A stretch of 64,000 bases of DNA from Bacteroidales bacterium (GTDB lineage: Bacteria; Bacteroidota; Bacteroidia; Bacteroidales; CAIWKO01). The notes below the pieces were generated by a model that was not told where the DNA came from, ran no database searches, and worked only from the letters and a program-made list of their open reading frames with translations. Where the stretch lies: NCBI GenBank assembly GCA_023228145.1, contig JALOBU010000001.1:9463-73462 (forward strand), written 5' to 3'. A program made the translations under genes and the position numbers. This document shows positions 1 to 64,000 of the stretch, one piece after another. The first letter of the stretch is position 1, and the number at the start of each line of letters is the position of its first letter.

Positions 1-1
1 C

Positions 2-709
2 CTGCGGAACGCCATCCCGCGTGAGTCATTTGCTGTGGTAACATTACCCAAAACCAACGTTGAAAAATTCAAGAAGTTTGTTAAGGAATTAACACAAATC
101 GTAATTAACGAATATAAAAATGTGGAAACCGACATCACGATACTTGTTGAACCATCCGAAAAACCTGCTTCATGGATTGATAATAAAACAACCGCCAACC
201 TGCTGAATGCCATTTATGCCACTCCTAACGGCGTCATCCGCGACAGCCAGGATATGAAAGGACTTGTGGAAACATCCACCAATCTGGCTATTGTAAAATC
301 AGAAAATAATGAAGTAAAAATACAGTGTTTACTCAGAAGTTCTGTTGATTCTGCAAAGGACGACCTCGAAAAAATGTTTGCCGCCGTTTATAACCTGGCC
401 GGAGCAGCATATGTTTTTGAAGGAAAATACCCGGGATGGAAACCCAATATGGATTCTCCGATACTCAAAGAAATGCTGCTGGCTTACGAAAAACAATTCG
501 GGAACAAACCACATATCAGCGCCATACACGCCGGTCTGGAGTGTGGCCTTCTTGGAGGTGTTTATAAAAACTGGGACATGATTTCTTTTGGCCCGACAAT
601 TAATTACCCGCATTCGCCGGATGAAAAAGTCAATATTCCTTCTGTAGAAAAATTTTGGGCATTTTTAACCGAAACATTAAAAAATGCTCCGAAGAAAGAC
701 GTCGCTTAA
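2..709 (+). CDS. pepD: aminoacyl-histidine (Xaa-His) dipeptidase PepD, C-terminal part; 5' end lies outside the window
   Basis: The frame is open from nt 2 (LRNAIPRESFAVVTLPK...), so the listed ORF 35..709 starts at an internal GTG. The block HAGLECGLLGG...ISFGPTINYPHSPDEKV is typical of M20C PepD. Confidence 0.85.
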   Translation: MRNAIPRESFAVVTLPKTNVEKFKKFVKELTQIVINEYKNVETDITILVEPSEKPASWIDNKTTANLLNAIYATPNGVIRDSQDMKGLVETSTNLAIVKSENNEVKIQCLLRSSVDSAKDDLEKMFAAVYNLAGAAYVFEGKYPGWKPNMDSPILKEMLLAYEKQFGNKPHISAIHAGLECGLLGGVYKNWDMISFGPTINYPHSPDEKVNIPSVEKFWAFLTETLKNAPKKDVA

Positions 710-752
710 GATTTAGTATCTGTATAGTTGGCCGATAGGTTTTAGATATAAA

Positions 753-780
753 AAGAGGCAGTCATTATTGGCTGCCTCTT
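753..780. terminator. hairpin between convergent pepD and the OmpA-family gene, probably a bidirectional terminator
   Basis: AAGAGGCAG (753-761) pairs perfectly with CTGCCTCTT (772-780) and can extend by G.U and C-G pairs around a 6-nt loop. The A-run at 751-754 gives a U-run on the minus-strand transcript. Confidence 0.6.
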
Positions 781-815
781 GGATTTATATAGAGTTTTAA
801 GAATGCTTTTTTGAT

Positions 816-1823
816 TTAATTACTTTCAATAATTTTAAACAGTTCGTCAAGTTTTGGAGTTAAAATAATTTCTGTGCGGCGGTTTTTGCTGCGGGCTTCA
901 GAGGAGTTTACAGCATCCACGGGATAGTATTCGCTGCGGCCTGCAGCCGTGATGCGCACCGGTGCAATTTTGGAGCCCGAAACCAGGATACGTACTACCG
1001 TTGTGGCGCGTTTCACACTCAGGTCCCAGTTATCAAGAATTTGGTCTGTCCCCTTATAAGGTACATTGTCCGTATGCCCTTCCACCATGATATTGATATC
1101 TGTATTGGTTTCAAGAACTTTTGCAAGTTTTTTCAAAGCATCAGTACCTTTGGCAGAAACTTCATATTTTCCGGATGCAAACAAAAGCGATTCGTCCATG
1201 GACACATAAACTTTTCCGTTTTTCTGTTTAATGGTAAGGCCTTTATTTTCATAACCCAATAAGGCTTCTGATACTTTGTTCTTTAACGCATTTACGGCAG
1301 AGTCCTTTTTGTCAAGAATGGATTGTAGCTCATGAAGTTTTTGCTGTTTCTCATCAAGTGTTGCCTGCATTTCATTCAGTTTAGATAGTTTGGTGTTGAG
1401 TTCGTTTTCCAATTTCTTCAGTTCATCTTCTTTTTTTTGCAGGATTTCTTTTGTTTTTTCAAGTTCCGAAATCAGCTTTTGGGTTTCATATTTATTCCCT
1501 TTCATCAATTTCAGGTTATTGTCCAGAAGGGTATCATAAGCAGCAGATAAGTCATCGTATTTTTTTGTCAGCTCGCGTAAATTAGCGCCGGTAATTGATG
1601 AATCAGACAACAAACGCTCATTTTGTTTTTTAAGCCTGTCGTTTGCTGAAGTGAGCTCATTAATTTTTGTTGAATATTCAAGGTTTTTACTTTTCATCAG
1701 GCTGTTTTCTTCCAGGCAGTTTTTATGGTTTGATTGCAATTCCTGAAATTTTTTTGACGAAACACAGGATGTGAAAAGCAGGGCTGCAAAAAATAAAAGC
1801 AAAATGGCTTTTGATGTTTTCAT
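816..1823 (-). CDS. OmpA-family lipoprotein with long coiled-coil N-terminal half
   Basis: Signal peptide plus lipobox (LLFTSC). K/E/L-rich heptad-like middle section. C-terminal OmpA/MotB peptidoglycan-binding block GHTDNVPY...NWDLSVKRATTV...NRRTEIILTPK. Confidence 0.85.
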   Translation of the reverse strand: MKTSKAILLLFFAALLFTSCVSSKKFQELQSNHKNCLEENSLMKSKNLEYSTKINELTSANDRLKKQNERLLSDSSITGANLRELTKKYDDLSAAYDTLLDNNLKLMKGNKYETQKLISELEKTKEILQKKEDELKKLENELNTKLSKLNEMQATLDEKQQKLHELQSILDKKDSAVNALKNKVSEALLGYENKGLTIKQKNGKVYVSMDESLLFASGKYEVSAKGTDALKKLAKVLETNTDINIMVEGHTDNVPYKGTDQILDNWDLSVKRATTVVRILVSGSKIAPVRITAAGRSEYYPVDAVNSSEARSKNRRTEIILTPKLDELFKIIESN

Positions 1824-1937
1824 AATAATTTTTTTGCAAAGGTAGTTTGAGAAACAAAAAGCCTTAATCTGCGGAGAGTTAAAATACTAACAAGTGATTG
1901 TTAAGAGAATACATCTATTTGTAAGCCGTATTAAACT

Positions 1938-2705
1938 TTAAAAATCCATTTCCAGTAATGTAGGGCAGTGGTCGGAATGTTTTGCCTCGGGAAGAATTAC
2001 AGCCCGTTTCATAAGGTGTTTTATAGGTTCACTTACCATCTGGTAATCAATTCTCCATCCCAGATTTTTCGCCCGTGCATTTGCCCTAAAACTCCACCAG
2101 GTGTATTGATGGGGCTCTTGGTTGAATTCTCTGAAAGAGTCAATAAACCCTGAATCTATAAATTTAGAAAGCCACTCCCTTTCTTCAGGTAAAAAGCCCG
2201 AACTGGTAGCATTTCGTATGGGGTCGTGTATGTCTAAAGGTTTATGACAAATGTTATAATCGCCGCAAATAACAAGATTGGGCCTTGTTTTTTTAAGTTC
2301 GCTCACCCATTCCAGAAAGTCCTCAAGCCATATCATTTTAAATGCCTGCCTTTCATCGCCACTGGAACCTGAAGGATGATAGACACTTATAACAGAAATA
2401 TCTCCAAAATCAACACGCAACATCCGCCCTTCATCATCATATTTCTGAATGTTCATGCCGTAAATAATATTGTCTGGCTTATGTTTGGTAAGAATCCCAA
2501 CACCGCTGTATCCTTTTTTCTTTGCCGAAAACCAGTAATTATGGTATCCGGCAGCTTCAAATTCAAGCACAGGTATCTGGTCGGGCTGTGCCTTGGTTTC
2601 CTGAAAACATACAATATCTGGGTTTACATTATGTATCCACTCCAACAATCCTTTTGACAAAGCAGCACGAATCCCGTTCACATTATAGGTAACAATTTTT
2701 CTCAT
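1938..2705 (-). CDS. xth: exodeoxyribonuclease III (AP endonuclease)
   Basis: MRKIVTYNVNGIRA..., CFQETK, ICGDYNICH and a terminal SDHCP motif, over 255 aa. This is the ExoIII/EEP family pattern. Confidence 0.9.
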   Translation of the reverse strand: MRKIVTYNVNGIRAALSKGLLEWIHNVNPDIVCFQETKAQPDQIPVLEFEAAGYHNYWFSAKKKGYSGVGILTKHKPDNIIYGMNIQKYDDEGRMLRVDFGDISVISVYHPSGSSGDERQAFKMIWLEDFLEWVSELKKTRPNLVICGDYNICHKPLDIHDPIRNATSSGFLPEEREWLSKFIDSGFIDSFREFNQEPHQYTWWSFRANARAKNLGWRIDYQMVSEPIKHLMKRAVILPEAKHSDHCPTLLEMDF

Positions 2706-2761
2706 TTTTTCGAAATTTTTATGCTAAACTAATCATTTTATAAATGTTCCGTTTTAAAAAT

Positions 2762-2769
2762 TAAATTTG
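2762..2769 (+). promoter_or_regulatory. candidate Bacteroidota sigma-A -7 box (TAAATTTG)
   Basis: Matches TAnnTTTG and ends 20 nt upstream of the sigma-factor start codon at 2789. Confidence 0.35.
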
Positions 2770-2788
2770 CATAACAAATCAGGTTATT

Positions 2789-3385
2789 TTGGTGCTTTTT
2801 TTCAAAAAATCAAAAAGTGAAAAAACTGAACTGCTGCCGGATCAGGAACTGATTGAATTATACCGGAAAACCAACGATACGGTTTATATCGGTGAGTTAT
2901 TCGACCGTTATGTTCATCTAGTGTATGGCATTGCATACAAATATTTTGAAAGGGAAGACGACCGCCGTGAAGCCGTGATGCAGGTTTTCGACAGGTTGTA
3001 TGAAGCGCTGAAAGAGCATGAGATAACAAATTTCAAAGCCTGGCTTTACAGTGTTGCAAAAAATCATTGCCTGATGATATTGCGAAAGGATAATACCGTA
3101 ACATTTAATGACCAGATTCAATTGAAAAATTTTCAGCAGGATTTTATGGATTTTGAAGGAGAAATGACTCTAAACCATATTAACGATGAAATATTAGATA
3201 AAAAACTACCGGAAGCCATAAAAAAATTAAGCGATGAACAAAGAATTTGTATTGAATTGTTTTATCTTCATGAGAAATCCTATCAGGAAGTTGTCGAAAC
3301 AACAAATTTTTCATTAAACCAGGTTAAAAGTTATATACAAAACGGAAAAAGAAATTTAAAAATCATGCTCGAAAACAACAGATGA
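2789..3385 (+). CDS. RNA polymerase ECF-type sigma-70 factor
   Basis: Region 2 (FDRYVHLVYGIAYKYF...AWLYSVAKNHCLMILRK) and region 4 (LSDEQRICIELFYLHEKSYQEVVE) are present. There is no ATG near the 5' end, so the start is probably TTG 2789 or GTG 2792. Confidence 0.85.
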   Translation: MVLFFKKSKSEKTELLPDQELIELYRKTNDTVYIGELFDRYVHLVYGIAYKYFEREDDRREAVMQVFDRLYEALKEHEITNFKAWLYSVAKNHCLMILRKDNTVTFNDQIQLKNFQQDFMDFEGEMTLNHINDEILDKKLPEAIKKLSDEQRICIELFYLHEKSYQEVVETTNFSLNQVKSYIQNGKRNLKIMLENNR

Positions 3386-4605
3386 AAACTCTTGATAAAC
3401 ATAATGATATTTTTAACTCCTCTGGCTGTATCACTCAGGAAGCTTTTGTTAAGTACCTGAATAACGGACTGCCTGAACCGGAAAAATATCTTTTTGAGCA
3501 GCATCTTGCTGTATGCTTGTTGTGCAGCGAAGCTTTGGAGGGTTTTGAAAAAGCCCCGGATAAAACAGCTGTTTATAATGAAATCAGTGAAGCCATGCTT
3601 GAATTAAATAAGAAGTTGTTTTTGAAGCAAACATTAAATGTTAAAAAAAGCGGACTTAAGAGAACATTAATTGCAACATCAGCTATTGCAGCCAGTATTT
3701 TGCTAATTACCGGATTGTATTTTCTTTTTAACATACAGACCAAAGACATAAAGCAGGAAATGGCTATTGTTCAGGAAAAAGAAATGAGCAAAAGCCCGGC
3801 TTCAGAAAAATATAATGAAGAAATTTTATCTGATATTGCTTCTGAACAAAAAAACAGGCAGGAAACACAGGAATCATTAAAATACGAAACGTATCAAAGG
3901 TCTGTCACAAAGATACTAACTGATATTGATTATGATAATAACAATGATATAGAAAATTCCGGGGAGAAGGTTGAAGAGAAAAGTACAGGTATATATGCCG
4001 GGTTGTTGGATGACGGTGTGGTTTTTGGCGCTAATGATGTTGACAAGGTTCAGGTAGATACTTCAACAAATCTTGTTCCGGGCCAGGCAGTTGCAGTAGT
4101 TACCGAAGAGGAAATTGCAGGAGATGTTGCTATAGGAAAAGCATTGACCAAAAAGACAAGCCAGGAAAAAAGTATTGTATTGTCGAAAGCCGAAACATCA
4201 AAAAACGATGATGTAACGACTGATGAAACAGTTTCCCGCACAGAAGACCAGTCGGGAATAACTCCGGCATTATCTTTATATGATAATTACAGATATAAGG
4301 AAGCTATACCAAAGTTTAAAGAGGTGATAAGGGGAAATAAAATTGATTATCAGGCAATATATTTTCTTGGCATGTCATATTATTATGAAGGCAAGAAAGA
4401 CTCGGCATTAATTTATTTTGACCAATTGCTTAAAAAGAAAATCCACACATACTACGAACAGGCATTATGGCAAAAAGCTATAATTCTTGAGGAAAAGAAT
4501 GAAAAAGAACAGGCAAAGGAATTATTCAATGAAATTATTAAACGGGGAGGTTCATTAAAAATTGATGCCAAATTAAAGATGGATGAACTCAACAAAACCA
4601 AATAA
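3382..4605 (+). CDS. membrane-spanning ZAS-type anti-sigma factor with TPR-like C-terminal domain
   Basis: ATGA overlap with the sigma stop codon. HLAVCLLC (H-x3-C-x2-C) near the N-terminus. One TM helix (LIATSAIAASILLITGLYFLF). C-terminal TPR-like repeats (YQAIYFLGMSYYYEGKKDSALIYFDQLL...). Confidence 0.7.
   Translation: MKTLDKHNDIFNSSGCITQEAFVKYLNNGLPEPEKYLFEQHLAVCLLCSEALEGFEKAPDKTAVYNEISEAMLELNKKLFLKQTLNVKKSGLKRTLIATSAIAASILLITGLYFLFNIQTKDIKQEMAIVQEKEMSKSPASEKYNEEILSDIASEQKNRQETQESLKYETYQRSVTKILTDIDYDNNNDIENSGEKVEEKSTGIYAGLLDDGVVFGANDVDKVQVDTSTNLVPGQAVAVVTEEEIAGDVAIGKALTKKTSQEKSIVLSKAETSKNDDVTTDETVSRTEDQSGITPALSLYDNYRYKEAIPKFKEVIRGNKIDYQAIYFLGMSYYYEGKKDSALIYFDQLLKKKIHTYYEQALWQKAIILEEKNEKEQAKELFNEIIKRGGSLKIDAKLKMDELNKTK
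3502..3525 (+). other. H-x3-C-x2-C zinc-binding anti-sigma (ZAS) motif
   Basis: Codons CAT CTT GCT GTA TGC TTG TTG TGC translate to HLAVCLLC. Confidence 0.65.
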
Positions 4606-5893
4606 AACCTATCCCGAATCAGCCATAAATAAAGTTTTTGCACTTGTTGATTGCAATAATTTTTATGCTTCCTGTGAGCGCGTTTTCAATCCGAAGCTTG
4701 AAAAAAAACCTGTTATTGTTTTATCCAATAATGATGGCTGTGTTATTGCGCGTTCTAACGAAGCCAAACTTCTGGGAATAAAAATGGGTGCACCTGCGTT
4801 TGAGTTTAAATCTCTTATAGAAAAAAACAAGGTGCATGTTTTTTCTTCAAATTTTGCTCTTTACGGTGATATCTCAAACCGGGTGATGAATATACTTTAT
4901 GACATGGCTCCTGATGTGGAAATATATTCCGTGGATGAAGCTTTTCTTGACCTCTCAAGCCTGAAAAATGAAAATATTTCAGCATTTGCAAAAAAGATAC
5001 GGATAACTATCAAACAATGGGCAGGAATTCCTGTTTCGGTGGGGGTTGCCCCAACAAAAACCCTGGCAAAAATTGCAAATCATCTTGCAAAAAAGAATTC
5101 CTCTTATGCAAACGTGATGAACTTCTGGGAACATGATGATACAGATAATTTGTTGAAACATATCCCTGTTACAGAAATATGGGGTGTAGGGCGGGCCTAC
5201 GGGAAGTTCCTTCAGAATAAGGGCATAACGACCGTGTTTGATTTTAAACAGGCAGATGAACCATGGGTTCGCAAGCATATGGGTGTTACGGGGGCACGGA
5301 CATGGATGGAACTACGGGGAGTTTCATGCCTTCCGCTTAATATGGTAATTCCCGACAAACAAAGTATTTGCACATCACGTTCTTTTGGAAAAACATTAGA
5401 AAATTATGAAGATATAGAACAGGCAACAGCTACCTTTGTTTCCCGTGCTGCCGAAAAATTAAGACAACAATATTCCTGTGCTCGTTCCGTAAATGTTTTT
5501 GTGATGACCAACCGTTTTTCAGACACGCCGAAATATGTGAATTCTATCATGGTTCAGCTGCCTGTGGCAAGCAACATTACTTCGGAACTGGTTCATTATT
5601 CATTAAAAGGGTTGAAAAAAATATTTTGTAAAGGTTATAAATACAAAAAATCCGGCATAATTCTCAGCGACCTGATACCTGAGAATCAATTGCAATATAG
5701 CTTGTGGGATGATACAAACCGCCGGAAAATGACAGAATTAATGAGAATAGTTGATAATATTAACAAAGAAGTAGGTCAGGACGCTGTGAAGCTAGCTGTA
5801 CAAGGCACACGGCGCAAGTGGAAAATGCATCAGGAAAGATTATCTCCTCAATATACAAGCAGGTGGTCGGATATTTTAACAATAAAGATTTAA
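4583..5893 (+). CDS. umuC: Y-family translesion DNA polymerase, UmuC-like (Pol V catalytic subunit type)
   Basis: FALVDCNNFYASCERVFNP...PVIVLSNNDGCVIARSNEAKLLGIKMG...FSSNFALYGDISNRVM is nearly collinear with E. coli UmuC. ATG 4583 lies 23 nt inside the anti-sigma gene. Confidence 0.9.
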   Translation: MNSTKPNKTYPESAINKVFALVDCNNFYASCERVFNPKLEKKPVIVLSNNDGCVIARSNEAKLLGIKMGAPAFEFKSLIEKNKVHVFSSNFALYGDISNRVMNILYDMAPDVEIYSVDEAFLDLSSLKNENISAFAKKIRITIKQWAGIPVSVGVAPTKTLAKIANHLAKKNSSYANVMNFWEHDDTDNLLKHIPVTEIWGVGRAYGKFLQNKGITTVFDFKQADEPWVRKHMGVTGARTWMELRGVSCLPLNMVIPDKQSICTSRSFGKTLENYEDIEQATATFVSRAAEKLRQQYSCARSVNVFVMTNRFSDTPKYVNSIMVQLPVASNITSELVHYSLKGLKKIFCKGYKYKKSGIILSDLIPENQLQYSLWDDTNRRKMTELMRIVDNINKEVGQDAVKLAVQGTRRKWKMHQERLSPQYTSRWSDILTIKI

Positions 5894-5927
5894 ACAAAAT
5901 ATACCGTTTTAGTTATAAAACTTATTG

Positions 5928-5935
5928 TATATTTG
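5928..5935 (+). promoter_or_regulatory. candidate -7 box (TATATTTG)
   Basis: TAnnTTTG match in the 159-nt spacer, 118 nt upstream of ATG 6053. Confidence 0.3.
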
Positions 5936-6052
5936 CAAGGTATTGCAACCTTTAGGGTGATTTTTTCGTCTAAAAACCTGCAAATAAACATGAATACCAA
6001 ATAAAAAAAATAAAAAATACGTTTTTTAGGAAGTAACTGATAATTATTCCCC

Positions 6053-8494
6053 ATGAGAGTCAAAATAAAAAATTTTCTTGTTTTATTAATAATAAGCTTT
6101 TCTGTCACGCAAGTTTTTAGCCAGCCGGGATGCGTTGGGGTTACTATTACAACCAACGGTGGTAACGATATTACACTACCTTGTAATGAACCATGTATTA
6201 CATTGGAAGCAACAACTGTACAAACCAGCGGGGCAACAACTACTTATGAAGTTACTTCAATTCCATATAATCCGCCTTATCCATATACAGGAGGAACGCT
6301 TATCCCCGTTTATTATGATGACGATTGGAGTCCTGTAATTAATATTCCGAATTTTCATTTTTGTTTTTTCAGTCAGCCTTATGATAATCTTATCATTGGC
6401 GATAATGGTGTAATTTCTTTTAATACTGCAGCTGCCGGAGGTTTCTGCCCTTGGACTATAGATTATGGAATCCCCTGTAACTATGGGTCCCCAATGCACA
6501 TTTTCGGAGCCTTTCATGACACATATTTACCCGCCGGTGGAAACATGTATTGGTCAGTTGAAGGTACAACACCTTGTCGAGCCTTTGTTTTTAAATTCAA
6601 TCAGGTTGCACATTATTCATGCAACAGTATTAAAACTACACAACAAATTGTGTTGTATGAAACAACAAATATGATTGATGTATATATTCAGTCAAAACCA
6701 GTATGTTGGGATTGGAATGACGGATATGCAGTAGTTGGTATTCAAGATCAGAGTCAGTCAATTGCTTATACTGCCCCAGGGCGGAATGCGACAGCATGGA
6801 CAGCTACTAATGAAGCATGGCGTTTTACTCCTGTAGGGTCATCTTATGTTGAAACATACTGGTATGAAGGAACAAACCTGATAGGCACAGGAACAACCGT
6901 TAATGTGTGCCCCACAGGGACCACTACTTATACTGCAAGGGCAAATTATAATACTTGTTGGGGTGCGGTAATCCCTGTTGAAGACAATATAACTGTTACC
7001 ATGGCAGGAGGCTCGGTTAGCCTCTCTCCAACAGATCCTACGATTTGCAACGGTGAGTCAATACAAATAACAGCATCAGGTTCTGATAGTTATGTGTGGG
7101 CTCCGGCTACAGGCTTAAATCAAACTACCGGTTCAACAGTTACCGCGTCACCAACCACGACTACTACATATACCGTTACAGGCTCAACACCATTATGTAC
7201 TGCTTCAAATACGATTACAGTTACAGTAAACCCTTTACCTAATATTTTGATAAGTCCTCCGGGTGGCTATATTTGTATTGGAGATTCATTAACCATGACT
7301 GCTTCAGGGGCTGATACTTATGTTTGGTCGCCTGACAATAGCCTGACGACAACCTTCGGCCCCACAGTTACTGCATATCCACAAACACCGGTCACATACA
7401 CTATTACAGGGACTGATACAAACCAGTGTGTCAATACAACTACTGCCACGGTTGTGGCTTCCAATGGACCTACCATTATGATAATGGCTTCCCCTGAAGA
7501 TATTTGCCCGGGAGATACAAGTACTCTTACAGTATATAGTGCTGCACAAATTTATACCTGGCAACCTGGAATTTCATTGTCAAGTAGTACCGGGCCTATT
7601 GTAGAAGCTTTCCCATTAACAACTACAACTTATACCGTAACTGCCGACAATAACGGATGTACTTCAACAGAAACATATACATTGGAAGTTAAACCTTTAC
7701 CTTTGGTTGATTTTACTGCTGATGTCAGAGAAGGTTGTGCTGGTTTTTTTGTTCATTTTACGGATTTAACGATTCCTGATGCCATTAGTTGGGCATGGAA
7801 TTTTGGTGACATTATTCCTTACGGAAATACTTCTATATTACAAAACCCGGCTCATTATTATGCTGATGCCGGTTCATTCGGAGTAGGCCTTACAGCAACT
7901 TCTTCCAACGGTTGTAAAATGCGCATGTACTATCCTGATTTTATTACTGTTTATCCGAAACCTATTGCAAATTTTGCAGCTAACCCACAACCGGTTAATG
8001 AACTGGAACCTTTGGTATGGTTTGCCGACCAATCAATAGGAGCTACTATATGGAACTGGTATTTTGGTGATTATACAACTCTGGATAATAATTCCAATGC
8101 ACAAAATTCCACACACGTATATTCAGATACAGGGACGTTCTATCCTGTTCTTATTGTTTTCAATAGTTATGGTTGCTCCGATACTATAATTGGAGAGGTT
8201 ACTGTTGTTCCTAATATAACATTTTACGTCCCCAACGCTTTTACTCCAAATAATGATGCTAAAAATCAGGTTTTTAAACCTCAGGGAGAAGGTATTGATT
8301 TGTCATCATTTGAAATGCGGATTTACGACAGATGGGGCCGACAGGTTTTTCACACCAGAGACATGGAAAATGGCTGGGACGGAAAAACCAGCGGAAATGT
8401 GCAGGCCGAAGGAGTCTATTCGTGGATTATAAGTTATTATGATATCCGGTATAAGTTTCATATACATAAAGGCCACGTTACTTTGATATATTAA
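6053..8494 (+). CDS. T9SS type-B C-terminal-domain cargo protein (adhesin-like, Ig/PKD repeats)
   Basis: Signal peptide. Repeated about 80-aa T/S-rich Ig-like modules (C..GES/D..L.A.GA..Y.W.P). Two PKD-like modules (WNFGD...). Terminal FYVPNAFTPNNDAKNQVF...RIYDRWGRQVF...NGWDGK...GVYSWII. Confidence 0.85.
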   Translation: MRVKIKNFLVLLIISFSVTQVFSQPGCVGVTITTNGGNDITLPCNEPCITLEATTVQTSGATTTYEVTSIPYNPPYPYTGGTLIPVYYDDDWSPVINIPNFHFCFFSQPYDNLIIGDNGVISFNTAAAGGFCPWTIDYGIPCNYGSPMHIFGAFHDTYLPAGGNMYWSVEGTTPCRAFVFKFNQVAHYSCNSIKTTQQIVLYETTNMIDVYIQSKPVCWDWNDGYAVVGIQDQSQSIAYTAPGRNATAWTATNEAWRFTPVGSSYVETYWYEGTNLIGTGTTVNVCPTGTTTYTARANYNTCWGAVIPVEDNITVTMAGGSVSLSPTDPTICNGESIQITASGSDSYVWAPATGLNQTTGSTVTASPTTTTTYTVTGSTPLCTASNTITVTVNPLPNILISPPGGYICIGDSLTMTASGADTYVWSPDNSLTTTFGPTVTAYPQTPVTYTITGTDTNQCVNTTTATVVASNGPTIMIMASPEDICPGDTSTLTVYSAAQIYTWQPGISLSSSTGPIVEAFPLTTTTYTVTADNNGCTSTETYTLEVKPLPLVDFTADVREGCAGFFVHFTDLTIPDAISWAWNFGDIIPYGNTSILQNPAHYYADAGSFGVGLTATSSNGCKMRMYYPDFITVYPKPIANFAANPQPVNELEPLVWFADQSIGATIWNWYFGDYTTLDNNSNAQNSTHVYSDTGTFYPVLIVFNSYGCSDTIIGEVTVVPNITFYVPNAFTPNNDAKNQVFKPQGEGIDLSSFEMRIYDRWGRQVFHTRDMENGWDGKTSGNVQAEGVYSWIISYYDIRYKFHIHKGHVTLIY
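8216..8491 (+). other. T9SS type-B sorting domain (gliding-motility-associated C-terminal domain)
   Basis: Last 92 aa: ITFYVPNAFTPNNDAKNQVFKPQG...IYDRWGRQVFH...WDGK...GVYSWIISY. Confidence 0.8.
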
Positions 8495-8518
8495 AAAACT
8501 TCTCTTTTCCTTTTAGTA

Positions 8519-9184
8519 ATGTGCGGAAGATTTTCTTTTGCAGTTAACGAAAAAATTATTGAAGAACACTATGGGTTTTTACCACAGGAGTATAAACCAA
8601 GATATAACTGTGCCCCGGGGCAAACCCTTGCTGTGATTACAAATATAGGGAACCCTGCTTTCAATTATTATCGTTGGGGATTAATTCCTTTCTGGGCACA
8701 AAATGCATCTCTCGGACAAAAACTGATAAATGCCAAAGCAGAAACTCTCACTGAAAAACCTGCCTTCAAATATTCTTTTTCTTACCAACGCTGCCTGATT
8801 CCTGCTGACTCATTTTACGAATGGTCACAAGACAAAATGAAAACACCTTACAGAATTTTTATAAAAAACTTCCCTGTTTTTTCAATGGCAGGTATCTGGA
8901 GTGAGTGGAAAAATGAAAATAACATGATTTACTCTTTTGCTGTCATAACCACTGAAGCCAATGAATTCATTAAACCAATTCATAACAGAACGCCTTTAAT
9001 TTTTGCAACTAAAGATGAGGAATTAAAATGGCTCTCAGGTGAAGTCCAGGATGCCTTGTTTCTACTTATTAATAACAGCCCAATACATTTGGAATCTTAT
9101 CCTGTTTCAAAATTGATTAATGTTGCGGGAAATGATTCGGAAGCATTACATAAGCAAGTAAGTGAAGACGGAAAGCTTTTTTAA
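8519..9184 (+). CDS. SOS-response-associated peptidase (SRAP/YedK/HMCES family, abasic-site processing protein)
   Basis: N-terminal MCGRFS with catalytic Cys2. RYNCAPGQ, INAKAETL and IPADSFYEW blocks. 221 aa. Confidence 0.9.
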   Translation: MCGRFSFAVNEKIIEEHYGFLPQEYKPRYNCAPGQTLAVITNIGNPAFNYYRWGLIPFWAQNASLGQKLINAKAETLTEKPAFKYSFSYQRCLIPADSFYEWSQDKMKTPYRIFIKNFPVFSMAGIWSEWKNENNMIYSFAVITTEANEFIKPIHNRTPLIFATKDEELKWLSGEVQDALFLLINNSPIHLESYPVSKLINVAGNDSEALHKQVSEDGKLF

Positions 9185-9191
9185 ATAATAC

Positions 9192-9223
9192 AAAAGGCTG
9201 TCTCGAAATTGAGATAGCCTTTT
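9192..9223. terminator. hairpin between convergent SRAP and small lipoprotein genes
   Basis: AAAAGGCTGTCTC (9192-9204) pairs with GAGATAGCCTTTT (9211-9223) with one G.U wobble and a 6-nt loop. A/T tracts flank both sides. Confidence 0.65.
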
Positions 9224-9246
9224 CACATAAAAAACAATTCCTTAAA

Positions 9247-9471
9247 TTACTCTGTTTCGCAAGAAGACTCAACTCCATGCCTATTTGCATCTGCTTTAAC
9301 CATGTCTTTATATTCTTTTATTTTTTTACTTGAGCCGCATTCCTGCGGGTAAGCAACGGTTTGAGTTTGTCCAAGGTATTCGTATTCATAACTACAGGTA
9401 ACACATTTTTTGCATGATGCGAATACAAAAGCTATAAAAACTGTGGCAGAGATTAAAATTATTTTTTTCAT
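9247..9471 (-). CDS. small Cys-rich lipoprotein, unknown function
   Basis: MKKIILISATVFIAFVFASC lipobox. The mature part of about 54 aa has 5 more Cys (KKCVTCSYEY...ECG...SSCETE). Confidence 0.55.
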   Translation of the reverse strand: MKKIILISATVFIAFVFASCKKCVTCSYEYEYLGQTQTVAYPQECGSSKKIKEYKDMVKADANRHGVESSCETE

Positions 9472-9534
9472 GGATGGATGATTTTCTTTTTTTATGCAAA
9501 TATAAATTATTTTTTTTATGCCTTTATAAAAATT

Positions 9535-10521
9535 TTAATATGACTGTAATAAGTTACATCCCCTTGTGTCGCTATGGTCAAATCTGCCTGAAATGGTAAA
9601 ACTTCCGTTATGATGTACTACTCCTAAATCTCCGGTAGCAATAAATGAACATGTGTATATATTGGAAAGATCAATAATATTAACGCCACCGGTTTTTTCT
9701 GCCTGTAAAATAGTAAGGGGGTCATGTGCGTCTCGTATAAAAATTTTCATCCATGGAGGTGGCACAAAAATGCCTTCTCCTGATGAATATGCCTGAGATA
9801 ATAGCTCACACATGCTATATTCAGAATGTGTTTTTTTGATGAAAAATTTATTTTTCAAACACTCATGGACTTCTTCCCGGGTCATTTCTTTTCTTTTTCC
9901 TTTCATGCCGCCGGTTTCAAGGATAATAACGTTTTCAAGTGGTAAAGAATATAATTCGGCAAAATCCATCAACGCGTATGTTATTCCAAACACTATTACA
10001 GTTTTTTTTCTTTTTTTGTTAAGTAGTTTTACCAGAGAGGGTATGTTATTTAGATAGAAGCCGCTTTCGGAGGTTTTTGTTTGTTTAATCAGAAAATCAA
10101 GCATAAATGACAGGGATGATTCGGGGAGGGAAATGTAATCGGGGCATAAAGCTGCAATAATATAATTTTCGGGGGAACCATAAAAATGATTGAAGCATTT
10201 CAGGATAGTTTGCTGATAAAGAGAAATTGAAAAAATCAAATGCCTGCTTCTGTTCCCCGTAGTTGTTCCACTGCTTAAAAATATATGTTCCGGCTTATCA
10301 CGAACACTTGCAACAGATTGTGTTTTGTAAAATTCAATGGGCAAAAAAGGAATGTTTTGATATGAACTAATTTTATGAGTTTCAACTCCAAGAAGATTAA
10401 CAAATTCATGATACACGCCATTATTAGCATATTGAAATTTAAAAACTTCAATAGCGGCATCATTGAAATCAGAATCAGAAAGGATATTGAATATTTTTAA
10501 TTTTGCAGGGAGATTCGTCAT
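9535..10521 (-). CDS. LuxE/PaaK-like acyl-protein synthetase / acyl-adenylate-forming family protein
   Basis: N-terminal FKFQYANNGVYHEFVNLLG...NIPFLPIEFYK, then SSGTTTGNRSRH (AMP-binding-like P-loop) and ETGGMKGKRKEM. This pattern fits the stand-alone LuxE-like proteins of Bacteroidota. Confidence 0.65.
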   Translation of the reverse strand: MTNLPAKLKIFNILSDSDFNDAAIEVFKFQYANNGVYHEFVNLLGVETHKISSYQNIPFLPIEFYKTQSVASVRDKPEHIFLSSGTTTGNRSRHLIFSISLYQQTILKCFNHFYGSPENYIIAALCPDYISLPESSLSFMLDFLIKQTKTSESGFYLNNIPSLVKLLNKKRKKTVIVFGITYALMDFAELYSLPLENVIILETGGMKGKRKEMTREEVHECLKNKFFIKKTHSEYSMCELLSQAYSSGEGIFVPPPWMKIFIRDAHDPLTILQAEKTGGVNIIDLSNIYTCSFIATGDLGVVHHNGSFTISGRFDHSDTRGCNLLQSY

Positions 10522-10566
10522 TAAAAAATTTTTATTAATTTTATAATCAAATTAACAGAATACTTA

Positions 10567-11079
10567 ATGAGATTATACTATTGTTTTGTTATTTTATTAT
10601 TGCTTGCTGGATTGTTTTTCTTATCTGGTTGTATAAAAGAAGAAGAGTTCCCTCCCGAACCTTATATTGAATTTATCGGCCTGGCAAAAATACAAAACGC
10701 AAACAACATAGACGACAAAGGTATTTTAAAAATATCATTTACGGATGGTGATGGAGATATGGGCTTGGCCGATAACGACACCATGCAACCATTTGACAAA
10801 TCAAGTATTTATTATTATAATTTTTTTATCAAGTATTTTGAAAAACAGCATGGACAATTTGTGGAAGTGCCACCGGCCGTTACTTTTAATTCCAGAATTC
10901 CAGAACTTAAATCTAACAACATAAACGGAGCGATAAAAGGTGAAATAGAAATTGAATTATTTATTAATAATCCTTTTTCGCCTTACGATACTGTCCGGTT
11001 TGAGGCATATATTGTTGACCGTGCGTTGCATCACAGCAACACTATTACAACCAATGAGTTAATTGTTAAAAAACACTGA
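10567..11079 (+). CDS. hypothetical lipoprotein
   Basis: Signal peptide with lipobox (FFLSGC). DGDGDMG acidic motif. No family recognised. Confidence 0.5.
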   Translation: MRLYYCFVILLLLAGLFFLSGCIKEEEFPPEPYIEFIGLAKIQNANNIDDKGILKISFTDGDGDMGLADNDTMQPFDKSSIYYYNFFIKYFEKQHGQFVEVPPAVTFNSRIPELKSNNINGAIKGEIEIELFINNPFSPYDTVRFEAYIVDRALHHSNTITTNELIVKKH

Positions 11080-11081
11080 TT

Positions 11082-11525
11082 TTATCGTGTTTTATGTATG
11101 GTGTAAGTTACAACACCCCATACGGAAACATCCATACTTTCATTTATCTCCAAGGGCTTGAAGTCGGGGTTTTCCGGCATTAAATAGAGTTTGTTATTTT
11201 CTTTAGTCAGGCGTTTTACGGTAAATTCTCCATTCACAACACCTATCACAATTTTATTGTCAGAAGGTTCAATAGAACGATCAACAACAAGAATATCCCC
11301 GTCAAAAATGCCGGCATTTTTCATAGAATGTCCGCTGACTTTAATAAAAAATGTTGCTGATGGGTTTTTTATCAGGTACTCATTCAGGTCAAGTTTTTTT
11401 TCGATAAAATCTTCTGCGGGAGATGGAAATCCGGCAGAAATTTTTGTGCTAAAAAAAGGAAGCTCGGTTTTATTTCCCTGAGCAGGCTTAAAGATTTCAA
11501 GCTTGATTGGCTGCTCTTTTTTCAT
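11082..11525 (-). CDS. umuD: UmuD-like S24 self-cleaving peptidase (Pol V accessory subunit type; no HTH domain)
   Basis: FFSTKISAGFPSPAEDF...LIKNPSATFFIKVSGHSMKNAGIFDGDILVVDRS...GEFTVKRL is collinear with E. coli UmuD. This includes the cleavage-site context (AG), the Ser in GHSM and the Lys in VKRL. Confidence 0.9.
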   Translation of the reverse strand: MKKEQPIKLEIFKPAQGNKTELPFFSTKISAGFPSPAEDFIEKKLDLNEYLIKNPSATFFIKVSGHSMKNAGIFDGDILVVDRSIEPSDNKIVIGVVNGEFTVKRLTKENNKLYLMPENPDFKPLEINESMDVSVWGVVTYTIHKTR

Positions 11526-11529
11526 TTCA

Positions 11530-13308
11530 TTATTCCTCTGAAAACTGTTTTAATAATTTTCTGTATTCCGAAAAAACATTTGCTCTTGATACGAAACCAA
11601 CATATTTGCCATCGTTTACCACTGGTATATTATAGTTGTCTGTTTTTTCAAATTTTTTTGCAATTTCTTCCATGGATTCGTCCGGGCTGACAGTAGGTGA
11701 GGGCATAAACATTAAATCCCGAACTATAAGCTTTCCATATAATTCTTGCTTGAAGACAACATTTCTGATATCGTTAAGGAAAACAATGCCTAAAAGATTA
11801 TTTTCATTGTCAACAACAGGAAAAATATTACGTTCCGAACGGGCAATCACTTTTACCAGTTCTCCGAGGTAATTATCCGGGGAAACAGTAAGGAAATTAG
11901 TTTCAATTAGTTTGTCAATTTTCATCAGTGTCAGCACTGCTTTGTCTTTGTCGTGTGTAATGAGTTCGCCTTTTTCGGCAAGTTGTATAGCGTCAACAGA
12001 GTATGGGAAAAAGTATTTAACAGTAATATACGAGATGGAGGCAGTAATTATCAAAGGGACCATCATATTATACCCATTAGTGATTTCTGCTATAAGGAAA
12101 ATTCCTGTCAGAGGTGCGTGCATAACACCTGCCAGTAAACCGGTCATGCCTGCCAGGGAAAAATTTATTTGTGGAAGATTGGAAATATTAAAATAAGTTA
12201 TGATGCTTGTAAATAAATACCCACTTACTGCCCCAAGAAAAAGTACAGGACCAAAAATACCCCCCACACCTCCCACACTGAAGGTAATAGATGTTGCCAC
12301 AGCTTTAAAAAGGATTATTCCAAAAAGTAATATAATTATGATGATAATATTATGTTGGTATCCAGAGAAGAAACTGTTATTGAATATAAAATCCTGTTTT
12401 CCGTTCAGGCAGGAGTTAATGTGATGATAACCTTCTCCGTATAGTGATGGAAAGATTAATATAAGTCCTCCCAGTATAGTGCCTCCTGCAATTAGCTTCC
12501 AATAGGAATTTTTTATTTTAATAAAAAACTTATCAGACAGTAATAGAATCCTGGATAAATAGACCGATACCAATCCGCAAAAAATGCCCAGTAGTGCAAA
12601 AAAGGGCAGGTCGGCAAATTTAAAATTTTCAATATGTTCAACAAGATAAATTACGTTTGTCCCAAGAAAAAAATAAGATGTCAATGTTCCTGTAACTGAA
12701 GCAATCAACAATGGGAGTAAAGATGCCATGGAAAGGTCTATCATTAAAATTTCAAGTGAAAAAAGCACACCGGCTATGGGAGCTTTGAACAATCCAGCTA
12801 TTGCACCTGATGCACCACATGCAATCAGCAGTATGATGTGTTTGTATTTGAGCCCCATCCATCTTCCGGTATTTGAGCCTATGGCTGCCCCGTTGTTCAC
12901 GGCAGGCCCCTCCATTCCTACCGAACCTCCAAAGCCTAAGGTGATAGAGCTTAGTATGGCGGGCGCGAAAAGGTTTTTAAACGAAATAAATCCGTTTTGT
13001 TTTGATATGGCTTCAAGAATACCGGGGATACTATAACTTAGTTTCTGTTTTATTAAATATTTTTTTATTAAAATAACTATTAATATACCAAACAAAGGAA
13101 AAAAGACATATAAATAATTGGGGCCATCTTTGTTGGGGTTTAACGTGATTATATTTTCAATAAAATAAATCATGTTTTTTATAAAAACTGCGACGAGGCC
13201 GGATATAAAACCGCAAACGATGCTGAGAAAAATCACAAACTGCCGGTCGCTGATATGTTTAAGCCGCCAAATAAGAAGTTTGTAAAAAAGTCGTTTGCCG
13301 GAAATCAT
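11530..13308 (-). CDS. ClC-family voltage-gated chloride channel/antiporter with C-terminal CBS pair
   Basis: About 10 or more TM helices. GGSVGMEGP and GIFGP selectivity-filter-like motifs. Two CBS-like modules in the C-terminal 140 aa. Confidence 0.85.
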   Translation of the reverse strand: MISGKRLFYKLLIWRLKHISDRQFVIFLSIVCGFISGLVAVFIKNMIYFIENIITLNPNKDGPNYLYVFFPLFGILIVILIKKYLIKQKLSYSIPGILEAISKQNGFISFKNLFAPAILSSITLGFGGSVGMEGPAVNNGAAIGSNTGRWMGLKYKHIILLIACGASGAIAGLFKAPIAGVLFSLEILMIDLSMASLLPLLIASVTGTLTSYFFLGTNVIYLVEHIENFKFADLPFFALLGIFCGLVSVYLSRILLLSDKFFIKIKNSYWKLIAGGTILGGLILIFPSLYGEGYHHINSCLNGKQDFIFNNSFFSGYQHNIIIIIILLFGIILFKAVATSITFSVGGVGGIFGPVLFLGAVSGYLFTSIITYFNISNLPQINFSLAGMTGLLAGVMHAPLTGIFLIAEITNGYNMMVPLIITASISYITVKYFFPYSVDAIQLAEKGELITHDKDKAVLTLMKIDKLIETNFLTVSPDNYLGELVKVIARSERNIFPVVDNENNLLGIVFLNDIRNVVFKQELYGKLIVRDLMFMPSPTVSPDESMEEIAKKFEKTDNYNIPVVNDGKYVGFVSRANVFSEYRKLLKQFSEE

Positions 13309-13342
13309 GAAATTTTAGTTTAACAGGCAAAAATACATTTTT

Positions 13343-14109
13343 TCAACAAGAATATGATGTGGAAGTTGGTTCTGAAGGGTTTAATTGTTTGTAAGCAATC
13401 TCTGCAGCATTTTGCTCGGCTTCCTTTATTGAAAATCCATATGCTTTTGAGATTTTTTGATTGTCATAAAATACTTCGACAGTGTATTGTTTTTGATAGC
13501 CCTTGCCTGATTCTTCTACGACAACGAATTCTAAAGGTTTTTTTTCTTTTTGTGCGAGTTCCAGTAATGTACTTTTATAACTAAATTCAAATTTCTCAAG
13601 TGCTTCAATATCAATATGACATTTGATGATTCTGGAGGTAATAATTTTTTTTGTAAACAGATATCCTTTATCTAAGTATATGGCTCCAATAACTGCTTCA
13701 AAAGTATCGCCATGAATAGAGCGATATACATTGCCATTTTCTTGGTTTGCAAGAATTAATTTATTAAATCCAAGTTTTTGAGAGAGTTTATTGAGTTGTG
13801 AACGGCTTACAATTTTTGATCGCATTTCGGTAAGGAACCCCTCGTCTTTAAGCGGATATTTGTGGAAAAGAAAATCTGCAATGACCGAACTTAAGACAGC
13901 ATCTCCAAGATATTCTAATCGTTCATTGGAACTTCTAAACCCATTTATGATTTCGGGGGCAGCAGAACGGTGTAAAAAAGCAAGACGGTATAAACTAATA
14001 TTTCCTGGATTAAAACCAAGAATATTTTTTAATGCCCGAGATAATTCTTTATCGGTAAGCGTGGCAGAAAGAGGTTATGAAATGTATTTTTTAAATATAA
14101 TTGTCGCAT
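13343..14109 (-). CDS. rnc: ribonuclease III, apparently frameshifted near codon 18-21
   Basis: The RNase III signature NERLEYLGDAVL and the dsRBD are in the frame ending at 13343. That frame runs back to the fabF stop (14075-14077) without any ATG, GTG or TTG before Met 13825. An ATG at 14109 in the other frame encodes MRQLYLKNTFHNLFLPRLPIKNYLGH*, which resembles Bacteroidota Rnc N-termini. Joining the two needs a -1 shift. Confidence 0.8.
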
Positions 14110-15328
14110 TATGCCCGCCAAATCCAAAAGTGTTGCACATACCGGTCCTAATTATTTTGTGTTGCTTCTGATGGAAGGTAAAATTAAGGCGGTTGTCAAT
14201 CTCCGGGTCATCAGTGAAGTGGTTAATGGTAGGACTTACAACATCATTTTTAATTGACATAACCGTAGCAATGGATTCTATTGCACCGGCAGCCCCAAGC
14301 AGATGGCCGGTCATGGATTTACTGGAGCTGAGATTTAACTTATAAGCATGTTCGCCGAAAGCTCTTATAATTGCTTTACATTCTGAAATATCTCCAAGAG
14401 GAGTTGATGTTCCATGAGTATTAATATAATCAATTTCTTCGGGAGTCATTCCCGCATCTTCCAGGGCATTTTTCATTACTTTTTCTGCCCCAAATCCTTC
14501 AGGATGAGGCTGAGTAATGTGATAAGCATCGGCTGACAATCCTGCACCGGCTAATTCACAATATATTTGGGCACCTCTGTTTAACGCATGTTCAAGTTCT
14601 TCAAGAACAAGAGCAGCACCACCTTCTCCCAGAACAAAACCATCGCGGTCTTTATCGAAGGGCCGAGAAGCAGTGGCGGGGTCATCATTACGGGTTGAAA
14701 TCGCATGCATAGCATTAAAACCTCCAATGCCGCAGACTCCAATGGCTGCTTCTGAGCCGCCGGATATCATAATACTGGCTTTTCCCAGCCGAATGTAATT
14801 GTATGCATCAATAATTGCATTGCTGGAGGATGCACAGGCAGAAGTAGTGGTGAAGTTGGGCCCCCTGAAGCCATATTGAATTGAAATACGGCCACCGGCA
14901 ATATCAGATATCATTTTAGGGATGAAAAAAGGACTGAAACGGGGCGTGCCATCACCATGTAAAAATCCTGTCATTTCTTCCATAAAAGTATCAAGACCCC
15001 CGATTCCCGATGACCATATAACTCCTGCTTTATCCAAATCAATTAAAGAGGTATCAATTTTTGAATCAGCCATAGCTTCTTGTGCCGAAACCAAAGCATA
15101 TTGAGTAAATAAGTCTATCTTTCGTGTTTCTTTACGGTCAAAAAAATTATTTGGATCGTAATTTTTTACTTCGCAAGCAAATTTTGTTTTAAATTTTGAA
15201 GTATCAAAACGAGTAATTGGTGCTGAACCACTTACGCCATTAAGCAAGGACTCCCAAAAATTGCGAAGGTTGTTGCCAATAGGGGTAATAGCACCCAGTC
15301 CGGTAACTACAACCCGTTTTAAGTCCAT
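14075..15328 (-). CDS. fabF: 3-oxoacyl-ACP synthase II
   Basis: MDLKRVVVTGLGAITPIGN..., active-site ACASS, HGTSTPLGD, and C-terminal GFGGHNATIIFKKY. The start is placed at the Met 10 nt after the acpP stop, not at the longer ORF. Confidence 0.93.
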   Translation of the reverse strand: MDLKRVVVTGLGAITPIGNNLRNFWESLLNGVSGSAPITRFDTSKFKTKFACEVKNYDPNNFFDRKETRKIDLFTQYALVSAQEAMADSKIDTSLIDLDKAGVIWSSGIGGLDTFMEEMTGFLHGDGTPRFSPFFIPKMISDIAGGRISIQYGFRGPNFTTTSACASSSNAIIDAYNYIRLGKASIMISGGSEAAIGVCGIGGFNAMHAISTRNDDPATASRPFDKDRDGFVLGEGGAALVLEELEHALNRGAQIYCELAGAGLSADAYHITQPHPEGFGAEKVMKNALEDAGMTPEEIDYINTHGTSTPLGDISECKAIIRAFGEHAYKLNLSSSKSMTGHLLGAAGAIESIATVMSIKNDVVSPTINHFTDDPEIDNRLNFTFHQKQHKIIRTGMCNTFGFGGHNATIIFKKYIS

Positions 15329-15338
15329 GTACTGAAAA

Positions 15339-15575
15339 TTACTTTGTATTGTTTTCAATATATTTTATGGCATCGCCAACTGTACTGATTTTTTCAGCCT
15401 CTTCATCAGGAATTGCTAAATTGAATTCTTTTTCAAATTCCATAATTAATTCCACAGTATCAAGAGAGTCTGCACCCAAGTCATTGGTAAAACTTGCTTC
15501 GGGTACAACTTGATTTTCGTCAACACCTAATTTGTCAACTATAATAGCTTTTACTCTCGTTGTAATGTCTGACAT
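15339..15575 (-). CDS. acpP: acyl carrier protein
   Basis: 78 aa from [18 protein letters not shown]... with the phosphopantetheine site [13 protein letters not shown]. Confidence 0.93.
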
Positions 15576-15631
15576 AACTATAATTTTTATATTAAACAAA
15601 GCCGCAAAGAAATATATTTATTCAGACATGG

Positions 15632-15639
15632 CAAAGTTA
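15632..15639 (-). promoter_or_regulatory. candidate -7 box (TAACTTTG on the minus strand)
   Basis: Plus-strand CAAAGTTA, 57 nt upstream of the acpP ATG 15575. Confidence 0.35.
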
Positions 15640-15771
15640 TTTTCTTGTGTTTTTTATAAACAAACACATAAGTTAAAGATAATCAGCAACATAGCAAAGG
15701 AGTTGAAAGACTTTTTTAACAAAATTTAAGAAATTATTATGGTATAATGAGATTATTTGTCTCGTTATTAG

Positions 15772-16206
15772 TTATTTACTTCCGGTATGGCCAAAACCTC
15801 CAATGCCTCTTTCCGATTCCTGTAATGAATCTACTTCTGACCATTCAGCTTTTTCGTGCTTAGAAAGAATCATCTGGGCTATTCTTTCCCCATCATTGAT
15901 TAAAAAATCTTCTGATGAAAGGTTTACGAGAATAACCATAATTTCTCCACGGTAATCTGCATCAATAGTTCCTGGAGTATTAAGAACAGTGACCCCCTTT
16001 TTTATTGCCAACCCGCTTCGCGGTCTTACCTGTGCCTCATAACCCAAAGGTAATTCGATAAATAGTCCTGTAGGAATTAGAGTGCGCTGTAATGATTTTA
16101 ATAGTATAGGAGCTACTAAATTTGCCCTCAGGTCCATGCCTGCAGAGGCATTGGTTTCATATTTGGGCAGTGCATGCTTCGATTTGTTTACAATTTTTAC
16201 AATCAT
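15772..16206 (-). CDS. dut: dUTP diphosphatase
   Basis: [30 protein letters not shown] and C-terminal [10 protein letters not shown]. 144 aa. Confidence 0.93.
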
Positions 16207-17711
16207 GAATTATTAATAAGATTGGATAATTTTGGTTTTTCAATTAACAGTACAAGAATGATGAATGAAAGCAAAAACATTGAATTAATTATAAAATGCA
16301 ACCATTGAGATACTGCAGGTACGAATGTGCTGACGTAATATAAAGCAATGGGAATAGAAATATATAAAAAGATACGCTTGATATTATAGTTAACATGGTA
16401 ATGTTTTTGACCGATAAAATATGATGCTATCATCATAGACAAATAGCAAGCAAATGTTGCCCAGGCAGAGCCTAAATAACCTATAAATGGTATCAATAAA
16501 AAGTTTAAAGCCAATGTTATTATGGCTCCAAAAATTGACAGGTATGCCCCATAATGTGTTTTGTCGGTCAGTTTATACCAAATAGATAAATTGTAAAAAA
16601 TACCTAAAAACATATTGGCAAGCAACAAAATAGGAACAATAGTTAACCCTTCGAAATATTTTTCGCCTATGAAGTATTTTACAACATCTATGTATAACAT
16701 GATTATCAGAAAAATTAAAGAACAGAGTATGACAAAATATTTCATAACATCTGCGTATAATACCTTAGCATTTGATTCTTTTGCCTGTGAAAAGAAAAAA
16801 GGCTCGGCTGCATATTTAAATGCCTGTATCACTATGGTCATCATGATGGAGATTTTGTAACAGGCAGAATAAATTCCAACCTGAGACATAGCAATATCTG
16901 AAGGTGATAGATATTTAAGCAATATGCGGTCAATGGTTTCGTTGACGATACCTGCAAGTCCAAAAATCAATAAAGGGAGGGCATATTTTATCATTTTTTT
17001 CCATATCTCTTTACTGAAATGCAACTTGCTTAACGGAACGATAATCCAAAGTAAAAATAATGTTATTCCGCTTGCAACAAGGTTTGCAATGAAAATATAT
17101 CCTACTCCTATTGATGGGTTATAAATTACGGAAGTAAATCCCTGCAAGATGCCGTTTTTTACCCAGTAAGGACATAAAAGCAAAAAAAACAAATTTAAAA
17201 CTACGTAAATACTGATGTTGAAAATTTTGACAAAAGCAAAAACTTTCGGGCGATTTATGGCTCTAAGTTTGGCGAATGGGATAGAGCAAATCGCATCAAA
17301 AGCAATGATGAGTGCAAACCAAATAACATATTCGCTGTTGTTAGGATACCGGATACTGTTTGCTATGGGTTTTGCCAGAAATATAGCAGCAAGGATAAAA
17401 ATGGTAGAAGTGATAATCAGAGAAAGTAAAGTTGTATTATAAACCTTTTCTCTATCTGAATTATTTTTTTCATAATACCTGAAAAAAGCCGTTTCCATGC
17501 CATAAGTAAGGAGAACTATCAACAGGGAAACATAAGCATACATTTCACCGACTATGCCGTAATCGGGTGGTGAAAAAATTCGTGTGTGGATTGGAACCAT
17601 TAAATAATTCATCAGGCGCGCCATAATGGTGCTGACACCATATATTGCAGTTTGCCCGGCTAAACGTTTTATTGGATTCAATTGTTTTTCTGCAAAAATA
17701 ATAAAACGCAA
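16203..17711 (-). CDS. MOP-superfamily polysaccharide/oligosaccharide flippase (Wzx/MurJ-like)
   Basis: About 14 TM helices. N-terminal block [35 protein letters not shown]. The stop overlaps the dut ATG (ATGA). The maximal ORF starts at TTG 17711, and TTG 17681 (giving [10 protein letters not shown]...) is an equally plausible start. Confidence 0.75.
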
Positions 17712-17760
17712 CTTACATCATAAAATTATTTCCGCATCGTTAATATTGTAATATAAATCG

Positions 17761-18243
17761 ATGATGAAAATTAAACTGATTATAACGGTATTGCTTCCGT
17801 TTGTTTTTGTATCGGTAAGTAGCGCTCAGATTCCTGAAGTTAACAAATCAATAATCAAATACGTGAACAGTGTTATCGGATTTAAAGTGAACAGGGGCGA
17901 ATGCTGGGACCTGGCTAAGGAAGCTCTGGAACAAAACAACTGTGATTGGGATGGAGGTTATAAATTCGGGAAGAAAATTAATCCCAAAACCGATAGTATT
18001 TTTCCGGGAGATATTATACAGTTTTCAGGCGTTAAATTAAAGTTTATAAAAGATGGATTGTTGTATAATGAAAATTATAATCATCATACAGCAATAATTT
18101 ATTGTGTGAAAGGAAAAAATATTTTTAAAATTGCTCACCAGAACAATGCTTTTTCAGGGAAAAAAGTAGGAATAAGTGAAATAAACCTTGATAATAAGAA
18201 AAGCGGAACTATTGATTTTTTTAGGCCCGTTGTAAAAAACTAA
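17761..18243 (+). CDS. secreted hypothetical protein, possible CHAP/NlpC-P60-like Cys-His hydrolase
   Basis: Signal peptide. A Cys in GECWDLAKEAL, then PGDIIQF and NHHTAIIY, which resembles the Cys...His order of the CHAP fold. The call is weak. Confidence 0.35.
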   Translation: MMKIKLIITVLLPFVFVSVSSAQIPEVNKSIIKYVNSVIGFKVNRGECWDLAKEALEQNNCDWDGGYKFGKKINPKTDSIFPGDIIQFSGVKLKFIKDGLLYNENYNHHTAIIYCVKGKNIFKIAHQNNAFSGKKVGISEINLDNKKSGTIDFFRPVVKN

Positions 18244-19226
18244 ACTATAAATATTTTTTGTAAAACAACGGAAATAATCATACCCCATAGTAAAATTTCA
18301 CCAAACAACACTTTTTTAGTGTTTTGATATTTATATGAAGTAATGATGGAAAGCGGCATTAAAACATAGGAAAAGTCAAATACTATGGTTTCGGCTATGA
18401 AAAAACTACTAATGAATGTAAGGATATAAAGCCAAAGAATTGAATACGTCATTTTGCGGGGATATATTAATTTTTGGCCGGCAGAAAAAATGATTTTGAA
18501 TATGGCCAATAATGAAAATATTGTGAGGGCGATTGATGTAACGTATTGATAAACAGATAATTTCGGAAGGCTTAGCAATAAGTTGTGGTTTTCAAACCAT
18601 ATTTTATATTCTAAAACAACATCGTTTATTTGTTCTGTTAAAAAATAATAAGTAAAAAGATACAAATAAACCGTGATAAATCCCAAAATACTGACAACCC
18701 ATTCGCGCCAGGAGTATATCTGGAAAATTATCAGGTATATCCAAACAAAAAGCAGTAGCCCGCAGGATTTAATAAAAAATAATGAAGAGATTCCAATGAG
18801 CATTCCGGCAATAAAAATTTCTTTGATACCCGAATTTTTAGATTTCAGTCCGAATAACATGTGCAATATCAGAATTATCAGGCCATTTATAATTAAGACC
18901 GGGTGTAAGGTTAAGGCTGCAGGCGTACTGCTCATGAATAAAATGTACAGAAATGCTGTTAAATAAGAGTTTTTTAATAAAACATTATTTTCAGAAAATA
19001 AGTTATTGATTAAAATGGATTCACTAAGCAATATTAGAAATGCAATAATCGTGTAAAGCAATGGTAACCCATGAAGCAAATAAAATAATTTATATCCCGG
19101 TTCAACATTTGTTGGTTCGGGCATTTGCTGTGGGTTTATAAATGCCGGCAACCATAGCAATAAAGCAATTAGTACAACTATTATAAGCTGAATATTTTCA
19201 TTGTATTTAAAAATTCGGCTTAACAA
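18240..19226 (-). CDS. polytopic membrane protein, unknown function
   Basis: About 9-10 hydrophobic helices and no recognisable catalytic motif. 9 nt downstream of purD. Confidence 0.55.
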   Translation of the reverse strand: MLSRIFKYNENIQLIIVVLIALLLWLPAFINPQQMPEPTNVEPGYKLFYLLHGLPLLYTIIAFLILLSESILINNLFSENNVLLKNSYLTAFLYILFMSSTPAALTLHPVLIINGLIILILHMLFGLKSKNSGIKEIFIAGMLIGISSLFFIKSCGLLLFVWIYLIIFQIYSWREWVVSILGFITVYLYLFTYYFLTEQINDVVLEYKIWFENHNLLLSLPKLSVYQYVTSIALTIFSLLAIFKIIFSAGQKLIYPRKMTYSILWLYILTFISSFFIAETIVFDFSYVLMPLSIITSYKYQNTKKVLFGEILLWGMIISVVLQKIFIV

Positions 19227-19235
19227 AGTTTTGGT

Positions 19236-20516
19236 TTAAAGGTTTAACAAATCGCTACCAATATCTTTGCGGAAATATTTCCCTTCAAAATCAATTAAAT
19301 CGGCGCTTTGGTATGAATTATTTAAAGCTTCCATTAATGTATTTCCATAAGAAGTAATCCCCAAAACTCTTCCGCCATTAGTCATGCATTGATTTTTTTC
19401 TGTTTTGGTTCCGGCATGAAAAATAATACTTTGGTTAACTTTTTCAAGCCCGGTTATTACTTTCCCTTTTTCGTAGGAGCCCGGGTAACCCCTGGAGACA
19501 AGCATTATTGTTGCGGCAAATCTTTCGTCATTTTCAATAGTGATTTTATCAAGTTGGTTGTTAGCAACGGCTGATAAAATTTCAGCAAAATCATTTTTTA
19601 TGCGGGGCAGTACCGATTCTGTTTCCGGGTCGCCCATACGCACATTGTATTCAATAACGTAAGGATCACCACTAACATTCATAAGGCCGAAAAAAATAAA
19701 CCCCTTATAGCAGATATTTTCATGTTGCAGTCCCCGTAAAGTGGGAATAATGATACGAGTTTCAACTTTTTCCATAAAAGTTTTATCGGCAAAAGGAACG
19801 CCCGAAACAGTGCCCATACCGCCTGTATTTGGTCCCGAATCTCCTTCTCCGATTTTTTTATAGTCTTTGGCAGAGGGCAGAATCTTATAATTTACTCCGT
19901 CGGTAATAACAAAAACCGACAATTCTATTCCTTTTAAAAACTCTTCAATCACCACCTTTTCGCTTGCTTTTCCAAATTTAGAGCCAACCAGCATTTCTTT
20001 CAGTTCTTCTTTGGTATGTTCTTTTTTATCAAGTATAACAACTCCTTTTCCGGCAGCCAATCCGTCAGCTTTTAGAACATAAGGCGGGCTTAATTGGCTG
20101 ATAAAATCAAATGCATTTTCAATATTATCTTTTGTGAAAGTCCTGTATGCCGCGGTAGGGATATTGTATTTTTGCATAAATACTTTTGCAAAATCTTTAC
20201 TGCCTTCCAGTATTGCACCATCTTTACAAGGCCCTATTACCGGGATATTTTTTAAATTGTTATCTACAAGAAAATAATCATGAATGCCACATACCAGAGG
20301 ATCTTCAGGGCCAACCAACACCATGTTGATATTATTTGCGACAACAAAATCCCTGATTTTTTCGAAATCAAGCGGTGAAATATTTATGTTCTTGCCATGC
20401 AGTTGCGTCCCTGCATTTCCGGGGGCAATAAACATTTTATTTACCAGCGGGCTTTGTGAAAGTTTCCACGCAAAGGTATGTTCACGCCCTCCTGAACCTA
20501 ATATCAGAATATTCAT
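19236..20516 (-). CDS. purD: phosphoribosylamine--glycine ligase
   Basis: [19 protein letters not shown]..., ATP-grasp core, and GGRVLGITS near the C-terminus. Confidence 0.93.
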
Positions 20517-20589
20517 GAAATCAAATTTAATTTCCTCATCAAAAGTAAAACAAATTTTTGAGCAAAGTTATTGTTGGGGCTACTGCGAC

Positions 20590-21180
20590 TTAGACCTGCT
20601 TTTTTTGTTTCATAAAAAACTCTTTTAGCGCAGCAATAGCTCTGTATCTGTGGCTGATACGGTTCTTTTCTTCAGGCAGCATTTCGGCAAATGTTTTTTC
20701 GTGGTCATCAGGAACAAAAACGGGGTCATATCCAAAACCCTGAACACCCCTACGCTCTTGCAATATGTTGCCGCAAATTTTTCCTTCAAACAGGTATTCC
20801 CTGCCATCCATAATCAATGAGACAACTGTTTTAAAACAAGCCCTTCTATTAGAGCAATCTTTCATTTCTTTCAGCAGCTTTTCAATATTATCATCGAAAT
20901 TGCAGCCCTCGCCGGCATAACGTGCTGAATAAACTCCCGGTGCTCCGTTTAAACATTCTACCTCTAAGCCCGTATCATCAGCAAAACAAGTAGTTTGGAA
21001 TTTTTCATAAATAAACCGTGCTTTCTGGAGTGCATTTCCTTCAAGGGTTTCTGCTGTTTCCGGAATCTCACCAGCAAAACCTATGTCCAGAAGCGAAACA
21101 ATATTGATACCCGGAGTGTTTAAAATATTCTGTATTTCATCAAGTTTATGCCTGTTATTTGTGGCAAAAACCAATTTCAT
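20590..21180 (-). CDS. rdgB: non-canonical purine NTP pyrophosphatase (RdgB/HAM1 family)
   Basis: [16 protein letters not shown]..., [11 protein letters not shown] and FGYDPVF. The start is set at the Met after the upstream gene's stop, because the longer listed ORF 20590..21309 overlaps that gene. Confidence 0.88.
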
Positions 21181-21199
21181 AACACCCGATTGCTGTTTT

Positions 21200-21937
21200 T
21201 TATTCTGACCATAAATCATAGCCATACCAAGTTCCGGTAGCATAATCGCCATCATCAGCCACGAAAATAAGGCCGTTGGCAAAAGACAAAGAAAAGCCGT
21301 AATTGCCATTGCTGATTTCGACAGTTTTTATTTTTTTACCTTTCAGGTCATAAACAAATATCATTTTATAGTCGGTGTTCCAGGTGTAAATGTGTTTTTT
21401 ATCAACTGCAACACAACTGCTGCCTGAAATAAATTCCTTGCCTGAGTCAAGCCCGGTGATTGTTTTATAAAGTTTGCCATCCGGGAATTTAAAAATCTGT
21501 AAAGTGCCTTTATCAAAACAATAAATATATTTTCCGTCGGCGCTCATGGCCAGATTAGCCTGTTCATTTTCATACATTTTGCTTTTTACCATTTCATATC
21601 TGCCTTGTTGCATATCTGTTATCCGGTATATATCACGTTCGTATGTGCATATATAAAATTTCCCTTCTTTGCTGTTATACATAATGGAACGCATATCAAG
21701 GAGAAAATCATAGCTGTCGATGAGTTTGCCATCAAATGAAAATTTATTTATCTGTCCTTTGTTTGCGCGACCGCCGTTCACGGTATAGTAAAATTTTCCA
21801 TCAGAGGCAATGTGTGCGTTATGAGTCTGAGGGTCTTCCTGAAAAGTAATTTTTGGTTTGATTACTTGTGATACAGCAAGTGGTTTAAATGAAAAATAAC
21901 TGATCATCAAACAAGATAATAGAATGAATTTTTTCAT
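21200..21937 (-). CDS. secreted hypothetical protein with about 5 beta-propeller-like repeats
   Basis: Signal peptide. Repeating about 45-aa units beginning GKFYYTVNG / GKFYICTY / GKYIYCFD / KHIYTWN / GLIFVADDG. Confidence 0.5.
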
Positions 21938-22030
21938 AATACTAAAATTTAAATAATTACGAAAAACAATTTATTATTTTATAAATTTAAAAAAATAAAG
22001 TAACAATTAAGTGTTTACTTGTATGTTTTA

Positions 22031-23029
22031 TTATTTTCCGTCATAAAACCATTTGATAAGGGATGCACCCCATGTAAATCCTGCTCCAAAGGCTGTTATA
22101 ATAAGGTTGTCGCCTTTTTTTAATTTTGGCTCCCATTCCCAAAGGCAAAGCGGTATTGTTGCAGCGGTTGTGTTGCCATATTTGTGAATGTTTATCATAA
22201 CTTTTTCTTTGGAAATTCCAAGGCGGCGGCCGGTGGCTTCAATGATACGCAGGTTTGCCTGATGGGGAACAAGCCATGTAAGTGTTTCGGGCGTAAGGTT
22301 GTTTCTTTTAAGTATTAACTCTGAAGCGTCGGCCATTTTAACAACAGCAACTTTGAAAACAGGTTGACCTTCCTGATAAATATAATGTTCGCGGGCATCA
22401 ATAGTTTTGTGGGTAGGCGGCTTTAAAGAGCCTCCGGCTTTCTGATGCAAGTGCACCCATCCTTTTCCATCGGTTTCAAGGTAGGAGTCCATTAATCCCA
22501 AATCCTCATGCGTAGGTTCAAGAAGTACGGCTCCGGCGCCATCTCCAAATATGACACAAGTGGAGCGGTCAGTATAATCAACGATGGACGACATTTTTTC
22601 GGCACCAACCACTATAACCTTTTTGCACATGCCCGCTTCTATAAATTGCGATGCAGTTACCAGGGAATATAGAAATCCGGAACATCCTGCATTTATGTCA
22701 TAACCGAAAGCTTTTCTGATATTGGTTTTGTGGCAGATGATGTTTGCGGTTGCAGGAAATTGCATATCGGGTGTTACGGTGGCGCAGATTAACAAATCAA
22801 TATCTTCAGGGCGGTTGTTTGTCTTTTTGAGTAAAAGATTCACGGCTTCTGCGCCCAGGTCAGAGGTTGCTTTTTCTTTTTCCCTTAAAATTCTTCTTTC
22901 CCGTATGCCTGTTCTTGTAAATATCCACTCGTCGGTGGTGTCAACAATTTTTTCAAAATCAGCATTTGTAAGAATATCTTCGGGGACATATCCGCTGACA
23001 CCGGTGATTGCTGCTCTGATTTTTGACAT
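22031..23029 (-). CDS. fabH: 3-oxoacyl-ACP synthase III
   Basis: AAITGVSGYVPE, active-site GCSGFLYSL, HQANLRI and GAGFTWGA. Confidence 0.92.
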   Translation of the reverse strand: MSKIRAAITGVSGYVPEDILTNADFEKIVDTTDEWIFTRTGIRERRILREKEKATSDLGAEAVNLLLKKTNNRPEDIDLLICATVTPDMQFPATANIICHKTNIRKAFGYDINAGCSGFLYSLVTASQFIEAGMCKKVIVVGAEKMSSIVDYTDRSTCVIFGDGAGAVLLEPTHEDLGLMDSYLETDGKGWVHLHQKAGGSLKPPTHKTIDAREHYIYQEGQPVFKVAVVKMADASELILKRNNLTPETLTWLVPHQANLRIIEATGRRLGISKEKVMINIHKYGNTTAATIPLCLWEWEPKLKKGDNLIITAFGAGFTWGASLIKWFYDGK

Positions 23030-23062
23030 TAGCAATTGTGTTATTTTGTTGATGAAGGAAAA

Positions 23063-23254
23063 TTATTTTTTAGCAGTTACTGTTTTTTCGATAGCGGGTT
23101 TTCCTTTGTAATAACCACACTCGGGACAAACTCTGTGATACAATACAGGAGCCCCACAATTTGAACATACTGTTATTGTATCAGCTTCTGCTTTGTAATG
23201 TGTTCTTCTTTTCAGTGTTCTGGTTTTCGAGAACTTTCTTGTTGGATTTGGCAT
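23063..23254 (-). CDS. rpmF: 50S ribosomal protein L32
   Basis: MPNPTRKFSKTRTLKRRTHYK plus a CxxC...CxxC zinc ribbon (CSNCG...CPECG). Confidence 0.9.
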   Translation of the reverse strand: MPNPTRKFSKTRTLKRRTHYKAEADTITVCSNCGAPVLYHRVCPECGYYKGKPAIEKTVTAKK

Positions 23255-23259
23255 AATAT

Positions 23260-23778
23260 TTATTTTTTAATGTATTGTTTTAGTGATTCCCATCGGGGGT
23301 CTGAATTATTATGGGTGCTTAATTTATTTAGTTGTTCGATAAATAATGGCTTACAGTTGCTCTTGCCATGTTCATCTTCGGGATGAATTTTCCTGTATGG
23401 AAGCAAAAGAATGATGCTATCATAGATAAATTTGCTGATATTAATTTGATGGTCTGCAGGCGATAAAATGATTACTTCGTCGTTTTCTTCAGTCGGATTT
23501 TCTCCAAATTTAACCAGCAGACGTTCCTTTCCTGAAATATGTTGTTTGTAATCTTCAAGGCACCTGTCACATTCAAAGGTCATATATCCGCTAAAAGAAA
23601 AATCCAATATCATCATATTTTGTTGTTTATGCAGTTCGAGATTTACCTCAATGTTGCTATCTTTTGAATCTTTATAATCAAAAACATCAAAAAAAACATT
23701 GTCCAAAACATAGTCAAAGGAATTTTTTCCTTCGGCAAGGCCCGAAAACTGTATAATATAAGTATCCGTTATATTCAC
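23260..23778 (-). CDS. yceD: DUF177/YceD-family protein (23S rRNA accumulation protein)
   Basis: Position immediately upstream of rpmF. CDRCLEDY motif. 172 aa. GTG start. Confidence 0.8.
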   Translation of the reverse strand: MNITDTYIIQFSGLAEGKNSFDYVLDNVFFDVFDYKDSKDSNIEVNLELHKQQNMMILDFSFSGYMTFECDRCLEDYKQHISGKERLLVKFGENPTEENDEVIILSPADHQINISKFIYDSIILLLPYRKIHPEDEHGKSNCKPLFIEQLNKLSTHNNSDPRWESLKQYIKK

Positions 23779-23799
23779 AATGAAATTTCAAAAAGTCTG

Positions 23800-23807
23800 C
23801 AAAGTTA
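23800..23807 (-). promoter_or_regulatory. candidate -7 box (TAACTTTG on the minus strand)
   Basis: Plus-strand CAAAGTTA, 22 nt upstream of the yceD GTG 23778. Confidence 0.4.
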
Positions 23808-23877
23808 TTATTTTTTTAATAAACACACAATACGACATCCTGCTTTCACGGGTAAGGTAATAAATTTGATAATCAGG

Positions 23878-24009
23878 CTAATGTGCCAGGCCTCTTTTTA
23901 CGTCATCATTATGAAAACGCATACAGTTATTTTTCCTGCTGCAGGAAACAAATATAAAGGTTAAACAAACCAGAATAAACATTACCAAAATGGTAAGTTT
24001 TGCTTTCAT
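23878..24009 (-). CDS. possible 43-aa small lipoprotein (below the ORF-track cutoff)
   Basis: ATG 24009: MKAKLTILVMFILVCLTFIFVSCSRKNNCMRFHNDDVKRGLAH*, with a signal-like helix and a Cys after FVS. It lies in an otherwise empty 328-nt spacer. It could be a chance ORF. Confidence 0.25.
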   Translation of the reverse strand: MKAKLTILVMFILVCLTFIFVSCSRKNNCMRFHNDDVKRGLAH

Positions 24010-24106
24010 AATGGTACTCTTTTAATATAGAACGTTTGTGACTGAAAAATATTTAACCGTTAATAAAAAACAACCGTCATCGCATAACAAAAAGCCAAAA
24101 GAGGTT

Positions 24107-26479
24107 TTATCTCATAATAGTCACAGTCCCGTGAAAATAATTTTCACCCCCCATGGTAATCAGATAATAGTAAACACCATCTGCATAGTTTTTTCCATCC
24201 CAGCTATTCTGGTAATTATCTTCATCAAATATCTTTTTTCCCCAGCGGTTGAAAATTTTTATGTTTGTGTTTTTGAGCCGTTCGATATTTTTGATTTCAA
24301 ATATATCATTATAACCATCTCCGTTTGGAGTAAAAATGTTAGGGATTTGGATGTCAATAATTTCAATTTGTATTGATGTGGTGTCAATACATCCGCCGTT
24401 ATTTTGAATCATCAGGAAAACAGTGTAGAATCCTTCTGAAGGATAGGAATGGCTTGCGGTGTTTACAGTAAAAGTTTCCAGAGTCCCGCCCGGGTAATTA
24501 AAATCCCACGTCCAGCTGTTCACATCATAACCGCTGGTTCCGGTAAATGTAATAGGTTCGTTCAAATATGCCACTGTCGGGTCGGCAGTGATTGTTGCCA
24601 CAGGATTAGGATAAACCGTAACGGCGTTATTAATAAGCAATGTTGCCGAGCATCCGTCTTCATTTATTACCTCCAGACTGGCCCAATACACTTCCGTTTG
24701 GGATGAGGCAGTGAAGGTATGGGAAAGCTGGCTCACACCGTCAAACTCTGTATCGTCACCAAATTCCCAATGCCAGTCAACAATATTGTCGTTAGTAATA
24801 TCCTCAAAATATGCCGTAACAGGTGTGCACCCCGTTCCAGGACTAATACTAAAGTTAACAGGTGGGCTTGGCAAACTGCCCACAGGGATATTGGTTATTG
24901 CCCCACAACTGCCATTATCGGTAATAGTCACCGTATAATTTCCGGGAGGTATTCCGCTTATGTCTTCTGTTGTAGCATTATTGCTCCAGTGGAAGCTGTA
25001 TGGTGGTGAACCCGAAACAATAGTAAGGTCTATGGAGCCGTTGCTTCCATTTATGCATGAGCTTTCTGTAGTGTAAGAATATGTCGGTGCATTAGGCCCA
25101 AGTATTGTAACAGAGCAGCTGGTTGGTGCAACCAGGTCGTTGGCATCAGAAACTGTTACTGAATAAGTCCCTGCACAAAGATTATTTCGTGTTCCGCTGG
25201 TATTTCCATCGTTCCATGAGTATATAAATGGCAGGCTGGAGCCTGAAACAACCACGGTAGCGATTCCGTCACAAGTATAATCTGGTGGGACAGGGCATTG
25301 TGTAGCATCAGTTTTGTCAATAGTGCAAGTGATGGGAATAAGGCAGGCAGGGTCGTTGGGAGCCAGGACGGTAACCGTGGAAACAAGAGTGGTATCCATA
25401 GAACAAAATCCGGTACTGTTCTGAACATGAACAGAATACGTTGTTGAAGAAGCAGGGCTTACGGTAATGGTAGTGTTGTTCTCCTGACCAGCTAACCCGG
25501 GGTCAGGTGGGTTTGAAATCCATGTGATTGGAATACTGGCATCAACATTTATCTGTATGGTGGCAGATTCGCCTTGGCATATTGTCTGGTTTGGTGTTAT
25601 GGAAGCCCCAAGTTGTATGCCCGACAGGCCATTAATTATATATTGGCAGTCATCGCCGGCATTTCCATCAATCATGATATAATATAGCTGCCCCGGAATA
25701 AGGCCGGTTGCAACAATTGTAGAAACAGAGCCCGGTGTAATGGGAGCATCAACATCTGTCCATTCAACAGGTGTCATCAGAGTAAAGTTATTACAATTAG
25801 TACCTGAATATACTCCAAACTGTATTCCGATATTATTGCTGCACGTTAATAATGTTATTGTAAAAACGACAGTATCATTGTTTGCTACAAATTGTAACCA
25901 CGAATTATTTTCAAGTGTCCCTTCGAATAAACCGCAAGATTCACACATATTTCCAGGTTCATCAGCCGTGTAACTGCTGCTGGTATTTCCAAAATAACCG
26001 TCCAGATTGCAAATTGTTGGGGCATTTGCACACGCATCTGCTGCAACCACCGGAGGAGTTACTATTCCACATGCAAAATATGCTGACCAATTTCCATTAG
26101 GAGCAAACAAACTTCCGCTTGCATCACTTGTAAACCAGAATGTTAAACATGTGCCAGTGGAATAAATAGTCAGAGAACCGGGATTGGTGTTTGACAAATC
26201 ATACAACACAGGTGATGAAGTATTTGGCCCGTCAAGTGATGAAAAAGCAAATGTCATAGGTTCGTTTGAACCAGAACAAAAAGTCATGATAAAACTTTCG
26301 TTGTTTCCATAAGTACTAGGGTTTATTAATAGGTCGGTTCCGGCATCCGAATCTGTAAAAATTCCTTCGCATACACCAGTAATTGGCTGGTCGCTCATCT
26401 GATAGGTAGGTATTTGTGCCTGTGTAATAATAACGGAATATAAGAATAAGGCAGTGAAAATAAAAAAATACTTTTTCAT
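24107..26479 (-). CDS. T9SS type-B CTD cargo protein with SprB-type and PKD repeats (adhesin-like)
   Basis: Signal peptide. SprB-like repeats (CNGSNGSIDLTIVSGSPPYSFHWSNN...GNYTVTITDNGSCG; CDGIATVVVSGSSLPFIYSWNDG...GTYSVTVSD). PKD modules (WHWEFGDD, WTWDF). Terminal IPNIFTPNGDGYNDIFEI...FNRWGKKIF...WDGK...GVYYYLI. Confidence 0.85.
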   Translation of the reverse strand: MKKYFFIFTALFLYSVIITQAQIPTYQMSDQPITGVCEGIFTDSDAGTDLLINPSTYGNNESFIMTFCSGSNEPMTFAFSSLDGPNTSSPVLYDLSNTNPGSLTIYSTGTCLTFWFTSDASGSLFAPNGNWSAYFACGIVTPPVVAADACANAPTICNLDGYFGNTSSSYTADEPGNMCESCGLFEGTLENNSWLQFVANNDTVVFTITLLTCSNNIGIQFGVYSGTNCNNFTLMTPVEWTDVDAPITPGSVSTIVATGLIPGQLYYIMIDGNAGDDCQYIINGLSGIQLGASITPNQTICQGESATIQINVDASIPITWISNPPDPGLAGQENNTTITVSPASSTTYSVHVQNSTGFCSMDTTLVSTVTVLAPNDPACLIPITCTIDKTDATQCPVPPDYTCDGIATVVVSGSSLPFIYSWNDGNTSGTRNNLCAGTYSVTVSDANDLVAPTSCSVTILGPNAPTYSYTTESSCINGSNGSIDLTIVSGSPPYSFHWSNNATTEDISGIPPGNYTVTITDNGSCGAITNIPVGSLPSPPVNFSISPGTGCTPVTAYFEDITNDNIVDWHWEFGDDTEFDGVSQLSHTFTASSQTEVYWASLEVINEDGCSATLLINNAVTVYPNPVATITADPTVAYLNEPITFTGTSGYDVNSWTWDFNYPGGTLETFTVNTASHSYPSEGFYTVFLMIQNNGGCIDTTSIQIEIIDIQIPNIFTPNGDGYNDIFEIKNIERLKNTNIKIFNRWGKKIFDEDNYQNSWDGKNYADGVYYYLITMGGENYFHGTVTIMR
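24110..24352 (-). other. T9SS type-B sorting domain
   Basis: Last 81 aa: IQIPNIFTPNGDGYNDIFEIKNIE...IFNRWGKKIFDEDNYQNSWDGKNYADGVYYYLITMGG. Confidence 0.8.
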
Positions 26480-26859
26480 TAATTTTTTGATTTAGGAGTA
26501 TTTAAAATACTATTAATTTTTGCCTCAACTTCATCTCTGGATAGAAACTCTATTACAAAACCAGGATATTTTTCATGTCTGTAAAAGGTTCTTTCTGATT
26601 TCTTTCTTTGCGGTTTTAGTAAAACGATATCAATGTCTCCATTTTCTTTAATCCATTTTTTATAGACGGAAGTGGTTGTGTCAGCAATGAAAGAAGAAGT
26701 AAACAAAAAATTTACGGCTTTTATTTCATTATTGGACATCTTTTCTACCTGTTCGACTGAAAAGTATTTTTGGGCAACAGGATTTATTGCGATATGGGTT
26801 TGTGATTGCCCTGACAAAACAGCAAAAAACAGAAATAACAAAAAAGCAGTTGTTTTCAT
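26479..26859 (-). CDS. secreted 126-aa hypothetical protein, translationally coupled to the downstream T9SS cargo gene
   Basis: The start is set at MKTTAFLLFLFFAVLSGQS (signal peptide). Its TAA stop shares one base with the ATG of the next gene (TAATG at 26481-26477). Confidence 0.55.
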   Translation of the reverse strand: MKTTAFLLFLFFAVLSGQSQTHIAINPVAQKYFSVEQVEKMSNNEIKAVNFLFTSSFIADTTTSVYKKWIKENGDIDIVLLKPQRKKSERTFYRHEKYPGFVIEFLSRDEVEAKINSILNTPKSKN

Positions 26860-26902
26860 AAGAATATTAAAATACATAGATAAAAATGTAATAAATAATT
26901 TG

Positions 26903-26910
26903 CAAATGTA
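26903..26910 (-). promoter_or_regulatory. candidate -7 box (TACATTTG on the minus strand)
   Basis: Plus-strand CAAATGTA, 44 nt upstream of ATG 26859, in the 94-nt spacer after the S8 gene. Confidence 0.4.
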
Positions 26911-26953
26911 TAAAAAAAATTTTGAATTTAATGAATAAGAACTCAAAAAAGCT

Positions 26954-29791
26954 CTACTTACTTACACACATGTATTTTTTTATACAAAAATTTTGTCCTT
27001 TGAGTGTGTAAACATAGATGCCCGAATTTAAATGATCAGAGATGATAAAATTATAAACTCCCGACTGAAGAGTCCCCGAGAAGATTGTTTTATTCATGGC
27101 GCCTTTAACATCGCAATAAGAAAGCTCGACATTTTGCCGTTTGTTTAAAGTTACTTGTATTTCTGTTTTATCGGTGAACGGATTTGGAGTGTTTTGAGAC
27201 AAAAGAGCATCTGCATTTATTATTAGATTTTCGTTGCTAATGTCTGCGGTATAATATTTCTGAAATGCTGATGATGCCGCATATAGTAAATCGTTAAGAT
27301 GCTCTGCTGCTGTTAATGCAAAAACAAGTTTTACGGAATCGAATGGCTGAATGTTAAAAGGACCAGAACTTATCATTTCGGAAACATCGTTGCTTGAATT
27401 GTTAAGGCCGGCATAATTACGTGTTGTTTTTAATGCTGTATATTTTTCCTGACCGGAAAATCCGTCAGAAATTTTTATGCTTCCGTTTGTTCCGTCATTG
27501 TCAAATGCATAGTGATAAATATTCCCGGGTGTGAGCAACGAAATCCCTGTGTAGATGCCGCCTTCAGAAGAAAAGCAATAACCTGTCCGGGTACCCTCAT
27601 GATATTCAATACGATTTTTTACAGAGTTTTTAATATCCCAGTCAGCATATAATCCGGCATAAACGCCTGTTAGGGTTGTTGTTCCCAAATTATGCAGTGT
27701 GTATTCTATAATAATGTATTTATCATCAGGAGTATTTGTCCAGGCATAGGCATGCTGAGAAATTGACAGATTCATCAGGTACGAACCTGCCGCAGAATCA
27801 TTAAACACTCCATAGGCTTCATAATCTGCAAATGAAGAAGGTATTTTGCATATATTCTTTTCTATTTTAAAATCTTTATCAAAAGCTTCTGTGGTGCCAT
27901 AGAGGGCATCAGAAACCTGCGCGGAAGACCTCCCCGCAATAAATCCTCCGGTGTAGATAAGAGTTTCACTGTGCTGATAACGAAACCCCAAACCCTGAAG
28001 GCTGTTTCCGTCATTATAACCAAGCATCCCGTCACTGGTGACAGAAACAGAAATTTTATTTGTATCAATGTCAATATAATTTTTGTTTACCACAAGGGTT
28101 ATATATTGAAATGAGGTGTAATTCGTGTCGTTATAAGTAAGTTTAAAGATTAATTCTTCATTAGCCAGAACGGAAGGCTTGATAAAAAACACAAACGGAT
28201 TAGCAAGGTTGTCAACAGATGCCATTTGAGGAATAGCTCCCAAAGTGATTAATGAATCTATGAGTTGTACGTTATCAGATAAACATTCAATAGCAACATT
28301 CAGCGCCGGTGAAGAAGGTGTAAGGTAATTGATAAAACTTCCGGTTATGGACACAGTGTCTCCGGCAACTAAAACATGAGTTCCCTCTGTATCCGTAAAT
28401 GCAGAATTGTACATATTTATTGATGGAGAAAGTGTGTCGTTAACGGCGTTGAACAAATTAATTCTCCCACTGCCAAGCAAGCCTAGGTAAGGTTCATTTT
28501 CCTGTAGCGTATCTATAATATCTGACGTAGCTTTTAAAATCTCGCCTATTTGAACGCCTGTAAGCGTAGGGTATTTGCTTTTTACTATAGCGGCGCATCC
28601 CGATACAAGGGCTGCTGAAAATGATGTCCCGCCTGATGCCCCGTAAGCGCCCCCCATAAGAGTAGCATATATGGCCTCTCCCGGAGCTGTGATATCAACA
28701 AAATACCCGAAACTGGAGAAACCGGCTTTGATATCACTGGCATTACTTGATGCAACGCTTAATACATAGTTATATGAAGCAGGGAAAAAAGGAACAATAT
28801 TATTATCATTGCCGCAGGCGACAACCACTAAAGCGTTTTTATTGACAGAAGCATAATCAATCACGTCCTGTCCGTATGGGCCCGAATAAAAAGTACTTCC
28901 CCATGAACAATTAATAATACTGCATCCATGCTCAACAGCATAAACGATGCTTTCATAAGTCATCGTTCCCTGATAATTGGTATCGCTGACTTTAACAGGA
29001 ATAAACTTACACGAAAAACCGCAACCTGACCCCCCCAAACTGTTATCAGTAGTTGCGGATGCAATGCCTGCCGTAAGAGTTCCGTGAGAAGAAAATCCGA
29101 TTGGGTTGTTATCGTTGTCGGCTATATCCCAGCCATGGTAATTATCAGTATAGCCGTCATTGTCGTTGTCAATACCGTCAATAGGGTCAAAGTAATTATA
29201 TTTTATATTTCCTGCCAGGTCAGGATGGGTATAATCTGTGCCCCAGTCGGTTATTGCAATAACGATATTCGTGTCACCTTTGTATGTTTCCCATGCGGCA
29301 AAAGCTTTGATGGTGTTCAGATAATACTGGTTAATAATTAAGGGGTCGTTTGGCACGTAATCCAGAGGCTTGGAAATGTAATGTGGCTGGGCATATTCAA
29401 TACAACCCGTCAGCAGAATTTCATTAATTACGGTTTCAATATCAGCGGAAGCCATGTATTTATATTCATAAATCCTTGACAAATCAGCGTATTTCTGCCC
29501 ATAAGCATTGTATTCTTTTTCAGGGGCGCTGATACGGGGAAATTTTTTTAACAGAGATTTTGTTTTATACCTGTTTAATACGGTGTTTAATTTGTTAATT
29601 TCGATATTATCATTTTTACAATAAGAAGCATAATCTTTATTAACTTTAAAAATCAGTGTGTTTTGCAGATAATCGTTTTCGTTAACATTTGAGGGGAGGC
29701 GAAAACAATTATTTTGCTGACTAAAAACGGTTCCGCAAAGCGAAGCGAACAGTATGATTAAAAAAATTTTTTTTCTAGTTACAGGCATCAT
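26954..29791 (-). CDS. S8-family subtilisin-like serine peptidase with T9SS type-A C-terminal domain
   Basis: Asp (IAITDWGTDYTHPDL), His (SSHGTLTAGIA) and Ser (GGTSFSAALVSG) catalytic blocks. Signal peptide. C-terminal NTPNPFTDKTEIQVTL...GIYVYTLK sorting domain. Confidence 0.88.
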   Translation of the reverse strand: MMPVTRKKIFLIILFASLCGTVFSQQNNCFRLPSNVNENDYLQNTLIFKVNKDYASYCKNDNIEINKLNTVLNRYKTKSLLKKFPRISAPEKEYNAYGQKYADLSRIYEYKYMASADIETVINEILLTGCIEYAQPHYISKPLDYVPNDPLIINQYYLNTIKAFAAWETYKGDTNIVIAITDWGTDYTHPDLAGNIKYNYFDPIDGIDNDNDGYTDNYHGWDIADNDNNPIGFSSHGTLTAGIASATTDNSLGGSGCGFSCKFIPVKVSDTNYQGTMTYESIVYAVEHGCSIINCSWGSTFYSGPYGQDVIDYASVNKNALVVVACGNDNNIVPFFPASYNYVLSVASSNASDIKAGFSSFGYFVDITAPGEAIYATLMGGAYGASGGTSFSAALVSGCAAIVKSKYPTLTGVQIGEILKATSDIIDTLQENEPYLGLLGSGRINLFNAVNDTLSPSINMYNSAFTDTEGTHVLVAGDTVSITGSFINYLTPSSPALNVAIECLSDNVQLIDSLITLGAIPQMASVDNLANPFVFFIKPSVLANEELIFKLTYNDTNYTSFQYITLVVNKNYIDIDTNKISVSVTSDGMLGYNDGNSLQGLGFRYQHSETLIYTGGFIAGRSSAQVSDALYGTTEAFDKDFKIEKNICKIPSSFADYEAYGVFNDSAAGSYLMNLSISQHAYAWTNTPDDKYIIIEYTLHNLGTTTLTGVYAGLYADWDIKNSVKNRIEYHEGTRTGYCFSSEGGIYTGISLLTPGNIYHYAFDNDGTNGSIKISDGFSGQEKYTALKTTRNYAGLNNSSNDVSEMISSGPFNIQPFDSVKLVFALTAAEHLNDLLYAASSAFQKYYTADISNENLIINADALLSQNTPNPFTDKTEIQVTLNKRQNVELSYCDVKGAMNKTIFSGTLQSGVYNFIISDHLNSGIYVYTLKGQNFCIKKYMCVSK
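26957..27205 (-). other. T9SS type-A (Por secretion) C-terminal sorting domain
   Basis: Last 83 aa: LLSQNTPNPFTDKTEIQVTLNKRQNVELSYCDVKG...SGIYVYTLKGQNFCIKKYMCVSK. Confidence 0.75.
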
Positions 29792-29834
29792 TGTGATTTT
29801 ATGTTTATAAAATTACAAAAAAAGTTATCATATT

Positions 29835-30287
29835 CTAGGGTTTCAGTAAATTATATTCAGGGATGTCGTCCATAAATTCATAAGAATTATTTTTTGCATC
29901 AATTTTACAGCAAAAATATTTCAATCCGTTGGTTATTATCAAATATTTCACCTGAAGTGTTGCATTATATCTGGCAATCTGGTCGAAAACATTTTGCGTC
30001 AAAGCAATCTGTGGTGCTTTAAATTCGAGTATCATCAGTGGGTTGGCCTTGTTGTCATACACTACGGCGTCACAGCGTTTTGACATTTTTCCCATTCTCA
30101 GGCTTTTTTCAAGGTAAATTAATGTTGGAGGGTATTTTTTTCCCTGAACAAGAAATTTTAAAAAATTTTGCCTTACCCATTCTTCCGGTGTCAATGCAAC
30201 ATATTTTTTTCTTATAAAATCAAAAATCTTGGGGGTAGGATTATTGTTGATACAGAAATCGTATTTAGGCGTTTTAAATTCGGGCAT
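29835..30287 (-). CDS. stand-alone HsdR-N-terminal-like (PD-(D/E)xK fold) domain protein
   Basis: LTPEEWVRQNFLKFL..., CDAVVYD...LMILEFKAP (D...ExK). The start is set at MPEFKTPKYDF, and the listed ORF extends 12 codons further. Confidence 0.65.
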   Translation of the reverse strand: MPEFKTPKYDFCINNNPTPKIFDFIRKKYVALTPEEWVRQNFLKFLVQGKKYPPTLIYLEKSLRMGKMSKRCDAVVYDNKANPLMILEFKAPQIALTQNVFDQIARYNATLQVKYLIITNGLKYFCCKIDAKNNSYEFMDDIPEYNLLKP

Positions 30288-30299
30288 GGGATTATTTAG

Positions 30300-30307
30300 T
30301 ATTTTTG
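30300..30307 (+). promoter_or_regulatory. candidate -7 box (TATTTTTG)
   Basis: TAnnTTTG match ending 31 nt upstream of the amn ATG 30338. Confidence 0.35.
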
Positions 30308-30337
30308 CTTTAAAAATACACATAATTCCTCTTTCAT

Positions 30338-31117
30338 ATGAAAACCAAGAGAGAAATTGTTGAAAACTGGCTGCCGCGATATACGGGTACTGAGCTTAAA
30401 GATTTCGGCAAGTTTATTCTCCTGACCAACTTCAGTATTTATCTGGAGATGTTTGCCCGGATACACAATGTGAAGATTATGGGTGAGGGCAAGGCAATGC
30501 CAAGTGCAACAGCTAAAAACATCACCATTATTAATTTTGGCATGGGCAGTGCCAACGCAGCTACCATTATGGATTTACTCAGCGCCATTGCACCACGGGC
30601 ATGTCTTTTCCTTGGTAAATGCGGTGGCCTGAAACGTAAAAACAAACTCGGAGACCTGATACTTCCCATTGCTGCTGTGCGCGGGGAAGGGACATCTAAC
30701 GACTATTTTCCTCCCGAAGTACCGGCTTTACCGGCTTTTAACCTTCAGAAAGCTGTTTCCACCACCATACGTGACCGAGGACACGATTACTGGACAGGCA
30801 CGGTTTACACAACAAACAGAAGGGTTTGGGAGCATGATGATGAATTTAAAAAATACCTTCGCAAAATCAGAGTGATGGCCATAGATATGGAAACTGCGAC
30901 CTTGTTTTCAGCAGGGTTCGCCAATCATATTCCTACAGGAGCTTTGCTTTTAATTTCCGACCAACCTATGATATCTTCTGGTGTTAAAACGGACAAATCA
31001 GACAAAAAAGTTACCGGGATATATGCTGAAACTCATCTTAAGATAGGTATTGACTCCCTCAATCAACTTATTAACAATGGACTTACCGTGAAACATCTTT
31101 ATTTTGATTATAACTGA
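30338..31117 (+). CDS. amn: AMP nucleosidase, short (catalytic-domain-only) form / PNP-UDP family nucleosidase
   Basis: IINFGMGSANAATIMDLL, GKCGGL and MAIDMETATLF blocks of the nucleoside phosphorylase-I fold. 259 aa. Confidence 0.7.
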   Translation: MKTKREIVENWLPRYTGTELKDFGKFILLTNFSIYLEMFARIHNVKIMGEGKAMPSATAKNITIINFGMGSANAATIMDLLSAIAPRACLFLGKCGGLKRKNKLGDLILPIAAVRGEGTSNDYFPPEVPALPAFNLQKAVSTTIRDRGHDYWTGTVYTTNRRVWEHDDEFKKYLRKIRVMAIDMETATLFSAGFANHIPTGALLLISDQPMISSGVKTDKSDKKVTGIYAETHLKIGIDSLNQLINNGLTVKHLYFDYN

Positions 31118-31123
31118 TAAACG

Positions 31124-32125
31124 ATGAAAAGCGCCACAGAAATAATTCAGGATATCAAGCGCAAAATTTACCATCCGGTATATTTTTTATCAGGTGAAGA
31201 GCCTTATTATGTGGACCAGATAAGTGATTTTATTGAGGATAATCTTTTATCCCCCGAAGAAAGAGATTTTAACCAAACTGTTGTTTACGGAAGGGATATT
31301 GATGTGCAGGGAATTATTGATTATTGCAAGCGCTTCCCAATGATGTCCGATTATCAGGTGGTTATAGTTAAGGAAGCTCAAGTCATTAAAAACATCGAAG
31401 AACTGTCTGCCTATGTGGAAAACCCGCTGAGCACCACGATACTTGTCATTTGTTATAAATATGCAAAAATTGACAAACGAAAAAGTTTTGCCAAACTCAT
31501 AGAGAAAAAAACCGTGTTTTATGAATCACCCAAAATATGGGAAAACCAGATGCCGGCATGGATTACAAATTTTTTTAAAGGACGCGGATATCCGATACAA
31601 CAAAAAGCAGCCTATTTGATGGCGGAATTTTTAGGCACTGAACTCGGCAAAATTGTGAATGAAGCGGAAAAGTTGATGATTAACGTAAAAGCCGGAACAG
31701 AAATCACCGTAGAGCACGTTGAACGAAATATCGGCATTAGCAAAGATTATAATGTTTTTGAACTGCAGAAAGCCCTGGGCGCGAAAAATGTTTTCAGGGC
31801 AAACCAGATTATAAAATATTTTGCAGATAACGAAAAGGAAAACCCCATGGTAAAAGTGCTGCCCCTGTTGTATTCTTATTTTTCCAAAGTATTGTTGTAT
31901 CATAATATCATGGATAAATCCCCGAACAACCTTGCCTCATCATTGTCGGTCAGCAGGATATTTGTTGACGATTATGCTATGGCTGCCCGCAACTATCCTG
32001 TGAGGAAACTCCGAAATGTTTTTAGTTTTTTGCATGATTACGACCTAAAAGCCAAGGGGATAGACAGCCCCGCTGTTGAAGACGGTGAGCTGATGAAGGA
32101 GATGATTTTTAAAATTCTGAACTGA
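31124..32125 (+). CDS. holA: DNA polymerase III subunit delta
   Basis: 333 aa. N-terminal YFLSGEEPYYVD..., and the size and helical C-terminal half typical of HolA. Confidence 0.8.
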   Translation: MKSATEIIQDIKRKIYHPVYFLSGEEPYYVDQISDFIEDNLLSPEERDFNQTVVYGRDIDVQGIIDYCKRFPMMSDYQVVIVKEAQVIKNIEELSAYVENPLSTTILVICYKYAKIDKRKSFAKLIEKKTVFYESPKIWENQMPAWITNFFKGRGYPIQQKAAYLMAEFLGTELGKIVNEAEKLMINVKAGTEITVEHVERNIGISKDYNVFELQKALGAKNVFRANQIIKYFADNEKENPMVKVLPLLYSYFSKVLLYHNIMDKSPNNLASSLSVSRIFVDDYAMAARNYPVRKLRNVFSFLHDYDLKAKGIDSPAVEDGELMKEMIFKILN

Positions 32126-32146
32126 CAGAAGTTTCTTATACTGTTT

Positions 32147-32722
32147 CTAGTTATTAAACGTATAGCCTAGGCCGATGCTGGCCATATGCAGAAAACGGTG
32201 TTTGCTTATAGGTTCCAGTTCCTGATAGGTATTCATTATTGAACAATGCGGATTATATCCGGCGCGGAAAAACAAACCGTTAATTTTTTCATAGCGCACA
32301 CCTATCCTGCCCATGGCCGACAGGTAAGAAACATTGCTACTGAACTGTCCTTGCAAGGCGGAATAGTTTTTATAAAAATACAGATAATCAAGTCCCAGCC
32401 CGCATTCAAACATCCATGCCCCGCGGCCTATCATGAAATCAATTTCAAGCGGAATGCCTGCGGAATATATCTTCGGGAAAGAGAAATAATTAATGCCTGT
32501 TCTCAAGCTCAGTATATTTGAGCGGTTGCAAAGCAGAACAATATCCAGATTCACAGAATTAATGCCCAATCCGGCAAAATTGTATGAAGTTTCATGAAAT
32601 AAAGCAATTTTGGGGCAGAAATCGCTTTTGGTTTTGCAATTACCAGCTCTGTAAGAGAGATTCTGACCAAAAGTAATGAAACACAAAACACACATTTGAG
32701 ACAGCAGTATTATTTTTTTCAT
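32147..32722 (-). CDS. small outer-membrane beta-barrel protein (hypothetical)
   Basis: Start at MKKIILLSQMCVLCFITFGQ (signal peptide). Alternating hydrophobic beta-strand pattern. C-terminal GLGYTFNN. Confidence 0.5.
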   Translation of the reverse strand: MKKIILLSQMCVLCFITFGQNLSYRAGNCKTKSDFCPKIALFHETSYNFAGLGINSVNLDIVLLCNRSNILSLRTGINYFSFPKIYSAGIPLEIDFMIGRGAWMFECGLGLDYLYFYKNYSALQGQFSSNVSYLSAMGRIGVRYEKINGLFFRAGYNPHCSIMNTYQELEPISKHRFLHMASIGLGYTFNN

Positions 32723-32745
32723 GTTTAGGTTTTTTCTATACAATA

Positions 32746-32753
32746 CAAAAGTA
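32746..32753 (-). promoter_or_regulatory. candidate -7 box (TACTTTTG on the minus strand)
   Basis: Plus-strand CAAAAGTA, 24 nt upstream of ATG 32722. Confidence 0.4.
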
Positions 32754-32792
32754 AAATTACAGTTATATATCAAGTATTTCAAATAATATCTC

Positions 32793-32800
32793 TACTTTTG
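32793..32800 (+). promoter_or_regulatory. candidate -7 box (TACTTTTG)
   Basis: 31 nt upstream of ATG 32831 of the TonB-dependent receptor. Confidence 0.4.
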
Positions 32801-32830
32801 GCAAATTTATCAGTTTTTTGATTCCCGTTT

Positions 32831-35185
32831 ATGTTGTGCAGAAAATTACTCGCTCTTGTTGTTTCAATTTTATTTCTACAGTGTAGCACTGCCTTAGCCC
32901 AGAAGGGAACAATAAAAGGCTTTGTGTACGACAAGGAAACCGGCGAACCGTCGATATTTACCAGCGTTTATTTGTATAAAACCACCCTGGGCGTTACTAC
33001 CGATGTCAACGGTTTTTTTGCCATCACGCAGATCCCCCCCGGAGATTATATTCTGATTGCCACATTTTTAGGGTACGATACCGTGAAAATGCCCGTCACT
33101 GTTGGTAAAGGGGAAATTTTAAATAAAAAGCTGTATATACAAAAATCTGCTTACGAGATAAAAGGCATAAATATTTCAGCGGAAACACAGGAAAACAAAA
33201 CAGAAACAAAAGTTTCGGAAATTACGGTAACCCCCAAAAAAATTGAGCAGATTCCTACCATAGGTGGTGTGCCCGACCTTGCCCAGTACCTTCAGGTACT
33301 GCCCGGTGTTATTTTTACCGGCGACCAGGGAGGTCAACTTTATATAAGAGGAGGTTCGCCTATACAAAACAAAGTACTGCTTGATGGCATGATAGTGTAT
33401 AACCCTTTTCATTCCATAGGTTTGTTCTCGGTGTTTGATACCGACATTTTGAAAAATGCTGAAGTATATACCGGTGGTTTTGGCGCCGAATACGGTGGCA
33501 GAATATCTTCGGTGATGGACATCACTACCCGCGACGGAAACAAAAAACGTTTCGGAGGGAAAGTGGACGTGAGTACTTTTGGTGCAAAGGTCCTGCTGGA
33601 AGGGCCTATAGTAAAACAAAAAGAAAATGATAAAGGCAGCGCCTCCTATATTATTTCTATTAAAAATTCTTATCTTAAACAGTCCTCAAGAATTTTTTAT
33701 AAATATATGAATTCGCCTTCTGGACTTTCTTTTGGAGAATATATCAAATATAAAGATACTGTTGGGTTGCCTTTCAATTATACCGATATTTACGGAAAAG
33801 TTTCCATCAATGCCGCCAACGGGAGCAAGGTAAATCTTTTCGGTTACAGTTTTAATGATGCCGCCGACTACCGTGAAATAGCCACTTTTAAATGGAATTC
33901 TTACGGCGGGGGAGCCAATTTTGTGATTATTCCCGGGAAAGCATCCATGCTCATTGACGGTACGCTGGCCTATTCTTCTTACAAAATAGCTTTGGACGAC
34001 CAGACCGACAAAGCAAAATCAAGTACCATCAATGGCTTTAATCTTGGGTTAAACTTTACTTCTTTCTTAGGGAAAAGCGAATTGCGTTATGGATTGGAAG
34101 TGCTTGGTTTTGGTACTAATTTCGAGTTTTATAATACGGCCAACAGGAGGATATACCAGAAAGAATCCACCACGGAATTTGCAGTATTCATTAAATACAA
34201 ATGGGTAAAAGGCAAATTTTTGATAGAACCAAGCTTCCGGGCGCATGAATACGCCTCCCTTTCAAAATTTTCACCGGAACCGCGTCTTGCCATTAAATAC
34301 AATGCCACAAAATTTTTGCGTATAAAACTTGCGGGCGGCATGTATTCTCAAAACCTTATCAGTGCCAGCTCCGACAAGGATGTAGTGAACCTGTTTTACG
34401 GATTTCTTTCCGGCCCCGACAATTTACCCAAAGAATTTGACGGTAAAGAAGTTACTCACGCCCTGCAAAAAGCTGACCATGTAATTCTGGGCATTGAGAT
34501 TGATTTGCATAAATATGTTACCCTGAATATTGAGGGCTACTACAAGTGGTTTACACAACTCACCAATATCAATCGCAACAAAGTGTATGACGATATCCCC
34601 GATTATGCAAATAAGCCGGACATACTGAAAAAAGATTTTATAATTGAAAAAGGCGATGCAGAAGGTTTGGATGTTACCGTGAAATTCGAATACAACCAGA
34701 TTTATTTATGGGCGGTTTATTCTTTGGGTTTTGTACACCGTTATGATGGCATTGACACGTACTTTCCGCATTACGACCGCCGGCACAATGTGAACCTCGT
34801 AGGCTCTTACAATTTTGGTAAAACTCTTACATGGAGCATTAATGTGCGGTGGAATATGGGCTCGGGATTTCCGTTCTCGCAAACACAAGGCTATTATGAA
34901 TTGCTGGATTTCACCGATGGCATAAATACGGATTATACAACTGATAACGGTGACATAGGCATCGTCTATGCCGATTATGATAGCGGACGCCTGCCTTACT
35001 ATCATCGTTTGGATATCTCAGGTAGCAAGACTTTTTATTTTGCTAAAAACATGTCACTTGAAATCAACCTGGGCGTTACCAATGTGTATAACCGCAAAAA
35101 TATTTTCTATTTTGACCGTATTACTTACAAACGCATTGACCAGTTGCCCATTATGCCCAGTCTTGGCATCAGTTTTAAGTTTTAA
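32831..35185 (+). CDS. TonB-dependent receptor with N-terminal carboxypeptidase-regulatory-like domain
   Basis: GTIKGFVYDKETGEP...GDYILIATFLGY (CarbopepD_reg). Plug region (IPTIGGVPDLAQYLQVLPGV, LLDGMIVYNPFH). A long barrel ending in the aromatic ...GISFKF. Confidence 0.88.
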   Translation: MLCRKLLALVVSILFLQCSTALAQKGTIKGFVYDKETGEPSIFTSVYLYKTTLGVTTDVNGFFAITQIPPGDYILIATFLGYDTVKMPVTVGKGEILNKKLYIQKSAYEIKGINISAETQENKTETKVSEITVTPKKIEQIPTIGGVPDLAQYLQVLPGVIFTGDQGGQLYIRGGSPIQNKVLLDGMIVYNPFHSIGLFSVFDTDILKNAEVYTGGFGAEYGGRISSVMDITTRDGNKKRFGGKVDVSTFGAKVLLEGPIVKQKENDKGSASYIISIKNSYLKQSSRIFYKYMNSPSGLSFGEYIKYKDTVGLPFNYTDIYGKVSINAANGSKVNLFGYSFNDAADYREIATFKWNSYGGGANFVIIPGKASMLIDGTLAYSSYKIALDDQTDKAKSSTINGFNLGLNFTSFLGKSELRYGLEVLGFGTNFEFYNTANRRIYQKESTTEFAVFIKYKWVKGKFLIEPSFRAHEYASLSKFSPEPRLAIKYNATKFLRIKLAGGMYSQNLISASSDKDVVNLFYGFLSGPDNLPKEFDGKEVTHALQKADHVILGIEIDLHKYVTLNIEGYYKWFTQLTNINRNKVYDDIPDYANKPDILKKDFIIEKGDAEGLDVTVKFEYNQIYLWAVYSLGFVHRYDGIDTYFPHYDRRHNVNLVGSYNFGKTLTWSINVRWNMGSGFPFSQTQGYYELLDFTDGINTDYTTDNGDIGIVYADYDSGRLPYYHRLDISGSKTFYFAKNMSLEINLGVTNVYNRKNIFYFDRITYKRIDQLPIMPSLGISFKF

Positions 35186-35224
35186 AAAAATCCTCTTTTA
35201 ATTCATGGTTTCATATAGAACCTG

Positions 35225-36349
35225 ATGGCGGGAATTTACATACATATCCCTTTTTGCAGGCAAAAATGCCACTATTGTAATTTTTATTCCGTCCCATCAC
35301 TAAAACATTATGTCGAGGTGATACAGGCAATACAAAGGGAATTGCTTTTGCAGAAAAACTATCTCAGTGAAAAAATAAACACCATTTATTTTGGCGGAGG
35401 CACACCTTCGATAATGAAAACTGACGACATACAATCCATACTGGAAACCATTTATAAAAATTTTGATGGCAGCTCTGTTTCTGAAATCACCCTGGAAGCT
35501 AATCCCGATGATATGGACAGGAAAAAAATACAGGAGCTGAAATATACCGTCGTGAATCGCATCAGCCTGGGGGTGCAGTCTTTTTTTGATGAAGACCTGA
35601 AATATCTTAACCGCAGCCACCATGCTGCACAGGCTGATTATGCCGTAAAAGCTCTTCAGGACGGTGGTTTTACAAATATAAGCATTGACCTGATATATGG
35701 CATCCCGACACTTGGGTTGAACCGGTGGAAGCAAAACCTTGCAACGGCAGTCCAACTCGGCATTCCCCACATCTCTGCCTATGCGTTGACGGTGGAGCCC
35801 AAAACCAATCTGGAGTTTTTTATAAGAAAAGAAAAATTACAGGAGGTGTCTGAAGAAGACGTTGCGGAACAATATAGCTATGCCATGAAATTTTTAAAAG
35901 AACGGGAATATGCACATTATGAAATATCCAACTTTGCTATGCCCGGCATGGAATCAAAGCATAACTGTTTGTACTGGGAAGGCGCAAAATATCTGGGCGC
36001 AGGGCCTTCGGCACATTCTTATGACGGCAGCTCCAGGCAGTGGAATTGCTGCAACACTGAAAAATATATTGAAGGCATAAAAAACAGAAACATTCCTTGC
36101 GAGAAAGAAACACTGACGAAAAATCAAAAATACAATGAATATATCATGACTTCCTTACGTATTGCAAAAGGAGTTGATATGTTTTTTTTGCAACAGAATT
36201 TTGGCGATGATTTTCTTAAGAGTTTTACCGGGCTTATGCAGCCGCATCTTGACAAAGGGTTTGCCTTGAAGAGCGGGCATAATGTAGTTTTAACCAATGA
36301 GGGCAAATTATTTGCCGACAGGATTGCTGCGGATTTTTTTATTATATAA
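35225..36349 (+). CDS. hemW: radical SAM heme chaperone HemW (HemN-like, oxygen-independent coproporphyrinogen oxidase family)
   Basis: IYIHIPFCRQKCHYCNFYS (CxxxCxxC), GGGTPS and the HemN C-terminal domain. 374 aa. Confidence 0.88.
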   Translation: MAGIYIHIPFCRQKCHYCNFYSVPSLKHYVEVIQAIQRELLLQKNYLSEKINTIYFGGGTPSIMKTDDIQSILETIYKNFDGSSVSEITLEANPDDMDRKKIQELKYTVVNRISLGVQSFFDEDLKYLNRSHHAAQADYAVKALQDGGFTNISIDLIYGIPTLGLNRWKQNLATAVQLGIPHISAYALTVEPKTNLEFFIRKEKLQEVSEEDVAEQYSYAMKFLKEREYAHYEISNFAMPGMESKHNCLYWEGAKYLGAGPSAHSYDGSSRQWNCCNTEKYIEGIKNRNIPCEKETLTKNQKYNEYIMTSLRIAKGVDMFFLQQNFGDDFLKSFTGLMQPHLDKGFALKSGHNVVLTNEGKLFADRIAADFFII

Positions 36350-36482
36350 AATCAGGATAGAAAACATATATAAAATTGTAAATCAATACTTTGAAAGGTG
36401 AAAATCGTATGGTCGCAATTTTTAGAAAAGACACTAGTTTTTATTTGAATATCTGGTGTAAGTTTTTTGATACGGCAGCATC

Positions 36483-38243
36483 ATGAAAATACTATGGAAA
36501 TACATGAAGCCACAGCGATGGCTGATTTTTATCGCTCTTCTTTTGGCAGGCATCAGCCAGTTGTTGAGTTTAGTTGACCCGCTTATATTTGGAAAAATAA
36601 TAGATGATTATGCAACCCATCCCGGCTTACGTAGCGAAGAGGAATTAGTTCAAGGAGTATTGTTTTGGCTGGGAATTGCTATTGCTATTGCCCTTTTGTC
36701 CCGAGCTACGAAATCCATACAGGAATATTTTACCCGTCTTGCCGTTCAGAAATTCGGAATGCAGATTTTTAACGACGGGCTAAAACAGACGCTTCGCCTG
36801 TCTTTTCAGGAGTTTGAAGAACAGCGCAGCGGAGAAACCCTATCAGTATTGCAAAAAGTTCGTACCGACACCCAACAGTTCACCAATTCCTTCATTAACA
36901 TTTTGTTTTCATCGCTTGTGGGCATAGGTTTTCTGGTCTGGTATTCTGTTACCAAAAACTGGATGCTCATACCTGTATTTTTGATAGGCATACTGTTTTT
37001 AGGCTCCCTGACCGGACTGCTAAGCAAAAAGATAAAATCCACCCAGCGTTCCATCAATCGTGAAACCAATAAAATGTCGGGTGTTATCACTGAATCCCTA
37101 CGCAACATCGAACTGGTAAAAAGCCTGGGCCTTACTTTTCCGGAAATAAAACGTTTAAAAGAGCATACGCGGAAAATATTTGACCTGGAGATGGAAAAAG
37201 TAAAAAAGGTTCGCACCTTAACATTTTTTCAAGGCTCCATGCTCAGCATATTGAAGCAATCCATTTTGTTTATTTTGCTATGGTTGATATTCAGGAAAGT
37301 TTTAACCACCGGGGAACTTATCACTATGCAATTTATTTCAACATCCATATTCGGCCCTTTGCAAGATTTGGGGAATATCATCCTTAGTTACCGGGAAGTG
37401 GAAACTTCTGTAAGTCATTTTGACCAATTGATGCAAAAACCGATTGATAAAAGGCCCGAAAACCCTGTGGAAATTGGCAACTTATTATCTGTCTGTTTTC
37501 AGAATGTTGTTTTTCGGCACAAAACAGCCACAACCAATGCCATTGATGATATATCATTCAGGGTGCAGACCGGTGAAACCATTGCTTTTGTGGGGCCTTC
37601 AGGCTCAGGAAAGTCCACCCTAGTGAAGTTATTAGTTGGATTATACAAACCGATAAAAGGCACGATCAATTTTAATGAATGTTCTTCAACACAAATAAGG
37701 TATAATGAGTTACGAAGACAAATAGGGTTTGTAACTCAGGACACACAGTTGTTTGCCGGCACCATAAAGGAAAATTTATTATTTGTGAAACCCGATGCTT
37801 CGGATGATGAGATTACAGATGCGCTGAACATGGCTGCCTGTGAGAAGTTGATAAGGAATTCAGCAAAAGGAATAAATACTGTGCTGGGAGAAGGAGGCAT
37901 GAAATTGTCGGGAGGGGAAAAGCAACGTATTTCTATTGCTAGGGCTATATTACGACAGCCGCGTTTGTTGATATTTGATGAAGCGACCTCGTCACTGGAT
38001 TCACTGACTGAAGAAGAAATATCTAATACTGTCCGCAGGTTTTCCGGCAGCAGTGAGCGTATCACCATATTAATCGCACACCGTTTATCCACCATAATGC
38101 ATGCAGATTTAATTTATGTTCTGGAGAAAGGGAAAATAATTGAAAAGGGTTCCCATGACGTACTGATGCTACAGAAAGGTTTATATTATGCTATGTGGCG
38201 TCAGCAGATAGGCGAAAGAAAAAATATCGTACTTACTGAATAA
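36483..38243 (+). CDS. ABC exporter, fused permease/ATPase (MsbA-like)
   Basis: Six N-terminal TM helices. Walker A GPSGSGKST, signature LSGGEKQR and Walker B LLIFDEATS. Confidence 0.88.
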   Translation: MKILWKYMKPQRWLIFIALLLAGISQLLSLVDPLIFGKIIDDYATHPGLRSEEELVQGVLFWLGIAIAIALLSRATKSIQEYFTRLAVQKFGMQIFNDGLKQTLRLSFQEFEEQRSGETLSVLQKVRTDTQQFTNSFINILFSSLVGIGFLVWYSVTKNWMLIPVFLIGILFLGSLTGLLSKKIKSTQRSINRETNKMSGVITESLRNIELVKSLGLTFPEIKRLKEHTRKIFDLEMEKVKKVRTLTFFQGSMLSILKQSILFILLWLIFRKVLTTGELITMQFISTSIFGPLQDLGNIILSYREVETSVSHFDQLMQKPIDKRPENPVEIGNLLSVCFQNVVFRHKTATTNAIDDISFRVQTGETIAFVGPSGSGKSTLVKLLVGLYKPIKGTINFNECSSTQIRYNELRRQIGFVTQDTQLFAGTIKENLLFVKPDASDDEITDALNMAACEKLIRNSAKGINTVLGEGGMKLSGGEKQRISIARAILRQPRLLIFDEATSSLDSLTEEEISNTVRRFSGSSERITILIAHRLSTIMHADLIYVLEKGKIIEKGSHDVLMLQKGLYYAMWRQQIGERKNIVLTE

Positions 38244-38429
38244 TCTCAGATTATTATGCGCTTCCTTCAATCGTTGCAACAGGCTTTGTTTTATTTTTAT
38301 TTTACATGGAGCATTGAACCGCTTTTAGCGAAATGAATAATAAAATAAAGTGCATAAATAGTGAATAAATTTGCCTAAGAAAACTAATGTAAATAATGAA
38401 AGAATCACAATTGTTTCACACGCAAAGAC

Positions 38430-39596
38430 TTATTTTTTTCTCTCGTTTTGTTCTTTGTAAAACACAATTGAATCATTCAGAGAATAAATATAATCCAAAG
38501 TTTTCTTGCTGCAACCTGCCAGGGGGTCATCATTCAGGCGGATTCGTAAATATACCGGCTGGTGGTCGGAAAATTCAAATCCGTAATCCAGTGTTTTGAT
38601 TGTTTCAACAATGATATTGGGCGAGACCACAAAAAAATCATAGATGGTGGTCGGCGTGCTGCCATGTTTATATGCGCTTCTCAGGTCGCGGTTGGTGGGG
38701 CATGTGCTGTCGCAAGCCCATTGCCAGCCATCGGGCATAAAATTAAAAGGTATTTTGGGCAAGCCTGATTTTTTTACGTAACCCGAAGCAAAACGGAAAG
38801 AGTTGTAATTATAAGGATTTTGGTTCCAGTCGCCGCCGGCTATAACAAAATTTCCTTTGGCGTATTCGTTCAGAATAAATCCGCGCAACATCCACATCTC
38901 ATATTGCCTGAGCCTGTCGGCATCGTCAAAAGCCGAATTGTGCGTGTTGATGACAATCAGTTCTTTGTGATTGCTCAGCAGAAAGCGCTGGATCATAAAG
39001 CAACGGTCGAGCATGAATATTTTAAGTGGCCAGGAATAGTTTACAGGGTATGAAAACCTCTCCGAGCTTAAAGGATAATATCGTGAAAATGTAGAAATGC
39101 CGGAGACTACTTTTCCCAAAGGTTTAAGCATCGGGGCGGGGACATGTTTCACATTATAATTGACAGCAAAGCTAAAGGTGTAATCCGGTAAAGCTTTTGA
39201 AAATAATGCGGCCTGATTCATATAATAGCTTCTTTTTGATGCGGTATCCACTTCCTGCAAAAGAAAAAAGTCCATGCTGTCGTTTTTTGAAAGAAAATCA
39301 AAAACTCCGTTCAGATTATTTTGAAATGTTGCTTTATCCGGGCGTACCATTTTCCCTCCGTCGTAAAAAAAATCCATGCTTTCATCCAGCCCGCAGTAGC
39401 CCACATTCCATGTGATAAATGTAATATCCCTGCTGTCAATCACAGCATCAGGAGAATTATTCATCACAGCGATATGTTCGGAGGGAACGGGCTGAAAATC
39501 GGTAAGTGTAAAATAAACAAACAGTGCCACCAGTCCGGCTATGACAATACAAAAAATTATAAGCAGAATTTTAAGTGATTTTTTTAATGCCCTCAT
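38430..39596 (-). CDS. membrane-anchored endonuclease/exonuclease/phosphatase (EEP) family protein
   Basis: N-terminal TM anchor. ITWNVGY, LLQEVD, IAGGDWN and a terminal FSDHQPV motif, in the EEP order. Confidence 0.7.
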   Translation of the reverse strand: MRALKKSLKILLIIFCIVIAGLVALFVYFTLTDFQPVPSEHIAVMNNSPDAVIDSRDITFITWNVGYCGLDESMDFFYDGGKMVRPDKATFQNNLNGVFDFLSKNDSMDFFLLQEVDTASKRSYYMNQAALFSKALPDYTFSFAVNYNVKHVPAPMLKPLGKVVSGISTFSRYYPLSSERFSYPVNYSWPLKIFMLDRCFMIQRFLLSNHKELIVINTHNSAFDDADRLRQYEMWMLRGFILNEYAKGNFVIAGGDWNQNPYNYNSFRFASGYVKKSGLPKIPFNFMPDGWQWACDSTCPTNRDLRSAYKHGSTPTTIYDFFVVSPNIIVETIKTLDYGFEFSDHQPVYLRIRLNDDPLAGCSKKTLDYIYSLNDSIVFYKEQNERKK

Positions 39597-39728
39597 AGAT
39601 TTTTTTAATAAAAATACAAAATAAAAATTTGACTTATAAAATTTGTTTTAATAAAACTTGTTAGCGCCTGATAATTTTTATATTTTTACATGAATTATCC
39701 TTATCTCCTTAACATAAAAATTACCGGT

Positions 39729-42700
39729 ATGGACAAGAAAAAAATCATCCTCATTGGCATTATTACCTTTTTAATTGCTTTTACCATTTATCTTATCAGC
39801 AGAGCAAGTACGCAGTCTATAATAAAGGTGAACCCTGCCTTTAAAGAATATGTTGCTGCCTTTACTTCTGGAATTATTTCCACCGAATCAAGCATAAAAG
39901 TACGCATGAATTTTGATGTTGCCGATTCTTCCATGTTTGAGAAACCTACAGAGGAGGAATTGTTTGATTTTTCTCCATCCATAAAAGGAAAATCATACTG
40001 GATTGATACCCGCACAGTAGAGTTTCGCCCGGATAGCAAGCTGGAGGCCGACAAACTATATACGGCAAAATTCTACCTGTCGAAAGTCATCCATGTGCCC
40101 GACAGCATGCGTACCTTTATTTTTCAGTTTCGTACAACAAAACAAGCTTTTGAAGTAAAAGTGGACAATCACAAGGCATACAGCAACAGCAACCTGAAAT
40201 GGGAAAAGATTAGCGGGACAATTATTACAGCCGATGTGGCCAGTGCAGATGATGTCGCTAAATTATTCGATGTAACACAGGGGAGTAAAAAGCTTAAAGT
40301 TACTGTCATGACGGGAAGCGACAAAAAGACTTTCACCTTTGTCATTGACAGCGTGAACCGCGATACCAAAGCCTCCGTAGTGAAAATAAAATGGGACGGC
40401 AAGCCCATACTGGCAGATAATAAAGGTTCTTATGATGTTGAAATTCCTTCTATCAATGATTTCAATCTATTTTCCATTGTGGCATCACAAAACCCCGAGC
40501 CGGTGGTCAGTTTATTTTTTTCCGACCCCCTGCTTGAGGAACAGGATTTAAACGGCCTGATAACTTTGGGAAATATCAACGACCTGAAATTTGACATTGA
40601 AGATAACCAGATAAAAATTTATCCTCCGGGGGAAGTGGGCGGAACACAAGTTATTACAGTATATCAGGCCGTGAAAAACATTAACAGTAAAGAGCTGGGT
40701 GAAAAATATGTTGACTCGGTAACATTTGAAGATATAAAGCCCAACATCCGGCTGGTTGGAAACGGGACCATACTGCCCAGCACAAACGGCCTGATATTTC
40801 CTTTTGAAGCCGTTAATGTCAACGCTGTGGATGTGAAAATATTCAAAATTTATGAAAACAACATTTCTCAATTTCTGCAGGTAAATGACCTTGATGGCGA
40901 AAGAGAAATGTCTCGTGTGGGGAAACTCATACTGAAGAAAAAAATTCAACTGCAGTCGGCAGGGGCACCCGTATTGAATTACGGCAACTGGTCCCGCTAT
41001 TATATTGACCTTTCCGAACTTATTCAAGCCGAACAGGGGGCTATATACCAGGTTACACTGGGTATTAAAAAAGCCTATTCCACTTATGGCAATTGCACGG
41101 AAGTGGATGAGGGAGAAACAGATGAAAATCTTAACTCTTCTTGGGACGAAAGCGTTGAAGACGAGCCCGAAAACTGGTATTATTATGATTATTACGGCTA
41201 TTATTATGATTATGATGACGACTATTATTATTACGATTGGTATGAGAGAGACGACCCTTGCGAAGACTCCTATTTCAGGAACAAAGTTGTAAGCCGCAAT
41301 GTACTGGCCACAGACATAGGCATCATAGCCAAAGTGGGCAGCACCGGTGAGCTTCACATATTTACCACCGACCTAGTTGCCGGCAAACCTATGCCTTCGG
41401 TATCCATCACGGTGCTGGATTATCAGAGCCAGGAACTCAACAAGGCTCAGACCAATTCCGATGGAGCAGCAGTGATACAGCTGAAAAAAGTACCATACCT
41501 GATTGTTGCTGCAAAAGACAATCAGCGTGCTTATTTGAAAATGACGGGTGGCTCGGCCTTGTCGTTAAGCATGTTCGAGGTTGGCGGGGAAGCCGTTCGT
41601 AAGGGAATTAAAGGTTTTATATACACAGAACGGGGGGTTTGGCGGCCTGGGGACTCCATTTTCCTGGTTTTTATCCTTGAAGACAAACTGCACAAACTAT
41701 CGCCAGAAACTCCTGTGGTATTTGACCTTACCAACCCGCGCGGACAAAAGGTACAGCATATCGTGAAAACAAAATCTGTGAACGGCTTTTATGATTTCCG
41801 CACCGCCACAGACCCCAATGCGCTTACAGGTTACTGGACAGTGGGCATTCGTGTGGGAGGCTCTTATTTCAGCAAATCCTTGAAAATAGAAACCATAAAA
41901 CCCAACCGCCTGAAGATAAAACTGGATTTTGGCTCGGATATGATAACCCAGTCTTCCAATGGTACGCTGGAGGCCAAATGGCTCCATGGAGCTGTTGCCC
42001 GCAACCTGAAAGCCGATGTAACCGTGGTGCTGAATAAGACCAATACCGTATTTAAAAAATATTCAAGCTTTATTTTTGACGACCCTGCAAAAAGATTTTA
42101 TTCGGAAACCTATAAGGTTTTTAGCGACAAATTGAACGAGGAAGGTAAGGCTGAGATAATCCCGGACATTGCTGTTTCGAGTTCTGCGCCGGGGGTACTG
42201 CGTGCCGGTTTTGAAACCAGGGTGTTTGAACAGGGCGGCGAATTCAGCGTGGACAGGTTTTCATTATTGTATTATCCCTTTGAAACGTATGTGGGAATAA
42301 AAACCCCCGAGGGAGAACGCTATTCTTCCATGCTGAATACGGAAAAGAATTATTCCATAGAATTTGTCAATGTGAATACCAAGGGCAGCCCTGTGAAATC
42401 GGGCAAGGTACAGGTGGATATCTATAAAGTGAATTGGCGTTGGTGGTGGGACAACTCGGGCTATGATGTAGCAGATTTTGTTCGCAGCCAGTATAATGAA
42501 CCTTACAAAACATTTGAGCAGGGTTTTGTGAGTGGCAAAGGGCAGTTTAATATTACCATCCCCGATGCTGACTGGGGCCGTTACTTTATCAGAATCACCG
42601 ACCTTGTCAGCGGGCACAGTACAGGAAAAATTGTGTATTTCGATTGGGCTGACTGGGCAAGCCGTTCCCGTGAAGGCAAAGAAGGCGCCGCCATGCTGAT

Positions 42701-45329
42701 GTTCTCCGCAGATAAAGAAAAATACCAGGTGGGCGATGAAGTAAAACTGACCATACCTTCAAGCGATGGAGCCCGCGCATTAGTTACCATAGAAACAGGA
42801 AGCAAAGTGCTGCAGTCACACTGGCTGAACACTGAAAAGGAACAAACAACTTTTAAGTTTACTGTTACAGAAGAAATGGCTCCTAATGTTTATGCCGCAG
42901 TTACTATGATACAACCTCACGGCCAGACTGCAAACGATTTGCCCATCAGGCTTTATGGTGTTATTCCAATCATAGTCGAAGACCCCAATACACATCTGCG
43001 GCCTGTAATCACCATGAACGATGTACTGCGCCCGGAAGAAAATGCCAGCATAACGATTAAAGAAGAAACAGGAAAAGCCATGACCTATACGGTGGCTATT
43101 GTGGATGAAGGATTGCTGGACCTTACAAAATTCACAACACCTGAGCCATGGAATTATTTTTATGCCAAAGAAGCCTTAGGAATAAAAACCTGGGATTTGT
43201 ATGACTATGTTATGGGAGCTTATGGTGGGCAGCTGGAACGCATTCTAAGCATAGGAGGTGGTGACGACGGTGGCGATGGCCCCTCAAAACGCACCAATCG
43301 CTTCAAACCCATGGTGAAGTTCTTTGGGCCTTTTGCCCTGAAGAAAGGCGCTTCCAACACCTATACGTTCAAGATGCCCCAGTATATAGGCTCGGTGCGT
43401 GTGATGGTCATTGCCGGACAAGATGGCGCATATGGCAATGCCGAAAAAACTGTGGCGGTCCGCAAGCCGCTGATGCTGCTCGGGACACTGCCGCGCGTGG
43501 TAGGACCCGGAGAAACAGTGAGCCTGCCGGTAAGCGTGTTTGCTATGGAGAAATTTGTAAAAAATGTAAACGTTAAACTGACAACCAATGATATGTTTAC
43601 CATAGAAGACAATCATGTGAAATCCTTGACATTTAAGGAAATTGGCGATGACCTTGTTACATTTAAGTTGAAGGTAAAAGAAGCTTCAGGAATTGGTAAG
43701 GTTAAAATAAATGCCAGCAGCGGAAAGGAAACAGCCGTCTATGAGATAGAAATTGATGTGCGCAATCCCAACCCGGAAATAACAGAGGTAATTGCCGATG
43801 TCATAAAAAGCGGCAAATCATGGAGCGCCGATTATATACCTGTCGGCATTGCCGGAACAAATAAGGGCGTTATAGAGGTGTCGTCCATACCGCCTATTAA
43901 CCTTGAAAAAAGACTTAAGTACCTTATTTCATATCCCTATGGCTGCATAGAACAAACTACTTCAGCAGCTTTTCCACAGTTGTTTCTTGCCAACCTGATG
44001 GAGCTTGACGATAGTAAGAAAAAAAGTATAGAACGCAACATCAAGGCTGCTATAAACCGCATCAGCTCATTTCAGACTCCTTCCGGAGGGTTTTCTTACT
44101 GGCCGGGCTACAGCGAAGCAGACCAATGGTCCAGCTGCTATGCAGGGCATTTTCTGCTCGAAGCGAAGGATTTAGGTTATAATGTTTCTCCAACAATATT
44201 GAAAAGATGGGAAAAATATCAAAAAAATATTGCCAAACAATGGACTCCTGCGTTTTCGAAATATTATGAATATTCCGACGTAGTGCAGGCTTACCGTCTT
44301 TATACCCTGGCACTGGCTAAAGTCCCGGATTTAGGCTCAATGAACCTGCTGAAAGAACAAAAAAACCTCAGCATACAGGCACGCTGGCGGTTGGCAGCAG
44401 CATACCAGTTGGCAGGCCATAGCAACATAGCAAAACAAATGGTGGCGAATGCATCCACCATAATTAAACCTTATAAAGAACTTAGTTTTAGCTATGGTTG
44501 TGACGAACGTGACCGTGCCATGATTGTGGAAGCCTTGTCGTTACTTGATATGAGAAGTAAAGCGGCGCCCATTGTGAATATCATCTCATCGCGCCTTAGC
44601 AAAGACCAATGGATGAGTACCCAGACAACAGCTTACTGCCTGCTGGCTATTTCCAAATACGTGGGCAGCGCCGGAATGAGCCCTCTGGACTTCACCTATA
44701 CCCTGAATAATGGCACTGCGGTGAATAAAAAATCTGCCAAGCCTGTGGCAACTATTGAGCTGGATATGAAAAAATCAACGCAAAAAGGCAAGCTGAAAAT
44801 AAAAAATAACGGCAAGGTTATGTTGTATGCCAGGCTCATACTCACCGGTATTCCTGCGGCAGGAGAAGAAAAAGCCGGCGAAAGCAACCTGAAAATTGAA
44901 GTAGAATATAAGAGCCTAAATGGTGAAAAGATAGATGTAAGCAAACTGGAACAGGGGACTGATTTTATGGCTGAAGTAAGCATAACCAACCCCGGGTTGA
45001 TGGGATATTATTATAATATGGCTTTGTCACACATCTTCCCGTCGGGATGGGAGATACACAACACACGCATGGATGAATCATACGGGCGTGTAACGATGTC
45101 ATCGTATGACTATCAGGATTTCCGCGACGACAGGGTTTATACCTTTTTCAGCATAAAGAGCAATGATAAGAAGATTTACAAGGTGCTGCTCAACGCCAGT
45201 TACCTTGGGCGTTTTTATATGCCGACAGTAAGTTGCGCCGCCATGTATGACGATGCCATTTACGCACGTACCAAAGGACAATGGGTGGAGGTGGTGCCTT
45301 ATAATGATAAGGCGACGGCAGAAAAATGA
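39729..45329 (+). CDS. bacterial alpha-2-macroglobulin family protein (MG-domain protease trap) with thioester motif
   Basis: 1866 aa from ATG 39729, with an N-terminal hydrophobic anchor. Repeated MG/Ig-like segments. YPYGCIEQTTSAAFPQL thioester block followed by an alpha-helical TED-like region and a C-terminal receptor-like domain. Confidence 0.88.
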   Translation: MDKKKIILIGIITFLIAFTIYLISRASTQSIIKVNPAFKEYVAAFTSGIISTESSIKVRMNFDVADSSMFEKPTEEELFDFSPSIKGKSYWIDTRTVEFRPDSKLEADKLYTAKFYLSKVIHVPDSMRTFIFQFRTTKQAFEVKVDNHKAYSNSNLKWEKISGTIITADVASADDVAKLFDVTQGSKKLKVTVMTGSDKKTFTFVIDSVNRDTKASVVKIKWDGKPILADNKGSYDVEIPSINDFNLFSIVASQNPEPVVSLFFSDPLLEEQDLNGLITLGNINDLKFDIEDNQIKIYPPGEVGGTQVITVYQAVKNINSKELGEKYVDSVTFEDIKPNIRLVGNGTILPSTNGLIFPFEAVNVNAVDVKIFKIYENNISQFLQVNDLDGEREMSRVGKLILKKKIQLQSAGAPVLNYGNWSRYYIDLSELIQAEQGAIYQVTLGIKKAYSTYGNCTEVDEGETDENLNSSWDESVEDEPENWYYYDYYGYYYDYDDDYYYYDWYERDDPCEDSYFRNKVVSRNVLATDIGIIAKVGSTGELHIFTTDLVAGKPMPSVSITVLDYQSQELNKAQTNSDGAAVIQLKKVPYLIVAAKDNQRAYLKMTGGSALSLSMFEVGGEAVRKGIKGFIYTERGVWRPGDSIFLVFILEDKLHKLSPETPVVFDLTNPRGQKVQHIVKTKSVNGFYDFRTATDPNALTGYWTVGIRVGGSYFSKSLKIETIKPNRLKIKLDFGSDMITQSSNGTLEAKWLHGAVARNLKADVTVVLNKTNTVFKKYSSFIFDDPAKRFYSETYKVFSDKLNEEGKAEIIPDIAVSSSAPGVLRAGFETRVFEQGGEFSVDRFSLLYYPFETYVGIKTPEGERYSSMLNTEKNYSIEFVNVNTKGSPVKSGKVQVDIYKVNWRWWWDNSGYDVADFVRSQYNEPYKTFEQGFVSGKGQFNITIPDADWGRYFIRITDLVSGHSTGKIVYFDWADWASRSREGKEGAAMLMFSADKEKYQVGDEVKLTIPSSDGARALVTIETGSKVLQSHWLNTEKEQTTFKFTVTEEMAPNVYAAVTMIQPHGQTANDLPIRLYGVIPIIVEDPNTHLRPVITMNDVLRPEENASITIKEETGKAMTYTVAIVDEGLLDLTKFTTPEPWNYFYAKEALGIKTWDLYDYVMGAYGGQLERILSIGGGDDGGDGPSKRTNRFKPMVKFFGPFALKKGASNTYTFKMPQYIGSVRVMVIAGQDGAYGNAEKTVAVRKPLMLLGTLPRVVGPGETVSLPVSVFAMEKFVKNVNVKLTTNDMFTIEDNHVKSLTFKEIGDDLVTFKLKVKEASGIGKVKINASSGKETAVYEIEIDVRNPNPEITEVIADVIKSGKSWSADYIPVGIAGTNKGVIEVSSIPPINLEKRLKYLISYPYGCIEQTTSAAFPQLFLANLMELDDSKKKSIERNIKAAINRISSFQTPSGGFSYWPGYSEADQWSSCYAGHFLLEAKDLGYNVSPTILKRWEKYQKNIAKQWTPAFSKYYEYSDVVQAYRLYTLALAKVPDLGSMNLLKEQKNLSIQARWRLAAAYQLAGHSNIAKQMVANASTIIKPYKELSFSYGCDERDRAMIVEALSLLDMRSKAAPIVNIISSRLSKDQWMSTQTTAYCLLAISKYVGSAGMSPLDFTYTLNNGTAVNKKSAKPVATIELDMKKSTQKGKLKIKNNGKVMLYARLILTGIPAAGEEKAGESNLKIEVEYKSLNGEKIDVSKLEQGTDFMAEVSITNPGLMGYYYNMALSHIFPSGWEIHNTRMDESYGRVTMSSYDYQDFRDDRVYTFFSIKSNDKKIYKVLLNASYLGRFYMPTVSCAAMYDDAIYARTKGQWVEVVPYNDKATAEK
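41175..41243 (+). repeat. Tyr/Asp-rich low-complexity coding tract (TAT/GAT microsatellite-like)
   Basis: Encodes WYYYDYYGYYYDYDDDYYYYDWY. The DNA is built from TAT, TAC, GAT and GAC codons. Confidence 0.9.
43944..43955 (+). other. CxEQ thioester motif (CIEQ) of the alpha-2-macroglobulin
   Basis: Codons TGC ATA GAA CAA within GCIEQT. Confidence 0.8.
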
Positions 45330-45414
45330 AGAAATTATGAATAATAAACAAGGAATATCGAATGATGGAATGACAAAAAACTTCGAACCTTGACCCTTTG
45401 TTCAATATTCGATA

Positions 45415-46575
45415 TTATTTTATCAGGTAAGATTTGTTTCTTATCACATTTTTCACTGCTTTCTGCAGGTATTCATTGGCCATCATTATCATATCAAAAT
45501 CAGAAGGAAAAGGTAGCGGACCGTTACCTAAGCGTTTTTTAGTCTCGGCGGATAAGGCTCTCAGATCGCCGTTGGCAATAAGATAGCCATTGCTGAAAAC
45601 CGAATTGGCAGTGATATTTTCAGAGTTCATGAGTTGTTTGGTGATGTTGTTGTAATGCTCCACTTTACCTGATAACACAGCTTCTTTGTTTTGCTGTATT
45701 TCTTTTAGCATGCAGCTCACTTTAATATAACGAGGAATTTTGATGTCGTTGCCGGCGCTGTCGTGCATCACATTGCCGTGGTTGTCAAGCTGGTAAGTCC
45801 AGCCGTCCTGTATTTCTTTTGATTCTATCCAGTTTTTTTCCCTGATTCTTTCGGGAGAAACATCTATAACTTTAAGATTAAGCAGTATGGTATAATCGTA
45901 ATTTATACCTTCCACTTCTTTTGAATCATACCTTACCCAGCGGGTTTCCGCATCCGAGAGGGTAATTTTCATGAATTCATATTCAAAATCCTGAGGTAAT
46001 AATGCATAGCTGCTGTTCTTAATATAAAAAATTACATTGGTCGTGCCCAGAGCAATAGCTTTGTTTATTTGTGCATCCAGGTCCCTGTAATCTTTATAGT
46101 GTTTTTTTATTTTCATGAATTCGTCATATGCCTGCCGGGCGGAAAATTTGTCATTTTGAGACAATAATTTTAGTCCCAAGGCATAATAGTAATCACATGC
46201 TTTTTTTTCGGCTTCTATAAGGTCGGTGTCGTAGTTAACAATCTCAAAACCTACAGATGCCAGTATTTGTCCGGGCAGGTTTTTCACCAAATCCTGGCGG
46301 GTTTTCAGCTGAAAATAATTCTGATAAATTTCTTCCCATATCTCGGGCTTACCTGTTTTGCGCAGAAATTCAATTCTGTCGGTATTCTGTATATTTGCCT
46401 TTTTAAAAGCCTGTGAAAGCACCCAGATTTCTTTCGCATTGTCGGGCTTTTTCATCAGTTTACTAACGGCTTTTTTAGTTGCCATGCTGAAATCGCCTCT
46501 TTCGAGGTACTTCTTCGAAGAAGTACATCCTGCAGCCAGAAACAGGGTAAGCAGTATAATTATTTTTGTTTTCAT
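45415..46575 (-). CDS. hypothetical lipoprotein
   Basis: MKTKIIILLTLFLAAGCTSS lipobox. 386 aa. No family recognised. Confidence 0.55.
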   Translation of the reverse strand: MKTKIIILLTLFLAAGCTSSKKYLERGDFSMATKKAVSKLMKKPDNAKEIWVLSQAFKKANIQNTDRIEFLRKTGKPEIWEEIYQNYFQLKTRQDLVKNLPGQILASVGFEIVNYDTDLIEAEKKACDYYYALGLKLLSQNDKFSARQAYDEFMKIKKHYKDYRDLDAQINKAIALGTTNVIFYIKNSSYALLPQDFEYEFMKITLSDAETRWVRYDSKEVEGINYDYTILLNLKVIDVSPERIREKNWIESKEIQDGWTYQLDNHGNVMHDSAGNDIKIPRYIKVSCMLKEIQQNKEAVLSGKVEHYNNITKQLMNSENITANSVFSNGYLIANGDLRALSAETKKRLGNGPLPFPSDFDMIMMANEYLQKAVKNVIRNKSYLIK

Positions 46576-46685
46576 GGCCTTGGTTATTTATGGTTAACAA
46601 TTATGTAACAATAAAAACAAAATTTAAGCCAAAAAGCATTTTTTTCAAAGATAGCTTTATTTGTAACTTTTTTTTGCTTTTATCG

Positions 46686-46693
46686 TAACTTTG
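46686..46693 (+). promoter_or_regulatory. candidate -7 box (TAACTTTG)
   Basis: 29 nt upstream of the rfbA ATG 46722. Confidence 0.4.
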
Positions 46694-46721
46694 CTAAAAT
46701 ATATTATATATTGCATTGCAT

Positions 46722-47579
46722 ATGAAAGGAATAATTCTGGCAGGCGGCTCCGGGACTCGCTTATATCCACTTACCATTGCCATGAGTAAGCAGATGATGC
46801 CGATATACGACAAACCCATGATTTATTACCCATTGTCGGTGCTGATGATGGCAGGTATTTCAGAGATTCTTATTATTTCCACCCCGTACGACCTTCCGAA
46901 TTTTGAAAAGTTGTTAGGAGACGGACGTGAATTGGGATGCAATTTTACTTATGCGGTTCAGGAAGTCCCGAACGGGCTGGCACAGGCATTTATCATCGGC
47001 GAAGAATTTATCGGGAAAGAAAAGGTTGCCATGATACTGGGTGATAATATTTTTTACGGTGCAGGCTTGCAGAAGTTATTACAGGAGAACAACAACCCCG
47101 AAGGAGGTGTTGTGTTTGCCTATCATGTTACCGATCCTCAACGTTACGGTGTCGTGGAATTTGATAAAAAACTCAAAGCCATTTCCATAGAGGAAAAACC
47201 TAAAAACCCCAAATCAAACTTTGCCGTTCCGGGATTATATTTTTATGATAACCATGTTATCGAAATTGCAAAAAAAATAAAACCCAGCAAGAGGGGGGAA
47301 TATGAGATAACCGATATTAATAAATATTATCTTGAACAAAACAATCTTAAAGTTGCCATATTAACTAGGGGTACTGCCTGGCTTGATACCGGTACTTTTG
47401 CTTCATTACTGCAGGCTTCACAATTTGTTCAGGTTATTGAAGACAGGCAGGGGCTGAAGATAGGGTGTATAGAAGAAGTGGCATATCGTTTGGGGTTTAT
47501 CAATGTTTCACAACTCAAGGTTTTGGCTGAGAAATATATCAAATCGGGTTATGGCGAATACCTAATGTCTATAATATAA
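46722..47579 (+). CDS. rfbA: glucose-1-phosphate thymidylyltransferase
   Basis: [18 protein letters not shown]...[16 protein letters not shown]...GLAQAF...WLDTGT. Confidence 0.92.
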
Positions 47580-47586
47580 TTCAGAT

Positions 47587-48534
47587 ATGAGAACAATATT
47601 AATTACTGGCGGTGCAGGATTTATAGGAAGCTGCCTAGCGGAAAAGCTTATCGGTGATCCCGAAAATTACGTAGTGCTGATTGACAACCTATCCACAGGC
47701 GAGTTGTCCAAACTGCCAAAGATGCCTCAGAAAAACTGGCGTTTCATCAAATGCGATGTTAATGACTATGAAGACATTTCCGCAGTGATGCTTGCTTTTC
47801 CTTTTGAATATATTTTTCATTATGCTGCTGTCGTAGGTGTGCAACGCACTCAGCTGAACCCAGTAAATGTCCTTAACGACATCAAGGGTATTCATCATAT
47901 CCTGACTTTAAGCAAAAATACCTCTGTGAAACGTGTTTATTTTTCGTCTTCATCCGAAGTATATGGCGAACCTGTTGACCTACCGCAGAATGAATATACA
48001 ACTCCGCTTAATTCACGTGTGCCTTATGCTGTTGTTAAAAATGTCGGAGAAGCATATCTGAAATCCTATAAAAAAGAATTCGGGCTTGATTACACTATTT
48101 TCCGCTTCTTTAATACTTACGGACCCAAACAAAGCAAGGATTTTGTCATGTCGCGCTTTATTGGCCTGGCGTTAAAAAATCAAAATATTTCCATTTACGG
48201 CGATGGCAGTCAATCGCGCACCTTCTGTTATATTGACGATAACGTTGAGGCCTGTTACAACAGCTATATGAATACTGTACTTAAAAATAACAACTCCAAC
48301 GAAATAATCAATATCGGAAACGATATAGAAATTTCGATATTAGACCTTGCAAATAGAATTATTGCAATGACAAATTCGTCTTCCAAAATAATTTATAAAC
48401 CACCTCTTGAAGAAGGCGACATGAACAGAAGGCTACCTGATATTACAAAAATGAAAAAACTCCTGGGCAGGCCTTTGTTGTCTATAGAGGAGGGTATTAG
48501 AAAAATTATTAAGATGCCTGAACTCCTGAAATAA
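47587..48534 (+). CDS. NAD-dependent epimerase/dehydratase (extended SDR, UDP-sugar decarboxylase/epimerase-like)
   Basis: ITGGAGFIGS Rossmann motif, SSSEVYG and YAVVK (YxxxK). Confidence 0.8.
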   Translation: MRTILITGGAGFIGSCLAEKLIGDPENYVVLIDNLSTGELSKLPKMPQKNWRFIKCDVNDYEDISAVMLAFPFEYIFHYAAVVGVQRTQLNPVNVLNDIKGIHHILTLSKNTSVKRVYFSSSSEVYGEPVDLPQNEYTTPLNSRVPYAVVKNVGEAYLKSYKKEFGLDYTIFRFFNTYGPKQSKDFVMSRFIGLALKNQNISIYGDGSQSRTFCYIDDNVEACYNSYMNTVLKNNNSNEIINIGNDIEISILDLANRIIAMTNSSSKIIYKPPLEEGDMNRRLPDITKMKKLLGRPLLSIEEGIRKIIKMPELLK

Positions 48535-48537
48535 AGC

Positions 48538-49101
48538 CTATACCGTCATAATATCTTTTTCTTTCTGAGCCAATAGTTTATCAATTCTATCAATAAAATT
48601 GTCCGTTAATTCCTGGATTTTACTTTCTGCTTTTTTTACAGCATCTTCAGGCACACCTTCTTTTTCCAGTTTTTTCAGTGATTCGTTTGAAGTACGGCGT
48701 ATGTTTCGGATGGCTACTTTTGCATTTTCGCCTTCAGCTTTGGCTTTTTTTGCAAGTTCTTTACGCCGTTCTTCTGTCAGCGGAGGAACAATAATTCGTA
48801 GTATTTCCCCGTCGTTTTTTGGATTGAATCCCAAGTTGGCAGCCATAATAGCTTTTTCAATCACCGGCAGCATATTTTTGTCCCAGGGTTGTACAATGAT
48901 TTGTTTCGGGTCGGGGGTGTTGATGTTTGAAACCTGTTCCAGGGGTGTCATCACGCCATAATAATCAATTTTGATACAGTCGAGCATTTGTGCACTTGAT
49001 TTTCCGGTGCGTATTTTTTGTAGTTCCCGCTCCAGATGAGTTATTGCAATCTGCATACTTTCGGCAGTTTCTTCAAGAACAAAATCTAATTCCTCTGACA
49101 T
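48538..49101 (-). CDS. frr: ribosome recycling factor
   Basis: 187 aa. ...IRTGKSSAQMLD...VQPWD...PPLTEERRKELAK...IRNIRR. Confidence 0.92.
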   Translation of the reverse strand: MSEELDFVLEETAESMQIAITHLERELQKIRTGKSSAQMLDCIKIDYYGVMTPLEQVSNINTPDPKQIIVQPWDKNMLPVIEKAIMAANLGFNPKNDGEILRIIVPPLTEERRKELAKKAKAEGENAKVAIRNIRRTSNESLKKLEKEGVPEDAVKKAESKIQELTDNFIDRIDKLLAQKEKDIMTV

Positions 49102-49126
49102 GGTATAAATATTTTTGATTGATTAC

Positions 49127-49837
49127 TTATTTTTTTGTAACATAGGTGCCCACAGTTTTACCTTGAATAATTTTCAGCAAGTTATCTTTCACATTCATAT
49201 TAAAAACCACCAGGGGCATATTGTTATCTCTGCAGAGAGCAAAAGCAGTCATGTCCATCACTTCAAGGTTTTTTTCCAGGGCTTCATCAAAGCTGAGTTG
49301 TTTGTATTGTTTGGCCAAAGGATTTTTCTCAGGGTCTGAATCATAGATTCCGTTTACCCTGGTGCCTTTAAGTATCACATCGGCATTGATTTCGAGTGCG
49401 CGGAGCACTGCAGCCGTGTCTGTAGTGAAAAAAGGGTTTCCTGTGCCTCCTGCAATAATCACCACTTCTCCTTTTTCCAGATGTTTACAAATTCTGCTGC
49501 TACTGGTAAGTTCACATACAGGATTTATTTGAAGCCCGGAAAGCAGTTTGCATTTTATTCCTGCATTTTCAAAGGCCGACTGAAGCGCCAAACCGTTTAT
49601 GACAGTAGCAAGCATGCCCATATAATCGCCATGCACGCGGCTGATGTTCATATTATTGCCTTTCAGTCCCCTGAAGATATTTCCTCCCCCGATAACAACA
49701 GCTATCTGGACTTGTTTTTCTAGCGCTTTACGGATTTCTTCCATAAAAAAAACTATACTTGATGCACTCAACCCATAGGATTTCTCTCCCGTCAATGCTT
49801 CGCCGCTTAATTTCAATAATATTCTTTTATATTTCAT
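49127..49837 (-). CDS. pyrH: UMP kinase
   Basis: KYKRILLKLSGEAL, VVIGGGNIFRG, IIAGGTGNPFFTTDTAA. Confidence 0.93.
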   Translation of the reverse strand: MKYKRILLKLSGEALTGEKSYGLSASSIVFFMEEIRKALEKQVQIAVVIGGGNIFRGLKGNNMNISRVHGDYMGMLATVINGLALQSAFENAGIKCKLLSGLQINPVCELTSSSRICKHLEKGEVVIIAGGTGNPFFTTDTAAVLRALEINADVILKGTRVNGIYDSDPEKNPLAKQYKQLSFDEALEKNLEVMDMTAFALCRDNNMPLVVFNMNVKDNLLKIIQGKTVGTYVTKK

Positions 49838-49857
49838 GGCATAAAATTCTGTTGATG

Positions 49858-49865
49858 CAAAAATA
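49858..49865 (-). promoter_or_regulatory. candidate -7 box (TATTTTTG on the minus strand)
   Basis: Plus-strand CAAAAATA, 21 nt upstream of the pyrH ATG 49837, directly after the tsf terminator. Confidence 0.35.
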
Positions 49866-49896
49866 AAAAAAAAGAGAGAACTACAGCCCTCTCTTT
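49865..49896 (-). terminator. rho-independent terminator after tsf
   Basis: The minus strand reads AAAGAGAG-GGCTGTAGTT-CTCTCTTT followed by a T-run (8-bp stem, 10-nt loop). Confidence 0.55.
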
Positions 49897-49919
49897 AATA
49901 ATTGGTGATAAGTTTAAGA

Positions 49920-50753
49920 TTATCTTACCGACACTCTTTTGAAGTCCACTATTTTCAGTTCTTTGTCATGATCCGACAAATATTGGCTGACGGTTTTTTT
50001 ATTGTCTTTAATAAATTCCTGATTTAAAAGGGTGTTTTCTTTAAAAAATTTATTGAGTTTCCCCATGGCAATTTTTTCGAGCATGTCTTCGGGTTTGCCT
50101 TCCTGGCGAGCCTGTTCTTTTCCTATTTCCATTTCATGCTCAATAATCTCAGGAGCTACATTGTCTTTGTCAAGTGCAATGGGATTCATGGCGGCGATTT
50201 GCATCACGACATCTTTTCCCAGTATGTCAATTTCGTTAACATTGTTTTTATTGAATCCGACAATAGCCGAAAGTTTATCTCCGTTATGATTATATATGGA
50301 TACTTTAGGGGCATTAACAAACTGGTAGTCGCCGAGCTCTATTTTTTCACCTGTTTTTCCCATGTAATCGCTGATGTGCTCTGCCACGGTGCGATTGTTG
50401 AAACTCAAGGCTTTTAATTCTTCGATAGTGTTGGGTTTCTTGTCCAGCGCCACTTCTGAAATAGCTTTGGCTATATCGGTGAACTCCTGGTTTTTTGCCA
50501 CAAAATCCGTTTCGCAATTCAGCATCACAACGATACCGAAATTCTGCGAATCGGAAGTTTTTGCAATGACGATGCCTTCGTTAGTTTCACGGTCTGAGCG
50601 TTTGTTGGCAACTTTTTGTCCTTTCTTGCGAAGATAGTCAATGGCTTTTTCAAAATCTCCATCAGTTTCTACGAGAGCGTTTTTACAGTCCATCATACCT
50701 GCGCCGGTTGCTTTTCTCAATTTATTGACATCGGCTGCTGTTATATTTGCCAT
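49920..50753 (-). CDS. tsf: translation elongation factor Ts
   Basis: ITAADVNKLRKATGAGMMDCKNAL (UBA-like N-terminus) and the dimerisation core. 277 aa. Confidence 0.93.
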   Translation of the reverse strand: MANITAADVNKLRKATGAGMMDCKNALVETDGDFEKAIDYLRKKGQKVANKRSDRETNEGIVIAKTSDSQNFGIVVMLNCETDFVAKNQEFTDIAKAISEVALDKKPNTIEELKALSFNNRTVAEHISDYMGKTGEKIELGDYQFVNAPKVSIYNHNGDKLSAIVGFNKNNVNEIDILGKDVVMQIAAMNPIALDKDNVAPEIIEHEMEIGKEQARQEGKPEDMLEKIAMGKLNKFFKENTLLNQEFIKDNKKTVSQYLSDHDKELKIVDFKRVSVR

Positions 50754-50776
50754 AGTAATGTTGGTTTTTAGGTTAA

Positions 50777-51724
50777 TTATTTTTTTGAGATGTTTTTCTT
50801 TCCCGGTGCCGGTTTTTTAACATTTTTATCCATAGGTTTCCGGACTTTCTTAATATCATTGCCGGCCTCTTTGTCTTCAGTTTCTGGAGCTTTAGTCCCA
50901 ATGTCTTTTTTTAAAGCAGCTTTCTTAAGTTTTTTAGCTTCTTCTTCTTCTTCCTGTTCTTCAATGGTTTTCAGGCTGGCTTTTTCGATGATGATTTCAT
51001 CCGTTTCTTCTTCCTCTTCCTGTTTGTCTTTGGTAACCTTACGTTCGGCAATCCCTTCTTCAATAGCGGAAATCATCATAGAAAGAATGAGTGTGATGGA
51101 TTTGGAAGCATCGTCATTCGCTGGTATAGGATAATCCACCTCGTTGGGGTTAGAATTAGTATCCACAATGGCAAAAGTTGGGATGTTCAATTTTTTTGCT
51201 TCATTAACAGCTATTTTTTCTTTCAGAATGTCAACAATGAAGATGGCAGATGGAAGTCGTGTCAGGTCGGCGATGCTGCCTAAGTTTTTTTCAAGTTTAG
51301 CACGTTCGCGGATGATTTGCAGGCGTTCACGCTTTGAAATTTTTACAAAGGTATTGTCGTTTTTCATTTTGTCGATGGAAGCCATTTTCCTTACGGCTTT
51401 GCGGATGGTGGCAAAATTTGTGAGCATACCCCCCGGCCAGCGTTCGGTAACATATGGCATTCCAACTCTTTTTACTAGCTCGGCAACGATTTCTTTAGCC
51501 TGTTTTTTAGTGGCGACAAATAAAATCTTTTTTCCTGACTTTGCAATTTGATTTAAAGCAGCTGCAGCTTCTTCCGCTTTGGCGATGGTTTTGTAAAGGT
51601 CAATGATGTGGATGCCGTTGCGCTCCATAAAAATATAAGGAGCCATGGCCGGATTCCACTTTCTTTTCAGATGGCCAAAGTGTACTCCGGCATCCAGAAG
51701 TTCTTCAAATGATAATTTATTCAT
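50777..51724 (-). CDS. rpsB: 30S ribosomal protein S2 with about 89-aa charged C-terminal extension
   Basis: LLDAGVHFGH..., GMLTNF, VDTNSNP. The core is followed by an E- and K-rich tail. Confidence 0.93.
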   Translation of the reverse strand: MNKLSFEELLDAGVHFGHLKRKWNPAMAPYIFMERNGIHIIDLYKTIAKAEEAAAALNQIAKSGKKILFVATKKQAKEIVAELVKRVGMPYVTERWPGGMLTNFATIRKAVRKMASIDKMKNDNTFVKISKRERLQIIRERAKLEKNLGSIADLTRLPSAIFIVDILKEKIAVNEAKKLNIPTFAIVDTNSNPNEVDYPIPANDDASKSITLILSMMISAIEEGIAERKVTKDKQEEEEETDEIIIEKASLKTIEEQEEEEEAKKLKKAALKKDIGTKAPETEDKEAGNDIKKVRKPMDKNVKKPAPGKKNISKK

Positions 51725-51841
51725 AATGTAGATTTTTGAGGTTGTTTACTTTCTTTTTTACTTTTTTAAAGTCAATTGCCCGGTAGCATCACAAATGGAT
51801 AGTCCTGGCAATTTAGATACTAAACATAGGACCAGACAAGC

Positions 51842-52228
51842 CTAACGTTTGCTGAACTGGAATCTTTTTCTTGCTTTTTTCTGTCCGGGTTTTTTGCGTT
51901 CAACCATTCTGGGGTCTCTGCGAAGCAAGAGTTTGGGTTTTAATATAGTGCGGTTTTCTTCATTTAATTTGCATAAGCCTCTGGAAATGGCCAGCGACAA
52001 TGCTTCTGCCTGCCCTTTCGTCCCTCCTCCGGAAATGGTAACCTGCAGATCGTATTTGTCGGATGTGCTTGTAAGGTCAAGAGGTTGTTTAACAACATAT
52101 TGTAAGGTAGGTGTTGGAAAGTATTCTTTGAAATCTTTTTTGTTAACGAGTATATTTCCACTTCCTTCTTTGAAAAATACACGCGCAACGGCTGTTTTTC
52201 TTCTTCCTATGGTGTGAATTACTTCCAT
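51842..52228 (-). CDS. rpsI: 30S ribosomal protein S9
   Basis: GRRKTAVARV..., GGGTKGQAEA, and C-terminal KKARKRFQFSKR. Confidence 0.93.
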   Translation of the reverse strand: MEVIHTIGRRKTAVARVFFKEGSGNILVNKKDFKEYFPTPTLQYVVKQPLDLTSTSDKYDLQVTISGGGTKGQAEALSLAISRGLCKLNEENRTILKPKLLLRRDPRMVERKKPGQKKARKRFQFSKR

Positions 52229-52230
52229 AA

Positions 52231-52689
52231 TTATTTAATAATAGTGTTTATATTAACTTTGTTTGGGTTCTGGCCTTGATGGGGATGTTCCTGCCCGGCA
52301 TAAACAAAAAGATGCCTGAACATTTCACTGCCCAGCTTGGTTTTTGGCAGCATTCCTTTTATGGCAAGTTCCAGAATTTTTTCAGGTTTTTTTGCCAGAT
52401 ATTGCTCCGGAGTTGTAAGACGCTGTCCACCGGGGTAGCCTGTATGCCTAACATATTCTTTTTCAGTAAGCTTGCTTCCGGTAAGCTTTATTTTTTCAGC
52501 ATTTATAATTATTACATTATCGCCGCAGTTAAGGTTGGGAGTATAATAAGGCTTATGTTTACCCCTTAAAATGAAGGCAACTTTACTTGCAAAGCGCCCT
52601 AAAACCTCGTTTTCTGCATCAACCATCAGCCAATCTTTAACAATGATATCTTTATTGGCTGAGCGTGTTTTATAACTTGTTGTATCCAT
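52231..52689 (-). CDS. rplM: 50S ribosomal protein L13
   Basis: MDTTSYKTRSANK...WLMVDAENEVLGRFAS...LRGKHKP...GYPGG. The start is taken at the third Met of the listed ORF. Confidence 0.9.
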   Translation of the reverse strand: MDTTSYKTRSANKDIIVKDWLMVDAENEVLGRFASKVAFILRGKHKPYYTPNLNCGDNVIIINAEKIKLTGSKLTEKEYVRHTGYPGGQRLTTPEQYLAKKPEKILELAIKGMLPKTKLGSEMFRHLFVYAGQEHPHQGQNPNKVNINTIIK

Positions 52690-52740
52690 CATTACATTGA
52701 TTTTCAGTGTCAATAAGCGTTTTTAAACAAAATCGGGGTG

Positions 52741-52748
52741 CAAATGTA
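52741..52748 (-). promoter_or_regulatory. candidate -7 box (TACATTTG on the minus strand) for rplM-rpsI-rpsB-tsf
   Basis: Plus-strand CAAATGTA, 52 nt upstream of ATG 52689. Confidence 0.45.
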
Positions 52749-52860
52749 CGTTTTTTTTTTCAATTAGCAAATTTACTGACATTTTTATGTTAATAATTTT
52801 TCTACGTCTTTAATTTAATGGCATAAAAAAATAAAAATCCCGTATTTATGTATTTATTTT

Positions 52861-52868
52861 TACATTTG
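52861..52868 (+). promoter_or_regulatory. candidate -7 box (TACATTTG)
   Basis: 36 nt upstream of ATG 52904 of the first FKBP gene. Confidence 0.45.
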
Positions 52869-52903
52869 CAAAAAATTTCATGTTTCATTTAAAAACAATT
52901 ATT

Positions 52904-53632
52904 ATGAAAAAGGTTTTATTATCAGCTGTTTCCATTATTGTTGTTATGTTTTTTATGGTTTCATGCAACTCAGGCGGCAAAGTGAGCCTGAAAACCCAGG
53001 ACGATTCGGTGGCTTATGTTATCGGTGCTAATATTGGAGAAAACCTAAAAAGAAACATCACAAACGATTCATTAAATTTCAGCACGGAAGCATTGGTTCA
53101 GGGGTTTAAAGATGCGCTTGAAGGTATTGACAGCAATATATTTACGAAAGAAGACAAACAAAATATTATGATGAATTTCCAGAAGCAACTTCAGGAAAAA
53201 CAGAACGAAAAAGCCATGAAAGCTGCCGAGCCTAATAAAATTGCAGGCGCTAATTTCCTTCAGGAAAACAAAAAGCAACCCGGTATCATCGAAACCAGCA
53301 GCGGCCTTCAATACAAAGTGGTGAAAGCAGGAACAGGTAAAACCCCGAAAGCTACCGATAACGTTACTGTTAATTATGAAGGGAAACTGATTAGCGGAGA
53401 AATATTTGATTCTTCTTATGACCGCAACAAGCCCGAGACTTTCAATGTGTCTCAGGTCATCAGAGGCTGGACCGAAGGTCTGATGCTGATGAAAGAAGGC
53501 GGCTCTTATGAGTTGTTTATCCCTTCTGATCTTGCTTACGGCGACCAGGGCAATGCCAAAATACCCGGAGGCTCAGCATTAATTTTTAAAGTGGAACTGT
53601 TAAAAGTGGAAGAAGAAGCTGCAACTAAATAA
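52904..53632 (+). CDS. FKBP-type peptidyl-prolyl cis-trans isomerase (FkpA/Mip-like, lipoprotein)
   Basis: Signal peptide with FMVSC lipobox. N-terminal dimerisation-like helix region. FKBP domain GLQYKVVKAGTG...VTVNYEGKLISGEIFDSSY...IRGWTEGL...IPGGSALIFKVELL. Confidence 0.88.
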   Translation: MKKVLLSAVSIIVVMFFMVSCNSGGKVSLKTQDDSVAYVIGANIGENLKRNITNDSLNFSTEALVQGFKDALEGIDSNIFTKEDKQNIMMNFQKQLQEKQNEKAMKAAEPNKIAGANFLQENKKQPGIIETSSGLQYKVVKAGTGKTPKATDNVTVNYEGKLISGEIFDSSYDRNKPETFNVSQVIRGWTEGLMLMKEGGSYELFIPSDLAYGDQGNAKIPGGSALIFKVELLKVEEEAATK

Positions 53633-53689
53633 TTTCATATTTCATCTGCATAACAAGGCTAAGATTTCTAACAAGTTTAAAATATTTAT

Positions 53690-53720
53690 AAGCCGTTACA
53701 ACAAAGTAACGGCTTTTTTT
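53690..53720 (+). terminator. rho-independent terminator after the first FKBP gene
   Basis: Perfect 10-bp stem AAGCCGTTAC / GTAACGGCTT, a 6-nt loop, then a run of T residues. Confidence 0.85.
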
Positions 53721-53727
53721 ATTTTAA

Positions 53728-53761
53728 TAATTTTGAAGATTGACAGATAATTTTAATTTTG
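53728..53761 (+). promoter_or_regulatory. two candidate -7 boxes (TAATTTTG at 53728-53735 and 53754-53761)
   Basis: Both match TAnnTTTG, 42 and 16 nt upstream of ATG 53777. Confidence 0.35.
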
Positions 53762-53776
53762 CAAAAAAAACATTTT

Positions 53777-54493
53777 ATGAAAAAAGCCTTAAAATTAATT
53801 TTCATTTTTTCTTTCTCAGCATTAATAACAGTTTCATGCAAAACCACAAAAAACACTCACACTCAGGCCGTGGTTCTTAAAACCTTTAATGACACAATTA
53901 GCTATATTATTGGTGCAGATGTGGGAGGAAACCTGAAAAAAAGCGAAGTGGAAATAAACAACGACATTTTCTTCCATGCATTTAATCAGGGGTATAATCA
54001 ACACGACACATTATTATCTAAGGAAGTTCGTTCACAAATTATGAATAAATTTCAAAGAGAGCATAGTTTAAAACAGCAATCCAGAAACCTTGCCGAAGCT
54101 CAGAAAAACAAATTATCAGCTCAGGCCTTCCTTGAAGAGAATAAAAAGAAACCCGACATCGTGGAGCTGCCCAGCGGATTACAATATAAGATTATTAAAC
54201 AGGGCGATGGTTCCAAACCCGGTCCTGAAGATGAAGTTACTGTTCATTACGAAGGCAGGCTGCTCGATGGAACTATATTCGATTCCTCATACGAACGTGG
54301 CGAGCCGATATCTTTCAGCCTCAACGGCGTGATTAAAGGATGGACAGAAGGATTGCAACTGATGAATACCGGCTCCACTTATGAATTGTTTATCCCCTCC
54401 GAACTGGCATACGGCGAAAGGGGAGTAGGACAGATACCCGGCGGAGCCATGCTGATATTCAAAGTGGAATTAATATCAATAAATAATAAATAA
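53777..54493 (+). CDS. FKBP-type peptidyl-prolyl cis-trans isomerase, second tandem paralog (lipoprotein)
   Basis: Signal peptide with TVSC lipobox. FKBP domain GLQYKIIKQGDG...VTVHYEGRLLDGTIFDSSY...IKGWTEGL...IPGGAMLIFKVELI. Confidence 0.88.
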   Translation: MKKALKLIFIFSFSALITVSCKTTKNTHTQAVVLKTFNDTISYIIGADVGGNLKKSEVEINNDIFFHAFNQGYNQHDTLLSKEVRSQIMNKFQREHSLKQQSRNLAEAQKNKLSAQAFLEENKKKPDIVELPSGLQYKIIKQGDGSKPGPEDEVTVHYEGRLLDGTIFDSSYERGEPISFSLNGVIKGWTEGLQLMNTGSTYELFIPSELAYGERGVGQIPGGAMLIFKVELISINNK

Positions 54494-54520
54494 CCCTTTA
54501 TCAAACAAAAAGCATGAATT

Positions 54521-56218
54521 ATGAAAAAAAATGTATTGACGATACTATCCGTAGTGTCGCTTGTAATTTGTTTATGGTTTTTTACAGGCTGTGATAACGC
54601 ACAAAAAAAATCAGAGATGGAATTTACAGAGTTTGTTAAAAGTTTAGAAGCAAAATACGTTCCTTTATATAAGGAAGTTTGTATGGCCTCTTGGAGTGCT
54701 GAAACTACAGGCGATGAGGAAGCATATAAAAAGTCAGCGGAACTGGAATTTAAAATGTCACAAATTTTTGCAGACAAAAATGATTTCGAAAAAGTAAAAA
54801 AATTCAAAGAATCCGGAACGATAAAAGACGACTTGCTCAAACGCCAGTTAGATGTCATATACAATGCATTCCTGAGCGAACAGATTGATACGGCTAAGAC
54901 CAAAGCCATGATTGATATGCAGTCGAAAATTTCGCAAAAATTCAATACGTTCCGTCCGGTGGTGGGCGGCGACACCCTGTCCGACAACCAGGTGGATTCG
55001 ATATTGCGTACTTCAACCGACAGCAAACTGCTTATGAAAACATGGATGGCTTCAAAAAAATCAGGAGCCAATGTGGCTGAGGATGTAAAAAAACTCGTAG
55101 CTATGAGAAACGAAGCTGCCAAAGAACTGGGCTTTAATAACTATCATGAAATGAGCTTAAAATTAAGCGAACAAGACCCCGCAGAGATAGAAAAGCTTTT
55201 CGACGAACTCGACAGCCTAACGCGCGATGCTTTTGCGCTGCTGAAAAACGACATTGACAGTTTCTTCGCCGACAGGTATAAAGTGAAAAAGGAAGAACTT
55301 ATGCCCTGGCATTATCAGAATCGTTTTTTTCAGGAAGCCCCGAATATTTACCCTGTTGAACTGGATGTGTATTACAAGGGAAAGGATATTATCGAGGTCA
55401 CTAAAAATTATTACAAAAGCATAGGTATGGACATTGATGATATGCTGGCAAAAAGTGATATGTTTGAGAGAAAAGGGAAAAACCAGCACGCTTTCTGTAT
55501 GGATGTTGATAAGGAAGGTGATGTACGCGTACTGTGCAATACCGTTCATAATTCCTACTGGATGAACACCCTGCTGCATGAATTCGGCCATGCCGTATAT
55601 TCAAAATATACCGACAGGGCGCTTCCATTCTTCCTGCGCGACGCCGCTCACACTTTCACAACGGAAGCTGTCGCCATGTTTTTCGGCAGGCTTTCAACCA
55701 ACCCGCAGTGGATGGTAGAAAACCTGGGGATATCACAAACAGAAGCTCAGAAAATTGCCGAAGATTGCTATAAAACCCTTCGCCTCGAGCAGCTTACATT
55801 CAGCCGCTGGGCACAGGTGATGTATCGTTTTGAAAAAACTATGTATGAAAATCCTGAACAAGACCTTAATGCCACATGGTGGAACCTGGTGGAAAAATAC
55901 CAGCTTCTGAAACGCCCCGAAGGTCGTAATGAACCCGACTGGGCTTCAAAAATACATGTGGCGCTTTATCCCTGCTATTATCACAACTATCTGATGGGTG
56001 AACTACTGGCCTCACAATTCTCCTATTATATTGCTCAAAATTATTACAAGGCGGAAGATTTAAAAAATATCAGTTTCAGCAAGAATAATGAAGTTGGCAA
56101 GTTTATGATTGATAAAGTTTTTACACCGGGCATGAGGTACGAATGGAATATCATGATTGAAAGAGCCACAGGAGAGAAACTGACAGCAAAATATTATGCC
56201 AGACAGTTTGTGAACTAA
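54521..56218 (+). CDS. M2-family (ACE-like peptidyl-dipeptidase) zinc metallopeptidase, lipoprotein
   Basis: FFTGC lipobox. HEFGHAVYSKYTDRALPFFLRDAAHTFTTEA aligns with the ACE HEMGH...x24...E zinc site. Confidence 0.75.
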   Translation: MKKNVLTILSVVSLVICLWFFTGCDNAQKKSEMEFTEFVKSLEAKYVPLYKEVCMASWSAETTGDEEAYKKSAELEFKMSQIFADKNDFEKVKKFKESGTIKDDLLKRQLDVIYNAFLSEQIDTAKTKAMIDMQSKISQKFNTFRPVVGGDTLSDNQVDSILRTSTDSKLLMKTWMASKKSGANVAEDVKKLVAMRNEAAKELGFNNYHEMSLKLSEQDPAEIEKLFDELDSLTRDAFALLKNDIDSFFADRYKVKKEELMPWHYQNRFFQEAPNIYPVELDVYYKGKDIIEVTKNYYKSIGMDIDDMLAKSDMFERKGKNQHAFCMDVDKEGDVRVLCNTVHNSYWMNTLLHEFGHAVYSKYTDRALPFFLRDAAHTFTTEAVAMFFGRLSTNPQWMVENLGISQTEAQKIAEDCYKTLRLEQLTFSRWAQVMYRFEKTMYENPEQDLNATWWNLVEKYQLLKRPEGRNEPDWASKIHVALYPCYYHNYLMGELLASQFSYYIAQNYYKAEDLKNISFSKNNEVGKFMIDKVFTPGMRYEWNIMIERATGEKLTAKYYARQFVN

Positions 56219-56235
56219 ATCAATGTAAGTTTTTA

Positions 56236-56269
56236 AAAAGGGCGGTAATTAAATTTACTGCCCTTTTTT
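56236..56269 (+). terminator. rho-independent terminator after the M2 peptidase gene
   Basis: AAAAGGGCGGTAA (56236-56248) pairs with TTACTGCCCTTTT (56255-56267) with one G.U wobble and a 6-nt loop. The T-run extends to 56269. Confidence 0.8.
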
Positions 56270-56323
56270 GTATACTGTATTTTAAAAAAAACTACTTTTA
56301 AAAAATTTTTTTATTTATATTTT

Positions 56324-56677
56324 ATGGAAATTACAGGTAAGATAATTCAGATTTTCCCGGCACAAAAGGGCACTTCCGCAAAGGGCGAATGGAAAAAGCA
56401 GGAGTTTATTCTTGAAACCCAGACTTCGTTTCCTAAAAAAATATGTTTTGCCAGCTGGAACGATAAAGTAGACCTGAGCAGGGATTATAAAGATGATCTG
56501 GTAAAAGTGTTTTTTGATATTGAAAGCCGTGAATATAATGGGAAATGGTACACAGATGTCAGGCCCTGGAAATTGGAAACTGCCGGCCAAAACGAGCAAA
56601 CAATGAAAGATAGCAAGCCATTTGAAAACACTGACCAGCCTTCTGAAAATGAAGTTGATGACGGATTGCCGTTCTAA
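56324..56677 (+). CDS. DUF3127-like small OB-fold-type protein
   Basis: MEITGKIIQIFPAQKGTSAKGEWKKQEFILET... with an acidic C-terminal tail ending DDGLPF. This matches my memory of the DUF3127 family. Confidence 0.55.
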   Translation: MEITGKIIQIFPAQKGTSAKGEWKKQEFILETQTSFPKKICFASWNDKVDLSRDYKDDLVKVFFDIESREYNGKWYTDVRPWKLETAGQNEQTMKDSKPFENTDQPSENEVDDGLPF

Positions 56678-56690
56678 AAACTGTGTTGTT

Positions 56691-57041
56691 TCAGAATATC
56701 TTTTCTCCTGAAAGAATCATGGCTGTGAAGACAAAGCCATATATGGATAATATCGCCGCCTGAACAATTCCAACAATTCCAAGGATAAATGCAACAAGTG
56801 TTTTTGCAAAAGAACCTCCGTGGTATTTTTGTTTGTTGCTTCTGAAAAGGTCCATCCCCCTGCGGCCTTTTGAAAGTCCGATAATAGATAATACAAGCCC
56901 GACTATACATGCTGCAATTCCTATAATCGGTATCATAAAGAATAAGCTGAGTGCATTGCCCCATATGCTATAGGTCAGAGCCGAAGAAGCTTCAGGGAGC
57001 AATTCTTTTTCAGCCGAAGATGAAGTAGCAATTTCTTCCAT
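56691..57041 (-). CDS. small membrane protein, paralog 1 of 3 (DUF4190-like TM hairpin pair)
   Basis: Two hydrophobic hairpins separated by the basic loop LSKGRRGMDLFRSNKQKYHGG. Confidence 0.6.
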   Translation of the reverse strand: MEEIATSSSAEKELLPEASSALTYSIWGNALSLFFMIPIIGIAACIVGLVLSIIGLSKGRRGMDLFRSNKQKYHGGSFAKTLVAFILGIVGIVQAAILSIYGFVFTAMILSGEKIF

Positions 57042-57042
57042 A

Positions 57043-57354
57043 TTAAACTAAAATTTTAAAATAAAACGTGAATAAAAATGCCAGGACAAAGCAAATAACA
57101 GAAATAATTAAGCCGGTAATACCTGAATAGAAACCGGCATTTGCATTCTGAAAGTAAATTTTTTTAGAATTTTCCTGATTTTGGATGAAGAGTTTTTTTG
57201 ATTTTTTGCCAAGGATAATAGCTGTTAAAGCTAAAATTATCGCCAGCAGGCAAATAAAAATCCCAAACACAGGCACCCAGAAAAACCAGCAAATACATAG
57301 GGACAACGTCCCTACTATAAGTGCTGCCAGGGCTCTGTATTTGGGATGTTGCAT
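57043..57354 (-). CDS. small membrane protein, paralog 2 of 3
   Basis: Same architecture, with loop LGKKSKKLFIQNQENSKK. The start lies 1 nt after... see coordinates: its stop codon at 57043 sits 1 nt before the paralog 1 ATG at 57041. Confidence 0.6.
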   Translation of the reverse strand: MQHPKYRALAALIVGTLSLCICWFFWVPVFGIFICLLAIILALTAIILGKKSKKLFIQNQENSKKIYFQNANAGFYSGITGLIISVICFVLAFLFTFYFKILV

Positions 57355-57416
57355 AAAAATATTTTATGCTTAAGTTCTTAAATAAAAAAGATGATTTTCT
57401 AAAAAACAATAAAGGT

Positions 57417-57779
57417 TTAGAAAAACCTATCTCCTACGGCTATTGTCACAATGATTGATATGATTATAAAAATAGCATTAAGTATGAGACCGATAAGTCC
57501 TAAAATTTTACCTGCTTTTGCAAGACCTAATGACCCCTTTTTATATTGGTCAGGAGTCTGGTTATAAAGATTTATTGCATTCTTACCTTTATTCATAGCA
57601 ATAATGCCAAAGATAAGGCACATGATACATAAAATTATGCCTACAATTGGTATCATGAAATACCAACAAAAAACCAGAGAAATAATTCCAAAAACAAGAG
57701 AAATTATAGCTCCCGGAATAGGTGGTACTCCTTGTGCTGGCGGAGTTGCCTGTGGTTGTGTGTTCATGTTTTCTTCCAT
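57417..57779 (-). CDS. small membrane protein, paralog 3 of 3
   Basis: Start taken at MEENMNTQPQ. Pro/Gln-rich N-terminus, then the same TM-loop-TM layout (MNKGKNAINLYNQTPDQYKKG). Confidence 0.55.
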   Translation of the reverse strand: MEENMNTQPQATPPAQGVPPIPGAIISLVFGIISLVFCWYFMIPIVGIILCIMCLIFGIIAMNKGKNAINLYNQTPDQYKKGSLGLAKAGKILGLIGLILNAIFIIISIIVTIAVGDRFF

Positions 57780-57920
57780 ATTTAAAATTTTTAAATTAAT
57801 ATTATAGGCAAAGAAAATATATTTTATTGCTAAAAACAAGTTTTTGTGAAATTTTAACAGCCATTCGCAATCAGAGCGGTTTATAATGCAGGTAAACGGC
57901 TGAAATGCTCAATATTGTTC

Positions 57921-58847
57921 TTAAAGCGATATTTTTTTCCCTGCCCTAAAATTCACAAGAAAAACACCGAGTAAAATAACTGCTATCCAGAGAATGTAAG
58001 TCGGATCAAAAACTTCTTCATCAGCGATGCCCCAAAAAACAGCAACCACAGGTATCAGGTACGTTACAGAAGCAGCAAAAAGCACCCCTGAATTCTTGAT
58101 GAGCTGGTTGTAAAGTATCAGCGCCAGCCCCGAGCCGAAAATGCCGAGCAGGGCAATGTAGCCTAATCCTTGCCATGCTTTAGGCGATGCTGTTAATGAA
58201 GGCACAAAATCAGTAAATAAAAACAATACCGTTACTGCGGGAATACCTATTATCAGAAAGGCAAAAGAAGTGATGGTTACGGCATCGGTATCTTCCAGGT
58301 ATCTTTTTACAATATTGATGTTGATGGCATAAAGCAATGTGGCAATAATTACATAAATGCCATAACTGAAATTGAAATCAAGAGATTTATTGCCGCTGAT
58401 GCTCATCAGGCCGATGGTGCCTGCTAAAGCGATAAAAACACCTCCAATGTTCACCCACCGGGCCTTATAGCTGAAAAACATCATGCCAACAAGCAAGGTG
58501 AAAAGCGGCGTTAAAGAATTCAACACCCCCGCAAGTGAGCTGTCGATACCTGTCTGTGCCTTGGCAAACAGAAAGGCAGGGATGCCATTGCCGATGATAC
58601 CCACCAGCGCAATATACCCCAGTTTTTTCTTATTTATTTTTTTTATAGAGCTAATTACAAAGGGAACTAAAAAAACAAAAGCAAAACTGATACGCAGTAA
58701 GGCAAGTTGTATATGTGAAAAATATCCTAGCCCCCGCTTCATAAGAATGAAAGAGCTGCCCCATATTAAAACAAGAGTGGTCAGTATCAGCCATCCAATA
58801 ATTGTTTTTTGATTATTATTTTCTATCTTTCTCCTATGTGTCCACAC
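57921..58847 (-). CDS. DMT-superfamily (EamA-like) transporter
   Basis: Ten TM helices arranged as two EamA repeats. WGSSFILMKRG near the N-terminus. Confidence 0.8.
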   Translation of the reverse strand: MWTHRRKIENNNQKTIIGWLILTTLVLIWGSSFILMKRGLGYFSHIQLALLRISFAFVFLVPFVISSIKKINKKKLGYIALVGIIGNGIPAFLFAKAQTGIDSSLAGVLNSLTPLFTLLVGMMFFSYKARWVNIGGVFIALAGTIGLMSISGNKSLDFNFSYGIYVIIATLLYAININIVKRYLEDTDAVTITSFAFLIIGIPAVTVLFLFTDFVPSLTASPKAWQGLGYIALLGIFGSGLALILYNQLIKNSGVLFAASVTYLIPVVAVFWGIADEEVFDPTYILWIAVILLGVFLVNFRAGKKISL

Positions 58848-58944
58848 AATATCTATTCCCTTGCGTTTAAAAAAACTTTTTTTACCTCACAGGGCACAAA
58901 GTTTATCCCGCCTATGTTTCCTATGTGGTTGAAAAAATGTAAAA

Positions 58945-60927
58945 TTATTTCTTTACAGGATATCCTCTTTTCTTTGCCATTTCTTCAAGGCGCTTTTGGA
59001 AGCCCGAAACTTTCACGGGTTTCTTCCTGTTTTCCTGTATGCGTGCATGAATTTTTTCCTCGTTTACAAATTTACGGAACAGGAACATTTGCGCAAAGGT
59101 GATAAGGTTGGCAAGCAGGTAGTAATAACTTAATCCCGAGGCGAAATCATTGAAAAAGCCCAGGAACATAACGGGCATGGCATACATAATAAATTTCATT
59201 CCCGGCTGCGACTGCGCTCCCATCATCTGGTTGTTCAGTTTGGTGTAAAATATGGTGGAGATGGTCATCAGCAGGCAAAACAAACTGACATGGTCGCCAT
59301 AGAACGGTATGCTGAATCCCCCCGGAAAATCCCAAATAGAATCATAGGCGGAGAGGTCTTTAGCCCACAGAAAGCTTTGCTGGCGAAGTTCTATGGAGGC
59401 AGGGAAAAAGCGGAACAGGGCAATAAGTATGGGCATTTGCAGCAGCATGGGCACACAGCCCGCCATGGGGTTGATGCCGGCTTTTTTATATAATGCCATA
59501 GTAGCCTGCTGTTTCTTCATGGCGTCTTCTTTCTTTGGGAATTTCTTTCCTATCTCTTCCACTTCGGGTTTCAGCACCCTCATGCGTGCCGACGAAATAT
59601 AAGTTTTGTATGCAATGGGCAATAGCACGATTTTAAGCAATATAGTAAGTATAAGGATGATGATGCCATAATTCATGCCGGTGGAGCTTAACAGGTCGAA
59701 CACGGGGATGACGGCAAATCTGTTTATCCATTGCATCAGAAAAAATCCCCAGCCCAACGGTATCTGCCGTTCAAAATCCAGGTCGAAAGCCCGCAGGGTT
59801 TTATATTTGTTGGGCCCGAAATACAGCGACATGGGAATGCTTTGCTGTGGCTGGTTTTCATAAGGAATGGTGATGGCTGCGGTAAGTGTTTTCAGGTAGC
59901 CGGGAAACAGGGTGTCCTGTTTCTGTTCCACTTCCAGTGTGGCTTCTTTAAAACTGGCTTCTGACACAAGAATAGATGTAAAAAACTGTTGTCTGAAAGA
60001 TATCCATTTCAGGTTGGGAAGCTTTTCTTTTTTGTCGTCTTTTGTTTCTTTCAGGTAATCCACTTTATCTTCGGCAGGTTTAAAATATACCGTGGTATTT
60101 ATCAGCTCGTTTTTGGTGCTCTTTTCCTGTTGCGTTATGTTGAGTTGCCAGTCGAAGGCAAGGTAGGTGCTGTTGATGTCTATCACATCCTGCATGCCGT
60201 TGAGGTTGATGCTGAATCCCATCATGTAGTCATCTGCCCGCAGGGTGTAAAGGAATTCTATATATTTTTCTTTGTTTTTCCTGCCTGTGGTATCCGTACT
60301 GTCGGCGCTGTTCGGGTAGAGGCGCATGGAAAATGTTACCGAATCCTTGCCGGCTATTACAATGGAATCTTTTCCTGCAAAGCGGGTATCCGTTAAAAAA
60401 GGCTCAAAAAACAATCCGCCGGTGTTAATGTCTTTATATCCCGACAAAAAAGTGAGGGTATAGTTGGAAGTATCGGTATTGAAAAATATTAATGGCCTGC
60501 CATCATGTGTCTTGTATTTTTTTAGTTCTACAGAAGAAATGCCTCCGCCCTGGGATGAAATATGTATTTTCAACAAATCGCTTTCCAAAACATAGTGCTT
60601 GTTGGCGCCTTTTGCAGAAGAAGAAAATTTTCCAAACTGTTTGCTGAGCTCATTCAGGGTGTCGGGTTTTTGTGAGGGCTGAAGCAGGGGATTGATACTC
60701 TTTTCCGCTGCTTTCACGGAATCCTGTTTTATTTTCTGCAGGCTGTCGGCAATCTTAGCTGCTGAATCTGCCTGATATTGCTCTTTCTGCGCCTTAAAAA
60801 GTGAATCCTGGTATTTTTTCCGCTTCGCCAGTTCTTCCTCCGATGGTTTTGTCAGCAGGCTGTAACCGATAAGAATACCAAAGATTATCAGCACGCCGAC
60901 AATGGTATTGATAGTGCTTTTGTTCAT
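58945..60927 (-). CDS. yidC: membrane protein insertase YidC (long Bacteroidota form)
   Basis: N-terminal TM helix. Large periplasmic domain. Conserved C-terminal core NYGIIILILTILLK...KKAGINPMAGCVPMLLQMPILIALFRFF. Confidence 0.92.
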   Translation of the reverse strand: MNKSTINTIVGVLIIFGILIGYSLLTKPSEEELAKRKKYQDSLFKAQKEQYQADSAAKIADSLQKIKQDSVKAAEKSINPLLQPSQKPDTLNELSKQFGKFSSSAKGANKHYVLESDLLKIHISSQGGGISSVELKKYKTHDGRPLIFFNTDTSNYTLTFLSGYKDINTGGLFFEPFLTDTRFAGKDSIVIAGKDSVTFSMRLYPNSADSTDTTGRKNKEKYIEFLYTLRADDYMMGFSINLNGMQDVIDINSTYLAFDWQLNITQQEKSTKNELINTTVYFKPAEDKVDYLKETKDDKKEKLPNLKWISFRQQFFTSILVSEASFKEATLEVEQKQDTLFPGYLKTLTAAITIPYENQPQQSIPMSLYFGPNKYKTLRAFDLDFERQIPLGWGFFLMQWINRFAVIPVFDLLSSTGMNYGIIILILTILLKIVLLPIAYKTYISSARMRVLKPEVEEIGKKFPKKEDAMKKQQATMALYKKAGINPMAGCVPMLLQMPILIALFRFFPASIELRQQSFLWAKDLSAYDSIWDFPGGFSIPFYGDHVSLFCLLMTISTIFYTKLNNQMMGAQSQPGMKFIMYAMPVMFLGFFNDFASGLSYYYLLANLITFAQMFLFRKFVNEEKIHARIQENRKKPVKVSGFQKRLEEMAKKRGYPVKK

Positions 60928-60950
60928 TTTTATTGAAAATTATTGAATTG

Positions 60951-60958
60951 CAAAGATA
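60951..60958 (-). promoter_or_regulatory. candidate -7 box (TATCTTTG on the minus strand)
   Basis: Plus-strand CAAAGATA, 24 nt upstream of the yidC ATG 60927. Confidence 0.4.
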
Positions 60959-61152
60959 AAGTATTTGCTCAAATCTCAATAAATTAATACAACAGGCATC
61001 TTTGCTGCCGGCGTTTCAGGGCAGGGTTTTGCATATTAAGATTAATAATAACCTTATTACGTCTTTGATTTTTAGATATTTGTCTTTACAAACCTCTTGT
61101 TAATGTTTCGTTAATACATTAATGTAACTTATAGCCTATTTTTTAAATTTAT

Positions 61153-61160
61153 TATATTTG
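61153..61160 (+). promoter_or_regulatory. candidate -7 box (TATATTTG)
   Basis: 26 nt upstream of ATG 61186. Confidence 0.4.
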
Positions 61161-61185
61161 CTAAAAATAAAATACATAAGATTTT

Positions 61186-64000
61186 ATGAATATTTTTAAA
61201 TCCTTTTTAACTGCTGTACTTACCGTACTGGTATTAAACAGCTTCGCACAGGTTGAAATAAAACTGAATACTTCCAAAAGCGAATTCCGTGTTCTGGAAT
61301 CCAGCCCATACAAAATAAAAGCAAAAGCAAGTGTTGACAAAATAAAGACGATGCCTGTGTCCACGGTGGAAGGCACCTTTATTGAACTTGGATTAAATGG
61401 CTTCTCAAAGATATACGATGCCGGCAAGCCACAGCTTCCTGTTTACAACAAGCTGATAGAAATTCCCTATGGCGCTGAAGTAAAAATCAATATCATCAGC
61501 TACACGGAACAGAATATCCAACTCAGCAGCACAGGTATAGTAAATAAACTTATGCCGGCCCAGCCTTCTGTTTCAAAAAGTGCCGACCCTTCTGAAATCC
61601 CTTTCTATTATGACAGGATTTTATATCAGACAAATGCCTTCACACAGGCCGAAATGGTAACCGTAACACAGACAGGCACCATGCGCGGTGTGCAGGTAGG
61701 CAACCTTACGGTAGCGCCTTTCCGTTACAACCCCGTAACAAATACTCTGAAAGTCTACAACGACCTTGTTTTTGAAGTGGTGTTCAAACATCCCGACATT
61801 GCGCTTACCGAGCAGATGAAAGAAAAATATTATTCCCCTTATTTTGAATCATCATTAGGGACACTGATTAATTACACACCGCCTGCTGCCAAAGATGAAA
61901 TAACTCAATATCCGGTAAAATATGTAATCATTGCTTACTCCTCTACAAGCCTTAACTTACAGACCGCTCTGCAACCTTTTGTTTACTGGAAACGCCAGAA
62001 AGGATTTAATGTTATTGAGCAATATTATTCTTCTGTTCCATCCACAACCACCATTAAAACGTATTTACAGGGGCTTTATGATGCCGCAACCCCTACTGAT
62101 CCGGCACCAACATTTGTGTTACTGGTTGGTGATGTAGGTCAGATACCCACTTACACCGGTATTGCCGACAATGCCCATAAAACCGACCTGTATTACTTTA
62201 CTATGGACGGGACCAGTGATTATCTTGCCGATATGTATTACGGACGTTTTAGTGCTACATCTACTACTCATGTTAACAACCAAGTGAACAAAACATTGCA
62301 GTATGAAAAATACACCATGCCCAAAAAAACATACATGGATACCGTCGTCATGGTAGCTGGCTATGATAGTTATGGCAATGACGCCACATATGGAAACGGA
62401 CAAATAAATTATGGCACAAATAATTATTTTAATGCATCCCATGGCATGTATACATATACTTTTCTAGACCCTAATAATACAGAGGCGATTGCGGGAGCAA
62501 ATATGAGAGCCGCAATTTATAAAGGCGTGGGTTATGCAAACTATACGGCGCATTGCAGTTCAGGCGGCTGGGGTACACCAGAATTTTCCACATCTCAGAT
62601 AGCCAATATGTACAATGCCGATAAATACGGTCTGTTGGTAGGCAACTGCTGCCAGTCGAATACTTTTAACGATACAGAGTGCTTTGGTGAGGCACTTCTA
62701 CGTGCATATTCCAACAAAGGAGCTGTAGGTTACATTGGAGCCTCAGATTATTCTTATTGGGATGAAGATTATTACTGGGGCGTTGGGGCACGTTCAAGCA
62801 TACAGGTAAATCCAACCTATGATGCCAACAACCTTGGTTCGTACGACTGCATGTTTCATGAACATGGCGAAGCCAAAACAAAATGGTTTGTCACCAACGA
62901 CCAGATGCGTATTGCCGGCTTGCTTGCTGTGGAAGCCAGCAGCTCAACAATGAAAAAATATTACTGGGAAGAATACCACCTGATGGGCGACCCTTCTGTG
63001 ATGAATTATTTTTCTGTCCCCGATCCGCTAACAGTAAATTATACCAATCCGCAGAATGTTGGAATTAATTCTCTTGTGGTTAATACCGAAGAAGATGCTT
63101 ATGTTGCCATATCGCACAATGGCGTTTTGTACGATGCCGAACTGGCACTGGCTGGAGGAGTGGTAACGCTGAATTTTGCTGCAATAACTTCTCCCGACAC
63201 ACTCGACGTTGTTGTCACAAAGCAAAACAAACAGCCTTTTATCGGCACCCTGCGCATCATGGCCGCCAGCATTCCGCTTGACGCCGAAATGGTAAGCATC
63301 AACACTCCTGAAGCTACATACAGCTGCAGCGGTTTTTCAGTAGCCCCCGAAGTTACGGTACGCAACATGGGTACCACTACCCTCACCAGTTTCAACATAA
63401 CTTATTCCATCAATGGAAATACACAGCCGGTTTATAACTGGAACGGCTCCCTGGCCAGCATGGCAAGTGTTAATATTACACTTCCCCAGATTAATATTCC
63501 GGAAGGCAGCAGCAACACATTTACAGCAACTACTTCCCAGCCCAACGGCTCTACCGACCAGAATGCTGCCAACGACAGCAAGACCTTAAATTTCAGTGCT
63601 GTTACTGTGCCGGTGAGCAGCGATTTCAGTGTGGACACACGTGATTTCTGTGATGCGCCGGGAACGGTGAATTTTACCAACACCAGCCAGAATGCTGCAA
63701 GCTACAGCTGGGATTTCGGCGACGGCGGCAACAGCACCGATGCCAACCCCTCGCATACTTACACCGAACTTGGCACATATACGATAACCCTTGTTGCCGA
63801 TGCGGGCATCTGCGGTAGCGATACGGAAATTAAAACGGCTTTTATCAATGTAGGCGCTCCCATGCCTTTGGTGTATGATGATTCACGCTGTGGCCCGGGA
63901 AGCGTAACACTCACCGCCAGCGGCAGCGGCACATTGAACTGGTATGATGCCATCAGCGGAGGCAGCCTGCTCACCACCGGCACTACCTATGTAACTCCCA
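61186..64000 (+). CDS. C25-family (gingipain-like) cysteine peptidase with Ig/PKD modules; 3' end outside the window
   Basis: Not in the ORF track because it has no stop in the window. My translation of frame 1 is open from ATG 61186 to 64000: MNIFKSFLTAVLTVLVLNSFAQ (signal), a propeptide-like GKPQLPVYNKLIEIP, then LLVGDVGQIPTY...HKTDLYY...YYGRF, YTAHCSSGGW (His codon 62551) and VGNCCQSN (Cys codons 62647-62652). Later comes the PKD-like WDFGDGGNSTDANPSHTYTELGTYTITL. Confidence 0.85.
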   Translation, partial: MNIFKSFLTAVLTVLVLNSFAQVEIKLNTSKSEFRVLESSPYKIKAKASVDKIKTMPVSTVEGTFIELGLNGFSKIYDAGKPQLPVYNKLIEIPYGAEVKINIISYTEQNIQLSSTGIVNKLMPAQPSVSKSADPSEIPFYYDRILYQTNAFTQAEMVTVTQTGTMRGVQVGNLTVAPFRYNPVTNTLKVYNDLVFEVVFKHPDIALTEQMKEKYYSPYFESSLGTLINYTPPAAKDEITQYPVKYVIIAYSSTSLNLQTALQPFVYWKRQKGFNVIEQYYSSVPSTTTIKTYLQGLYDAATPTDPAPTFVLLVGDVGQIPTYTGIADNAHKTDLYYFTMDGTSDYLADMYYGRFSATSTTHVNNQVNKTLQYEKYTMPKKTYMDTVVMVAGYDSYGNDATYGNGQINYGTNNYFNASHGMYTYTFLDPNNTEAIAGANMRAAIYKGVGYANYTAHCSSGGWGTPEFSTSQIANMYNADKYGLLVGNCCQSNTFNDTECFGEALLRAYSNKGAVGYIGASDYSYWDEDYYWGVGARSSIQVNPTYDANNLGSYDCMFHEHGEAKTKWFVTNDQMRIAGLLAVEASSSTMKKYYWEEYHLMGDPSVMNYFSVPDPLTVNYTNPQNVGINSLVVNTEEDAYVAISHNGVLYDAELALAGGVVTLNFAAITSPDTLDVVVTKQNKQPFIGTLRIMAASIPLDAEMVSINTPEATYSCSGFSVAPEVTVRNMGTTTLTSFNITYSINGNTQPVYNWNGSLASMASVNITLPQINIPEGSSNTFTATTSQPNGSTDQNAANDSKTLNFSAVTVPVSSDFSVDTRDFCDAPGTVNFTNTSQNAASYSWDFGDGGNSTDANPSHTYTELGTYTITLVADAGICGSDTEIKTAFINVGAPMPLVYDDSRCGPGSVTLTASGSGTLNWYDAISGGSLLTTGTTYVTP

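Follow-up and report, generated by a model that had tools for sequence, protein, structure and literature searches.

Error-prone polymerases are normally under tight SOS repression. In E. coli, and in Bacteroidetes with a non-canonical LexA whose operators read CTAA-N5-TTAG or GGA-N5-TCC, the polymerase V genes form a umuDC operon under LexA (PMC8565304), and umuDC-SRAP clusters are known as well. We analyzed a 64,000-nt stretch of a Bacteroidales genome (GCA_023228145.1, contig JALOBU010000001.1; hereafter the window), which encodes the same UmuC and UmuD proteins with catalytic and self-cleavage motifs intact, and in which a SRAP gene also lies nearby. Here, however, umuD follows a ClC channel gene on the opposite strand, at a distance of 5.2 kb, and umuC has no start, promoter, or LexA-type operator of its own; it follows a sigma gene and a candidate anti-sigma gene as a putative third cistron (Table 1).

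The described sigma/anti-sigma pairs of the ZAS type (SigR-RsrA, RpoE-ChrR, and SigL-RslA) likewise combine a sigma factor consisting of regions 2 and 4 only with a coupled anti-sigma gene that encodes an H-x3-C-x2-C motif and an upstream cysteine. RslA is membrane-anchored, as is the anti-sigma candidate in the window. The present pair differs by its large, predicted periplasmic TPR domain and by a zf-HC2 match that stays below the Pfam cut-off, and our literature searches returned no ZAS-pair member with a Y-family polymerase as third cistron.

In E. coli, dinB expression depends on RpoS, and sigma-E is required for stress-induced mutation. If the sigma factor drives the operon described here, the logic would be the same, with a stress sigma raising a translesion polymerase independently of LexA, but the link in E. 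coli is a promoter in trans, whereas here it is a physical fusion in which we identified no sigma-dependent promoter. Another Bacteroidales ECF sigma factor tied to mutation frequency is PGN_1108 (PG1318) of Porphyromonas gingivalis, whose loss leads to a mutator phenotype according to work cited in PMC4324044; as far as that citation goes, both sign and mechanism differ, as there the loss of the sigma factor raises mutation.

The locus is an operon variant that is new in its arrangement and built of known parts. We favor, with a probability of roughly 0.55, an ancient three-cistron operon of an uncultured Bacteroidales clade that would be transcribed from a housekeeping-type promoter without SOS/LexA control, and whose polymerase would be gated after translation.

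Table 1. Features of the sigma/anti-sigma/umuC locus and its surroundings, in window coordinates.
Feature	Position	Strand	Description
xth (exodeoxyribonuclease III/AP endonuclease family)	1938-2705	-	Pfam Exo_endo_phos, E = 1.9e-32; divergent from sigma gene
Near-consensus -7 box for xth	2724-2731	-	TAGTTTAG; 18 nt before xth ATG
Bacteroidetes housekeeping-type -7 box (TAnnTTTG)	2762-2769	+	TAAATTTG; putative operon promoter, 19 nt before sigma start
ECF-type sigma-70 factor gene	2789-3385	+	198 aa; TTG start
Membrane anti-sigma candidate	3382-4605	+	407 aa; N-terminal zinc-finger-type domain, one TM helix, variable linker, predicted periplasmic TPR domain
Zinc-finger (ZAS) signature	3427-3525	+	C16-x24-H41-x3-C45-x2-C48; HLAVCLLC at 3502-3525 and a further Cys at residue 16
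Single TM helix	3661-3741	+	About residues 94-120; hydropathy; basic residues (KKSGLKR) on N-terminal side
TPR repeats, YbgF/CpoB-like	4267-4560	+	About residues 296-393; Pfam TPR_6, TPR_2, TPR_16
umuC, Y-family polymerase V catalytic subunit	4583-5893	+	436 aa; N-terminal extension of about 17 aa
Anti-sigma/umuC overlap	4583-4605	+	23 nt; umuC start codon inside anti-sigma tail (codons D-E-L)
-7 box, putative own promoter of PKD/CHU_C gene	5928-5935	+	TATATTTG; in 159-nt spacer after umuC
PKD/CHU_C type IX-secreted surface protein	6053-8494	+	Pfam
SRAP (YedK-type SOS-response-associated peptidase)	8519-9184	+	Pfam SRAP, E = 8e-60; 24 nt behind PKD gene
umuD, intact	11082-11525	-	147 aa; 4 nt behind ClC/CBS channel gene
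ClC chloride-channel/CBS gene	11530-13308	-	Pfam; -7 box TATTTTTG at 13335-13328

The sigma factor and its candidate anti-sigma partner

The sigma protein contains Pfam domains Sigma70_r2 and Sigma70_r4_2 only and scores 72.7 bits on TIGR02937 (cut-off 42.9), as expected for an ECF (group 4) factor. All NCBIfam subfamily and equivalog models remain below their cut-offs (TIGR02985, for example, at 80.7 versus 126.4 bits), leaving the protein outside the named ECF subfamilies. The TTG start codon is conserved in tier A, whereas tier B loci have an ATG there. Sigma stop and anti-sigma start share the ATGA at 3382-3385, and this 4-nt overlap is preserved in all tier A and tier B loci and in the distant locus L099, which is the gene position of a ZAS partner.

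A preliminary description, made from the DNA letters alone, had reported this overlap together with the HLAVCLLC motif, one TM helix, and a TPR-like outer half in the downstream protein, and our analysis bears out all of these. Anti-sigma orthologs share 30-37% sequence identity, with conserved ends and a variable middle. Cys-16, His-41, Cys-45, and Cys-48 are each conserved in 8/8 tier A and tier B orthologs and absent from the distant homolog L088. The Pfam zf-HC2 model matches the window protein with 18.8 bits, under its gathering cut-off of 22.2; it is the only family matched consistently, below threshold in eight of nine members (best E = 1.1e-4). A profile of the N-terminal domain found no meaningful matches among PDB sequences. 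An AlphaFold2 model (mean pLDDT 68) places four helices in residues 4-57, followed by a long fifth helix (residues 61-85), and the top Foldseek matches in the PDB are RslA chains (3hug; TM-score 0.52-0.57 on the target, at a non-significant E of about 5). The TM segment (mean Kyte-Doolittle 2.0) has its maximum of 2.03 at IATSAIAASILLITGLYFL and is the sole part of the protein above 1.6. The C-terminal 110 residues match TPR models, with weak matches to NCBIfam CpoB and YbgF below their cut-offs. Given the conserved motif, the sub-threshold zf-HC2 matches, and the coupling to the sigma gene, assignment of the protein as a putative anti-sigma factor is reasonable.

The umuC junction

On NF002955, UmuC reaches 436.8 bits (cut-off 431), and the protein contains the IMS, IMS_HHH, IMS_C, and DUF4113 domains. 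Its VDCNNFYASCE and SVDEAF(LD) blocks can be aligned to Pol IV (structure 7yll_A), and the catalytic acidic residues are conserved. The umuC frame is closed by a TAA at 4574-4576, the ATG at 4583 is the first start codon thereafter, and there is no further ATG, GTG, or TTG in this frame between it and FALVDCNNFYASCE; UmuC relatives align only from residues 13-20 onward. The earlier claim that ATG 4583, inside the 3' end of the anti-sigma gene, is the only usable umuC start thus stands. This ATG is invariant in 8/8 aligned junctions; six lineages share the 23-nt overlap, whereas L081 has one of 26 nt. The anti-sigma tail is conserved also in tier B, where umuC is absent, and the umuC start thus appears to have been recruited inside a native anti-sigma tail.

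The plus strand carries no TAnnTTTG box between positions 2770 and 5430, and terminator-like hairpins in the region occur at chance level (8 found versus 9.1 expected), none of them at a junction, in agreement with the previous report of neither box nor hairpin between the three genes. Inside the anti-sigma gene, no TAnnTTTG is conserved across the seven lineages that have all three genes (the triad). From the gene overlaps, the lack of internal signals, and the conservation of the triad with an invariant umuC ATG, we infer, with good support, that sigma, anti-sigma, and umuC are co-transcribed and translationally coupled. In our preferred reading, umuC, separate from umuD before the fusion as in the sister Lentimicrobiaceae locus, would have lost its own start codon and promoter in the clade ancestor and would now start at an ATG inside the last anti-sigma codons. 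As umuC has this start and no promoter of its own, the sigma/anti-sigma transcript would be the sole source of UmuC, and only ribosomes that translate, or have just finished translating, the anti-sigma gene would make the protein.

Alternatively, an unrecognized promoter located toward the 3' end of the anti-sigma gene could drive umuC independently, and the overlap would then be no more than a compact junction with no regulatory coupling. Such promoters are common within upstream genes, and the window has four one-mismatch TAnnTTTG-like sites at 162-304 nt upstream of the umuC ATG, while L081 has one exact box at 231 nt. However, the positions of these candidate sites are conserved nowhere across the seven lineages, and in five of these the anti-sigma gene is entirely free of exact boxes. 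The invariant umuC ATG lies within the anti-sigma tail and leaves no spacer, which speaks for coupling. We regard an internal promoter as very unlikely.

Distribution, ancestry, and loss of umuC and umuD

Among the 12 contigs looked up to sample the clade, seven lineages (the window, L001, L081, L084, L087, L096, and the distant L099) have the triad, and the position of the umuC ATG is identical in each. The arrangement is thus not restricted to one genome, which answers the synteny question raised in the preliminary description. The L099 sigma factor is 54% identical and has different upstream neighbors. In the sigma tree, triad lineages fall on both sides of the deepest split, and in the UmuC tree the triad proteins form a single clade whose sister is L002. 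Both trees indicate that the triad is ancestral to the clade; together with the L099 triad they led us to reject a recent clade-specific insertion of umuC. A polymerase V catalytic subunit thus appears to have been detached from umuD and from a LexA-type operator and welded to a sigma/anti-sigma operon over long evolutionary time.

Among 80 UmuC relatives elsewhere, umuD lies directly upstream of umuC in 65, consistent with the gene order that had been taken as usual; 13 have no upstream umuD and occur in varied contexts, so that hitch-hiking is not unique to this clade, and this triad is found in one of the 80. The canonical umuD-umuC order is absent from the window, where umuD follows the ClC gene on the minus strand. 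The UmuD protein scores 173 bits on NF007621 (cut-off 110), aligns with E. coli UmuD (8gmt_B), and retains the AG cleavage site and the SGHSM and VKRL motifs. Full length and with their motifs present, UmuD and UmuC of the window both look functional. umuD occupies the same position in L081, L082, and L096, and a 3' fragment remains in L001. The ClC transcript probably carries umuD, which would then be supplied separately, as the last cistron of a channel operon. An inversion of 4583-11081, which would rebuild a ClC-umuD-umuC-PKD-SRAP order on one strand, was considered and rejected, since the blocks are ordered and oriented identically in tier B and in L094 without these two genes.

The sigma and anti-sigma genes are kept in the tier B subclade, which lacks umuC, umuD, and SRAP altogether; searches of the tier B spacers for umuC remnants (tblastn to E = 1 and short-word blastn) found none, and orf163 of tier B, considered as a degraded SRAP gene, has no similarity to it. 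In the close relative L094/L095, umuC and umuD carry internal deletions of 948 and 266 nt, respectively. As the sigma/anti-sigma pair persists without umuC or with a deleted umuC, umuC is an accessory passenger and not an integral output of the pair. umuC and umuD are putative last cistrons of two operons unrelated to each other, and both disappear in the same lineages; this joint loss implies that they work jointly when present.

These losses also bear on the idea that the adjacency is a neutral relic, with umuC on its way out and contributing nothing in this genome, a view to which the deletions in L094/L095 and the joint absence from tier B lend some weight. Against it, umuC and umuD of the window are full length with catalytic motifs, the sequence identity of UmuC across triad lineages (61-74%, versus 57-79% for sigma) fits purifying selection, and the joint loss points to joint function; we hold a neutral relic to be highly improbable. 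That the fusion has been kept through deep divergence, and that xth, SRAP, and umuD are close by, hints at more than neutral hitch-hiking and also counts against our preferred reading.

The remaining neighbors vary in how closely they follow the triad. Every tier A and tier B locus has xth as the divergent neighbor of the sigma gene, and L099 does not. The PKD/CHU_C gene is conserved downstream of the anti-sigma gene whether umuC is present or not. Tier A loci have SRAP, and in L002 and other relatives this gene immediately follows umuC. Scanned for tRNAs and Rfam families, the window gave no match.

Control of the operon

No exact CTAA-N5-TTAG site occurs in the window, and one-mismatch sites are fewer than expected by chance (13 versus 33.6). 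GGA-N5-TCC is found once, at 4255, a site that is not conserved. By these scans the operon is without a Bacteroidetes LexA-type operator, which speaks against the alternative control that the preliminary description had allowed for.

A housekeeping-type -7 box is located 19-23 nt before the sigma start in 9/9 tier A and tier B loci; in L099, whose 367-nt intergenic region is unrelated, the box reads TAATTTTG and the distance is 28 nt. Present in 10/10 loci, the box is the only element conserved upstream, against a background in the window of about one TAnnTTTG per 1,250 nt of each strand. The promoter role of 2762-2769, based on the consensus match, is putative. An AAC-N14-19-CGT scan of the ten orthologous upstream regions for an ECF-type promoter gave no site, although this may not be the consensus of this sigma factor, and an enumeration of shared dyads in the same regions returned no G/C-containing dyad and only A/T-rich ones, consistent with a housekeeping promoter. 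The ECF promoter that the preliminary description proposed to derive from orthologous regions did not emerge from these scans, the conserved element being TAAATTTG or TAATTTTG instead. Across tiers A and B, TAAATTTGCA is invariant to a degree somewhat beyond what a TAnnTTTG consensus would demand, which counts against a housekeeping-only reading, and an AT-rich ECF promoter could be hidden in the 83-nt intergenic region or overlap the -7 box.

In the reading we favor, the transcript most likely begins at this housekeeping-type promoter, and by default UmuC would be made at a low, roughly constitutive level that tracks sigma/anti-sigma expression. Polymerase V would be gated mainly after translation, by RecA-stimulated self-cleavage of UmuD.

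A different possibility is that the ECF sigma factor autoregulates its own operon, so that inactivation of the anti-sigma by envelope or redox stress would induce umuC and bring about stress-sigma-controlled translesion synthesis and mutagenesis without LexA control. Positive autoregulation is common among ECF sigma operons, and this proposal would fit the retention of the triad since the clade ancestor, the missing LexA-type operator, the conserved ZAS signature, and a neighborhood in which xth, SRAP, and umuD, all within 9.6 kb, deal with abasic or damaged DNA. The P. gingivalis factor PGN_1108/PG1318 offers a Bacteroidales precedent for a link to mutation rate, to the extent that it is cited in PMC4324044. 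However, we find no conserved ECF-like promoter but only the housekeeping -7 box, and sigma and anti-sigma are maintained where umuC is missing or deleted. In addition, umuD, which is needed for polymerase V, belongs to another operon, which likewise carries a housekeeping-type box. Redox sensing does not follow from the zinc-finger signature alone in a membrane-bound anti-sigma protein whose sensor domain is the periplasmic TPR part. None of our results shows that the operon is driven by this sigma factor, and we consider autoregulation a tentative and rather unlikely explanation. The broader proposal, in which an envelope- or redox-sensing ECF/ZAS switch directly induces umuC via an autoregulated operon and also coordinates xth, SRAP, and umuD, a sigma-based substitute for SOS that hard-wires mutagenesis to extracytoplasmic stress, appears unlikely. 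Of the stress-sigma-controlled mutagenesis put forward in the preliminary description, the conserved unit without a LexA operator has held, whereas there is no sign that sigma drives it. Were the sigma factor to drive the operon, such control would here be hard-wired physically, and of this we found no described example; if it does not, the lineage would run polymerase V without transcriptional SOS control.

On the opposite strand, the box at 2724-2731 may serve as the xth promoter, and the block GCTAAACTA is near-invariant in the aligned tier A and tier B upstream regions.

Gene order at the sigma/anti-sigma/umuC locus

The window contains overlapping genes for an ECF sigma factor, an anti-sigma candidate and UmuC. 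The sigma protein has sigma-70 regions 2 and 4 only and matches the ECF superfamily model TIGR02937 (72.7 bits, cut-off 42.9), and UmuC matches NF002955 (436.8 bits, cut-off 431) with IMS, IMS_HHH, IMS_C and DUF4113 domains. Direct reading of the umuC frame locates a TAA at 4574-4576 followed by ATG 4583 as the first start, with no further ATG, GTG or TTG before the FALVDCNNFYASCE block. A scan of the window returned no plus-strand TAnnTTTG (the Bacteroidetes housekeeping-type -7 box) between 2770 and 5430, and terminator-like hairpins in the triad region are no commoner than chance, with none at the gene junctions. The preliminary description had reported the ATGA overlap of sigma stop and anti-sigma start, the HLAVCLLC motif, single transmembrane helix and TPR outer part of the anti-sigma protein, ATG 4583 as sole usable umuC start with its 23-nt overlap, and the absence of TAnnTTTG or a hairpin between the three genes. 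These points are borne out by, respectively, the ORF map and sequence, sequence and domain searches, the frame reading, and the motif and hairpin scans, and the sequence-level observation is confirmed in full.

Coordinates of the triad genes and umuD in the window
Feature	Coordinates	Strand	Remarks
ECF sigma gene	2789-3385	+	198 aa, TTG start; ORF map and sequence reading
Anti-sigma candidate gene	3382-4605	+	407 aa; ATG within the ATGA common to the sigma stop
umuC	4583-5893	+	436 aa; ATG 23 nt inside the 3' end of the anti-sigma gene
umuD	11082-11525	-	NF007621 match; 4 nt past the stop of the ClC/CBS channel gene

The umuC contexts compared are those of 80 genomes with the nearest UmuC relatives (45-68% identity). 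The usual position of umuC directly behind umuD, taken as background in the preliminary description, holds for 65/80 of them; something other than umuD lies upstream in 13/80, and 1/80 has too little upstream DNA. A sigma/anti-sigma pair precedes umuC in 1/80 only, the Bacteroidales MAG locus L001. Some loci without an upstream umuD place umuC beside unrelated reading frames: in L024 (488-1519) a 342-aa ORF ends 2 nt before it, and in L072 (5367-6008) it overlaps a 213-aa ORF by 8 nt. Going by these two loci, umuC may have been captured by unrelated upstream genes more than once.

The umuD gene of the window is intact: aligned with E. coli UmuD, its product retains the Ala-Gly site of cleavage and both catalytic motifs (Ser and Lys). 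The ClC/CBS gene has its own TATTTTTG -7 box 20 nt before its start (window 11082-13335, minus strand). umuD follows this -7-box-bearing gene after 4 nt, compared with 1 nt in L081 and L096; like umuC, the gene for the other polymerase V subunit therefore ends an unrelated operon. A spacer of 24 nt (8495-8518) separates the SRAP gene from the PKD/CHU_C secreted-protein gene before it (pair 6053-9184), and xth is divergent from the sigma gene. The four abasic- or damaged-DNA genes xth, umuC, SRAP/YedK-type and umuD surround the sigma/anti-sigma pair within 9.6 kb (window 1938-11525), with unrelated genes interspersed. In the whole window (1-64000) no tRNA genes and no Rfam families at the gathering threshold were found.

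Conservation and history of the triad

Anti-sigma and sigma homologues were traced to their contigs and form four groups. Tier A (sigma 75-79% identical; the window, L001, L081-83, L084-86, L087 and L096) has the order xth (minus strand), sigma, anti-sigma, umuC and PKD/CHU_C with a umuC overlap of 23-26 nt, followed on contigs extending far enough by SRAP and by umuD and ClC on the minus strand. Tier B (sigma 61-68% identical; L090/91, L092/93 and L098) shows the same collinear block minus umuC, umuD and SRAP; of the four damage-related genes it retains xth only, and no remnants of the other three are detectable. The triad is again present, with the same 23-nt overlap, in the more distant lineage L099/L100 (sigma 54%, anti-sigma 31% and UmuC 60.5% identical), here with unrelated genes of sugar biosynthesis upstream. 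More distant sigma homologues (L088, 43%; L097, 51%) have other partners and no umuC. The gene order, whose wider occurrence the preliminary description had left to be checked, is conserved across tier A and L099/L100 and is not restricted to this genome. Assemblies GCA_964626855.1, GCA_964567775.1 and GCA_964471425.1 carry the triad, and GCA_964599365.1 lacks it. The umuC ATG is invariant in 8/8 aligned junctions. We think it improbable that the adjacency of umuC is a neutral relic.

A decayed tier A genome (L094 = L095; DNA 85-87% identical to L096) keeps sigma, anti-sigma and SRAP intact and has deletions of 948 nt inside umuC and 266 nt inside umuD (L094/L095 11867-11884 and ~17590, corresponding to L096 11876-12823 and 18528-18793). 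With these separate deletions both Pol V genes have been inactivated together.

In a neighbour-joining tree of the sigma proteins L099 groups with tier B, opposite tier A. The triad UmuCs are monophyletic in the UmuC tree, and their sister is the Lentimicrobiaceae locus L002, which is arranged as DJ-1 (minus strand), umuC-SRAP and LuxE (minus strand) with no umuD upstream of umuC. In the simplest history, umuC(-SRAP), already apart from umuD, would have become fused behind sigma/anti-sigma in the ancestor of this clade of uncultured Bacteroidales, with later umuC loss in tier B and ongoing decay in L094. umuC and SRAP are direct neighbours in the sister locus (L002 5992-8158), and the PKD gene encodes type IX-secretion cargo; the comparison suggests that umuC and SRAP formed the older pair and that the PKD gene came between them by insertion.

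The anti-sigma candidate and the UmuC start

The anti-sigma candidate contains HLAVCLLC (encoded at 3502-3525) and Cys16, one hydrophobic helix at about residues 94-120 with basic residues just before it, and TPR repeats at its C-terminal end, as found by domain searches. C16, H41, C45 and C48 are conserved in 8/8 tier A and tier B orthologues and are missing from the distant homologue L088. The sole Pfam family matched by the N-terminal domains is zf-HC2 (8/9 members, best E = 1.1e-4), every match lying below the gathering score (18.8 bits against a cut-off of 22.2 for the window protein). AlphaFold2 models residues 1-92 as helical (mean pLDDT 68); the best PDB matches to this model, at a non-significant E of about 5, are RslA chains, RslA being a ZAS anti-sigma factor of M. 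tuberculosis. The 4-nt sigma/anti-sigma overlap is kept in all lineages examined. The evidence is consistent, though short of a curated match, and we accept the second protein as a candidate membrane-anchored anti-sigma factor of class I that bears the ZAS signature, with putative zinc binding and redox role; its periplasmic TPR domain points to envelope-side input. Anti-sigma orthologues are 30-37% identical overall and their linker evolves fast; identity is 36% between genomes in which sigma is 77% and xth 84-88% identical. The periplasmic linker (window 3742-4266, residues ~121-295) is acidic, of low complexity and very fast-evolving, with many indels.

Triad UmuCs have a peculiar N-terminal extension of ~17 residues (residues 1-17, window 4583-4633), partly encoded in an alternative frame of the anti-sigma tail; alignments with UmuC relatives outside the clade begin only at residues 13-20. 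The tail itself, D/N-E-L-x-K-x-x-stop, is kept in tier B despite the missing umuC, and the umuC start has therefore been recruited within a pre-existing anti-sigma tail, which matches the extension.

Promoter signals and expression

We compared the upstream regions of ten orthologous sigma genes. A -7 box, TAAATTTG, lies 19-23 nt before the sigma start in 9/9 tier A and tier B loci, and in L099, whose 367-nt intergenic region is unrelated, TAATTTTG lies 28 nt before it. TAnnTTTG is the consensus of the Bacteroidetes primary sigma. Because it turns up only once in ~1,250 nt of either strand of the window, a box at that position in two independent contexts is unlikely to be due to chance. The ten regions contain neither an AAC..CGT-type motif nor a shared G/C-containing dyad, and the ECF promoter that the preliminary description had hoped to derive from them did not emerge, the housekeeping-type -7 box being the only element common to all. 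Within the anti-sigma gene no -7 box is conserved in position, and transcription of umuC from an independent internal promoter seems to us a poor candidate. A LexA-type operator, the other control of umuC envisaged earlier, was also sought; the non-canonical Bacteroidetes forms CTAA-N5-TTAG and GGA-N5-TCC (PMC8565304) are absent or unconserved here.

In the best supported reading (probability roughly 0.55), all three genes would be transcribed together from the housekeeping-type promoter, and UmuC translation would be coupled to that of the anti-sigma protein, giving a low UmuC level in step with the sigma/anti-sigma operon. UmuD would be supplied from the ClC operon and activity gated post-translationally by UmuD cleavage. 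The preliminary description had instead proposed that the ECF sigma autoregulates its own operon, so that stress induces umuC. Three features speak for such a circuit: the fusion has been retained for long, the anti-sigma candidate bears a ZAS signature, and the abasic-site genes xth, SRAP, umuC and umuD are clustered. But the circuit has no recognisable promoter, the tier B pair plainly functions without umuC and umuD is placed in a separate operon; we regard it as doubtful, though less so than an internal promoter or a neutral relic. The claim that umuC is hard-wired to an ECF switch is thus partly supported: the operon is genuine and conserved and has no LexA boxes, but sigma-dependence is not supported, and the promoter looks housekeeping.

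ECF sigma, ZAS-type anti-sigma, UmuC, UmuD and SRAP are each a known kind of part. Nothing relevant came from literature searches on ECF or anti-sigma factors in connection with umuC, dinB, Y-family polymerases or translesion synthesis, and the paper reclassifying ECF sigma factors refers in its main text to no context of DNA repair or polymerases; the sigma/anti-sigma/umuC arrangement is apparently undescribed in the searched literature. Alternative sigma factors control error-prone polymerases in E. coli. The nearest conceptual precedents are this control and the ECF sigma PGN_1108/PG1318 of P. gingivalis, the loss of which is described as causing a mutator phenotype (cited in PMC4324044). 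The locus offers a hypothesis on uncultured organisms that can be tested, and the comparative evidence cuts both ways.

The xth-sigma intergenic region also contains GCTAAACTA (window 2723-2731), near-invariant in the aligned tier A and tier B sequences. It is similar to half of the CTAA-N5-TTAG LexA box, with no second half-site beside it, and reads on the minus strand as TAGTTTAG, which differs from the -7 box by one mismatch and precedes the xth ATG by 18 nt.
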